From Vitrella brassicaformis CCMP3155 (Eukaryota; Protista; Chromerida), in NCBI GenBank assembly GCA_001179505.1, contig CDMY01000520.1, positions 186,001-250,000 on the forward strand: DNA of 64,000 bases, written 5' to 3'. Under the pieces are notes generated by a model. That model ran no database searches. It saw only the letters and a program-made list of their open reading frames with translations, and was not told the origin of the DNA. Below, in pieces: positions 1 to 64,000 of the stretch; the first letter of the stretch is position 1; each line of letters opens with the position of its first letter. Both the position numbers and the translations under genes were made by a program.

Positions 1-606
1 CGCGCGCTCCGTGGTGTGTGTCTTTTTGTTGTGCTTTGAGTTGGGGTACGTGACTTTCTTCACACGCTCAATCTCCACCAGCTCGCTACCCGCCCCCTCC
101 TTGGCCGCACCCTCAACCCCCACGCCCCCAGCACCCTCAGCAGTGCTGCTGCTGTAGCTACCGTAGCCCCACACCTGCTGATACTCGTCTGTACTGACGT
201 CAGCAGGGCCACTGGCGCCCACGCACTCAAACTCAGCCTGAATGGTCCACGGGCACTTGTATCCATTTGTATCTGGATGCATTGCTGTTGAGGCCCACCT
301 CCTCCTGCTGCGTTGTGATGCAGATCTTGGGGGACAGCGACGCCATGTCGACCTGATCGACATCGACATGTAAAAAATGCACACAGACACATGAGTAGGC
401 GTGTGTGGTTGTATTGTATTTGTGTATGTTGGGGGGTGGGGGTCACGTTCAGTTGGAGCGCATTCTGCTGGTAGTCAACGGCGCCCTCTTGCGGGTCTCC
501 GCCGGTACTCAGCTGGCGGTCCGCCATCACCACACCGAGACCACCGAGACCCACACCGATGTCACCGCCCCCCGTGGGATCCTCAGACCTGACGCACACG
601 CGCACA

Positions 607-641
<35 letters not shown>

Positions 642-3600
642 GCATGCCATTCTCATATACAGACAGATATCTGTGTGGGTGGGTGTAGGATGCACTGCAT
701 CGCATACTGTGTTGCGCTGGAGCCCCCAGCTGGAGTGCTGGCAGATACGTTGAAGGCCTTGGACACTTCCCTCTCGCCCTTCTGCCGATCGACAGTGGTG
801 ACATTGACGAGTGTGCTTACGATTAAACTTCACGTGACGCCACTTACGGTCATAATGACCTCTTGTCACGGTGTGGGCAGGGGGCCATGCCGTCCTCGTG
901 CTGCTGCTGCTGCTCCTCGTGACTGTCGTCGCCATCGCGTGAAGTCACACCGACACCCACACGGACACAAATGAAAGGAGAACACCAGATGTGTGCGTAT
1001 GTTGTGTCTGCAGTCATTACGCTGAAGCTGACGACGTGTGGATGCCGTCGTATTGGCCGGCGTCTTGGAATGGGGAGCCGCCGCCGAGCATCTCCCCGCC
1101 GCCCACAAGTGGGGTGGGGGCGGGCATGTCAAACGAACTCTGATCAAGCATGACCATGATGCATACACATACAAGCCGTGAGTGTGCGTCTGTGTCTGTG
1201 TCTGTGGTTTGGCCGTGTGGGGGTGTGTGTTGGCTGCCTGTGGGCCGAACTTGACATTGCACGACGATTGCGAGCCAGCTGACGTACACACACGCACAAA
1301 CACACACAGAGAGAGAGAGAGGGAGGGAGGGAGGGAGAGAGAGAAGGGGAGAGGGGGGACGACCAGGGGACAAATACGTGTGTGTCTGCTGCGCTTGGTG
1401 TGTGTGCTGCATGTGCTACATTTGCGGTAGTGGTAGTGGTCTTGAGTATGGAGTCAGGGACGAGCTCAATGAGGTCGCGATGGATGCAAACATTGCCCTG
1501 AGCAGACACGCAGGCAAACAGGCAAGTGATGCGGCGGCCGGATCGTCATCTGGTGCGCGGGAGAAGAGCTCACTGTGATGCGATCGAAGCCCGTCTGCCA
1601 CGACCCGCGGAGATGATAGTTCCTGAACGAGTTCATTCATGGGCGTGTAAATGGACACATTCATGGCGCCCGACATCATGCGGCTCGCTCACCTCGGCTC
1701 TGCACCATTCACACACACGTAGACAGAGGGAGAGAGAGAGAGGGAGACACGTATGTGGTTTGGTGTGGATATGTGTGTGTGGTGTGTCGCACCCACCGGG
1801 CTCGGCCTTGACTTCGGTGAGTTTGTCTTTGGTGCTCAGCTTCCTCCCATCGCCGTAGACTGACACAACACAACACGCCAGTCCCGTGTTTGCCGTCCCC
1901 CATCTCCACCCACTTAACTTACTACGCGTCAGGTTCGGGCACGAGTGGCTCATCATCGAGTTGCAGAACACACCGCCTGCGGCACACACAAACGAATGCG
2001 GCCAACGTGGTGCGTTCATTTACTTATCAGAAAGCCCCCCGCTCCCCCACCCACCTTTGCGGCACTCGTATGGATTGCCGAGTGCAGGTGAGACGGCCCG
2101 TTTCGTGCTGGTGCTCCTCTTGAGCTCGCCTGCACGCGTCATTCAAGACAGCAGGGGTGTTCTGCGTCCCCCTGTGCGTGTGAATATGCCATGTTGATGT
2201 ACCGAGACCTGTCAGATTGTTGTGCGATGTCGGGTCTCCATACGAGGACACTAACAGAGGTGACATCCCTGTGTTCAACCAAAACCAAAGCCACATTCGT
2301 CTGTGGTGTGTGTGTGTGTGTGTGTTGTCGGTTCCGCCTCTCACTGAGCAGAGATGTGTCAGCGTAGATGCCACCGAATAGGCCTGACATACCGACGACC
2401 AGCCACACACACATCGATCCATTCATCCATCCATCCATCCATGTGTGTAGTGTGTTGGGTTGCCTGTGTGCGATGAGCCGCCACCATACGACGATGACGT
2501 GACTGAAAGACAGAGAGGTGACACCCATCCATTCCATTAGACTTCCATTAGTCCATCCATCACTTTGGCTGCTGGCATCTGTGTGTGTGTGTGTGTGAGG
2601 TGCTGGTACAGTACTGATGGCTCACCGATTTTTCCTCTGATCATCAGTGTTCTGTAGAGCTCGCCGACGGCGTCGAAGTGGATCTCCTGGGTCTGGTCGC
2701 GGCTCCCCATCCAATCGGCGATGGCCGTCAAGGCCTTCTCCATGGCCGACTACCAAGCGAAATGCCAAGAGAGACACATATGTGCGTGTGCGGTACGGTG
2801 CGGTGCGATGTGGTGGGGATGCACTCACCTTCGTGTCGAACTTGAGCTGGAGTTTTGGGATGCTTTTGGGCTTAGTGTCCAGAGTGAGAACTCTGCAAGC
2901 ATGTCAACATCCATCCATCAACGAGTGTGTGGCTCCCCCCCTCCCTCCCTCCCTCCCTCCCTCCCTCCCATCTGTTCGTTGTCTGTGTATTACTTGAAGC
3001 TTTCGTCGTACAGCAAGTTGGTGATCTTTGAGAACTTGAACTCGAAGTTGGCTGCGAGAAGGAACGGGCATGTGAGTGCGGTTGGTAGGTCATGTGCCCA
3101 GCCTACCAATGTGTTGGCGTTCCGTACTCTGGATCTCGTATGCGTAGAAGACGAATCTGTCGTCGCACACTTCGAAGATCCCCTGCAGTGCATTGCAAGG
3201 ACATGCACACACAAAGGCATGAGTACACGCATGGCTGCATGTGAGGCTGTCTTCTCCACTTTCCTCACCTCCGTCCATTTGTCGAGTACGGTGAGGCCCT
3301 TGCCCCACTTGCCCCCAATCTCCCGACCAGTGCAAGCGCTGCAGACAAGGGCAAAGGTCAACGATGGGTGCGTGTCGTGTGTGCATCGGGGACTTATCAA
3401 AATTTGCCTACAAGAAGGTCTCCTTCTCCGGCTTGACTGACACATACAACGAGGAACACACCCTCATCCCACGCTGTATGTAGTTCTCCTGGTCTATACG
3501 TACGTTTCTGTCCCGTCTTGACGCCCATACTGTCAGAGCAGGGCATCGACATGCCAACAGCAGCACCTGCAGGTAAGGAACTAGCAACCATCACGCACGT

Positions 3601-4008
3601 AGCCATGGCGCCTTTCCTGTTGCATCGTTACTCACCGTCACGAGTCTCCTCTTCCACCGAATCCAACGCTGACAAGTCCAAACAAACCACCACGCGCACA
3701 CACACACACACACACACACAGATCCCCATCCACACACACACCATCATGCCTTGTTGTGTCTTCCCCGCCCATCCGCACCGCGAGTTTTGCCCTCCGAGTC
3801 GGCCTTCGGCTCTGCGGTCACGTGCTCTCTCTGGAGCCCCTCCTCGAGGCCCGTGCCTACATCGATGATGAGAGCTCCATCCATCCATCCATCCTCATTT
3901 GCAAAGGCCGCCTCCTCATCCATCCACCCTCCAACCCACCCACCAGCCATGCATTCATATCCCACCCGTCATGCTCTCACCCTTGGACGGATCAGCCGGG
4001 GAGGTCAT
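1..4008 (-). CDS. Hypothetical protein with an N-terminal PH-like domain; many small exons; 3' end probably runs off the left edge
   Basis: Manual splicing from ATG 4008 (MTSPADPSK) gives a frame-consistent chain: ...LKPEKETFFACTGREIGGKWGKGLTVLDKWTE|GIFEVCDDRFVFYAYEIQSTERQHI|ANFEFKFSKITNLLYDESFK|VLTLDTKPKSIPKLQLKFDTK..AMEKALTAIADWMG. The beta-strand run ending in a helix is PH-like. Later exons are low complexity and less certain; the span could be two genes. Confidence 0.55.
600..640 (+). repeat. Representative intronic compound microsatellite (CA)n(GA)n; similar tracts occur in most introns of the window
   Basis: CACACACACACACACACACACAGAGAGAGAGAGAGAGAG; other examples at 5022-5056 (GACA)n, 13380-13400 (GGAT)n, 17889-17938 and 33995-34053. 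Confidence 0.95.
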
Positions 4009-4282
4009 CCAGGCGGTGTCAACAGACGAGAGAGATGCCAGGCCTTGAGAAGACGAGATGTGATGGCTCGTGAGAAGATCGTGAGAATTTCTGCCTTCTC
4101 CCGAAGAACGCTTTTGAACCGAAGAACGCTTATGAATGCGCGCAGTTCATTTACCACGTTCTAAGGGTAGGGTTTGGTGGGTCTAGGGCTGCGGTTCCCG
4201 GTGAGATCTGCTCAAGGAGCACCTCCCTTCCTCGACACGTATGGATAGAGCACAACGATGCAATAGATGAAGGTGCATGGAT

Positions 4283-5021
4283 TCATCCGCGCGCAGCAGC
4301 CAGGGCACAGTCCAGCCGTTCTCGCACACGAACCTTCCTGTCGTCAGGGAGGAACGAGCCACGTAACGCGTCTATGCTCGTTAACAGAAAATCAGCCTCA
4401 GAGATCCCCAGCCGGGCGTTGAGCATCGCGTACTCCTCTGCTATGCCGCTGCCCGTAACGCCAGGATCATCTGCAGATGGACAAAATGGGTGACAGCGTA
4501 CAGCTGGTAGCTTCTAAGGGGCCGATTGTGTATGTGTGTGTGTGTGCGGAAGCACTTGCCTGTATTGACGCACACACGTAGCCCCTTGGAGAGGAAAAAG
4601 GGCAGCGGGTGCGCCTCGACGGACTTTACTGCCCCCGTGAAGACATTGCTGGTGACGGACAGCTCAAGCAGCACGTCCCTCTCATTCAGCCACTCCACCA
4701 TGGCCTCGTCCCGACCCACCAACACCTACACAGGACACGACACACGAGGAAAGGCACATACATGTGACGGTGGGCTCGGGTGCGGTGTCTGAGGCGGCCT
4801 CTCTGCACTTCCCTCCTCCCCAGAACGCACCCCATGGCCGATTCGCGTGGCACCCATCTGCTCCACGGCAAAGCGCACGTTGTCCTTGGCCCGCCCCTCC
4901 ATTGCGGCCCTCGAGCAGATGTCCTGACCGCAGTGGACAGTGAGGGGCAGCCCCACGCCCTTGACAAGGGGCCAGCACCACTCGAGGTCATCCTCACTGC
5001 CGGCAACGTCCAATCCTGCAC

Positions 5022-5058
<37 letters not shown>

Positions 5059-5694
5059 AAATCATGTGCCTGCCTGTGGTGTGTCTGTGCAGGTCCGTCG
5101 ATGCATGTGTTACCCACCGCAGAACATGTCACGATGGATGGCGGCGAACTCAGCGGTCTTCTTGACTGAATCCGCGCCCAGCGTGCTGACCGCCAGGCAG
5201 ATCAGTCCGACCTCTATATCAAACTTTTTCTCCGCCTCACGTATCCCCTCAGCAACCGCACCCAGCACTTCGTCATAGGACAGGGGGTGTGGTAAGCTGG
5301 CGGGCGGGGGGTCAGGCGAGCAATGGGCAGGGGCGTAGCGGAGCTCCAGCAGCTGCACGCCATCACGGGCCTTGTCCTCGCAGACCTCATAAGCGATGCG
5401 GCGGAAGAACTCTGCCTCGCGATAGAGCACCTGGGAGCGGCCGAACACCGACAGAAAGGCTGATAGATTCGGCAGTGGGCGGGAGGGCTGGAAATAATCC
5501 TTGAGATCAGCTTCATGGTCCTCTGTCTGGAGGCCGTATTTGTGCCAGTAGTGGAGGATGGTCGACAGCCGAACAGCACCCTCCAGATGGCAATGCAGCT
5601 CCACCTGCACACACACACAGACACACACACACAGAGGACCAGTTTTTGGCAGATCAACGTATCTCAGCCACAGACCTTCGGCAACGCCTTCCAT
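4283..5694 (-). CDS. ADA: Adenosine deaminase family protein (amidohydrolase TIM barrel); catalytic Glu position is Gln
   Basis: Exons give MEGVAEGLWLRYVDLPK|VELHCHLEG (HxH metal motif), LLELRYAP, GLDVAGSE, TVHCGQD, GATRIGHG, LELSVTSN, VCVNT|DDP and a C-terminal helix ending LAAARG* at 4283. Confidence 0.92.
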
Positions 5695-5783
5695 TGGTCC
5701 ATCTGAGCCCTTGCCGATGGATTTTCTCCCCTCTCTTCTCCTGCGAGCTGGATCGCATCAAAGCGGCGAAACTTGAAGGAACC
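5695..5783. promoter_or_regulatory. Putative bidirectional promoter (ADA-like / UBA-like gene)
   Basis: Only 89 nt between the two divergent start codons. Confidence 0.55.
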
Positions 5784-6563
5784 ATGATGACGGCAGCGGA
5801 AGCATACGTGGCCGTCAGGACGATTGCTGAAGTCACGAGTGAGTTGTTGTCGCGCAGCCCGGCATCCAACTGGGAAGCCAACGAGCGCTACGCATACCTC
5901 ACCCGATGCGCTGCGGAGACCAAATGGACCAAAACCACACGAGGCAACAAGCACCAAGGTGAGACCACAGACGCATCAGCTCTGCAGATCTGTGTGAAAC
6001 TCTAATGGTGTATAAGTGTGCTTGATTCAGTTGGTTACGTGAGTAGCAGCGGTGTGTGGATGCCTCAGTGGATGGCCAAGATGACACCAACTCAGCTCAA
6101 GGAATGGATCATCGACGACCGCAACAGAGTGCCCGACGACGGCATCGCCACATACCCAAGCAGCCCAGCGGAATCATCCCCCTCTCCTTCAATGGCGTCT
6201 GGCGACCCGTCTGCTGATGCGGTGGCGCTGCAGCGGTCGCTGAGGGATGGCGACATTGGTGGGGCGATGTCGGCCGTCACGAGGCTTTGTGCCGCCAGAG
6301 CCGACCTGGAGGTCTTCATCGACCAGGTGTGGATGTGGGTAGTGAGGCTGCCAGTGGAGATGCATGGCGTGTGTGCAATGGATGATTGTTTCACCTCTCT
6401 GTGTGCGCGCGCGCGCGTGTATGTGTGTTAGGCTGAGACGATTCGTCGCGCCAAGCAGTCGATGGGCGGCACTTTGTGTGAGCTGGGCTTCCCCCCTGAG
6501 AGGGTGTTCGCTCTCGTGGAAAACAAGGACAGTCTCGACGCTTGCTTCGCCGAACTCTGCTAG
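5784..6563 (+). CDS. Hypothetical protein with a C-terminal UBA-like helical segment (3 exons)
   Basis: ATG 5784 MMTAAEAYVAV..NKHQ, GT-AG intron, VGYVSSSGVWMPQW..EVFIDQ, intron, AETIRRAKQSMGGTLCELGFPPERVFALVENKDSLDACFAELC*. The LGF motif and terminal ACFAEL helix resemble UBA domains. Confidence 0.6.
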
Positions 6564-7750
6564 CCTCTGCCTCGCTCATCGCTGCCCTTTTCTTTTGGGG
6601 GGGTGTTGATGGCTGGTCATCCGCGAAGAACTGTTGGGTGTGTAGATATCGTGTCTTGTTCGGCCTGGCTGACGTTGGTTGATTCGTTGACTCATGTAAC
6701 GTATCTATCTACCGCTCTAGCCTGATGTGGCGAGATGCCCTTTGCCCTTGTCCATGCGTGAAACAAATCGATCATTGCCAGAATCACGTTGTCTGCGGCT
6801 GCCCCGCCCTGCAACACCGTAGGGCCATCGATAAAAGGCCAACAACAAGCCTGGCCTGAAAATGAGACCGGCCATCCATCCATCCATCCAGTGATAAAGG
6901 GCATGCGACCATCAGGTATCCACAAAGATGCACAAAGGCACCCACCCCCGTCCCCCATCAATCCGATCAACCCACAGACATGAGGACATGCATGCGCATC
7001 TTCCCCATCATGCCCACACACAGTGGCGATACAGGCACTGAGACAGACAGAGATTGAGACGGAGAGAGAGAGAGAGAGAGAGATACAGGCACACATCGAG
7101 GGTCCGTGACACTCAGCGGGGCGCTCCAGTGCGCTCGAAATGTCGTCAGGTGTCCCTCTGACACTCATGCAATGCACACACGCACACATGCACACATCAA
7201 CACATTGACAGAAACGCCACACCCATCGATCGACCTGCAAACGCTTCGCGTGACATGACAGTCAGCAAGCACCCGTCAGTCAGGACCAGCCAGTAGAGTG
7301 AGTAGGAGGGGGGAGGGATTCGGTACCGTACGATACTAACTCGTATGCAGGTGAGTAAGAACTCCCCTAAAGCAGATGGCAGCTGGTCTGTGACCCACTG
7401 GCTCGACTATCACCACGCGCACCACATGCAGACACGACACGACACGCATACGTCCGGCACACACGAGTATCGAGCCAGCAGGGGATACACAAAACGCGCG
7501 TCACGCGCTTGGAAAATCTCAAGGATCGATAAGGGACGACACAGAGACAGACAGACGCCACGAAAAAGCGCTCGACGACCGACTCGTCAACAAGGCGGGC
7601 GCGAGAAGCACAAAGAAGCGTACGAACGAACGAACGAAGGAGAGGAGAAGAGAGGAGGGGGAACATAGGAAGGGGCCAAGGCGTACACATACATACAATG
7701 CAGTCGTGCAGACAGCGACTCAGCCCAATATGTGGGCCAAAAGCCGCCGG

Positions 7751-8703
7751 CTACGCACTGCCATCGCCGTTGGCAAGAGCCGCAGCCTCCCTCTCCTCGA
7801 TGATGCGTTCGACCTCCTCCTTGATGTCGCCGTGCGCCCCGCCATAGCCCGCACCACTCTCAACGCGGTCCACGATCGCCTCGAGCTCGGCATCAGTCAG
7901 ATTGCCCGCATTGCCCCCATGAATGCCGCCATAGCCACTCTCTCCCTCTGCAGTGGCATTGCCGTGCACACCGCCATAACCTACCACGACCAAAGAAAAA
8001 CGAGGGAATGTCCCGAGCTTGCTTGTGTGGGAAGGTCTTCCCTCAGATCGTCTGTTCTGACCTGCACGGGCGCCTTCCGGTGTGGCCTCTTCGGACCCAT
8101 GGATGCCTCCGTAGCCACTCTCTCCCTCTGTCGTCGCGTTGCCGTGCACACCGCCGTAGCCTGACCAGTATTAACCAGACACGACACGAGCATTAAAGAC
8201 AGACACGTGTGCCCGCCCGCATCCGTCAGTCAGACTTTGCCCTCACCAGCGGGAACGCTTTCTGGCGTGGCCGACTCGTCGCCATGGACACCGCCATAGC
8301 CTGACAGCAGACGAGCGAGCAAGAGAGCACCGATTGACGCACTCTAACACATGTGTCTCAATCTCTACATGTGCTAGGTAGATCTACCCTACCTGATTCC
8401 TCCTCGGCATGGTAGCCACCATATCCAGGAGGCACCTCCTCGGCGGACACGTTGGCAGTGCCGTTGTCGTGGCGGCCGCCGTAGCCGGCGCCCTCCACCA
8501 CCTGATAGTCACTTTCGACCTGGGCGCGGCGTCTCTCAGCCGACGTGCGCAGGTGCCTCGATGGGAGGGCCGACGCCTGCACGCCCACACAGAGAAAGAA
8601 AGCAGTGAGCATACCCAGACAGAGATCTTCCACATGGCTGACTGACCAGAGCGATGCAGAGAAGGACCAGAGCGGGCAGCGCGAACAGGTGCGATGGCTT
8701 CAT
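7751..8703 (-). CDS. Secreted 207-aa protein with eight GYGGxH repeats; exons 8647-8703, 8393-8576, 8247-8300, 8062-8160, 7751-7980
   Basis: All four introns are GT-AG. Exon lengths 57+184+54+99+230=624 nt give one open frame: signal peptide MKPSHLFALPALVLLCIALASA, a basic ERRR site, then GYGGRH, GYGGYH, GYGGVHG, GYGGVHG, GYGGIHG, GYGGVHG, GYGGIHG, GYGGAHG separated by acidic spacers. Confidence 0.85.
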
Positions 8704-9003
8704 GGATGATATCTGGCCCTCAGAGCTGCAGCAAGCAAGGCACACGCAAGCAATGGCGTTGCTGAGCGTCCAAGCCTGACGAGGCCCCACCTGCCGAGTG
8801 AAGTGGACGGCGTCTGACAAGATGCCAATTGATGCTTTTGAGGTAGATCTCTTGAGGTTTCAGTACTGGGGCAGGCTGCTGAAGTGCCTGAGCTACGTGG
8901 GGTGCGCAATTTCAGCCAGCGAAGATCTTTTTCAATTGTTTTCGCGCCTGCCCTGGCTCTTTGAGCTTGCGGCACCACTCATCCTAGAAGACGCCGCTGC
9001 AAG

Positions 9004-11070
9004 ATGCAGACGCTGTCGAATTGGGCGAATAACATCCCATCGACGACCTGGTACCGTGCCTTCAAGGCGGCCATCGTCAACCTGATCCCGTTCCCATGGC
9101 GGGCCAACCCGCCCCAGGTGGTGATGCTGGCGTGCGAGTACGACCTCTCCAGCCCCGAGAGCAACAAGCAGTTCCTCGACGACTTCTGCAGCAGGACCCT
9201 CTTCACCTACCGCGACCAGTTCACCCCGATCAGCCAGGACCAGGACATGATTGAGATGGACGCCTCCCCCCCGCCACACGGATTCTCGGCCGTCCACAGG
9301 GAGGCGGGCGGCATCCTCAGCGACGCCGGCTGGGGCTGCATGATCCGCGTCACTCAGATGGCACTCGTCCAGTGCCTCATCTACCACACACTCGGCAGGG
9401 ACTGGCGATTCAACACGCGGGCTGACCTCACACCGGGGGCCACCTTCTGGCAGCTAATAGCGCTGTTCATGGACACCCCGTCCGCCCCCTTCTCGCTGCA
9501 CAACATCGTTAGGGAGGGCCTCAAGCTGGGGAAGCGGCCGAGCGAGTGGTTCGGGCCGACCTCTGGCGCACTTGCCGTCAAGAGCCTGATGGACCAACAC
9601 GGGGCGCAGAGCTGTGGGCTGCGGTGCGTGACCTTCCCTGAGGGCATCATATACACCAACGAGGTATATAGGTGACACGGGCGACCGAACAAATGTGTTC
9701 ATTCAGTGGACTGATTGTGTCTGTGTCTGTCTGTGTGCAGGTCCTTGAGGCCTTCAGTGGCGTCCCACGGAAGGAGGCTGCGGACAAGGCTGCCGGCGCC
9801 TCGTCGAGCAGTGGTGGCCCGTCAGCACCAGCAGGGCCGTCATCATCGCCTTCCGAGTGCCCCACAGCAGATGAGCCACAGGCAGCCCAACAGGCCAAGA
9901 GGGAAAGCAGCGGGCCTGCAGAGGATGTCAGGTGCGTGCGAACAAACGAAGACAGGCAGGGAGAAATCTCTGGCTGACAGGTGTGTGTGTGTGTGTGTGT
10001 GTGTCAGCGGTGTGGTGATATGGTTGTGTCTGCGTCTGGGTGTGGACAGCTTCAACGTTGACAAGTATCAGAGCCCCATCCAGGCCTGTTTCTCCATCCC
10101 ACAGTTCCAGGGCCTTGCAGGCGAGTCCATAGACACCATCCATCCAGCCATCCATCCAGCCATCCATCCATCCATCCACCATTGCACGAACAAAGACATA
10201 CACATGAATCATCCATCATCTGTATGTCTGTGGTTGTGTGCAGGTGGTGGTCCGGCCAACAGCGCGTACTTCTTCGTGGCGGCCAACCGCGAGAACCTCT
10301 ACTTCCTGGACCCTCACTCCAAATGCCAGGTAACACGCACGCACCGATATATGCCTGCAATGCAATGCAAGGCACCCATGGGCAGCGGCACCCGATGCAC
10401 GATTCGCTCTGACTGCCCTCCGCCCCTCCCTGCCTTGTTTCCCTCTCTCCCTCTGTGTGTGTGTGTGTGTGTGTGTGCATGTGATGGTGCCTGCGGTTGG
10501 TTCCTGGTGGATGGAGGTGTGTGTGTCTGGGTGCTGCTGGTGTCGCGATCTGTGCTGCCCCTTTGGCCTCTGCAAACGGCGGCGAACGTGGCGCCACGGC
10601 GGGCAGGCTGCCTTCACCGAGATCCCCTCGCCCACCGCCCCCGAGCAGCTGGCGGCCTTCGCCTGCCAGGTACACCCATCCGAGCCGCGGCAGCTCGCAT
10701 GGTCGTCGCTCAACCCTTCCATGGCACTCGGATTCGTTTGCCAGGTCGGTCGGCCGGTCTGTCACACCGGACCCCCCTCACACGCATCTGCATCAGTGCT
10801 TTTGTGTTGTGTGTCGTGTGGTTGCGTGTGTGCACTGCAGACGGTGGATCAGTACGAAGACCTGTGTGCGCGGCTCAAGGCGGTGGACGCCGACCTGTTC
10901 GAGATCCTGCCCACACGGCCGGAGTACAACTACGAAGGTATGTCTGTCTGTGGGCACTTGCACACAGAAGGGCAGCTGGCAGCTCAGAGAGAGACCGGTT
11001 GTGTGACTCCGTGTGTGTGTGTGTGTGTGTGCAGGCGGCCTCAAGACGGACGAGGAGGACCCCGATTTAG
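9004..11070 (+). CDS. ATG4: Cysteine protease ATG4 (peptidase C54)
   Basis: FTYR, SDAGWGCMIR (catalytic Cys), FGP, LCLRLG, GGPANSAYFFVA, YFLDPH (catalytic Asp/His), NPSMALGF; ends GGLKTDEEDPI* at 11070. Confidence 0.95.
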
Positions 11071-11596
11071 TGCTCCTGTGATGGAAAGGAACGGGATGTG
11101 GGGGCTGCGGGTGAGAGAGCGAGTGGGATGAGAGCCAACTTGTGTAGGTGAGAGAGAGAGGCCTTGCTGGTGAGTGAGTGGGACTCCTGCTGTCTTGCCT
11201 GCCTGATTGATGTGTGTAAAGTAGCTGAGCGCGTGACGTTCGACAGATGGACAGATATATGCAGGGGTGTGTAAGTGGCACTTTTTGCGTCTTTTTGATT
11301 GATGCCTGCTCGAACGAAATAAGTAAGGCGCCGGCTTGGCTTGCTCAACTAGCTTAGCATAGCAGCGTCCATCATTTGCTCAACCAAGGCGGAAACAGCC
11401 AACAGGACGCCCGACAACGCCAGCGCTTTCACCTTGTCCAATTTGCAAATTGCTAGCCGCTCTCGCAACTGATTCACATGTGCACACAATGGACAGACAC
11501 CATACGGTCCACGCATCCACCGCACCGCACACCCACACACACGCGTCCACACATCGCACGGTAGCTACAGATGTTGCCAGCTGGTGAGTCGATCTG

Positions 11597-14500
11597 TCAC
11601 GTATTGCCGGCGGCCTCCGGCCCGTTTGTTCCCCCGAATTTGGAGAAGACGAGCATGCGGATGTCCTCGATAGTCAGCTTGAACTTGCTCCCGCTCAGAC
11701 CTGATGAGTCCAACACACGCCTGAACACAACACAACACAAAACAACACAGCAGGGCTCCCATGATGGGTGATGGGTGGCTGTGGCGTGTGTGTGGGTGGT
11801 CATATCATCTGTACCTACCGTGCGGCGTTTCGTTTCTGCGCGTGCAGGGTGAGAATGTTCTCCTCGACGGTCTCCTTGGCAACGAGGCGGAAGACGTTCA
11901 CCTGCAGACAGACAGACACGCAGGCAGGCAGGCAGGCAGAGGGAACAATGCACACACGTGTGTGTCTGCTCATTGATGTGTGTGCGTGTGTGCATTCCCT
12001 TCCTCCTATTGACCTCTTGTGTCTGTCCGATGCGGTGTACTCTGCTGATGGCCTGGTTCTCTGTGGCGGGGTTCCACCACAGGTCACACAGGAACACCAC
12101 CTCACCTGACATCACACGCACGCACACATGTGGCCCTTCCCGTCCGTGTGAGTGCGCGTCGGCCGACCGACCGACCAGCGGTCATGTTGAGTCCGGTGCC
12201 GCCCGCCCGCATGCTGACGAGCAGTGTGCGGCCCTGCACATCGCTGCCCTCCTGCTGCTCCTCCTGGAACCACGAAACCTGACGCATTAATGCACACCGA
12301 TCACATGGTGTGTGGAGGGGCAAAATCTGTGTGGGCAGGTGGGGGTCCCTACGCATTTTCGTCGCTGCTCGACAGTGGTTCTGCCGTCGAGCTTTTGTGA
12401 CGGTATGCGGCGCTTCTTGAGGAACCCCTCCAGGATGTCGAGAAACGAGGTGAAACTGACACACATTGAATGGCACCAGGTTAGCAGGTTAGGTTGCGTC
12501 CGTGTCTTCTGTCCGTCCGTCCATCTCACCTCGAGAAGACCACAGAACGCTTCCCCTCCTGCGTATCATCCAAACACACACATGCGCCATGTGTCCTGGT
12601 GCATCAGCTGCCGTCGGCTCGCTGACCTTGGTGGTGTGTGCGAGTCGTTCGAGCAGCGTGGCCACCTTGACTGAGATGAAGTCCCTCAGGGGGCCGTCCT
12701 CCGGCGCCGCACCCTCCTCGCCAGCAACCCTCGCCAACGACGGGTGGCACGTGCACTGCCGCAACTTGGTCAGCAAACCTGTCGATGGGCAGATACACAC
12801 ACACACACACACACACCACATGGAGGAGAGGGGAGCGTTGTGTGTGTGGCTACCTACCGAGGACGCTGGACACGTTGAGTGCGTTGTTTCGCATGAGGTC
12901 TCTGAACTCCTGCTGGGCCCTCGTCTGCATGGCTTCGTAAACCTCTCGCTCCTCGGGCAACATCTCAAGCATCAACGTCTCCTCTACACACACACAAGCC
13001 AACCCCCCCCGTGAATGCATTTCATTGCATTGCAATGCAGCAGGACGGGACAGCTCTCTGCATGGCATGGGTCCTTTCCGCTGGAATCACTCACCGTGCA
13101 GTGGTGGCAGGACGCACAGGGGGTTGCCGTCGGAGTCCTTCGAGCTCTTGTTGCGTCCTAAAGAGATGGATGCACAATCACACACATCACATGGTCTGAC
13201 AGTCTGTGTCTGTGTGTGGAGGGGAGAGGGGGGATGGGACGGTCTTACGCAGCAGGATGCTCTTGGTGAGGAGGCGCAGCGCCTGGATGGCCGACTCCGC
13301 CTGGCCCCGCTGCAAAGGCACCGTGATCAGACGACGCCACCTAGTGGATGGATGACGCACACAGACAGCCACCACACGAGATGGATGGATGGATGGATGG
13401 ATTGCTGTGGCGGTGTGCACACCCCCACAGCCACGTACCATGCATGTGATGCCCAGGGTCTGACGCGCAGGAACTTCATCAACGCATAAACGTCCTCCAA
13501 ACTGTTCTGCACACACACACACACACATACATCCCTCCTCTCTCCCTGCCCTGCCCTGCCTGTGGCGTGTGGCTGACCTGTATGGGTGTGCCTGAAAGGC
13601 ACCATCTCGCCCCGTTGGGTGTGGTCTTGAGGCTGCAGCACGCCTTGCACGTCTTGGTGGTCTTCTCCTTGATCATCTGCGCCTCGTCCAATATGATGCG
13701 ACTCCACCTGCACACACAACACACACACACGTCACCACACATGGGTTGCCAACACACTTGCCATGCATCTCACCCTCCCTCCCTCCCACCCACTTGATGG
13801 CGAAGAGGGGCGACGACACGGGAGCGGATGCGAGGGCCTCGACTGGCCCGTCGGCACCCTTTGGGTTGAAGAAGCTGAGTATGCTGGGCTGGTTGATGAG
13901 GGCCCGCTCCTGCTTGGTGGGCTTCTTGGGCTGCTCCTTGGGCGGCGCGTCGTCGTCGACGTAGTGCCGCGACTCGTTGAACTCGGACAGCACCGTGCCG
14001 TAGGTCGTCCTGTCAGGGCCAGGTAAGACCGACAGACAGACAGACAGAGAGGGGGGAGAGGATGCTTCGTGTGTGTGGGGNNNNNNNNNNNNNNNNNNNN
14101 NNNNNNNNNNNNNNNNNNNNNNNNNNNNNNNNNNNNNNNNNNNNNNNNNNNNNNNNNNNNNNNNNNNNNNNNNNNNNNNNNNNNNNNNNNNNNNNNNNNN
14201 NNNNNNNNNNNNNNNNNNNNNNNNNNNNNNNNNNNNNNNNNNNNNNNNNNNNNNNNNNNNNNNNNNNNNNNNNNNNNNNNNNNNNNNNNNNNNNNNNNNN
14301 NNNNNNNNNNNNNNNNNNNNNNNNNNNNNNNNNNNNNNNNNNNNNNNNNNNNNNNNNNNNNNNNNNNNNNNNNNNNNNNNGGGGGGGGGGGGGGAGGGGG
14401 TGGTTGTCTTACAGGACGATGAGGTGTTTGCTGATGGCCGTAGAGCGAGTGCGATCGTTGCCGTAGTACTCGTAAACTACCTGAATGGGCGCAGGAGAAC

Positions 14501-17344
14501 CAGGGGGCGATACTCAGACAGCCACTGGCCCAGTGGCGCACCTGAGCTCTTTTGGACGGTAGGTACTGCGATGCGGTGCTCACGCACAGATGCTTCTCTA
14601 CCTCGCTACGCCTGATATACAGATTAGATTCACATGCACACACATACAAGGATGCCTGGATGGATGAATGGATGGATGGATGGATGGATGGCTAGATGGA
14701 TGCGATCCGCCTTCCCTTGTGGCTCATATACCATACCACTGTGTGAGTATGGACGTGGGCACGACGATGAGGGTGCCCCCCACGCCCTTCTCGCGGCCAC
14801 CATCGCCGCCACCGTCCATGTCCTCATCGACCTCGGCATTGGCCGCACGATCCAAACCACACGCTACCAACGCCAACAACTGCACTCACACACACACACA
14901 CACACACACACGCATAGAAGTGATCCATACCCTGTCGATCGATCGGCCGGTTCTTTGACACAGACTGTGCGCATGACGCACCTGTACAGTTTTGCCCAGA
15001 CCCATTTCGTCCGACAGGATGCCGCCGATGCACTCCTGGCTGGCGTTCGGGAATCTCAGCTGCAGCTCGCCGCTCGCACGGTTGAAGTAGAAGGACTTGA
15101 GGGTGGAAGAACGGCCGCTTGGCCTGGGAAACTCATACCTACACACAACACAACAGGACACGGATGCTCAGCGGTGTGGGTGGGTGGGTGGGGGTGTGTG
15201 TGCCGGCTCACTCTTCGTATAGCGCGTCCATGTCGGCTTCTGTCTGGCTGTCGTTGTCAGTGTCGTCCTTGAACCCCTCCCGCCTCGCCATCCACCACAG
15301 ACCCTCCTGCTGGTATGGCCTGACACACCGCAACACACGCACACATGGATCAGATCATGGGTGCCGTGTGTTGTCTGCCTGGCACCGCTTCGTTGCTACC
15401 TGAGAGTGCTCCTAAACAGCGGTGTGGGGGGCTCCATGCGTGGCAGCGGCGAGTGTGTGCCCTTGCCGTCCGCCCCCGCCCCCTCATGCTCACAGAAGAT
15501 GGCGTCGTTCTTCTGCCGCGCCTCCTCCGTCTCCTCCAGACTGTCCTCATCCTCATCGTTGGGCTCCTTCGCGCCGTCATCCTCACCGCTCTCGCCACCA
15601 TCCTCGCCCGCATTCTCACCCCCCTCCGCCCCTTGGCCCTCCTTGTCCACGTCTATCATGTCGATCTCCATGGCCTGTGGTCCGCCGCCGTTGTCCTTCT
15701 TGCTCTTGTCCTTGTCCTTGTTGTTGTTGTTGTTGTTGTTGTTTTTGGCGGTGGTGGTGTTGTTAGTGGTGGTGTTGGGTTCGGTGTCCTTGGGTGAGGC
15801 GGGGCCCGACTCCTCCATGCCCAGGCCCTCGGTGGCCGCGAAACACACAGATGCTCTGAACACGGGCAGGCAGGCACATCACGTATGCATGGCATCTGTT
15901 GGGTGACGTCAGTCAGGTTGTGTGTGGCGTGTTGGTCTACATACCCACCTGAGGCAATTGAGGCCGACCTGCTGGAACAACCAAACCTGGCAGGGCAGAC
16001 ACACAGACAGGCACATCACATACATACATGACATGCGGCCCGGCCAACACTGAGTGATTGCTGGACGCACTGACTGCACTGCATCCACTTACCCAGCAGT
16101 CCCTCATGTAGATCGACAACACGCTATCCAACGCATCACCTCCACCACCACCACCACCACCGCCGCTGCGCGGGGTATCAACACCATCGCTGCAGGCAGC
16201 ATCAATGGACGCGCACAGCACATGGGATGGATATACACATGCCATGCCACAGGACAGGCAGCACACGCACACACCGCATGTGTGTTGTGCGCACCGAACC
16301 CGAGTTCAGCAGACTGGAAGAAGGCGGCGCTCTCTATGAAGAAGTTGATCTTGATGGGGATGTTGCTGCCCAGCTGCAGACCTGAGGTGTACGATGCCAC
16401 ACGAGCCTCCACCTGGCAGACAACAACACGAAAGAAGAAAGGGCAGTGCGCGGTGGGATTGACAACCTGCCGACCCACCGGTGCGGCCGACCGATTGTGT
16501 GCACCCTCTCACCCACCTTCAACAGGTTCTTCGATAGCAGGGGTGCGACCCTCGTGGCTACGTCATTCGGCACGCGGCCGAGAGCACGACCTGATAATGA
16601 TAAGCAAGGCACAGAAAAAAGAACCATCGATCGAAAGCCACCCATGGATGCCATGAGGTGACATCTCCTGCCTCCCTGCCTCCTGCTTTCGCTCACCCTC
16701 AGCCTCGATTCTGACGATAGCCTTCTTGCACGCCTCGACGAACTCCTTCTCCCTGTCCGCTACGCCCCCGTCCTCCTTCTCCTTGTTGTCATTATTGTTT
16801 TCCTCCCTCCCATTGCCCCCACCAGCAGCAGCAGCAGCAGCAGCAGCCGCTGCAGCGCTGCTCGCCGGCACCGACTTGGCCTTCCCTTTGGCCTTGGCCT
16901 TGGCTGCCGGCGCCTTGGTGGTCTGCTTCTTCTTGGGTGCCGACTCACGGAGGTTGATGGCGAGGTTGATCAGCGTCCCCTCGCGAAGGGTGACGGGGAA
17001 GCTGCCGGTGGCGAAACCGTCCTGCATGGTCGAGCATCCACACAAACACACGCAGACAGAAGCAATCAGCTACATATACGACGTGTGTTGCATGGCTGGC
17101 GGCGTGTTGTGCGGACCACTGGGAGCTGTCCGAGGAATGCAGACCACGGCTCTTGGGCTTCTGGATCTGCATCTCTCGGGTCCGGACTGGCCTTGCGCGC
17201 CCTCTTGGCCTGCCCACCTCCACCACCACCAGCCGCAGCCGCAGCTGCAGCAGCGGGAGCGCTGCGCTTCCCTGCTCCTCTGTCGTTGGGCCGGTCGTCG
17301 TCACTCGAATCGTCGATGGTGATGCACTCACCATTGGCATTCAT
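11597..17344 (-). CDS. RAD5: Rad5/HLTF-type HIRAN + SNF2 helicase, apparently without a RING finger; interrupted by an assembly gap
   Basis: HIRAN-like AFLGQLP-DGFATGS, AIVRI, GRVPNDVATRVAPLL, LGSNIPIKINFFI. ATPase motifs PYQQEGLWWM, GGILSDEMGLGKTVQ, IILDEAQMIK, WCLSGTPIQN, LRQCTCHP, LVSMRAGGTGLN, DLWWNPATENQAISRVHRIGQ. Confidence 0.88.
14081..14380. other. Assembly gap (300 N) inside the RAD5 gene, followed by poly-G
   Basis: Run of N from 14081 to 14380, then 14 G; exon(s) of the helicase may be missing. Confidence 0.99.
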
Positions 17345-17553
17345 TGCGGCATCAACAACTCTTCAAGTTCCCCTCAAAACCTGAAACCGCCGTTGCCGGC
17401 CGTTGAGGGCAAGTGCCTAGAGTTGGCCCGCGTGTCATCGGTGTGAAGGAGGGCTCCGAGGCGCTGTCCAGGCACCAGCACTGCCCCCGGGCCACCAGGC
17501 TGGCCTTCCACCGCTGCCCGTCTGGCATCTGCTGAGTTGCCACGAGCCCCACG

Positions 17554-17896
17554 ATGGAGATCCGTGTTGGCGACAAGTGGAGAGTGGGCCGGCGAGTCGG
17601 CGCCGGCAGCTTCGGGGAGATTTATCAAGGCGTCAACCTCCTCACAGGTGCGCAATGCCATGCCTTTTCCCTCAACTACTGATGTATTCTGTGTGTGGCA
17701 TCATGCAGGGGAGCAGGTGGCCATTAAGCTGGAGCCCGTCAAGACCAAACACCCCCAGCTATTGTATGTATGTTTGGATGCACGCTGGTGTCTGTCATGG
17801 AGTGTGGTCATGCAGGTATGAGTCGAAGCTCTACAAGGTCATGGCGGGGGAGAGAGACGGAAGTCCAGCACACAAGCCCTGCGGTCAGCACACACA

Positions 17897-17939
<43 letters not shown>

Positions 17940-19382
17940 GCATGCAGCGGCCATCTATGTGCTTTTCTGGGATTCTTGGGTACCCAATCTATCAGGCGTC
18001 CCCCTGGCGTACGCCAAGCACGTGCCTCGTGTGCACTACTACGGCACGGAGGGTGAGTACAACGTGATGATCATCGACCTGCTCGGGCCCAGCCTGGAGG
18101 ACATAATGAATGCATGCCAGAGGAAATTCTCACTCAAGGCCGCCCTCATCGCTGCTGATCAAATGGTGGGTGGGCTGAGTGGCTGTCTGGCAGACAGACT
18201 GGCAGGGCTCATAGATCTGATCTGCACATCCATGGTTGGCGTCGTGTGGTTTGTGTGTCCTTCCGTCTTTCACGTCGGTCGGTCGTACCGATGAATCAAT
18301 CGATCAGATCAGTGCGGTGGAGTACGTCCACGCGCACAGCTTCATCCACAGAGACATCAAGCCCGACAATTTCCTTCTGGGCACGGGGGAACGGACAGGC
18401 AACATCACCATCATCGACTTCGGTAAGTCACATTTGAGGAATTAGCGAATACTGACAAGGGCAGAGTGGGAGGGAGGGAGGGAGGGAGGGAGGGAGGGAG
18501 CATGTGTGTCTCGTGTTGCCGCGTCACCAGGGCTGGCCAAGCGCTATCGTGAGAGTGCCACTGGGCAGCACGTCCCATACAGGGAAGGGTAGGTGAGTGA
18601 GGGACGTAGTGTGTCCTCATCCCACCCCCACACGCACAATGACACAAACCCCACCACCATATGCACCATATGCTGCTGTCGTGTTGGCGCGTGGCGTGTG
18701 TGCATTGAATTTCAGGAAGAATCTGACGGGCACAGCCCGCTATTGCTCTATCAACACCCACCTGGGCATCGTGCAGTCCCGCCGTGACGACGTCGAGGCC
18801 GTCGGCTATGTGTGCGTCTACCTGCTCAAGGGGACACTCCCATGGCAGGGCATGAGGGCCAAAACGAAGAAGGACAAATACGAAAAGATCGGCGAGAAGG
18901 TGTTCGATCTGTAGGGCGGCGTGCATGCCTGTCTGTCTGTCTGTCTATCTGTCTGTCGTTGTGTCTCACTCAGAAAATGGGAACACCAGTAGACGTCTTG
19001 TGCAGAGGACTGCCAAGTGGGAGTGACACCAACAAATGGGGAGGAGAGACTTTTATGTGTATGTGTGTTGTGTGGTGCAGGCGAGTTTGCCACCTACTTG
19101 TCCTACTGCCGACGGATGCAATTCGACGAAAGACCAGGCACAGACAAACAGCAGAGTGATGCACAGAGCATCATGATGGAGGAGGGGCAGTATATATCTA
19201 TCTCTCCATCCATGTGTGCAGACTACAATTATCTGAGGCGGCTGTTCAAGGAGGTCGCCATAAGGGAGAACGCCGCCAGTGGCGCTCTCGGAGATGAGGC
19301 GGCCTTGGCCGAGGAGGTGAAGAGTCTCTTCAAAGACACACACAGACAGCCAGCTGCAGCAGGGCACAGAGACACCATCTGA
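17554..19382 (+). CDS. CK1: Casein kinase 1
   Basis: [102 protein letters not shown]. Confidence 0.96.
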
Positions 19383-20085
19383 ACGAGCGAAGGAGGGAGC
19401 CATTTGACGGGATCCATTCACGCATTTGCATGGGGATGGGTGCTAGTGTTGGTGCCGGTACTACTCTGTGCGTGTGTGTGTGTGTGTGTGTGTAATGGTC
19501 ATGGATGGCCGGGTGTATCCTTCTGCAGAGCGGTGTATGTTTACGACGATGATCGAGCCTATTTGTGCATCCCCTTCCATCCGACCACACGGGCGAAGCT
19601 AGGTGAACTTTGCAGTGGCTGTGGCGGTGTCATTGCAAGATGGCTGTCCTTGTCCATTCCAAATAGGCAGGCACACACCTGCGTACAGGCAGGCAGACAG
19701 ACAGACAGACAGACACTCAGTCAGCCAGTGGACGCCACAGCCAGCACACCGACACACCGAAACAAAGTCTCTCCGCCGACCTTTCATCAATGTCTGTGTG
19801 TCGGTAAGGAATCATCACACTGGTATGTCCATTCACTCCACCCACCCCCCTGTGCGCATCTCTGTCGCCGCCCGGAAACCAAAGCACCAACACTTTTCAT
19901 GGGCTGATGCTCTGCCGTTCCAGGACAGCTTCATAGATGCGATGCCACAATGGGGAGGGGGAGGACACACTCTTACTGAGGTAAAACCAAGAGACTCTAC
20001 TCTCGAGGGAAGTGGAGAGAAGAAAAAGGCCATGCAATGCAATGCAGGCAGCCAGGAATCCATGCCGTGCCATGAATATACGCTG

Positions 20086-21023
20086 TCACGACACCGCTTC
20101 CTCTTCCTCATTTGCTTCCCCCGCCACAACATCTGTGTCGCCTCGCTGTCCTCCCTCGTCGCCCTCCTCGCCCCTCTGCTCATCGCCACCCTCCTCTCTC
20201 TCCTCCTTCTCTGGCTCTTGCTCTTCCTGCGCCTGTTGTGGGCAGCAACTCGGCTCCCCGGCTCCCGCCTGCTGCTCCTGTTCGTTCATGCCGTTAATCA
20301 GCGCCTTGGCCACGGCATGCGACTCCTGCATGTCACGCAGGTGGTTGAGCGGCGCTGCCAGGTCGGGGCTGCGCACCTCCACCTTGGCTATGGCACGCTG
20401 AGGAACGCTGATGATCCCGCCCAACCGACGCACCATCGGACGATACCGATCCGACGGGGCGGAGCCAGACTGATCACCGCTGCAAGTGGAGGAGGGATCC
20501 TCACCTGCAGTGCACACAGGCACGGCACACAACAGACCGACCCACAGGCAGGGCAGACATCTCTCATGCGCGTGTGCGTCCCTCCCTCCCTCCCTTTGCG
20601 TGTGTCGTGTCGGCCGCTTTCGTGTGCTGTGCTGCACGTACCGACATCGAGCATGACGGTCTCCTCGGTGTTGGAGAGGACGATGTTGCCGCTGTTGTCG
20701 TAGGCCATCAGCTCGCCAATCAGCTCACGGTCATCCGTCAGGCGAATGCGGACCAGACAGTCGAGCAGCGTCCGCAGCAGCTCGGCACACGACAGCTGAG
20801 CCTCGAGCTCCCCGAACTCATCATCCTCGTCGACAGGGGGATGGCCGCCGGCCAGCTGCTGCTCGGCGGCATCGCAGTCGCGTTGAGGTTGTCGTTTTGG
20901 CCTCCAGCTGCTGCCGTCATCTCCTCTTTCTGCTGCAGCATCGGTGAGTGCGCGGCTCTGGGCGACGATTTCTTGCACGAAGGCGTCTATCTCCTCCTCT
21001 GTGGGATCTCGTTTGGCCTCCAT
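20086..21023 (-). CDS. NAA38: LSm-domain protein, NAA38/Mak31-like (NatC auxiliary subunit), with acidic extensions
   Basis: LLRTLLDCLVRIRLTDDRELIGELMAYDNSGNIVLSNTEE (Sm1) and RRLGGIISVPQRAIAKVEV (Sm2) across 2 exons. LSm subfamily assignment is less certain than the fold. Confidence 0.65.
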
Positions 21024-21105
21024 CCTATCGTCGCGGGGTTACGGCGATAGGGTTACGGGTTTCCTACCCTTGAACCCCCGAGCTCAAGGAAGCAGAAGCA
21101 ATGCA
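21024..21105. promoter_or_regulatory. Putative bidirectional promoter (NAA38-like / MED18)
   Basis: Only 82 nt between divergent start codons; contains GGGGTTACGGCGATAGGGTTACGGGTT. Confidence 0.55.
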
Positions 21106-22428
21106 ATGCAGCAGCTATCAGAAGGGCGTCAGCAGCGGTACCTCGAGTGCCGGCTGAGAGGGCTGCTGCGGGAGCCATCGAGCCCCAGCGATGCCGAGAT
21201 CCCGGGGTCATCTCCGCGCATCAGCAAGCAGGAGGCGCTGGACCTGCTGCTCATGAGCCTCTGCGACACATCCAGCTCTTATGTGTGTGAAGAACAACAC
21301 CTCATACTAAAGCAGACTTCAGGTGAGTGAGATCTGGGAGGGAGGTTCCGACAGACGCTGATGCATGAATATGCGTGGCGTGCAATGCAATGCAATGCAA
21401 AGCAATGTGGTTGGTTGGTTGGTTGGTTGGTTGCTTGTGCGATTGTGTTCTGCAGACAAGTATTTCACTGCTGGTGCCCGCGCACAGGATGTTGAGCTCA
21501 CCTACAGGAAGTATAGAGACCCATCCGCCGCCGCAGCCGCCGCCGCCGCAGCCGCCGCAGCCGCCGACACCGATCCAGCGCATCATGCGCACGGGTCAGA
21601 CAGATAGCATACATTCACACAGCACATCACCTGCTGGCCGCTGCTTCTCTCCTCTGACAGTGTGTTGCGGTATCACGGCAGCCGTGCGATAGCGACCTCT
21701 GCAGGCACCGAGTCCATCCCCGCCAGCGTGACGACAGTGATGGAGTCACAGGTGTCGCCGGAAGTGCTCTCCTTCCTCAAAGACCAGGGCTTCAAGTCAG
21801 CTTGCCATACCAACACACACACACACGTGCATGAAGCAACCCTGTGCTGTTTGCTTCCTGGCTGGCCTGCATCCATGTGTGTATGGGTGTGGTGTATGGG
21901 TGCAGGCGGACTCATCGGTATTGGCGTCGGTGTCGAGTGCACTTCCGCCATAGGGTGGATGGCGGCCGAGGCACTTACCCAATCATGGTCACGTGCACAT
22001 ACTTATACCAGGTAAACAAACAGGCCATGGGCAGGGAGGGAGGGCTACAACAGCCGTCTGGCTCCTTCCAGAGCTCCCCTCTCTCTGTGTGTGTTGAGTC
22101 ACTGTCGCAGGATGCTACCCTGACGAAGCCGTTGTTAGAGGGAACCATGCTTGTCGACTGCATAGGTACGGGCGGGAGGGGGTGCTTGTGGTTGACAGTT
22201 GTGTGAACCGTTGACCGATCGTCGTTGGTGTGAGTCAGGTCGATGTGATGATGTCCGTGAGGTCGGCAATGTGGCGAAAAGCGTTGAGGCGTTCGCAGAG
22301 TCGTTCAAACCGTAAGCAGCACAGATGTGGGAGGGAGAGAAATGCACGCCTCACGGATGGGTGCTGTCCTGTCCGAGTGTGTGTGCAGGGTGCTGCTCTT
22401 CCACAAGATTGAGGGCGTCAGTGTGTAG
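21106..22428 (+). CDS. MED18: Mediator subunit 18-like
   Basis: Spliced chain: YLECRLRGLL..., VLRYHGSRA, VTTVMESQVSPEVLSFLKDQGFK, THRYWRR, MLVDCI, VAKSVEAFAESFKP|VLLFHKI. This follows the Med18 layout (ECxxxG start, LRYxG, ESxVS..F..LGFK..H, terminal FAExLxPxVxLxK) recalled from plant and animal Med18. Confidence 0.7.
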
Positions 22429-24180
22429 GTGGTGTACACGTGTGTGTTGCTGCGTGTGGATGGCATTTGGACGCTTCCTTGCTGTGCTGCCTAGCTGCCT
22501 AGAATGTCAATCGTGCATGTATTTTAAATGACGACCTCGGTTAACATACACACACAGAGAGGTAGGTAGACACACGGAGAAAGTCTACGGCAGCCGACCG
22601 ACCATAGCTATGAAGGAACCAATTGCCTCACAATTGTCCGCGTCTGGCACACAGACACACACAGACGAGTACAGACACACATAGACAGCTAGATGGACAC
22701 CCAGACAAGACAGACAGTAGACACACACACACACACACACGCACACACACATCTAGTCAGAGGTTCCACTTCGACGCGCGCAGCGCACTGCTCGGCACTG
22801 CACGTATGCATCCATGCATCCGCCCATGCCCGCACGCAGCCCATCGATCCAAACACAGACAGAAAGACAGACAGACAGACCCAGACCCCTTGCAATGCAG
22901 CCCGCCGTGCGCTCTGCCTCGCCGGCTGGTCGGTCGGTCGGTCGGTTGATTGGCAACAAATACTCCACACACGCGGACCCTTCCATGCATCCATGAGCGA
23001 CCAAGAAGGCAAAACACGATATCTAAAATCGACCCGATCATGCCGCAGAGGGAGGCATCATCATACACACACGGGCAGGCAGGCAGGCAGGCAGGCCCAA
23101 AACGAAACGAAACAGGCATCTATCTATTGTCTCAAGACAGATGGATGGATGGATCTCTCCCGTCTGTCTCGTCAGACTAAGCAGGGGAAGGAGTCCTGGG
23201 CTTTGTCTTGTCAGTCAGTCAGCACTTGGAGCACTCCATAGGTTGGTACGTATGTGTATGTATGGAGTTAGAGAGAGAGATGGATGGACTAATGCGATGG
23301 TATCGTGTGTGTAAGTAACTAGCCACCCCACCGTCCTTGCCGTCCGTCCAACCACTCACTGCATGACTGACTGACTGCATTTGGCAAGGCGAGCAAAGCG
23401 AATGCAGCGCAGCCAGACACGCGCCCATATGTCATGTGTGTGACTGCGCGCGGGCATCCGCGCCAAAAGCCTCCTCCCTCCTTCCCTGCCTTCCCCTCCC
23501 CCGCCCTCCTCCTTAGTCAGCCACATCGAAAAAGTGAATGCGCACTGGACAGGCAGAGAGAAAATGGAGATAATAGATAGAGAGACGGTCGGCCTCGGTC
23601 GCTCACTAATTGGCTCACGCAGTCCAATCGGATACGACACACACGTACATACAGTGCAATGCAGCATCGCATTCATTGTATCCTGCCTTTCGATCAGGCG
23701 TTCGGTATGCGTCAGGCGTTCGAGTGTGTGTGCACCATTGCAATGCAGCCCATCGGCTCATCCTCTGCCATGGTATATGTATGCCCTGCCCACTCCCCTC
23801 CCGCCGCGCCACAAATACCGTGCTAGCTGTTTGTTTCCAAGCAGCTTCGCTTCTCTGTCTAGGCCTGCCTGCTCAAGGAGAGGAGAAAAGCATCCCTCGA
23901 CGATTCATTCATGCGCCCCCCGATTAGGCTAATGGCATGTTAGTAGGTTAGTAGTAGTGTCACCCACCCCTGTCGCCCACCAAAAATAGCTGTCTATCCA
24001 TCCATCCATCCATGCTGCTACTCGGCAGGCACACACGGCCGCCATTACAGTCATCTGTCGGTCGGTCATCAGTCAGTCGGTGTAGGGCTCCTCCTGGATG
24101 TGCATCAGATCTGCACACACACACACAGACATTCAACCCATGACATCCATCCCTTTACCCCCCTGCCACCCACGATCCCA

Positions 24181-27100
24181 TCAGTAAGTACCTTCTGGCT
24201 TGAACAGTGACGCTACTGGTGGGATGGTGGGCCCGTGCTGCTGCTGTTGCTGCTGGCCCCCACTCACACCACGGCTGGGCATGTCAATCAGCCCCTGCGG
24301 CAGGGCGCCCCCAGCCTCTCCGCTCAGATGACTCAAGTCCGTCTGGCTCGCCGCAAGTGCGTACTCGTGGTCGGCCCGGTCTCTCCCTGGGTGCATCGGT
24401 GGGGCAGGGGAGAAGTTGAAGCGGTTGGCGAGCGGTGTGGAGTGCTGGAGATTGGCGAGGGCGTTGCTGCCCGTCACCTCCCCCGTCTCCGCGATGGACA
24501 GCAGCTGGTGCGGACTGGGGTTGAAGAACGACGACGCAGTCGACCACTCGCCGCTCGTGAGCATCTTGTTGTCTGCCGCCTCGATTGCCTTTTCCGGCCC
24601 TTGTGGCTGTGCGTGTTGCTGTTGCCAGCCGTCAGCTGCTGCTGATGGGTAGAGTGCGGGGGCCTTCGGTCTTGTGCTGTGCTGCATGGGGGCGTCCTGC
24701 GCCATCCCATAGGGGGAGGAGAAGACGTGCTGAGGGACGTCACGGGGATCTGGGGGGCCGTGCATCTGCATTTGCTGATGCTGCTGCTGCTGGTGGGGCG
24801 GTGGCGCATCGTGGGTTGAAGGCGCCCGATATGGAGAGGGGTAGAATGTCAGGGGGCTCTGCTGCCGTTCTAGTGCTGCTGGTGGTCGCGGGCCGGAAGT
24901 CAGATGGGGGCTGGAGAGCTCGTCTTGCGAAGCCGACTGCATCATGCCGTTGAGGGCCTGGGGGTACCGATAGGGGTATGCAGAGGACACGTACGCACCA
25001 CCCGTTGCCGGCTGCGGCGAAGACTCCTGCGGCTTGTTCTGGTGCACTATCGACATGCCCCCATAGCTGCCACCCACACCCACACCCACACCCTGCTGCT
25101 GATACTGATGCCGTGAGCCCGGCGAGGGCAAGAGGCCGCTACCGTCACTGTCGCCCTGGCCCCTCTCAGGCTCCCTTGACGTGGCAACAGGCATCCCCCC
25201 GACCATCATTTTGTCCTCTAGTGGAGAGGCCGGCTGGCGCATGAACGACGGCAGGTTAGGCGAGTCACGTGTGTACCCATCCAGGCGATCGCTGGTGGGG
25301 TTCGGCGAAGCCACTGCTGCTGGAGGGGGCGGGGGCGGCTGCTGCAGATCCTGCTGTTGCTGCTGCGTCCAATGAGGACTCGACGTGTGAGGCTGCCCCT
25401 GATGCGGTTGCTGCTGCTGCTGCTGCTGGTGGTGGTTCCAGTGCGGGCTCGCTGTCTGATGCTGCTGAAGCTGTGGCGGCTCGTATAGATCCACACTGAG
25501 GGAATACTGCGGAGTGCTTGCCACGACACCAGCAGCGGACGGCTCATTGCTCCTCGCAGGCGTGCTCTTGACTTCCTCAACAAGGTCAGCCGGGCGATCG
25601 TGCCGCCTGGTGGGAGCCGCTGAGGGCGACGGCGAGACGCCCCCCTTCCAGGGCTCGTAGAAGGGCCCGAAGCTGAATAGACTGTGAGTGCTGCCGGTGC
25701 CAGCCCCGTCCCTCCTCTCGGTGCTGGTGTTGGTGGTGCCGCCAGCGCCCCACATGAGCGTCGCACCGGGGTAGTCAGGGAAAGACCCGTTCTGCTGTCT
25801 CCCCTCGGCCGTCGACTCCATCGCCTTGCCAGAGTCGCCCTGACCCCTGTTCGCATGCCCACTCGATGACCCGTTGGCAGTGTTGCCGCTGCTGTTAGGG
25901 AAGCTGGGGATGGCAAGGAGTCCGGATGACGACGACGGAGGGGCCTCGGCGGTGTTGCGGTAGGCCTCGTTGCCGTTGTGACTGGGCTGGCTAGGCGGCG
26001 GTGCCTGCGATGGATGCTGGCCGAAGAGGCTGCTCGACGGCGTGCTCAGCCGCTGGTCGGCGGCGGGTGACGCGCCGAGTATCCCCGGCCCCGCCGCAGC
26101 GTCACCAAACACGGGCAGTTTGGCCACATCATGCCTCCTCCCCAGCAGTGGGTTCCACCCGCTGTCCACCTCACGCCTGTCGTCCTCGCCCGCCGCACGG
26201 CCACGTTTGGGCGTCTTCCATATGTCGGCCTGCTGCTGATGCTGGCCGGCCTTGCGCGCGACGCCGCCAGTGGACCGAGGGGACGGCAAAGGGAGCAGGG
26301 CGCTCGAGTCGGCAGAGTTGGTCCGCGTGGTGGCGGTCAGGTCGCCCGCAGCGGGTGGAGGGGGAGGGGGCTGTTGTGACGACCTCAGCTGCTGCTGCTG
26401 CTGCTGGTGGGGGTGAGGGGGGAGGGGCTTGCTCGATGCTGCCTGGCTGCTGCGAGGCGGGCCGCTCAGAAGGCCATCGCCGGTGCCGCTTCCCAGTCCA
26501 CTGCTGGACGGCCCGATCGCCGGTGACGGCGACGCGACACCGCCCCACCTCTCGCCCTGCCCCTGGTCTTGCCAGATAGTGCCTCCAGGCCTCCATGCCG
26601 ACCACAAAGACTGCCCAGTGCCCTGACGAGCGAAGGTGTTCTCGCCAGGGAGGGGCAGTGGGTTGGCTGCTCGCGACACCGTCTGGACATTGGGGCGGTA
26701 GTCGTGTCCTCCATGGCCATGGAACGGGGGAGGGCGGCCCGACGATGCCGAGGTGCCGTTGGGCGTCGTGCCCAGCACCCCCGCAGACGAGGGGGGCTGT
26801 TGCGGCTGTGGCTGGAGGGGCGACGCGAACGGCTGTTGTTGTTGATGGGTGGCCATGGGTGGCGCAGCGCCGTGGGTCATATGTGTGTGTCCGGGCGCTG
26901 CCTGGCCCGATGAGGGGTATGTGTGCCGGCCCTTCGGAGGGACTGCCCGCGACCCGGCGGTGGCAATGTTGACAGCATTATGCTGGAACGGCAGGGGGGC
27001 CCTTGGCGACTGCGCCAGCACATCCGGGAGATGCAAGATGGACGACGCACTGCTGTTGGTGAAGGGTACGTCACTGAGGGTCTCCTCGTCCCTGAGGCGC

Positions 27101-28186
27101 CCCTGTGACGACCCAATGGGTGTGGCCCCTCCCGAGCTGACTCCCTCGACGCTGCCCTCCGTCCCGTCGCGCCTCTTGCGCCTGGCCGACACGATGAGCG
27201 TCTCGAGCGGCACGCCATCCCTCTTGGCCTTCTTCTCCAGCTCAGTGTGCCGGTAGCTGCGGGGAGTGGCGGAAGAGAATAATGGTGGGCTGGTCATTGA
27301 GGCGTCTGTCTGTTGTGGGCAGCTCACTTTCGTTTGCGTATTTCGTGGATGCCGTGTGCGTGGCGACACTCCAGCCCGCCCGGGCAGTGACCTAAACCAA
27401 CAGTCAGACACGCATGAGCAACATCCGAGACGTGTTGCCTTGCTGTCGCCTCACCGCGCATCCAGAATCGACAGAGAGATGTCTTGTAGTAGTCGGACGT
27501 GAAACGCAGCTCGCCGGCACTGACACGACACCATGACAGAGAGGGAGAGAGGGAGAGAGATTGACCGACAAGCATGACGTCGATACGTGGGGCGGCTGCT
27601 GTCGGCGTGCTTTGTCTGCGTGTGCTTACTGGTGGGCGAACTTGCAGTTGGGGCCGTCCCTGCAATGACCAGTCTGATGATGAGAAACACACAGAAGAGT
27701 GAGCAGGTGGGCATGACAAAATGACTGTCTTTCCCTCCCTTATCAGTCTTGTTTGTGTTGCCGCTGACCTCCTGCATCTGGTGGCACATTTTGGTCTTGT
27801 AGAGAGGGATGAGCGGCTGAAGCTCTTCCGCCTGCACGCCACAGTACATGTACAGCACACAGCACAGCCACAGCCACAGCCACAGAAGGAAGCATCACAT
27901 CACACGTAACGTACGCCAGACCAATGCAATACGTGTGTGTGATGTGCAGTGCATGCCGGCCTACCGAGTGGGCATATGTGCAGAGTTCTCCCCGAGTGCA
28001 CTTGCCCTTGGCCTGATACGGACATAACTTGATCCTGCACACACGAACAGTCACACGCCACAGCGTCATAATGTCATCAGACTCACTTTCTCAAAGTGAC
28101 TGAGCTCTTTTCGCCGTGCTGGTGCGGGCATACTTAAAGAACTGGTCCCTGAAGAGGGACACCTGGCCGTCGTCACGCAACGTCAT
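24181..28186 (-). CDS. Triple CCCH zinc-finger RNA-binding protein with a ~1000-aa Q/P/S-rich disordered tail
   Basis: MTLRDDGQVSLFRDQFFK|IKLCPYQAKGKCTRGELCTYAHS, YKTKMCHQM, YKTSLCRFWMRG..CPGGLECRHAHGIHEIRK, followed by one long open exon to 24181. Confidence 0.85.
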
Positions 28187-28577
28187 GCCGGCGCCGCGCT
28201 CTCAGCCACAGGCAGGCACCACAGTTTCAGGCTTCATTTCACTTCAAATCGACACAAGAAACGCTGTCATGCCCTCTCGGCTTCCTCATGCCTTTTAAAC
28301 TTCCCAACAGAAATGGCTTCCCTTCCCTCTCAGCTCGCTGAAGCTAAGCTCGCAGAAACGGCGAAGGGAGGGAAAGGAGAGGCGAAAGCAGACGAGAGTG
28401 AGTGGAGAGGCTGCGTCACTACTTGATTGAGAAGTTTCAGCGGACAGAAGTAGAGACAATCTCGTTCGCACCTCCTGGCCTGAGGAGTAGACGCGACCCT
28501 GCGGCAGCTCCGCTCCCAATCGACCACGAGAACCACCTTCCCGTCTGCAGTTCCGCCTTGCATCGTTTCCCTGAGCA

Positions 28578-30074
28578 ATGGTTGACCGGCTGAACGAGCT
28601 TCGCGACCTCGCACGTCAGAAGAACGTGGCGGTACCGCCTCTGGGTCCTGCAAGTGCGGGTCGTGACCTGGAGGCGCAGAGGGCCGATGCGGGAGGGACG
28701 GGCGGGGCGGGAGGTGCGGAGCAGGATGCCTCGTTCATGGCCGACTACTTCCAGAAGATAGGCCGGCTCAAGACCTCCATTGGCACCGTCAGGCACAACG
28801 TCGACAAGATTCGCAGCCTCAAGCAGGCGGCTATACAGGCCACTTCACCAGAGAACGAGAAAGGCACACACACACGGCCGCCAGCCAGTCATTCGACGCA
28901 CACGAGCGTACACACTGCTACCGCTCTCTCTGTGTGTGTGTGTGTCGATCAGAGATCAGCAATCAGCTGGAGGGTCTGTTAGAGGAGACCAACAAGCAGA
29001 ACACGGTCATCAAGAAGGCCCTCGAGGAGATGAAGCAGGAGAACACCGCCTTCGCACAAAAGAACAGAGACAGTTCGGAGGCCCGCATCCGCGAGAACAT
29101 GCATTCGGCGCTCATGCGCAAGTTTCGCGAGATCCTCACCGAGTACCAGGCCGTCCAGACAGAGTTCAAGCAGGACGTCAAGACCAAGGTCTCACGGCAA
29201 GTCCGCATAGGTACGCAGCAGCCAATGCATTCATTGTCCACGTCGGTCGCCCACATGTGGGTCCACGCGTGTGTCGCGTGGTTGGTTGATCCTGTAACTA
29301 ACTAGTGTACCCGGAGGCGTCTGATGCTGACGTGAGTGCGATTGTGGATGCGGGCGACATGTCCTCAGCGGCCGTCATCAGGGCCAGAATAGGCGGGGTG
29401 AGTGAGGGAGTGAGTCGGTGACATCCATAACCAAGATACCTCCATCCCGTCATGTGTGTTGTGTCTGTGCCTGCCTGTCTCGTCAGGGTCACGAGAGTCT
29501 GAAGGGTGCGCTGTCGGACCTGCAGGACAAATACAGAGACATCCGGAAACTAGAGCAAAGTAACACTGACCCCAAACACACTGACTGACCTCCAGACATG
29601 CATTGAATGCATGTGTGCCAATCCATCTTTTGTTTGTGCGTGTCTGTCATTCATTCAGGTGTGGCCGAGTTGCATCAGATGTTTGTCGAGCTGGCGACTT
29701 TGGTGGAGGCGCAGGGCGAGCTGCTCGACCAGATCGAATACTCCGTCAACTCGGCCGCAGAATACGCAAGTAAGAGACGGCCATTCACGTGCATTGCATG
29801 CCCACCTGGACGCACTCCTGGACGTGTGCCTGTGCGGCTATCTGTGTGCAGAGAAGGGGGAGCAGGAGCTGGTGCAGGCCAGGAAATTCCAAGAGAGGGC
29901 CAGAAGGGTAAACCACACACTGCACACACACACACACATACTAGGTACCTTGCTCACACCTGTCACATGGCCTTTGTGTGTGGGGGGGGCGTGCAGAATA
30001 TGTGTTGCCTGACGGTGATACTGCTCGTGATCGTTATCATCATTCTCCTGCCCATCCTCCTCACCACCAGATGA
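28578..30074 (+). CDS. STX1: Syntaxin-1-like Qa-SNARE
   Basis: MVDRLNELR N-peptide, Habc helices (FMADYFQKI.., RIRENMHSALMRKF..EYQAVQTEFK), SNARE motif [37 protein letters not shown], C-terminal TM CCLTVILLVIVIIILLPILL. Confidence 0.93.
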
Positions 30075-30705
30075 CACACCGAGCAGCGACCGAGCGGCTG
30101 ATTCTGGTGCCCGCAAGTTTTGTTGTCGGCGACGCAGAGAGGACTTTTGCTTGAAGCATTGCTGTGGCTGTGCGGCTTCTTTGTGGAAGGGGTGGACCCT
30201 CTTCCCTCGTGTGTGTATGCGTGTATGCCCACATGTGGCTGCGCAATTATTGGGAGGGAAAGACACACTGGATGGATCAGTGTGCGTGGTGTGCCTGGTT
30301 GGCTGCCTTGCCTTGCCTTGTCTTCTCTCTTGCTTGAAAGCCTCCTGCTCACCCTCTACCTATCTTCATATGTGGCTGGCTGGCTTCGCGCTGACCTGCC
30401 TAAGTTTGTGTACATATGTGCGAGCAGAGAGAGGGTGAGTTGACACACAATTCGACCGCCCCCCTGATGCATTCCTGCTCGAATGAAGGTTATTTTCATG
30501 AATGCATTGGTTGCACGTATGAGTCCCATGCCCCTCCAGGCAAACAAAGTGCACATCACCCACCCTGACTGACTGCCTGAGCCACCTCCGTAGGACGCTC
30601 CTCAGTCACCCACCCCGCCACGCCGCCCAGACACACATGCACACTCATGCCATACATACGATGGATGGATGCGTCGACTACATTCGTCTGATCACGAGGT
30701 GGGGC

Positions 30706-32894
30706 TTAGCTTGTGGCGAGTTCCCTGCGCAGGAAAGCCAGGTAGCCCTCCGGCTCGACCTTCTCTCTCTGCTTGCACACAGCAACAGACAGACCAGCCC
30801 ACACAATCCATCAGTCCACACAACTAGCGTGTGTCTCACATGCTGCCCTGCCCACCTACCTCAGCTTTCTTCCACAGGTCGAATGTGCGGTATCCCGCCG
30901 TGTGGCCCCTCAGGAAGAAGGACTGGTGCAGCTTCACATAGATGTCCAGCCCCAAAAAATACGTGTACCGCACCACTGCCGCACTGTCAGCCTGGTGGAC
31001 CACACAGGAGACATCTACATCATTCAGTGACTGACCACACACGGACAGTGACAACACAAAGACACTCGCATGGAAGCAAGGTGCCTGACCGCGGGGGCTT
31101 TGGCGTGCAGGGCGTATTCGAGAATCGGCGCAAACTCGATGGAATGGTCCTCAGAGGTGATAGGAGGCAGCTGCGGCACTGTCGTCTCCTTTGCCGCTAC
31201 CTGCCCTTCCTCTGCCGCCCTCTTGGCGTTGCCCTGCATCAGCTTCAGCTTCTGCAGCACATAAGGGCCCAGCCTGATGACAAGAGACGATCAGAGAATG
31301 GATGAGAGCATCGCTATGCGTGTCGTCAGTCTGTCTTCACTTGGCTTACTTGTTCCATGCGTCGAGGACGTTTGGCTCGTACACGAAGCAGAGGACCTCA
31401 TCCCTTACATCCTCCAGCCGCTGACGGACATCAGCCACGTACGCCGCGTCCTGCAGACAGACAGACAGACAGGCAGTCAGACCGGGAGGAGGAGGAACAG
31501 GATGTGCCCTTAACGTACCTTGGCTTTGATGTCCTGGTTGGCGGCGAGTGCGGCATAGGCGACCTTCATGAGTCTGCTCATGGCGATGAACTGTGCGATC
31601 TTGCCCACATTGCCGTCGTCGTCAGTCAGCATCTGCATCGCCGACACGTGGTGCTCGATGTGATGATCCAACTCAGGAAGATCCTGGGAGATGCCACTCT
31701 GACACACACATAGAGAGACACCATGTAAAGGATAGGGAAGTACTCATTGAGGGTACTGACACAGTCGCTGACCACATGAGTGGCGAGGCAGTCGTGTTGG
31801 TGGTCCGCCCCCAGGATGATGACGAAGCACTTGTCGCAGAACCAACGCATCTCCGCGGCGACCTCAGCTCCCTGCTCACCCTTACGCGCAATCGGCAGGG
31901 CCAGCGAGCCCTCGCCCTGCACAACCACCCCTGCAGCCGTCTCCGGCACACTTGGAGACACCCAACCTCTGCTCTCCGTCTCCGTCTCTGTCGATACGCT
32001 CGGCGGGTGTGCGGCAGCATCCATGACTCCCGACGGGGGCTCTGCGGGCGCTGGCGCCGGTCGGTGCTGAGCCTTAGTGTCCTCTCTCTGGTGCACTCTG
32101 CTCACAGCCGTCTGTCTTGGCGGCTCAGCTTTGGGTGGAGTCGGCACCTTAACAGCTGAAGCCGGTGCCATGGCTGCGGCTGCTGCTGTAGGCGCCGGTG
32201 GACGCTCCCAACGAGCACTGGGCCTGCCGGTGGTACTCAGCGGGTCCTGAACAGGCAGGGGGGGCTGTGCTTGTGCTTGCGCCGCGGCCACAGGTTGCTG
32301 CTGCTGCTGCTGCTGCTGCTGAAACGACTGCGTGACGGGCATGGGTCGACTCTTGAGTGTGTAGTCTATGGAGGCGACTTTGATGCTGTCCCGAATAGAG
32401 CCACGTCTGATACTGTGGTCCATAGCTGCAGAGGAGGTGACCTTGAAACTCTGGTCCATGGATGCGCCGCCTCCCCCAGCTGACGGGGGGAGGAGATACG
32501 ATTGGCCGCTTGGGTGCTGCTGAGCGGCCCCATGAGCACCTGATTGAGTGTGGTAGGCATAGCCTGGCTGAGGCTGAGGTGTGGGTTGACGCTGAGGGGC
32601 CATAGAGCTGCGGTAGTACTGCGGCTGCTGCTGTTGTGGCTGGTATTGTTGCTGACTCAGAGCCTGGTATGGTTGCTGCTGGTACTGCTGGTATTGTTGT
32701 TGCTGGTATGAGTATGACTGAGGGGCCTGACCGTATTGCTGCTGCTGCGCGTAAAAGGCAGCTTGGGTGTGTTCGGGCAGGCTGTACTGGATGTATTGGG
32801 GTGCCCCGAGATACTGGACGCTGCTCCCGGAGACGGTGACAGTCAGGTTCTGGGGAGCCTGAGCGGGCCGGGAGTAGCCGGGATGGCCGTACAT
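30706..32894 (-). CDS. Hypothetical protein: Q/Y/P-rich N-terminus, CxxC..HxHxC motif, helical C-terminal region
   Basis: Long first exon (MYGHPGYSRP..RWFCDKCFVIILGADHQHDC), then GT-AG exons SGISQDLPELDHH.., LQKLKLMQGNAK.., VRYTYFLGLDIYVKLHQSF.., EPEGYLAFLRRELATS*. Confidence 0.7.
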
Positions 32895-33190
32895 GATGTG
32901 TATGCGCGTCTCGAAAGTGGGTCGAAAGTGGGGAGCCTGTCGTCCGTCTTGGGCACGCTCCTCACAGCTGACTCACTGAGTCCCTTCAGTGAATTTACCG
33001 TGTAGCTCGCAATCGGTTTCGCGGAGAGCGCATGACTTGCTGAGGACTTGACTGAGGACTGCCGACGCGTCAGTGAGTGCGCGAACGAAGGACCGAACGA
33101 ACAGAGCGAAGGCGCCACCCGCACCTGACCTCAACGCCTCGCAGCACTCACACTTCCAGTGACTCTCATCATCCCAAGTCGGCAGATCCG

Positions 33191-33987
33191 ATGGCCTCCT
33201 CAGTACTGATATGCGCCCTGCTAGTCGTCCTCTCCTTCCCTGCTGCCTCTGCTCACTCTGCTCAGCCCTCTACTCTTATCTCCTTCACTCGCGAGCCATC
33301 CTGCAGAAGATGCCTTCTGGCACCCTATCGCCAGCGGCACGGACACACGGAGGAGTGTGCTCAGTGCATGGCCTTCTTTCTGGCGTCTTTTGGACTTCCC
33401 AGCGGTGAGCAAGTGGATGGATTGAAGGGAGAGAGAGATCTGAACCAACCGTTGGAGTGCATGTGTGTGTGACGGTTCTGTCTGTCTGTGTGCCTGCAGA
33501 GACGGATCACTTCGTGACGACCAGGGACGGCTGCATCTTGCGGCTGATTCGCATCTCCAACCCCGGCCGTCCGGTGGTGTTTCTGCAGCACCCGCTGCTG
33601 GCCTCCAGCTGGATCTGGCTCACCGGCGCCCCACTCATGAGCTCTGCCATTGCGCTGCATCAAGCCGGGTAGGTGAGGTGTCTGCCCGCACGCAGTTGGC
33701 CACGTACCCTGCCTGATACCTACCTGATTTGCCTGATTGGGTGTGGTGTGGTGTGTGGTGTGCGGTAGGTATGATGTGTGGATGGGCAACAGCCGTGGGA
33801 GCCTCTTCTCGGCCAACCACACGTCGATGAGTGTGGACAGCGAGGACTTTTGGTCGTATACATGGCAACACATGGCCATGTACGACATCCCTGCCAGCAT
33901 TCAGTACGTCCTCACACACACCCGCTCCCACGCAGATGGCCTCATCTATGTCGGCCACTCACAGGGCACCACACAGGTATGTCAATG

Positions 33988-34054
<67 letters not shown>

Positions 34055-35248
34055 GGTCATATGCCAATGCATTCATCTGGTGTGGTGTGCTATGTGCTAT
34101 GTGTTATGTGTTGTGCTGCATTGTGTGTCAGTTCTTCGCTTCCCAGTCCATGCCCCTCGACAAGTGGCGCCACGACAGCGAGCACCACAGCCTGCAGGGC
34201 GTGTGGACGGCCGGCGATGTGCCGGCCAACAAGGCTGTCAAGCTCTTTGTGGCGCTAGCACCAATCGCCTACATCAACCACATGAGCAGCCGGGCCTTTG
34301 CCCTTCTCAGCAGACTTGGCATCGCTGGGGCGGTCGAGAGATTGGGCATTAGACAGTTCCCAGCTGCCGAGGCCGTAAGCACCAACCCTCCCGCCCTCGC
34401 AGACACGCGCACACAGACCCTCGTTCACTCGAACGAACATGCCCTCTTGTGTGTGGTGTGTGTGCACAGGAGGTGACATTGCTGCGTGAGGTGTTGAAGG
34501 CCTTCTGTGGGGGGTCCATGACGCCTTTCTGCGTGGCGGTGGACCAGCTAGTGGGCGGCAATGGCAACAACCAGCACATCAACACCACCACAATGGACTG
34601 GTCGCTGCAGTGGTTCCCTGACAGTAAGCAACCATTCCACCAGATGCGCGAGGGGGGATCCACACCTTCACACCTTCCTTGTGGGTGTGGTGTCATGTCA
34701 TGGATGTGTGTGTCGCTGCAGCGACGAGTGTGATGGACATGAATCACTACGAGCAGCTGTTCCTTCAGAAGAGGTTCGGTCTCTATGACTACGGCTGGTT
34801 CGGCAACATCCAACACTACGGCACTATGACGGCACCAGCCTTCCAGCTCGAGCAGTGGCCAACAGACATCCCTGTCGCCCTCTTCCGGTGCGTGCCGTGC
34901 GTGAGGGAGCCACAATGTTAACACAGACAGACGTCTGTGTGGTGTCACTGCATGACGGCATGCTATGCGTATCTGTGTGTGTGCAGGGGTGAGTATGACG
35001 AGTTTGCGTCTGCTGCCGACGTGGATCAGATCAAGCAGAGACTGCCCCCGGGCACAGTGGTGTACGACAAGACCTACACGGGATTCGGCCACGTCACCTG
35101 GCTGATGGGCGACGAGAGCACGGCCTACTGGCTCGACGATCTGCGAGCTCTGCTGCACCAGTACGCCGATGCCGCTGGACAGGGTGAACATCCCACCGCT
35201 ACTGCCCCTGCCACTGCCGTTCGCCGCGGCACGCCATTGTGGATATGA
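33191..35248 (+). CDS. Secreted/lysosomal acid lipase family (alpha/beta hydrolase, lipase-3 like)
   Basis: Signal peptide MASSVLICALLVVLSFPAASA; VTTRDGCIL, VFLQHPLL, GYDVWMGNSRG, DFWSYTW, YDIPASIQYVL, YVGHSQGTTQ (nucleophile), ALAPIAY, GEYDEFA, GFGHVTWL. Confidence 0.92.
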
Positions 35249-35504
35249 GAAGCCGTGCTGCCTGCCAGCCTGCCTGCCTCTGTGTGAGGGTGGGTGGTGG
35301 GATGCAATGCATGGCGTGTGTGCGTGCGTGTTGTGCGGGCATTCAAGTCGTGATGCGTTTCCATTCGCGTGTTCATCTGTTCTATCGGGGGGTTTGTGAG
35401 GGGCTGGTAACGCTAAGGACGGTGCCGTGTTGATTGATTTGTGTCCTCACTCACCACCCACCTACTACTTGTCGTGTGCATGTCTATCTGATGGAGGATC
35501 TTGT

Positions 35505-36000
35505 GACGTTGGCGTTGTTCTGTATGAGCCACAGAGCGACGCCGCCGTCGCCAAGGTGCTGTCTCAGACAGGCAGAACACACACATGTGAGGGAGATGGG
35601 GTGGAGGAGATGCTATTGCACCCATTGCATCGACCTACTCACTCGCCGTTCGTCCATGCCTTCATTCGCTCGCGCACTTTGCCCGCCTGTGACGACACTC
35701 TCAGACACGCTGTTGACGCTGATGTCGTTCTGTATGAGCTACAGAGCGGCGTCACCGTCACCGAGATGTCAGGGGGTGACGTCACAGGGGGGGAAGTGAT
35801 GCATTACTATGCCATGACATCAGTTTTCTTAGGTAGTCGAGAGTGTGTTGGGGCGTGGGTGCATGCGTGTTGACATGTCTTGCGATTCATCCGGGACCGA
35901 TCGTCGCTCCGCTCATGTCGTGTGTATGCCTCACTCGCAGCGCCGCGACGACGGCGTCGTTCTGTATGAGCTACAGAATGGTGTTGCCGTCACCGAGGTG
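35505..36000 (-). repeat. Three diverged copies of a 54-bp unit (35505-35558, 35715-35768, 35947-36000); possibly ankyrin-like pseudogene fragments
   Basis: All copies share the core GTTCTGTATGAGC(C/T)ACAGA. Minus-strand translation: HLGDGGVALWLIQNNANV / HLGDGDAAL*LIQNDISV / HLGDGNTIL*LIQNDAVV. Confidence 0.8.
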
Positions 36001-36814
36001 CGGGGAAGGTGTGCATCACACATAGAGATGCTGTGCGACACACGAACGAACAGGGCTGTTTTTCGCCATAGGTGGCTGCAGTGAGTGGGTAAGACCGGGG
36101 CTCTGCTCGGCTCTGCCCTGCACTCCACACTCCGACAGATAGATTTTTCCTGCTGGCCGATGGAGTTGCAGACAGTCGCAGACAGAGATACTCTCGAGTG
36201 GATGACCGAATTGCATACATACCCTGTCCCGCTGTATGTGTGTTCTTTTTGTCCACCGGTCACACACAGGGGCGATTGGATGAAGGTTCTGACGATCGAC
36301 GTGATGTCAGTCATTTGGATGGGCACTTATGCTCATCTCTGGGAGTGTGTGTGTGTGCGTGTGTGTGTGTTTAAGTGTCGTGAGTGGTCCATCCTGCATA
36401 GAGTACAGCACACACACACGTGCGTGTGTGTGTGTGTGGACAGATGGGTGTCTTACCTCTCTCCCTGTGTGTGTGTGTGTGACGCTCATGAGGCGCCCAT
36501 GCACATGAGATGCAGCCACCTGCCTGGCTGCATTGATGCATTGGGCTTCCTTCCCACCCTGCACTCCTTCACACGTGTCAGGCAGCCAGCCAGCCATGCG
36601 GACGTTGAGCATGATGCATCTGTGTGCGACCGACTTGTACTCCCGCCCGTCAGATGCAGTGCAGCCAACGCCATGTGCGCCATGTGTCCCATGCATCGCA
36701 TCCGTGACATGCATCTCTTTTTCCTGCTCGTTGCTCGTTGTACGCTAGCTATCTAAATCATGAATGCCATGCCTTTGGAATGGAACCAATGCCGCTTTCT
36801 CAGAACGACTGACT

Positions 36815-36852
36815 TTCCTGAGAAAAGGCACCATTCCTGAGAAAAGGCACCA
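36815..36852 (+). repeat. Perfect 19-bp tandem duplication TTCCTGAGAAAAGGCACCA x2
   Basis: Read directly from the sequence. Confidence 0.9.
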
Positions 36853-37577
36853 ATTGGAGATCGATCTGCCTGCCGTGATGCAGTGAAAAATGTGTGTATG
36901 GAGGGGTGGGTGAGTGGGTTGGTGGGAGGGCTGGCAAGTCTTTCAAACGCGACACAGTTTTCTGTCCCACGCGGTCGTGCAGGCATCGCACCATCGATGT
37001 CTTCGTTCCGTGTCCTTTTATGCATGCCATTGTTGCCACACCGTTTTTGTCGGTCTGGACACTGACTGCATTGCATTGCCTATACCGCACCTCACCGCTT
37101 GCTTCCACCCACTACTCCTGTCTGTCTGTCTATTGACACACATACATAACAAGGAGGGAGGGAGGTGTGGAGAGGAGTTTATGTGTCCATCCATCTATTC
37201 ATAAGCTATGCATAGTGTATAATTGGGTGTCACACTTGTGTGTTCGTGTGCAGTGGGTGCTGGAAGGGGTGTCTCGGTTGGGGGATGGTATGGGTGAGGG
37301 TGCATGCGCCACTCTGCCCGTGTGTGTGTGTTTGAATCGCATTTGAGCATGCACGTGAAGTGAAAGACAGTGCCGATCGATGAGCCTCTCAAGTGCAATT
37401 GAGTGATTGATGACGACACAATCCGTGCATATCGCAACCGTTGATCCAAACCATTGCCATGCCAGCCACAAAGGAAGGGCATGTCAACACACACACATCA
37501 CAGCGACAGCTATCTACAAAACCTCAAGGCCCGACGGCAGCACTTTGGCAATGCCGTCTGGAAAAAGCCGGCCCTCA

Positions 37578-39594
37578 TCACTCCTCGAAGGCCTTTTCAA
37601 ATGCGGCGGACGTGTTGCCCTCGGTGACGCGTGACACAGGGATAGTGAGCGGCAGATTATTGTCGACGATGTACTGGTTGGCGTACTGAAACGCCTTGGC
37701 ACGTTCGTCCCTGCACCAAGCGCACGATGGAATGGAGAGACACACAGACAGACAGACAGACAGACGGATGCCATCACCGTCTCGAGATCCATCGTGCGTG
37801 TGCCTGTCTGTCTGTCTGTCTGTCTGTATGTGTGTGTCGTGTGGATGTGTGAGCCAGTGCGTACCTGCTGGCGCCATTGCCGATCCACACGAACAGGCTG
37901 ACGCCTCCATTGTCGACCAGGAAGGTGTCCGCAGTGTCCAAATCAGACTTGGAGATCTTGCCGCTCGACACCACCTGCCAAACAAATCACACCACACCAC
38001 ACCACATTCAGTGGGCACACCAAGCCAGACACACAGGCGAGCGGTGACATACGGTCATGGTCAGCGTGCCGCTGGCGTCACTCAGGCGCAGCATCCTCTT
38101 GGGGCTCGTCAAGACTTCCGAGTCGGCACCACCTGACACATTTGGCTCGGAGAGAATGCTTGAGCGCAAATGCGTGTGCGCGCGTGTGTGAGTTGTGTGT
38201 GTGTGTGGCGCCTACCTTCGTCAGCGGCCTTGACAGGGCCCATCCCGCCGAGCAGGTCCCAGAACTCGGGACAAGACTCCTGGCCGTCAAGCACTTGAAA
38301 CCTGGGACGCCCCTGCCGGTCTGCACGAATGGCCGTCGCCACCTGGTTAGACAAAACCAGGCACAAGTAGGTGGCTCTGCATTCAATTCATGCTTGAAGT
38401 GAGATCCCACCCACCTCGTTGCCCTTCCGCTTCTCAAACACGCCAGCAGCGGTGCCGTTCCACTGGTAAAGCGACAGGCCGGCGTCCAAAACGTACCTAA
38501 AAGATGAGATAAACGGACGGACGCAGATCCACGGCGAGTGAGTAAGTGTGTCCGTGTGGTGGAATGGGGTGGGGTGCGTGCGTACACGTCTCCGTCGTTG
38601 ATCGAGTCGCGGGTGAGAGGGACCTGCCGCACACGCATCGCCTTTCGCTGACCCTTCACGTGCAACAGACGCGGCTGCAGACAGACAGACAGACATCAAC
38701 GAAACACATACAGACAGGACGAGTACGCCCGACGGCCGCCCACGCACCCACCTTGTAAGCAGTGGGCTCCACCTTGGTGAATCCCGATTCCACACCGCCG
38801 CTCATGACCATCATCGACGGCTGGAACAGGTCGAGGAACTCGTCCGTCTCGTGGTCCTGCACCTGAACATACACAATGCGAGCCGAGTGTTGTGTGTGGA
38901 TGATGGCGACAGACAACGGACCTGACGGAACTGCACGGGCAGCTGGCCGAGGCGGTCGTCAAGTTCCACCGTCTTGTACGCCGCCACTGGAAGAAGCATG
39001 TCATAAATCAGATATATACAAGACAGCAGTCGAGTGCATGTGTCTGTCTGCGTGGCATCCGTCAATCGACACGCACCGGCGGCTTCGTCCTGCGAGGCGC
39101 CCACGCCGATCCAGAAGTGAACGTTGTACAGCATCTTGTCCCCACCTGCCAGCAGCAGGAGTGCGATCGATGTGTGTGCTGTGCCACGACGCTGTGTATA
39201 CCTTTCTTTTTGTATGAGTGCAGGACGATGTAAGCGTCCCCGTCAAAGAAGCTGCCGTACTGCTCTCTGGGCCAGCGGACGATCTTGAGCTTCTCCACAC
39301 GCCAGATCTCGACGCCCTCCTTCTCGCCTGCAGCACCGCACCATGCGGTCGGTCTCACACATAGAGAGGAGGCCTCTCTCTCTGTGTGAACGAATGCATG
39401 TGTGTATGTGACACATACGCACCTGCGCCATCGAAGGCGGGTTCTGCTTCTGCAGATGCCTTGCGGACCTCGAGCGCCAGATCACTGCACACATGCAACA
39501 TCATTCAGCGATAAAACGAGGCAGATAGACTCATTTCAGTCGCCCACGAGGAGAGCAGGGCAATATTGGAGTCCTCGAGCCTGGCTTGCGGCAT
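37578..39594 (-). CDS. Severin/fragmin-type three-domain gelsolin (actin-severing protein)
   Basis: MPQARLEDSNIALL, GVEIWRVEK, YGSFFDGDAYIVL, HFWIG..SQDE..VAAYKTVELDD, VQDHETDEFL, GGVESGF, PRLLHVKG, SINDGDVYVLD, YQWNG, FWDLLGG, DLDTADTFLVD, FVWIGNGAS; ends AFEKAFEE*. Confidence 0.94.
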
Positions 39595-39855
39595 GCTTTC
39601 GGGCGGCGGCGGGGATGTCACTCGTCAAGTGGTCCACACACAAGTACAGCACAGCAGCTGTGATCCCAATGCACGTGAGCAGAGATGCTGCAGATCTGCG
39701 ACACTCACACAGCAGCACAGCACAGGCCATTCATGATCACTAATTCATCCTATCATCCATCCATTTCCTGTGTCCCTATCACTCTCACCGATGGCAATCT
39801 TTGCCTTCCCCTTCCCTCGCCTCTGCATGGACGCACACGCAGAGATAACGAGAGA

Positions 39856-42800
39856 ATGTCATCGTGTCTGGCGTCGTATGCACTGGTGACGGTCACTCAC
39901 CAGCTTCATAGCGTCATTTCTTCTGCAGATCTCGGCAGATGCTGCGGGATCTTGCGGTACCCTTGCGAGCTTCGGGGGCTGGGGGGGGCTGCGTCTTCTG
40001 TGGTTGGATTCATCGCGTGGAGAGTTGAAGACACAGATATGGCGCGTCTGCCCGAAGTAGATAGCTGTGCTGACCAAGCACGACAGTGTAAGCGGAGAGA
40101 TCTGACGATCAATATGTGTGCGTGACCTTCTTCCTGTGTACAGGTTTGAAAGAAGTGTACGCTCATGGAAGGGAGCCGTCGGAGTGGCCTGATCCGCCAT
40201 CCTGCACCTGTCCATACACGGCACTTCTGTTCGCTCAGGCGGCCTTCGCACTGTAGGTTTCTCCAGGAGGCTGGACGTTTCTCATCCGTGTATTGTTGTT
40301 CAGAGGGCTGACGCGGCTTGATTTCGGCTATTTTGATCGTGCCCGGGAGTATTGTAGCCGATGCCTGCACCTCGCAGAGCAGGTGGGCAAATGAATGGAT
40401 ACACACAGACACACTCACACACACCTCTCACACACGACACACGAACGGGGGTGTCCTCTACTTGTGGTGGGCATCTTCAGTGGGAGAAGACGGCCGCCAA
40501 ACACAAGGAGCAGCCAGCAACCGCCAAGCGCGTAAGAAAAGAAGAGGCCGAAGGTTGTGCTTATGTTGTGTGTGCGGCTGGTCAGGTGTTGGCCATGAGC
40601 AGACTATTGCTAGCTGAGGCGACTTTCATCCCTCTACTCATTGCGGCCCTCAAGACAGACTTTATCTTCGACGTCCAGAGGATGTCGTGTTAGGACAGGA
40701 TGTCGGACAGCCTTGCAGAGATGCCAAAGATGCTTCTTGTGTTCTCTGGTGCAGATGACTATTTAATGCCGCTGGTAAAGGAGATGGCCGCCAAGAAGAC
40801 CGGGGCAGGGCAGGTGCTGACAGACATCCAAGAAGCCCGCAGACACCTGCGCCGGAGCCGACCCCCTTCGCCAGCAAAAAGCAGGTACGAAGGAGATCGA
40901 ATGCGCCAGACAAGGATGCAGGGAACGAACAGCCCGTCTGCTGTCCGCCTGTCTGCCTGTCTGTCTGTCTGTCTGTCTGTTTGTGTGTCTGTCTGTCTGT
41001 GTCAGCGTTCCCGTGCCAGCTCAGCGCTCGGCCGCGTGGCAGCGGATGGAGGCTGACCTGACAAACAGCGCCCTTTTCACAGAAGGTCAGTTTGGACTTC
41101 GATGGCCACAAATTGTCCACGGGAACAACAGTGGTTCTCCTCTCTCCTTTCCTCAGGTTTCCTTCTCTGCTTGGTCGGAATCATCCAGATGGTCACCGAC
41201 CGCAACACCAGCAGCAGCACCGGCGACACTGCCCACACTGAGCCGCGGACGAGCGGCAAATCGGCGTCAGCTGCGGCCACCGCCAGCAGCTATGGAGCGA
41301 GATCGAGTGGGAGAGGGGCCACCACCACCACCACCACCACCTCACCATTCTCCGCAGCATTGGCAGGATTGGTGGACTTGGGCGCAAGATTGGCAGATTG
41401 GGGGATACGAATGGCACTGTCGACAAAGCTGTCGGTGCCGGCCGACCCACAAAGGGGGTGCAGTCTGCTGCGACAGGTGAGAGGATGTCACGTGGGTGGT
41501 CGTCTCGCCACTGATGCCCCTTCTCCTTTTTGCTCAGGCGAGTGACGGTCTTAGCAACGACAGTCCGCACCGCCATTTGGGGGTTGGGCCGGTGGTCGCG
41601 CATTATGTTGAGAGCCGCAAATTGTGCAGAGATGAGGACGTGCTGGTCAGCTGGACGCACTCGTAGTCAGTCAAGACACATCCATTTGACCTGATGTCTG
41701 CTGCGTATATGTATATGGTTGCTGCAGGCAAGGCTCCCGCCGCTCATCAGAGCCTACCTCCGCTTTGACAACGCGTGAGTGGAGGGGCGCTCGATCATCA
41801 CTCATCATAAAACCTTGTTGTCTGTATGCAGTGACCGCAAGCACGACTATCAACAGGCCGTCGACATCATGACCTCTGAAGTGCGCAGGTACGCAGGAGC
41901 AAGTGGATGAATGCGGTGCTACTGCCTGCTGTCGCGTCTTCATTTTGGTGTCGTTCAGCGAGTCGATGTGGGCCGGTGCCAGCAGGGACCGAGGAGATCT
42001 GCTGCCACAGCTGAGGCGGTACAAGGCACGCCGTCTTGCATGGCCCTTCTTCGTGATGCGGCGATATGAGGACGTGCGGGCCATTGTCGGACCAGGAAAG
42101 AGAGAATGAGAAAACCAGCAGGAACAGACTATACATACCTACGTTACATTATTTTTGTGTTGGTTGCAGCGTCCTTCCCGTCGCTAGCCGATGCCGGAGA
42201 GGCGCCGCTCGCATACATCGCATCGTTGCTGGCCGGGCGTGTCGATGAGGCCATGCGGAGAGCCTACCTGCTGCATGTGGTCAGCCTTTCCGCCGGCAGT
42301 GTCGCTGTCTCTTCTCATCGTTTCTCCTTGCTGCGTTATCCCAGAAATCGGCGGAAAGCGAGTCAAGCGACACCAGCAGTCCGTGGGAGGCAGCCATGTT
42401 GAAGCGGCTTGGTCAAAAGCGCACGTAAGACCATCGGATGATAGACAACCAACACCTTCGTGCTGCTCAATTTGTGTGTGTGTGTGTGTGTGCATGCAGG
42501 CCTCGAGATGCAATGCTGGCATATATGCAAGTGTTATATCATCGCGATGCGTTGGAATTCATCAGCGAGGACAAGGATGTCGAGTTTCTGGCAGAGGTAA
42601 AGCGTTTTCCTGCAGGCAACCAAGCACTCACGTTCGTCTCTGATTAACCCTTTGTGTTTGTATCAGGCGGAGGAGTCACTGGCCGGATCAGAACACGTCA
42701 ACCAGTGGGCCGTGGCGACACTGCTCGTAGGTCAGCTCGCCATGAAGCCGCTGCATATCTACCGACGCTTTGTCTGTTCGATCAGTGGCCGTGAGGGCCA

Positions 42801-43490
42801 ACCGTTTCCAGACGACTGAGGCAGACGACTTCACCCGCCGACAACACAGAGCCTGTCAGGAGTACGCCCTCATTCGGATCTTGAGTCGGCAACAGTCAAT
42901 CGAGGTACAGGCACACACACACACACACACATAGAGAGAGAGAGAGCTCTGCGGCCGGCATACGTGTGCCTCTGAGTGTGTACGTGTGCTTCATGGCATC
43001 GTGTGTCTATGAATGTGTGTCTTCAGGTCGATTGGGTCGTCCCGCACGCATGGCGGTGCTTTGCCATCCACTACTATGCCTACTTCAAAGACATCCGCCT
43101 TTGTCGACGCACACTGGGCGCCGCCAAGCAGTAATGTGGATGAAATGAATTAGCCAGTAGTCATGTATGCTCATCGATCAGTTTGTGTGAAGGGAGGCGG
43201 CTACAATCCGGTGTCCGAAGCTGCGGGCTCGGTTTGAAGACTGGATATCTGGGCGTGAGACAGATGTCATGTCTTCCCACACAATATCGATGATACAGTT
43301 TTTGTGTTTCTTTGCAGTGGCGGCCAAAGTCGGCCAGCCCATCCTCCCACCCCGTCTGGCGCAGTCATCGTGGTGGGACAGGTTGTCCGAGTACATCGCC
43401 AAGTTCAACAACGAACTGCAGTTAGAGGCTGCATCCCTGGGCCTCGATGCCGCTGACGACCGGCTGGCATGCTTGTCGCTGAGAAACTGA
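39856..43490 (+). CDS. Hypothetical multi-exon helical protein with a TPR-like segment; exon structure uncertain, possibly more than one gene
   Basis: AG/GT-bounded blocks such as GLTRLDFGYFDRAREYCSRCLHLAEQ (TPR-like), VLAMSRLLLAEATFIPLLIAALK, DYLMPLVKEMAAKK, GRVDEAMRRAYLLHVV, RDAMLAYMQVLYHRDALEFISEDKDVEFLAE, final SWWDRLSEYIAKFNNELQLEAA..RN*. Intron microsatellites have plus-strand polarity. Confidence 0.5.
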
Positions 43491-43624
43491 GAGCCACCTG
43501 GCTGGACAGATCTAGACTGTATGTGTGTGTATGTGGTTGCCACTTAGCACTCAAATATTAATGACCCCACTGCCCTTGTATCATGCAGAACGTTAACATG
43601 CACCGTGGGTCATAATTCTTAGCC

Positions 43625-43680
43625 GTACAAAGGTCACAAGGTCACAAAAATGCAGTACAAAGGTCACAAGGCTCACGAAA
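43625..43680 (+). repeat. Imperfect ~30-bp tandem repeat built from AAGGTCAC units
   Basis: GTACAAAGGTCACAAGGTCACAAAAATGCA followed by GTACAAAGGTCACAAGGCTCACGAAA. Confidence 0.85.
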
Positions 43681-45204
43681 ATTCGAGCAATTCGATACGC
43701 TTGTCTCGCCCGGCCGATCCTTGCTGTGTCCAAGTGTGCGAGTGTCCTCGCAGCTCAGACATGTGTCCCGCGGCCTTAAACGATCCACACGCGTCACCCG
43801 TGACTTAGATCTCACCTGATAGGCACATATGCAGGTTGACTACGTGCCGAACATATTTGAGTGCTTTTTCCTGGTCCTTACCGAGTGGGGGTCGCGTAGG
43901 CTTTGATTCTCAATGAAAACGCAGTCATGTCTCTGGCAATCCCGTACTGATCCAGAGACATGATGGTCGCAATCGCTTGCTGTGTGGTTGGTGCTTGGGC
44001 ACCTGGTGCGTGCGAGGTACATGTTGGTGGGGCGGCGACGGCTGCGATTGTTGGCGGCGCGGCTGGGGGAGGGCGTCACGTGGTTGCGTCTGCGGCGAGT
44101 CTCTCGATGCCCAAAGTCGTGCTCTATCGAGGTTTTTGTGCTGGTTGTACTGTTGTCCGTTGAGCCGCCTGCAGGTCAACGTTTCCTGCACACAAAGAAA
44201 GGAACGATTGATCTCTGGCAGCCACACACTCATGTCTGACACGTGTGTCATATGTGCGGCAAGAGACTCATCGTACTCGGTCGGCATTCGGCAGCAACGT
44301 GTCATCCTGACACACACAGCGACACATACACTGATGAAGGGAAATGTCTAGCAGAGGCATTCTACCTTTCATCGCCATCCGTTGGGTGTTTGGTGTTTGT
44401 TGCCAGTCGGTCGGTCGGTCGGTGAGTCCGTCCGTCCTCTGAAACACACATGCGAGGACACAAACATACAACAACAATCGACGCGTCAAAAGCCTGCTAT
44501 GCTTGCGGTCTGCTTAATTGTTTACGAGATGGATGAAGGCAAAGAATGCGACTTGGACATGGCTGGCCAGTGGAGCCACGCGAAGAAAAAGACACCCACC
44601 GCGACAAAGCAAGGAAGAACGGCCAGAGAAAGACAGCAGCCAACCGGATAAGTAAGTAAGAAAGGAAGAAAGGAAGAGACGAAGACAGGGAGGCGCTGAC
44701 AGCAAGAGAGCCCCAGCAAGAAGAAGAGACAGACAAGAAGGCAGTTGTCTCCACGTACAACATCACTGGACCATCAGAGAAACAGGGACGCCACACACGA
44801 GAACGAGCGGCGATGCTGCCCACACACGTCGCTGCCTAACAGAGCAATGAGGCATATCAATGCGACACGTGGTCTTTGCTCGCCACTCACCTCGACAGCG
44901 GAGCAAGACAGCAGGCCACCAAAAAGGGAAAGTGCGAAGGAAACATAGAAAGAACGAGACACACATAGGGAGGCGAGCACTTGCAGCAAGAAAGCGATAC
45001 CAAAACACAAGACAAACAGGTGCCTCCGGGAAACTAACGAGAAGAACACAGGGAGGTGGTGACAGTACGAAAAGCCCTAGGAAGGGAAAAACAATCAAGC
45101 ACAGAAAAACAAGAACGCCACACACGAGCGGGCGCGGCCACACACGGGTGGCCAAAAATAGCCCTTTGCTGCCCAACAAGTACCCCACAGCAAGAAGACC
45201 GTCC

Positions 45205-48200
45205 TCATCGCTCCTCACTCACCCTTCGCCTCCCCGCATCGATTCTCTCCTCCCATCCATGCTGCGGTCGAGGGGCCGACACGCGCTCCTCCTGGCCGTT
45301 GGTTGGCGGCGGTGCAGGCCAACAGCAGCCCACTGATGTGCGAGGGTGCCCAAGCAGGCGGGGCGTGGAGGCTCCCGAAGCCGAGGGGCTGTCGAGTGGC
45401 GTGCTGGCATACAGCAGCGGTGATGAGGATGATGAGGACACGGGGGTCGAGGGAAGAGGTGGGGTGATAGTTGGCCATGGATCTCTCGTGACACCGACCT
45501 CTGCAATTCACACACGTACGCACAAGCAGGGAGAGACACATGCAGTACTTGGATTGTGAGTCCTTACGCACCTTCAGAGCAATCCGAAGCCAGCTCCTCC
45601 ACCTTTTTGCGGCCTACGTAGGTTCGCATCCGCTCTGACAGAAACGGCATAGCCACCCCCGCGCACGAACGTCGTCATTGCGCATCATCCGTGCATGCAC
45701 ACACGCACCTGTCATGAGTTTTGCGAGTCGATGCGCCTCTCCCTCATCAAGTTCCGGGTTCGAAGCCAGCCTCTCCTCTAAGCACATGCCAGCAAACGCC
45801 ATGCACAAGGACTGCATGAGAGTCAATATGATGAGACGCTGCGTCTGGATACTTGCGCGCGTACCCAGCTTCTTTTGCTGCCGCTCCTCTCGCTCCACCC
45901 TCTCGTGCCGCTCGAGTTGGTCCTGAGAGGCCTGCGTCCGGATTATTGAAGGGGTCCCATGGCATCCCAGTACAAGGATGCACCAGCAGCTTCCCTTGGG
46001 GAATGATGATCTTCCCGGGGTATCTCCGTCTCAACTCATCGTCCGATAGGATGTCGGGGTTGATCGGGGCCCTTCCAGCCCCCGTGTCGGCAGCCGATGC
46101 AGACCACGGTCAAAACGCCACTCGGATGACGCTGGGGTTGCTGGCAGGTCGCTTGCCGGTTGTTGAGCTGCTGATGAGGACTGAAGGGCGGCATTCGTCG
46201 CCAGATGTCCCCCGCTCTCTTCTTTTTCCATCAGTGACAACATAATGGTACCGAAACCACCGTGCGCGAAACTCTTAAATTCCTCTATCCTACTGTCCGG
46301 AGTCTCACCTGAAGCCCCCACAGGCCCCCATTCCGAGCTCGCAGATCCTGCATACATGGCGCACAGGAACATACGTGCATTCGCGAGATCATCATCATTC
46401 ATTGATCCCCACACATCATCATTCATCCATCCATCCAAGGACACAGACAACCAACACGTACGCCTCGTCGGTTGTCTGTGTCTATCGTCAAGATGAATTC
46501 TCAATCAGTCAGTGTCGGCACGCAGTGGGCAGAGCTACACAGAAAGACACAGAGAGAGAGCTGGTATGGTGTGTGTCGTGTGTGTCTCGTGTCAGTCTGG
46601 CAGGCGACTGAGACACAACTGCCTCTCTCTCTCTTGCTGCTGCCTGGCATGCCTGACTATCCATTGTGTCATGTGGTCTACTGCGGTGTGTCCATGATGC
46701 TATCCTGCCTCTCTTCCTCGCTGTCGGTGTCCTTGCTGCTGTCGCTTGTCTGTCGGTGGTTGGCCATGCGTGGGCGCTTGTTGCTCGGGCGGGGCATCAC
46801 CACCAAAGTGACATACACAGACAGACGGACAGACAGACAGGGGTTAGCTTGTGTGGTGTCTTTCGCCTGTTGGTCGTCGAAAGAGTTTGATGCCCTCATC
46901 GATTAATGAGTCCTGGTCTTGCTGTGCATCATCTGATGGGTGGCTGGTGCTGTGGGGCCCTGTGGCTGTTGCCGTTTCTCCGCCGACAGTGTCAGCCGGC
47001 TCTCCTCAGCAGCACTCAATATCACAACCTACACGAGCACACACGACACACATCAGACACATGCCTTTCGCCTCCCTCTGTCTGTCTGTCTGTCTGTCTG
47101 TCTGACTGTCTATCAGTCTGTGTGTCTATGTGTCTCGACCAGTCCGAGAGGCCGCGGCGTCCACCGTATCTTCTCGATCAGGTCGACGTAGAGCGCCGGC
47201 AGCTGTTTGTCTCGCCAGTCGCCGCCACCGGTGCACATGCCGCCATTTGTCTCGCCGTCCCTGCGGCCCAGCAGACGAACCGGCACTGAAGACGGCGACA
47301 AAATGTCATCCGTGACAGAGACACACAGAGAGACACACACGTGAAGAAAGAGATGTCTCTGTCTGCCTCGTCTGTGTCTCTCCGTTCCTTCGCTCTGTCT
47401 GTCTGTCTGTCTGTCTGTCTGCCCTGTACCTGCACCACACAGTGCGTAGACGCACCTTGAAATGCACCACATGCGACACCGAGGGGGCCTTCTGTGGTGC
47501 AGGTGTGGGCGATAGATCTGCCACCGCCTCGCTGAATGTGCGGCTGCATAAATGTTTGAGTGAATGTGTGAACGGCGAATAAGTCCATAGAGATACAGAC
47601 AGAGAGTCTGACGAACGAGTGCGACCACCGGCACACACTCACAGCAGCACGCAGGTAGCCGGTAGCCCGTGTCCATGTGTATATCTGATATACAGCAGGC
47701 TGCACAAATGAAGGCTGGAAGCAGTCGCCGCCCCAAAAAAGCTGCGGCACTACCATAAGTCATCCAATCAGTCATACTCACACCCGAATACATCAAGTCC
47801 CAAAGGTCAGCTCTACACACCGTTCTCGCCTTCCTCTCCCTCCTCAGAGACTCCCCACGAATTCAGGATGAGATCCTCTGCCATCTGGCTGACCTCGGCA
47901 TAGAACGCTCCCAATCGTGCACGAATCCGTTCCTCATTGATTCGTGCACGCTCCGCCTCGTCCCTTCTAACGGGTGAGGGCGGGAGACGATCATATTCAA
48001 ACTCGCTGCCGGTGTCGGGGTTGATCACGGCCCTCTCAGCCCCTTCTCGACGTCTCGGCAGCCCATGCAGACCATGGTCAAAAGGCCACTTAGATGAGTC
48101 AGACGCTGGCGCCATGGAACGGGGCGGGGACGGGAGCTGCAGAGGGGTTGGCCGCAAGTCGGTTGCTGGTATCGGTTGTTGAGTGGCTGGCGCAGACAGG

Positions 48201-48748
48201 GGGCGAAGAGACAGCTCTTGGGGGGCATGTGTAGGCGGCTCATCCTCCGCCGGTGGCTTCGTCGGGTCGGACGACTCATCGTCCCAGTCGGCTCTGCGGC
48301 CAATGACATCTGGAAACATACACAAATACACGCATGTCTCCTTCATAACGTCATGAAAACGATTCAAGAGCCACACCAGTCATGAGTTTTGCGAGTGGCT
48401 GCGCCTGTCCCTCAGCAAGCTCCGGCTTCGAAGCCAGCCTCTCCTCTACGCAGACGACAAGACATACAGTGCAAGGACTGCATGGGATGCCGCGTGTGGA
48501 TCCATGCATGCATTCGTACCCAGCTTCTTTTGCTGCCTCCTTTCTCGGCGAAATTCTCGCTCCGCCCTTTGCCGGTTGACTTGCTCCTCAGGAGCGGTCC
48601 GATGCTTCGAACCGTCGAGGGGGCCCCAGAGCGTCCCAGTCACAGGATGGTGCAGTAGCTGCCGAGGTGGATGCTCGGCAGGAAGGGAGTGGGAGTCGCG
48701 TTTGTAAGGCTCCACTGGCAGCCGTCCAGTCTCTTGTCGTTCCGTCAT
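45205..48748 (-). CDS. Hypothetical protein (or two tandem paralogues) with an internal duplication; second copy apparently frameshifted
   Basis: Blocks HPxTGxxWxP, ExRQQKKLG, EERLASxPELxEGxAxxLAKLMT and WxFDxGLHxLP..INPD each occur twice (about 47990-48700 and 45710-46130). Start MTERQETG at 48748; last exon ends ..VSEER* at 45205. Confidence 0.5.
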
Positions 48749-48860
48749 CCCGAATAGACACGTGCGAAGCTTTTTCCGCGAACAGCTGTGAGACGCGAGG
48801 ACCCCCAAAGCCCCCTCCAGCTCGAGCGCGCAAGGCTGAACGCGCCCTCTGGGGAAGCAA

Positions 48861-50284
48861 ATGGGTAACATGGTGGTCGTTCGCAGCCGGCAGGATGGCT
48901 CTCCGGTGTTGAACAACCAATATATCGATTTCATACACGCCCTCGGCAGAGATGCGCTCCACACTCTTCCCGACGTCGGCAGCCTCAGATCTACGGCCAA
49001 CTTCCTCGCGCAAGTCGACTTCTCGGCTGCCGTCCTGCGCAATCGCCTGGGCCGCTGCCTGGCGGCCAAGGGACTGCACACCATCATCGCCTTCGACGCT
49101 CAGCTGGAGAGCCCTCTGCTGCTCAAGGCCATCTGGCTGGTGGACACGCAGCAGTGGACCGAGGTGGTCAGCGCGCTGAAGTTGGCGGTGCAGCTGGGCC
49201 GCTGCCACCTACCGGTCACCATCGCAGGGCAGGATCTACAAAGACACACCACCAAACAGGTGAATAGGACACAGGAGAACTGCGCAAGGAGCAATGGGTG
49301 AAGGTGTGTGTTTGTTGGTGCAGGCGTATCTGGCTGAGCCCCGTGTGGTTGCTTTCTGGAAGATGATCGGCAGACACGTCGAGTTCGGTGGAGACCTGGG
49401 TCGTTTTGAGCTGTTTGATGCGCCCGGAAGCCGCATGCATGCCATCAAGGACGAGCCGGGATACGAGCTGACTCTCCACCCCACCCTCCCAGGCGGCCAC
49501 CCATTTCAGGCGCACGTCCACAACGACAACCCGCCCATCGAGCACCGCATCGGCTTCACCACAGAGGGCGGCGGATGGGTGGCAGGCGGAGCGCGCGTCG
49601 AGGCCTCGGCCTTGTCATTCATCATGAACAAGATCCTCGACCCATCGAGAGAGGGCCTCGCGCAGTCGACCGACGCATGGGTGGACCGGTCAGTCATCTG
49701 ATCCATGGACGTGACGTTGGTACACATCCATCCCATTCTTCCCGCTGTGAGTGCGGATGTGTGTGTGCACAGGCGTGTTAATGGTAATCGGCTGGGCAAC
49801 ATGCTCGCGGTCTCGGTGCACAACCCACCCGAAAACGCCTACGCTGTGACGGCCTACACGCAAGAAGCCGCTGGGGCATACTCAGAAGTACGCGACCTCC
49901 TCATCACGGCGCTCGACAGCCCCATTGTGGCCTACGTCGAATTGGTCTCGCTCAACCCCCTGCTCCCAATGGGTGCGGTGCAACACGGGAAACGACAAAC
50001 AAGAGACTTTAAGGATGGGCTTTGCTGAATTGATGCTATCCGATGGTTTCGTGTGCAGTACAGGTGAGGGTCAGGACAAACGAGGCGGACGCCACGGCCC
50101 AGGACGCCCAGTAGAGGCGCACGCACGACCGACGGTGGATCACTGCTTAAGGTGAGTTTGGTGGCGGCCTTTTTGTGCACCGCTAATATGCCTGTGACTG
50201 CCATCTGCGTGTGTGTGTGTGTCACTTTATGTGTGAAGGTGTAGCTGGCAATGGTGCGAAACCAATTGGGCAATCTGCAGTTAA
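48861..50284 (+). CDS. Hypothetical protein, probably a lineage-specific family; 3' end uncertain (50112-50284)
   Basis: Clean coding exons MGNMVVVRSRQ..HTTKQ|AYLAEPRVVAFWKMIGRHVEFGGDLGRFELF..HPTLPGGHPF..|RVNGNRLGNMLAV..SLNPLLPM with GT-AG introns; no recognised domain. Confidence 0.7.
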
Positions 50285-50777
50285 TGAGTATCACTGATTG
50301 GTCGGCTGGCCGGAGGATGGTTATCAGAAGCACGGACTCAAACTGTCACGGCAGATATAATGAGAAGCAGCCGCTCTGTCACCGGCAGCCTGCGTCCGCA
50401 TGTGAAGATGGATTACATGGCCTTTTTTTCGATAGACCGTTTTGTGTGTCCGCCCAGGAAGCCGACCGTGTTTGCACCAATGTCGCGGTGCGTGTGACTG
50501 ACTCGTTTATGTGACGCTCATGATGCTGCTTTATGCTCATCGAATGAGGTCTCTCACACACGCAGAGAGTCAGTCACTGCAGCTAGTATGGCACACACAC
50601 TCTACAGACCACGAAAAAGCTCTTCTTCAAAACGGCAGTAGGCAGACACAAGCACACAGTGCACTCCCGCCCTCATCCATCATCCCATCAGAACGAATCC
50701 CCAGCAGCCTGCAGGAACAAAGCACGCACCCACACACACACCCCCGGCAAGTGACCGCGAGCATCAGCTGCCTGCGG

Positions 50778-51053
50778 TCAGTCATCCTCCCTCACTTTGC
50801 TCACCCCCGGGATGCCTTTGGCGATTGCCTTGCGGCCGTGGAAGACGTCTTTGACGATGGTCGGGTCGGCTTGGGGCGGGAACTCGATGGGTTTGTAGTA
50901 CTCCCTGAAGAAGTTGAGCATTTCTGACGAGGCGCCGAAGTAGACCATCAGCGACGGCATCATGAACATCGTCATGGCGTACGCAAACAGGATCTTTTGC
51001 TGCAGCTTCCGGTAGGGACCGGGTTTGGACATGCCCGAGTCGAAGACCGGCAT
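50778..51053 (-). CDS. Small single-TM protein resembling cytochrome c oxidase assembly factor PET100
   Basis: 91-aa ORF with codon-like composition; TM segment ILFAYAMTMFMMPSLMVYFG followed by NFFREYYKPIEFPP resembles the PET100 pattern (hydrophobic..PxxxxYxG..aromatic-PP) recalled from yeast and human. Confidence 0.5.
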   Translation of the reverse strand: MPVFDSGMSKPGPYRKLQQKILFAYAMTMFMMPSLMVYFGASSEMLNFFREYYKPIEFPPQADPTIVKDVFHGRKAIAKGIPGVSKVREDD

Positions 51054-51216
51054 CTTCGCGACAGATGTAACAGACAGATGGAGGATGCAGCCGCTCGACC
51101 ACCCTTCTCGTGTGCGAGTCGCAAAAGGGTCTAATTAGGACATTGCGTGAAACTGCTCGCCGAAGGGTTTAGCTCGCGGTGCCGGAGACGGAGTTTTGGG
51201 CTGTGACTGGCAGGGC

Positions 51217-52975
51217 ATGAAGCCTCCTCGGGTGTTCGGCCACGTCGACAGGCTGAGTCGTGCCCTTCAGCCGCCGCGTGTCAACATCCGAGCGTGCCTC
51301 GCGGCTACGGGCATCTCACCGACGCTTGAGGCCAACGAGCTCATACAGAAAGCGCAGGTAGGCACAGAGCTCTGGTTTTGTGAGTGCCTACCGAGTGCAT
51401 TGGCTCGTGCGGCTTGTGTGTCAACCAGAATGACAGCACGAGCGCATCTTCACAGCAGCTGTTCCGCTTCAGTTTTGGCAAAAGCCCGTTCTCTGTGCCC
51501 CGAGGTCAGCAGGAGACGAGGCAGCCACGCAGCAGCACACGTCTGATGTGTCATGCTTCATGGTGGGTGCAGTGCTTCAGGAGTCGCTGCGTCAGAACGT
51601 GCATCAGAACAGCTACCTGCCGGTGATGGGCCTGCCCAAGCTGCGAGAGGCCATCGGTGCGGCGCACGGCCGCCCGATGGAGGATGTGATCATTGGGCCA
51701 GGCAGCAAGGTCAGCACCGTGTGTCACAAAGACAAAGAGTGTTGGTGGCACTGCCTTGTCGATGTCTGCTGTGTGTTTCCTTCCCCAACAGGAGCTCCTT
51801 TTTCTGAGCCTGTTTGCCGTGTACCCTCCTGCGACGGTCTTCCTGCCGGTGCCCTCGTGGGTGAGCTACTTCCCCCAAGCCATGATGTCCGACCACCACG
51901 TGCACTGGGTCAAGACGCGACTGGTTGACCGTTTCGTCCCGTCGTCACACGCCCTTGACATGGCCTTCAGCACAAGCAAGATCGGCAAGGTTTTGATCCT
52001 CAACTACCCAAACAACCCCACGTGAGCAAATGAGATGACGGCGGGGGCGACGCGTTACACTTGTGTGTGTCCGTTTGTGGACGTGCAGTGGGTGCAGCGC
52101 CTCCCCTGCTCAGCTGCAGGCCATCGCTGCTGTGTGCCGGAAGCACAAGGTCCTGGTCATCAGCGACGAGGTACGGTACGCCGACCGCCATATCAGTCGC
52201 AACAAGAGCATCACAACACACATATGTTCTGTCTGGCTGCATGTAGGTGTACGCCCACACGACACACTACTGCGGGTCGGCGACGTCGCTCTTCACCCAC
52301 CGGCCCCCATCCATCGAGGAGTACTACCCAGAGGGCACCATCGTCACCAGCAGCATCAGCAAGGCATTCGGCGCTGGCGGCTGGCGCCTCGGCTATGCCT
52401 TCCTCCCAGAGGGCCTCTCGGCCGTCAAGAACGCCATCTGCGCGGCTGCGTCCGAGACCTACTCGGCTGCGTCGGCGCCGATCCAGCATGCGAGTGTGAG
52501 CGCCTTTCTGCCGTCACGCGAGCTTGACCTGCTGGCCCTCCGGCAGCGGCAAATTTTGCGTCTTACCTCCCGGATGGTCATGAAGACCCTCAAGGACGCG
52601 TGCCCCTCTGCGCTCGCGCCGCCCCCCGACGGTGCCTTCTACATGTACATTGACTTCTCGCTGAGCCCCCGCGCGAAGAGAGAGGGCAACGACATGGCAT
52701 CTGCGGAGGTCTTCGCGCGAGTGCAGAAGGAGACGGGTGTGGTGCTGCTGCCGGGCAGTGTGTTCGGCGAGTACCCGAGCAACCCCTGGACGGCGAGACT
52801 CGCCTTCGTGGATTTGGACGGCGAGAAGGCGCTGAGTATGCTGGAGGGGCGGGAGGAGAACCTGGACAAGGAGATCGAGGGGGGCAGGCTGGATGAGCTG
52901 TGCGAGGGGGAGGGCGGGTGGGGGGTGCACATGAGAGAGGGCGTGAGGCGGCTCGCTGAGTACATGAATTCGTGA
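51217..52975 (+). CDS. PLP-dependent aminotransferase class I/II (aspartate aminotransferase-like), possible N-terminal organellar transit peptide
   Basis: FSFGKSPF, YLPVMGLPKLREAI, IGPGSKELLF, PVPSWVSY, LILNYPNNPTG, VISDEVY, SSISKAFGAGGWRLGY (PLP lysine), PDGAFY, LLPGSVFG, RLAF. Confidence 0.92.
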
Positions 52976-53605
52976 TGACGATGCTACATACATAGCAGCC
53001 AGACAGAAATTCGTGAGGATCTATCTACCCATGTATCTGCTGTGTCCGTCCGGTGTGTATGTATATGCGAGACAGACAGAATTGGTGAGCCAGAGAGAAT
53101 GAGCGAGTGAGCGGGGGCGGGAGGTGAGCGATGAGTGTGCACGTGCATTTAATGCATTTATGGTGCCTATCCCTGCTTAGCTGAGTGTTCGTGCCTGCGT
53201 GTGCGAGTGTGTGTGTATTCATATGTATGTGTCGGGTCTGGCTTGCGCTCTCTGCGCGAGCCAGACTCGGCTGATTGATTTCGTGCCGCTGAGGGTGTAC
53301 AATATGCTTCATTCGTGCCTGTTGGAGAGTGCATACAGGGATGAGGGCGCCTGGGGGGACTCCCTGTCCATTTGCGATCGATGTGTGTTGGGGTCGGGTC
53401 GACGCCTGACGATGATCTTTTTTGTGGCCTATGTTTAGAGCCTTCTACATATACTTGTGCAGACACCGTGTGCATATCTGTATATCTAATCAATCTGTGA
53501 AGCCAACCGTCTCACGGCCGTCTCACCTTCCGGCCCCCTTATCGCCCCCACCTGCGAAAAATCGAAAGGAACTTGCTTTGAAAGCAGCACTGGCAGCAGA
53601 TAACC

Positions 53606-55022
53606 ATGCCCGGCATCATCCACATCACCGATGAGCGTGCCTTGGATGCCCTCAAGGGAGAAGCATCTCTCCTCGTCATCGAATTCGGGAAGTCCTTCCA
53701 CCAAACGCCGCCGAAGCTCGAGGCCCTCAGCCATGAGTACCCCACCGTCACGTTCTGTAAGGTCGACGTCGACAAGCTGGCTCAACTCGCACAGGACCTC
53801 GACATCGGAACGCTGCCCACATTCCATCTGATCAGGGGAACCTCAGGCGAGAAGGTCGCTGAGCTGAAGGGATCGGACGAACAGAAGCTCAGGAGGCTGA
53901 TAGAGGTGCACGCAGCCAGGCCCTCTGCTAGCACTGACAGCATGATCGTGCCAATCGAAGCGCCTGTGGCCATTGACTCCCCGCGAGCGCCGTCGGTACA
54001 TCCCAGTGAGCTGAATGTGCCGGACATTGTGGATGAGGAGGGGGGCGGCGAGTGGTCCCCAGCCTCCTGCCAGTCAGCCTATGAGCAGGGGAGGCTGGAT
54101 ACGGTCAGCATCCGCTCAGAGGACATGAGAAACGCCAGCTTTGCCGAGCATGAGGGGGAGAAGATGCTCGACGCGGCTAAGGTGAGACGCCGGGAGAGAG
54201 GTGACAGACAAACATGTGTCTGATTCATTTGCCTGTGTCTGTGTCTGTCTGTGTGTGTGGTCAGCTGTCGCGGCCTCCCTCGCAGGCATCGAACATCTCC
54301 TACTTCCCCGAGGACAATGACTTCCACTCAAAGTACAAGAGGATGAAGCTGCTTTTGAACGAGAAGTACGCGAGAAATGGCCTGCCTCGAAACACCCACC
54401 ACAAACAGCCACCCTTGTTCACGTGTCTTCACATCATGCAGGGAGCGTGAGCTCAAGACGCTGAGACAGGCTGCACGAAGGGTGGGCAGCGACAAGCATT
54501 AAACACTTGCCCTGTCTCCATTGTCGTTTGTGTCGCCGTGGCAAGACAGGAGCGTCAAGCCCTCTCATCGGCTGGTGGAGTGTCCCAGTCGTTCGATGAC
54601 GTGTCGTCAATGCCCCGGGACGGCAGCGCAAGAGGAGACCATGCATTCCAGCCCTCAAAGTCGAGGAGGTCAAGCAAGATCGAAGAGGTACGTGGGGGGT
54701 CGACAGGAGAGATGCGAACGTGTCATTGATGTGTCTCTGTCTCTTTGTCCGTCTGCAGGGTGTGAAGTGGTTGGGGAGTAAGCTGAGCAGCAGCACGATC
54801 ATGATCCAAACACTCATCGAAAAACACAAAGACTTCCTGGTACGTACGGGCGTGGCAAGTCATTGTGTTTGTGTCTGGTGAGGTGATGTTGAAGTCGTCC
54901 GTGCTTTGTGTCCGTCTCAGCAACCAATGCACCGCATGGCCATCCTGCTGGCAATTTGTGGGACAGCAGTGACCGTCCCAGTCGTATTGTATGTGTTGCG
55001 GGAGCAGTGGGCCCTCGGGTAG
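53606..55022 (+). CDS. Thioredoxin-fold protein lacking CxxC, with acidic linker and probable C-terminal TM anchor; 3' exons uncertain
   Basis: LLVIEFGKSFHQTPPKLEALSHEYPTVTFCKVDVDKLAQLAQDLDIGTLPTFHLIRG..EKVAELKGSDEQKL is a Trx fold with cis-Pro motif LPTF. Last candidate exon QPMHRMAILLAICGTAVTVPVVLYVLREQWALG*. Confidence 0.65.
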
Positions 55023-55310
55023 CATAATAGACACGGTAACAGAGCACTTGCTTCTGCCGACAGATGATCCATTATCCGTCCATTTCGTGCGCTGTAGTGC
55101 TTGTCGTGTCTGTCTCTGCATGTGCATGAAGACGCGCCTCATCCCACTGGCAGCCCTATCTGTGTATCATGGTCCGTTTTGTGTGCTCAAAGCTTTCAAT
55201 ACTCGTCGTCTTGTATCACGAGTACGGAAGCACCCACCCAGCCGAGACATGCAGTTCGAATGAGACATCCATGCAACACACGAGTGTCCTGGTCAGTCAG
55301 GTGGGGCCCT

Positions 55311-55761
55311 TCAAGCTTGGATCAGCTCCTTGCTTTTCACTTTGACCATAGCATACAAGTCAGACCTGACAAAGGGACGGACACGTCTCCAGTGCACCGA
55401 GCCTATCTCATCGCCCACTAATGCATGTACCTACCTGGTGAAGAAGCGTCCTGCGAACTCGAGGAGATTGTCAGGTTTGTACTCGAGTGTCTGCTGCACG
55501 AAGGTGCCGATCAGATGCTTCAGCTCGGGGTGGGCGCGGAGGTACCGCTCGTTCTGCATGTGCATGCGGACCTATACCGTATGTATGGGAAGGAATGAGC
55601 CACGCAGAAGACGGCCCGTATGTGATAATCATGCCCGTATGTGACGACCTCGGCTTTGAACTTACTTTGTCCTTATCGAGCTGCTCTTGTTGTGGCCTGG
55701 TCAGGGTGGTTGGTGCACCAGAAGGGGACACACCCTGCGGCTCTGGCTGCTGGGAGTCCAT
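55311..55761 (-). CDS. RIIAD1: RIIa (PKA dimerisation/docking) domain-containing protein 1, flagellar
   Basis: MDSQQPE..LTRPQQEQLDKDK|VRMHMQNERYLRAHPELKHLIGTFVQQTLEYKPDNLLEFAGRFFT matches the RIIAD1 pattern (QL.K.K..R..NE.YLR.H.E...LI..F.......PDN.LEFA..FT). Confidence 0.8.
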
Positions 55762-55909
55762 GATGAGATGGGTGGGGGCTAGCATGGGGGTCGGGCGTCT
55801 CGAGACGCATGCAAGCTTCTTCCCTCCCTTCCACTCCCATTGATGAGCCACCTTATGCAGGGTGTCTGTGCGCATCGGACATGTAGATGGATCAACCAGT
55901 GAGTCCACG

Positions 55910-58900
55910 TCATCGCGGCGATGAGTCTGCACTACTGATCGAAATCGATATCCTCCTTTTCTTCTCCGTCGACCCCTCAGTCAGGCTCTGGCAGCCCGCC
56001 AGCAGCTGATCAAGCGTCACCTCCTGGTCAGATCTCAGCTTGCCAGAGACTTTTTCAATCTCGAAGATGCGCCATGCCACGGCAGCGCAGATGGGAAGGA
56101 GGTAGGCCAAGCACTCGATGTCCTCCTCGATGAAGGGCACGTTGGGGATGCGGTCGGCGTCGAGCGAGAGGGAGGAGGGGGGCGAACGGGCCGTGGGGTA
56201 GGACGACTGCGTCTTGTCTATCAGCTGAATCACACCAACAAGGCGGGTCTGCAGCTCATGCGGGGAAGAGACATGATGCATGCATCATTGCATGACGTCT
56301 CTCGCCTTTTCCCCTTCGAACGTACCCGCTGGATCTTGCCCTGGCTAATGAGCATGTATCTGGGCTGTCCCGTCTCCGCTGACTTGTCGCCTTTGTCCTT
56401 GCCCTTATCCCCCTCCCTCCCACTCTTGTCGTCCCCCGCATCCTTCCTCCCGTTGTGCTGCTGTCGCTGCTGCTGCGCGTGCGACCTCATATCCTCAAAC
56501 AACATCGGCCCCAGCAGCATGTTGCCGTCGCGATGACGGCTGGACTTGCCCCTCCTGGCCACCCCATCCACAGTGGGGTCCAGGTAGGGATCGAGAGTGA
56601 GGTCACTCGACAGAATGATCTCTCTCCGCTTGACAGCCTGACCGATCAGTCCCCTGTCTGCGGCCAGCCGTGGCGGCCGCCTCCGTGCCGGCAGGTTGGT
56701 GGACGCATCGAGCATGGGGTCGATGTCGAAGAAGGAGAGCCGCTGCTTGTTGACGGCTGATGGGAGGAGGGCTGAGTAGTGCTGGGCGGGTGACAGGAGG
56801 AGACAGTTCTCCCTGTCATACCAGAACAGGACGCGCACACGCTTGACGCGAAAGAACGTCACGAAGGTCCGCTTGATCTGCATGTTTCGGGGAGGAATCC
56901 AGCCATGTGCATGAAAGGAGACATGGCTCGTGCATCAGCCATCCTTACGGTCTCTTCCAAGTCGGCCAGTGTGGTGGATGCCTCGAGGAGGGCCGCGAGC
57001 TCCAGGCACTCAGCCAGCCTCTTTCGTGACTGTTCAAGCACTGTCTTCTGCACGAGGCGGCTGAGGCAGTTGCTCATGAGGGTCCCCTGCATCTCCAGCA
57101 CACCCAGGTCAGACCGGCTGAAGGGAGCCTGCTGCAATCACCAGGGACAGAAATGAAATGTGTGTATGCAAATGTGTAACATTCCGCCATCCTCGCCTCA
57201 CGTGTCCGGTGGGTGATGATGCAGAGAAACGAGAAGATGATTGTCTGCTCAGCTGCCCCTTCATCGGACTGCTGTCTGAGAAGAAGGCACGCAGGAGCAT
57301 GCCAGCCAACGGATGATATCAGACCAGAATAGGGTGTCTTCTTGTCTGACCCTTGTCGACGCCTCCCCCTCCTCCCCCCGGGCCCATGGTCATCATGCGA
57401 TTCAGCGACTTCCAAGGCAGGGGCGACGAGGGAGTGGCAATTACCTGCAGCACCGCCAGAAGACCCTTCGCCGGAGGAGGAGCCCCAACATTGAGGAGGC
57501 CCTTCTTGCGCTTCTTCCCAGTCAGCTTGAGCCGCAACTCCTGCTTGCCCTTGCCCGAAGGGTGGTCACCTTTCATGTGCCGAACGACCAAAGGGATGGC
57601 CATCACGTTACCGCGCACATAGGGGAGGGATGCGGAGAGGTCGGAGAAGCGCGGTTCGATGACTGAGTGCCCCAGGACGGCCGACTGCTTCTCCCGCTCC
57701 TTGTCGAGGTCGCTGACGATCCGGTAGACCTGCAGCGGGAGCTTGCCGTCCTGCCCGTCCATGTAGTAGACGACATCATGACCGGCCGTCCGATGGGGCT
57801 CCACGGCGCACCGCAGCTTGTCGTGGATAAGATACAGCGTGCCTTCGACAGAGCTGCGGCCCATGATGCTCCCGACAGACTCCAGAATGGTCTGGAACGC
57901 GTCTTTGAAGGACTGCGACCGATTCAGGGCCTGGCCGAACTGCGTCGTCCTCTGCAGAATCATCTCGCTGAGGGCCCCACCCGTCCCGCCTCTCTCGGTT
58001 TGTCCACCCGACTCCTGCCGCCGCAGCACCGATCCCTGCCGCCTGAATGCGATGGTACTCTGGTGCCTCAGCTGCGGCTCAGACCTGCTGATGGTGAGGG
58101 AAAGTTTCTCAGGGGTGGGTGAGGAGGGGCTCTCGTCCTCCGACATAGTGCGGCCTCCTGTGGGAGAGGGGGGAGGGCTGAGGCGCTGACTGGTGGCACT
58201 CCTGACCGTGGTGAGGTTGGTCGCCGATCCGGGCGATGCGTCCTCTGCCTCCTGCTCCTTCAGGTCGCCGCTGATGGGGAAGATGTCTGGTGCGCTGAAC
58301 TTGACATGCAACGACGGCTCTTCCCTTTTGGGCAGCTCGAGAGACAGCCATGGCAGGGAGCTGGATAAGGGGATGTCTCCGGGGGGATTGGGGGCCTTGG
58401 ACGGGACAGACGCCGGGGCGTCGACAGGCAGCAGCTGGGCCACGTGGCGAGAGTGACCTGCGGAAACACCGATGTCACGACACACGTGATGTCGTCGTAA
58501 ACAGGTACAGGATTGTATGTTGCTCACGTTTGATGGCGTCGAAGACTCGCTGGAGCTCTTCCGGATCATCTAACTTGGCCCTCTTGATGATGCCTGCAAA
58601 ATGGAAAGCAATCCTTGTCCGCGGTAGACGTGGTCAGTAGCCGTCTGCGCTGCCTACCTTTGAGAGCGGCGGACTCGACTTTGTGTTTGCGGACCTGGCC
58701 GGACAGTAGCTGCAGCTTCTTGGTCAACTCACGAACCGCCTGTCTCATTTCCCCCACATCGCTTGCTTTGATCCGCTCGTCGATGTCCTCCATGAGGCTC
58801 GACGACGGCAGTGCATCCCCTTTCTGCTCTTCCTCCCGCTCTGTCTCGGTGTCTTGCTGCAGCTGCAGCTTGGCCTCCCAGTCCTTGAGCCGTCGGTGTT

Positions 58901-59508
58901 GTGACGGGACCTTTCGTCGGGGTCGAGATCGTTTGCGCGAGACAGGTGATCTGCGGGTCAGCTTCTCGATTCTGAGAGAACGGGAGAAGGTGTCGACTAT
59001 GTGAGGCGTGGTGTCTCTTGGTTGCGTGCCTTTCGTGTTGCGCCTTGATGATTTGCATCAGTTCTTGTACCAGCCCCTCCTCCTCGGTGACCGGCTCCAG
59101 TGGTGGCTCGATTGCGCCCTCCTCCGGACCCTCAGCTTGCACTGTTGCTTGACTCCTCTGCTTGCTCTCGCCTCCTTCTGCACCCTTGGCATCGCTCTTC
59201 CTGAGTGTCGTCACCCGCACCACCTCCGCCAAATTATCTGAGCGAGGCGTCTCACGCTTGGCTGCCCGGGCCGATCTGGGCGGACTATCCCGCTTTGGAC
59301 TCTTCTCAACCAGCGGCATGCCTGCTTGGTCTTTGAACAGAACGCCATCCTCTTTGCTGTGCGGGGTCTTCTGTGGTTGCTCATATGCTTGGGGTGAGAT
59401 TTGCCTGAGGGTCGGCAGGGGCTTTGGCACTCCACGGCGTGCCGAAGAGGGTGCCTCAGGGGACGGTGTGCGGCTGCGGGCATGGTCAAGTGGACCACCA
59501 AACACCAA
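55910..59508 (-). CDS. Tandem GAF-domain protein with N-terminal disordered/coiled-coil region; no catalytic output domain seen
   Basis: GAF-A: AFQTILESVGSIMG..GTLYLI..PRFS..YVRGNVMAIPL..GLLAVLQVI..FSRSDLGVL. GAF-B: RGLIGQAVKRREIILSSDLTLDPYLDPTVD..NMLLGPM..LVGVIQLIDK..PFIEEDIECL. Stop at 55910. Confidence 0.75.
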
Positions 59509-59551
59509 CTCCTTCCCGACGACTGCACAAAACCATCACGCTGCATTGCAC

Positions 59552-61634
59552 ATGAAGTGTTCTCCTCCTTCTCATGGCTTACGCGAGAAGTTTCGTGATG
59601 TTTTCTTGCGTAACGACATTGCTGATCGGGACATAGCGAGGAGGAAGGGGAAAGGGGGAGAGGGAAAAAATGGAACCGATGAAGGCGAGCTTTGTCCCCG
59701 CTGGGGGGCGTGGGGGCGCGCATGCACCTTCTGCAAGATGATGCACAATCCCCACGAGCCGTATGTCTTCCTGCGCAAGAAGAAGGTCGACCGCTCACGC
59801 GACGCATCGCACTCCCCCACTGCTCGAAAGACGCCCCACTACCGCCGCAGCACCAGGAACCGCAGAAAAGACTACGACAGTGAAAGCCCTGACCATGACA
59901 CTGACAGCTCACAAGACTCTTACACGAGCCCCCCAAGAGCGCCAGAGCCAAGAGCACGGGTCGAGGAAGAGATCGTCCCCGAGCCCGGCACTACGTCGTC
60001 TGTCAAGCTTCCAGACGCGCCACTGGCACGTGGGGTCACCGTGTCGTTCCGAGTCGGCGAGCGAGTGAGCCCTGACTCCAGGATCGACAAGAAGAAGAGG
60101 AGAAGAGCGAGCAGAAGGGCGACCCAATGGCATGCCGCCAGTGCCCAGTCGCAGAGCGATGTGTCCGTGTCAGCCGACAAGAAGAAGCTGCTGTCCTTCC
60201 ACAAGAACCTCACCGAGAGAGAGAGCCTGAGGGAGCAGGTGCGTGTTCTCCAGCAGGGGTGCAGAGACCTGGAGGAGCGTCATCAGGCCTTGAAGCGGGA
60301 GGCGGTTGAGAAGAAGGCTGAGTGTGAGGGGCTCAGACGACAGCTGGCGGACACGCAGGCTGCATTGGCGGAGAAGGATCACAGCCTGGAGGAAATGAAG
60401 GTACCGAACATGCATGTCTCGAGACATATACACACCACGCCAGTGCTGCTTCTCTCCTTGGTATCAGGGGCTTCTCGAGGACACTCGCGCCCAGAACGTT
60501 GCCCTGCAGACGCATTACGATGACCTCGTCCTCGAGTGCAGCCAGCCAGAGTGCGTTACGGTAGTTGAAGCCAGGCAACAGTTGGCGCCCCCTGAATGTC
60601 CCTTTATCTTTTGTCAGGTCTGATACCCGTGCCGACGTGGTTACCCTCGACTCGTTTCTGGATCTCAACAGTCCATCGGGCAGTGCGTCCAAGTCGCCCA
60701 CGCGACGTTTCCGTGCGTCATGGCCCGGGGGAGCGTCTTTCTTGATGAGCTCAGCTGTGAGAACAGAGACCTGCAGCAGCGGATCGATCAGCTCGAGAGA
60801 GAGAACCAAGGTCAGCGAGAAAAGGAGCCGCCACAACAATGTCACACTGCTGAGACATGATGTTGCCTTCAGTGTTGCGACAAAGGAATGTTGTAATGGC
60901 CAAGGCGGCCGTCGATGCTCACGACTCTGTCTCCCTGGGAACCAGCGCAGAAGGTGGGGAGTGAGACGCACACATGGACTGCACTCAAACGTTGCGCCTC
61001 TGTCCGTTGCCAGGAGAGGCTGCAAGGTCTTTGTGTCCTCGGCAGGTGTGCCTTCTCCCCTGCATCCGTCTGCTCCACCGGCGGACAGACTCGGGGCCGC
61101 ACTGACGGAACTGCAGGCGGAATGCAGCCGACAGCAGACGGACCTTGGAAAGGTTTTCGATATCCGGGACCGGCTGAGAGCGGAGAATGAGGACCTCAAG
61201 ACACGCTGCGCTGAGCTGCAGGATGTAGTCGACAGGATGCGCAAGAGCATCGCAGGTGGGTGCCACGATCCATGTCTCCTCTCCCCATTCGTCTCCACGT
61301 CTCTCTCTCTCTGTCTCTGTCTCGCCGCACATTATGCATTGCAGAGCCAGCCTCCACACGTGCATCTTCACGGTCCATATGTTGGGGCCGGCCCTGCACG
61401 GGTGCTCGTTTCGACGCAATCAAGGCAATGTGCTGCCCCACCGGCGTCGTCCGCCGGAGACAGGACAGCAAGGGCAATGAGTACTATAGCATCTATGACG
61501 ACTATGGGGAGAGCGAGAGTGAGGGTGAGATGGAGGGCGAGGAAGAGGGGCAGGAGCTGGCAGAGCTGAATGACCCGTCTAAGCCGCCCAGTCCTGCACA
61601 GAGTGCAACTAGTGCTGCCAAGGCGAATGTGTGA
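59552..61634 (+). CDS. Hypothetical coiled-coil protein with an N-terminal Cys/His motif
   Basis: CPRWGAWGRACTFCKMMH, then heptad-rich exons (LREQVRVLQQGCRDLEERHQALK.., RDLQQRIDQLERENQ, LRAENEDLKTRCAELQDVVDRMRK) and acidic tail ending AAKANV*. Confidence 0.7.
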
Positions 61635-61984
61635 CGTGTGCTGTAGGCCATGGCATTGTGATATTTGTTTGTGGCGTGGAAACAATCAATCAATGGGATT
61701 TTGGACTTCTCTTCTGCCTGCTGTTATGTCGGTCGCAAGCAATTCATCACTATATATATGTGATAAGCCGAGAAAAGAGCGTCTGTCCTTCTTCCATGGC
61801 ATGCATACACGGCAGCAAATGGCCAACCACTGTCTGTCCAGCCCCCTCGTCCCCCTTCTACACTGGTCCAGCAAGGCGTACACCAACACCCACACCCACA
61901 CACAAATGTGCAATGCAAACCCACAAACCGACTGACTGACATGCAGCGGCGCAGCAGCAGTGAGTGTGCCCCTCCCTCTTCTAT

Positions 61985-63769
61985 CTACTTGGTGATGAAG
62001 GTGGCGACCAAATGGAGGTACAGTTGTTTCTCCGAGTGTAACCGTATTCTCTTTTTCCGCAGATCAGTCGGCTTGTGGTAACTGAACACGCAACACACAC
62101 AAGGAGAGAGAGAGAGAGGAGCAGTGGCATCTCATTCTCTTCGTTGACGCATACATTTCCAGCACAATCTCTTCGTCCCGTCTCAGCTCGTTGATCTCCA
62201 TCAGCGACCAACACCTGCAGAGTCACCCACATACATATACACACAGAGAGCAAGGAAGGAAGACATGATGTCCGATTGCCCCGACCCTGCTGGCCGAACA
62301 GCCATCGGCTGACAGGCATAATGCAACCAACAGGTTCTGTGTTGCACAACGTGGGAACACTCTCACTGCGCCGAGAACAGTCAGCTAAGTGCGTTGGATG
62401 GTTGTGCAATCACGCGCAGACACGTATGGCATCGATCGGCACACATACCTACCTGGTGGAGACTTTGTGTTTCTTCGGCTTGTAGTGTTTGAACTCGAAA
62501 AAGATAGAACAGTCTGCACATGGACGGACAAGACCCCACACACGAAAGTGCGCAGGTTGCTGCGCGCATTGTGTGTGCAAGTGGATGCGATGCGTGGCGC
62601 ACCTTTTCTCTGCATGTCTTCGAGAGAAAGGCCCAGGTAGACAGTGCACCCAAACACCACATAGTCGTCCGTCCTGCAATGCAATGGCATTGGACGAATG
62701 GCAGCAAACACATAGATATTCAGCAATGATTCGGGCAGACCTGCATGCTCTGCGCACCTCTCTGTGGCCACTGGCGTATCGTGACTCGACAGAACAATCT
62801 GATTCTTGTTCTCTGTTGCCAACAAAAAACAGCCAGGAAAGACTTCACGTCCAAAGACTTCACATCCAATTTCCCCCAACACGCCGACACACGTCAGTCA
62901 CGTCATTGGTGCACCGACTGACCTGCGATGAGTACGGTCATGAATGGGTTGATGTACGTCTGTGCGTCCTTGAGGCCTATCTTGTCAATCTTGATAGCCA
63001 CGAGGGTGCCCTGCACCTTCTGCAGCGCCTGAGATACGTGCTGGAAGTCGGAATACGGCTCGTCCGTGTCACCACATATGATCTCACCGCTGACACAGAC
63101 AGCAGCAAGGCGAACAGAGAGTGCTGCGGGACGGTGTGTGGACTGCGCGTGTTGCTTACGCCGTACTGGGCCGCACAGGCTGCACATTGGCATACTTGTG
63201 TGGCTCGACAGAGAAAGGCGCCTTGTCGCTGCTGAACAGCGTCTCGAACACTGCAGCCGAGACGACAAGTGAGTTTAGTGAGGCACCATACCCATGCATT
63301 CATAGAGCTCTGAGCTTGTGGCCAGCCTGGTACCTGGAATGAGCGCCTTCATGTCCTGCAGGCTGACAATTTCTCTCATGGTTCTCAGCGACTGCGCCCT
63401 CGCACTCAAACACAGGATCAGCCGATGCATCAAATCCTGCAGCAGCCAGCCATTCAGCGAGAGACAGGCCCACACACGGGCGCGTACATGCTTTGCAAGC
63501 GCCGCACCGACCTGCTTCTCTTTGTCAGTCACCTGTTCCTCTGAAGTCAGATAGATGCGTCCCTGCTTGGCCGCCATGACGCTCGCCAGGCTGCAGACAG
63601 ACAGACAGACAGGCAAACATGCTGATGTGATAAAAACCCAGATACTCACTCACTCAGTGTATCCCTCCTGTGCTTCGAGGAGCTGCCCCCATGAGTCCTC
63701 CTGCACCCGCTGCCGAAACTTCTCCGCCCACTCGCGGCCGATGTAGCCCTTCTCGGTCGACACAGACAT
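61985..63769 (-). CDS. AIDA: Axin interactor, dorsalization-associated protein (AIDA; N-terminal helical + AIDA-C2 domain)
   Basis: EDSWGQLLEAQEGY, IKIDKIGLKDAQTYINPFMTV, IFFEFKHYKPKKHKVST, KPTDLRKKRIRLHSEKQLYLHL*; all match motifs of AIDA. Start codon approximate. Confidence 0.92.
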
Positions 63770-64000
63770 CACACTCACATGCAGCGCTGCTTGACAAAGA
63801 TTGACACAAGGGGTGCGGCTGCCGAGGTGTAGTTGCGCTGGTCAGTTCAGGCTCTGCTGCGGGTGTTGCTTGCCCGCCATTTGTGTCGCATCACCGAAAG
63901 GCATTCGACCTGCAAAGGACAGAACAGGAGACGGAAGTGACCAACATGAGTGAATGAAGGGTTCTTCTTCGTCACGACACGCACCTGTCATTCTGTCATT

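Follow-up and report, generated by a model that had tools for sequence, protein, structure and literature searches.

What kind of protein carries eight GYGGxH units whose codons lie scattered across three reading frames of the minus strand, and what might such a protein do in a chromerid alga? Chromerids are free-living photosynthetic relatives of apicomplexan parasites, and the species concerned, Vitrella brassicaformis, is coral-associated. The units are found in a 64,000-nucleotide stretch of its genome (strain CCMP3155, contig CDMY01000520.1, forward-strand positions 186,001 to 250,000), which is referred to here as the window and to which all coordinates refer. An earlier note on this DNA had spliced the units by hand into a five-exon gene for a secreted 207-aa protein, and had proposed that it represents either a precursor of signaling or modified peptides or a metal-binding or cross-linking component of a cyst or spore wall, outside any described family.

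The coding sequence occupies positions 8703..7751 on the minus strand and comprises five coding exons, accompanied by a 5'UTR intron, with a product of 207 aa (Table 1). All four introns within the coding sequence are of the GT..AG type; they unite the eight units in a single spliced CDS of 624 nt (207 aa plus the stop codon). Single exons, the open frame 7754-8149, or the database protein P0001 served as queries in the searches, and the exons were joined by a local script for the identity check against P0001 and for the codon counts. When the open frame 7754-8149 was used in a word search, the only protein retrieved was P0001 (207 aa), which is identical to the spliced model at every residue. 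The evidence for splicing comprises two JGI contigs and k-mer shares. The two transcript-like contigs (L015 and L016), which derive from two samples, encode P0001 free of introns; their alignment blocks, 100% identical to the window, are separated by gaps that match the four CDS introns. Sampled 31-mer shares amounted to 0.49-0.50 in runs X1, X2, and X7, compared with 0.53 expected for fully spliced mRNA, and to 1.00 in three other runs, matching the expectation for DNA. The hand-spliced protein was thus reproduced exactly, with all of its coding exons; what had been missed is the 5'UTR intron (8790-8726) revealed by the transcripts. Inspection of the 5'UTR found no ATG, and the true transcription start may lie upstream of position 8931. 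In the downstream direction, the contigs continue through position 6430 into exons separated by introns that read GT..AG on the plus strand, and the assemblies therefore appear to fuse the 3'UTR with a convergent neighbor. The transcript contigs were presumably obtained from ordinary cultures and offer no link between the gene and wall formation.

Table 1. Exons and introns of the V. brassicaformis gene encoding the GYGGxH protein, in transcript order (window coordinates).
Feature	Position	Strand	Remarks
5'UTR exon	8791..8931	-	5' end of L015; L015 1-141 = 8931-8791 at 100% identity
5'UTR intron	8726..8790	-	65 nt, GT..AG; skipped in L015 and L016; junction CGGCAG/CTCTGAGG
Exon with remaining 5'UTR (8725-8704) and CDS exon 1 (8703-8647)	8647..8725	-	CDS part encodes 19 aa: signal-peptide n-region and hydrophobic core
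Intron 1	8577..8646	-	70 nt, GT..AG, phase 0
CDS exon 2	8393..8576	-	Signal-peptide end (ASA/L), basic stretch LPSRHLRTSAERRRAQV with RHL and RRR; cores 1-2 (GYGGRH, GYGGYH); sequons NGT and NVS
Intron 2	8301..8392	-	92 nt, GT..AG, phase 1; interrupts first Gly codon of core 3
CDS exon 3	8247..8300	-	54 nt, phase 1-1; core 3 (GYGGVHG) and acidic spacer
Intron 3	8161..8246	-	86 nt, GT..AG, phase 1; interrupts first Gly codon of core 4
CDS exon 4	8062..8160	-	99 nt, phase 1-1; cores 4-5 and sequon NAT
Intron 4	7981..8061	-	81 nt, GT..AG, phase 1; in frame, no stop codon
CDS exon 5	7751..7980	-	Cores 6-8, sequons NAT and NLT, two predicted amphipathic helices; stop codon 7753-7751

The exon organization mirrors the repeats of the protein. 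Introns 2, 3, and 4 share phase 1, and the codon that each of them interrupts is the first Gly codon of a core; as a result, exon 3 is a symmetrical module with one core and exon 4 a symmetrical module with two. Exon 4 shares 81% identity with the first 80 nt of exon 5, which marks an internal duplication. Intron 4 is removed in both transcript contigs despite its open reading frame. An origin of this intron from intronized duplicated coding sequence was considered and rejected, with 406 of 500 shuffles scoring at least as high as the real alignment; because the rest of the duplicated interval shows no residual similarity, intron 4 does not appear to be former coding sequence.

The signal peptide, the basic RRR site, the eight cores, and the acidic, divergent spacers named in the earlier note are all present in the minus-strand sequence. 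The N-terminus consists of the n-region MKPSH, a 14-residue hydrophobic region LFALPALVLLCIAL with a mean Kyte-Doolittle hydropathy of 2.9, and the sequence ASA/L, and a helix was predicted at residues 8-22 by AlphaFold2. As judged from these features, the product is predicted to enter the ER and the secretory pathway by means of a cleavable signal peptide. This part of the claim that the protein is secreted can be retained, but secretion itself is uncertain because the Leu at position +1 and the basic stretch behind it also fit a complex-plastid targeting signal.

The N-terminus could accordingly be read as a bipartite plastid or periplastid targeting signal, which would place the protein in the interior or the outer compartments of the complex plastid, for instance as an acidic His/Tyr metal buffer or chaperone. 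The Leu directly after ASA is followed by LPSRHLRTSAERRRAQV, with five Arg, three Ser/Thr, and one acidic residue; the high-confidence plastid class of ASAFind allows F, Y, W, or L at position +1 (PMC12136025), and Phe is not strictly conserved in Vitrella (PMC6668581). However, the transit-peptide-like stretch extends over only about 17 residues and acidic sequence follows immediately, and neither Pfam nor HMMER revealed a plastid-related domain or homolog. The N-glycosylation sequons also argue against this location, their strong enrichment being more typical of extracellular proteins. All five of those listed earlier were recovered (NGT57, NVS61, NAT106, NAT139, and NLT158), and three of them begin two residues past a core His. 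Five of the seven Asn residues fall in N-x-S/T sequons, and the observed number of five compares with 0.73 expected in shuffles (P about 5e-5), or four with 0.57 when the duplicated exon is removed (P about 9e-4). STT3 is encoded in the genome. Taking both sides together, we consider a plastid location unlikely.

The eight cores (GYGGRH, GYGGYH, three copies of GYGGVHG, two of GYGGIHG, and GYGGAHG) start at residues 50, 70, 81, 99, 114, 132, 147, and 176, so that the array spans residues 50-181, and the variable position x is mostly Val or Ile. They are spaced 11-29 residues apart by sequence rich in Glu, Ala, Ser, Thr, and Pro; the tripeptides that precede them are, in order, EGA, VPP, EES, VPA, GES, ARA, GES, and SGA. 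The mature chain contains 22% Gly, 14% Glu, about 5% His (9/185 residues), and about 5% Tyr, and its 33 acidic residues give it a pI of about 4.5 and a net charge of about -22. Its composition includes no Cys, Trp, Phe, or Met, and neither a membrane anchor nor a C-terminal hydrophobic tail was found in the protein. AlphaFold2 run without an alignment (model mean pLDDT 51) predicts disorder for residues 46-155 (pLDDT below 50) and amphipathic C-terminal helices at residues 161-172 and 182-201, on either side of core 8. A complex prediction for two copies of residues 150-207 gave a score of 0.02, which speaks neither for nor against self-association.

The invariance of Tyr and His had been taken as meaningful, and the codons bear this out. 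Across the eight cores, 76 of the 140 pairwise codon comparisons (54%) at the five fixed positions differ synonymously, and none of the 140 involves an amino-acid change. The core codons vary among GGC, GGT, GGA, and GGG for Gly, TAT and TAC for Tyr, and CAC and CAT for His, and the spacers between the cores have diverged beyond alignment. Only 0.45% of shuffles of the mature protein contained at least one GYGGxH. The pattern of synonymous differences indicates that Tyr and His in the cores are kept by selection, with conservation being judged only among repeats within one gene because there is no orthologue. Together, the codon pattern and the enrichment of sequons argue for a functional, ER-exposed, and glycosylated product.

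The searches for relatives agree with the earlier statement that no described family contains this protein, since Pfam, the ESM Atlas, the word search, and HMMER were all blank in this respect. HMMER against 1.84 billion representatives returned only the protein itself, apart from four weak compositional matches (P0002-P0005, E 1e-6 to 8.5e-4). These four were rejected as relatives: they lack the motif and are unrelated repeat proteins that match by composition. Pfam searches with the separate exons and with P0001 gave nothing above the cut-off and no match to a glycine-rich family, the best match being DUF4148 over the signal-peptide region (14.8 bits versus a cut-off of 27), and the ESM Atlas feature search gave no usable match. 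Within its own genome, a protein search found no paralogue, and the leader and 5'UTR proved to be present only once. A DNA pattern for GYGGxHG occurred 12 times in the 72.7-Mb genome, six times in this gene and six times as unrelated single occurrences, and the reversed-pattern control gave seven. By these searches, the gene is a single-copy, lineage-restricted orphan of V. brassicaformis.

An orphan of this kind could be a recent and taxonomically restricted gene, functionless or nearly so, in which a repeat expansion is transcribed by chance. The missing homologs and paralogues, the recent internal duplication, and the low-complexity, disordered sequence would all be in keeping with such an origin. 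What makes it highly improbable in our view is that the eight cores have diverged synonymously and yet are conserved in amino acids, that sequons are enriched, that the signal peptide is intact, and that five introns are accurately spliced in a gene represented by two transcript assemblies.

Outside Vitrella, the motif itself is common. A two-core DNA pattern matched at least 120 metagenome contigs; it fixed GGC as the first Gly codon and might therefore have overlooked AT-rich relatives. In-frame GYGGxH pairs were present in 115 of the 120 metagenome loci among the matches listed. All the matches listed were of four kinds. The first comprises tight (GGYGGxH)n arrays that follow signal peptides; a bacterial-type protein that recurs among them also has a conserved domain at its C-terminus. 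The others are tails of RRM proteins, repeats of GC-rich DNA, with GYGGQH in one frame, from an otherwise AT-rich genome, and a single precursor (L108) in which blocks of Gly, Tyr, and His are each fenced by RKRR and acidic spacers. Pfam names none of the listed GYGGxH metagenome proteins. Isolated cores in acidic spacers were seen in none of the 120 metagenome loci among the matches listed. Related motifs are also found in characterized proteins: the Nereis jaw protein NVJP-1 contains GYGGH/GYGHG motifs together with Asp and Glu and assembles with Zn2+ (PMC9999432), and shepherin I starts with GYGGH and binds Zn2+ and Cu2+ through His (PMC10698721).

From the metagenome proteins, NVJP-1, and shepherin I it follows that the GYGGxH hexapeptide, as far as sequence comparison can tell, is a recurrent low-complexity solution and is not unique to Vitrella. 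The novelty put forward in the earlier note therefore has to be divided: the protein indeed belongs to no known sequence family, but its motif is frequent in Gly/Tyr/His-rich proteins, NVJP-1 and shepherin I included. Like shep-GRP/shepherin I and the unnamed bacterial and eukaryotic arrays, it carries the hexapeptide behind a signal peptide, as is often the case among them. In the tight (GGYGGxH)n arrays, however, the units stand head-to-tail with almost nothing except Gly between them in a basic or neutral chain, whereas each Vitrella core stands alone among acidic spacers, at a distance of 11-29 residues from the next. What is novel, on this comparison, is the layout, with isolated cores within acidic, sequon-bearing spacers, and the protein may best be described as a putatively secreted Gly/Tyr/His low-complexity protein of unusual layout.

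This layout is what had suggested a precursor that is cut into GYGGxH peptides with a signaling, antimicrobial, or enzymatically modified end product. The signal peptide, short repeated cores, and acidic spacers are shared with Kex2-processed repeat proteins, dikaritin (UstA-type) precursors, and neuropeptide or antimicrobial polyproteins; small residues stand ahead of each core, and L108 with its RKRR fences provides a genuine metagenomic example of the general kind. In L108, however, RKRR follows every block, and Kex2-processed and dikaritin precursors have a dibasic site flanking each core, whereas the only dibasic site of the Vitrella protein (RRR, residues 34-36) and its only RxL (RHL, residues 26-28) both lie upstream of core 1 and none is found between the cores. 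Sequons located just past cores would leave a bulky glycan on each released peptide, and such peptides would differ from known Gly/His antimicrobial peptides in being acidic.

Enzymes that would process or modify such peptides were sought as well. The neighboring genes encode ATG4/peptidase C54, one unknown protein, and adenosine deaminase in a Pfam scan that covered the neighborhood except for ORF 6692-7240, and no P450, tyrosinase, peroxidase, or UstYa adjoins the gene, in line with what had been noted before. In exon-by-exon searches, the genome gave no match to the kexin P-domain (PF01483), and none to UstYa/DUF3328 (PF11807), for which the control genomes were without a match too. The comparison with biarylitides fails in a further respect: these RiPPs have very short precursors, an adjacent P450, and a Tyr-His pair at i and i+2, whereas the Vitrella protein has 207 aa, no P450 neighbor, and Tyr and His at i and i+4. 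We therefore do not favor the peptide-precursor or RiPP reading and regard it as very unlikely. The other half of the original proposal, a metal-binding or cross-linking role, seems plausible.

The absence of cleavage motifs between the cores and the precedent of the His/Tyr proteins of squid beak and of NVJP-1 lead us to favor an intact multivalent glycoprotein of a matrix or wall. We tentatively propose, with a probability of roughly one in three, that the protein acts as an intact multivalent His/Tyr "sticker and spacer" protein of the extracellular matrix or of the sporangial or cell wall. In squid-beak peptides, at least two GHGLY motifs and a flexible linker lead to phase separation with His-Tyr hydrogen bonding as the pH rises (PMC9999432). 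In Vitrella, vesicle traffic toward the sporangial or cyst wall has been observed, and the genome contains other secreted proteins of the wall type (PMC4501334).

A possible mechanism, of which we infer every step beyond entry into the ER, starts from the eight selected cores. Within its flexible frame of Gly, every core keeps Tyr and His unchanged and at constant spacing, which suggests that the two act jointly; each core might thus serve as a sticker that offers a Tyr and, four residues on, a His. Stickers could associate through His-Tyr hydrogen bonding, through shared Zn2+ or Cu2+ bound by His (and Tyr), or through both. Assembly might be triggered by a rise in pH and by the availability of metal upon secretion, and could then perhaps be fixed through Tyr coupling driven by a peroxidase or tyrosinase. 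The role of the Glu-rich, glycosylated spacers would be to maintain the chain in a soluble, hydrated state, and the two C-terminal helices may contribute additional self-association.

A more specific version of this proposal would assign the cores a dedicated task, either cross-linking or metal bridging, in a wall chemistry specific to chromerids, in which the glycoprotein assembles into the sporangial wall and is locked there by Tyr-Tyr or Tyr-His bonds formed by a peroxidase or tyrosinase, with His assisting the oxidation of Tyr. Three animal-haem-peroxidase loci and a tyrosinase gene at other places in the genome are candidates for Tyr coupling; being unlinked to the gene, they are permissive evidence only. 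We regard this version as doubtful, but, if true, such a wall-building system would have no described counterpart in alveolates.

The same cores could also serve a soluble secreted glycoprotein that buffers or scavenges Cu, Zn, Ni, or Fe (or Ca) in the cell's surroundings and has no structural role. In each core His is preceded by Tyr and Gly-Gly, and GGH-type repeats bind Cu2+ and Zn2+ (PMC10698721); the 33 acidic residues, the pI of 4.5, and the lack of mature Cys, of a membrane anchor, and of a C-terminal hydrophobic tail are also in keeping with a soluble metal binder. One His per site, however, constitutes a weak ligand set in comparison with known His-rich metal binders, binding by His alone would explain neither why Tyr is invariant nor why position x is occupied by an aliphatic residue, and no metal-transport genes were found nearby. 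We consider a purely metal-binding function rather improbable.

As a whole, the protein looks more like an intact sticker-and-spacer matrix protein than like a precursor cut into peptides, although at present it is a well-documented curiosity rather than a demonstrated new system. To our knowledge, how chromerids build their resistant sporangial wall is essentially undescribed at the protein level. If the protein is a component of the wall or matrix, it would offer a compact natural case in a protist of the His/Tyr sticker chemistry otherwise known mainly from animal jaws and beaks, and a point of comparison for coccidian oocyst walls, which are cross-linked through Tyr. Should it be neither, the gene would still be a clean, transcript-verified, exon-modular orphan repeat gene under selection.

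Known secreted proteins of other walls resemble the Vitrella protein in single features. Biosilica-associated proteins of diatoms carry an RXL domain after the signal peptide, which is removed by an unknown protease (PMC5525289). The Vitrella protein similarly has a short Arg-x-Leu stretch in this position, represented by RHL at residues 26-28. In contrast to the diatom domain of about 30 residues, this stretch comprises only six, Vitrella has no silica wall, and a single RxL is expected by chance in about one in four cases, as estimated from composition, so its presence is not above chance.

The Tyr-rich oocyst-wall precursors GAM56 and GAM82 of coccidia and the glycine-rich cell-wall proteins of plants bear Tyr, are secreted, and are believed to become part of durable walls through oxidative cross-linking. 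The Vitrella protein resembles GAM56 and GAM82 in being a presumably secreted, Tyr-bearing protein, and coccidia are relatives of chromerids. It differs from these proteins and from the plant glycine-rich proteins in its much lower Tyr content, in the lack of detectable homology, and in the lack of a match to a glycine-rich Pfam family. The invariant His of its cores has no counterpart in either group.

The squid-beak histidine-rich proteins (HBPs), with motifs of the GHGLY type, provide the best-documented precedent, and NVJP-1 is a further parallel; no sequence homology to either was found. The differences are considerable: His accounts for about 5% of residues, compared with 27 mol% in NVJP-1, and the Vitrella protein is strongly acidic (net charge about -22), with sequons, long Glu-rich spacers, and a helical tail, and comes from an alga, not an animal. 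The high His content and near-neutral or basic charge that characterize HBPs and NVJP-1 are thus not found in it. At about 5% each, His and Tyr are far scarcer than in jaw, beak, and oocyst-wall proteins, and the strong negative charge would oppose self-coacervation unless cations or a basic partner were present; both observations speak against a sticker role. In the HBP/NVJP-1 class, at least two motifs with flexible linkers are needed, and NVJP-1 assembles with Zn2+ and rising pH (PMC9999432). This class is functional and not a sequence family, and the features of it found in the Vitrella protein are the eight cores, the predicted disorder, and the signal peptide. What the Vitrella protein would share with HBPs and NVJP-1, on the evidence of its sequence, is the combination of secretion, disorder, and repeated Gly-framed His/Tyr motifs (PMC9999432).

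The GYGGxH gene of Vitrella brassicaformis has neighbors on both sides (see the table). Upstream, the 5' end of its transcript contig, at 8931 on the minus strand, is about 70 bp from the start codon of the divergent ATG4/peptidase C54 gene, and a very short head-to-head promoter region (8931-9004) is common to both genes. Downstream, a convergent plus-strand gene, for which no Pfam match was found, is joined to the GYGGxH gene on each of the two JGI transcript contigs; because both contigs span the two genes, either their 3'UTRs overlap or abut within 6563-7750, or the genes were merged by unstranded assemblies. Head to head with this unnamed gene is an exon whose product corresponds to the N-terminal half of adenosine deaminase.

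The last CDS intron, intron 4, keeps the reading frame and contains no stop codon, which leaves the frame 7751-8149 open across it. Its retention would insert 27 extra residues between cores 5 and 6; it is spliced out of both transcript contigs.

Elsewhere in the Vitrella genome assembly (G000), animal-haem-peroxidase exons were identified at three loci and tyrosinase at one, all four unlinked to the GYGGxH gene.

Features in the window, in the Vitrella genome assembly (G000) and in a metagenome contig
Feature	Position	Strand	Remarks
Adenosine deaminase exon, N-terminal half	window 5113-5694	-	PF00962, E 2.7e-23
Unnamed gene, at least 213 aa	window 5744-6563	+	introns 5959-6030 and 6328-6431; convergent with GYGGxH gene
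Intron 4 of GYGGxH gene, 81 nt	window 7981-8061	-	in frame, zero stop codons
ATG4/peptidase C54 gene	ATG at window 9004	+	Pfam E 1.9e-39
Animal-haem-peroxidase and tyrosinase loci	C206:14362-15709, C556:12448-13829, C870:454-1444, C759:118921-119703		G000
L108 open frame	3-611	+	metagenomic; Gly/Tyr/His-rich blocks

Metagenome contigs matched by the two-core DNA pattern include a GC-rich interspersed repeat, found in four AT-rich contigs from one sample (L018, L019, L025, and L026; GC approximately 0.31) and also in L081 and L121. Since its translation gives QGGYGGQHVPQ in one frame and different peptides in the remaining two, the repeat is probably non-coding. In L081 and L121, six and three tandem 15-aa repeat units, respectively, open a long open frame. 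Among the matches listed, one protein recurs (L024, L027, and L063, also L085), in which a signal peptide precedes (GGYGGWH)n, and a Tyr/Trp-rich segment, itself conserved, leads into a C-terminal domain that contains two cysteines; its source is probably bacterial, and the L063 protein was assigned to no Pfam family. In metagenome contig L108, each Gly/Tyr/His-rich block is closed by GWGRKRR and followed by an acidic spacer. Convertase-cut antimicrobial-peptide polyproteins have this layout, which makes L108 a useful contrast to the Vitrella GYGGxH protein.
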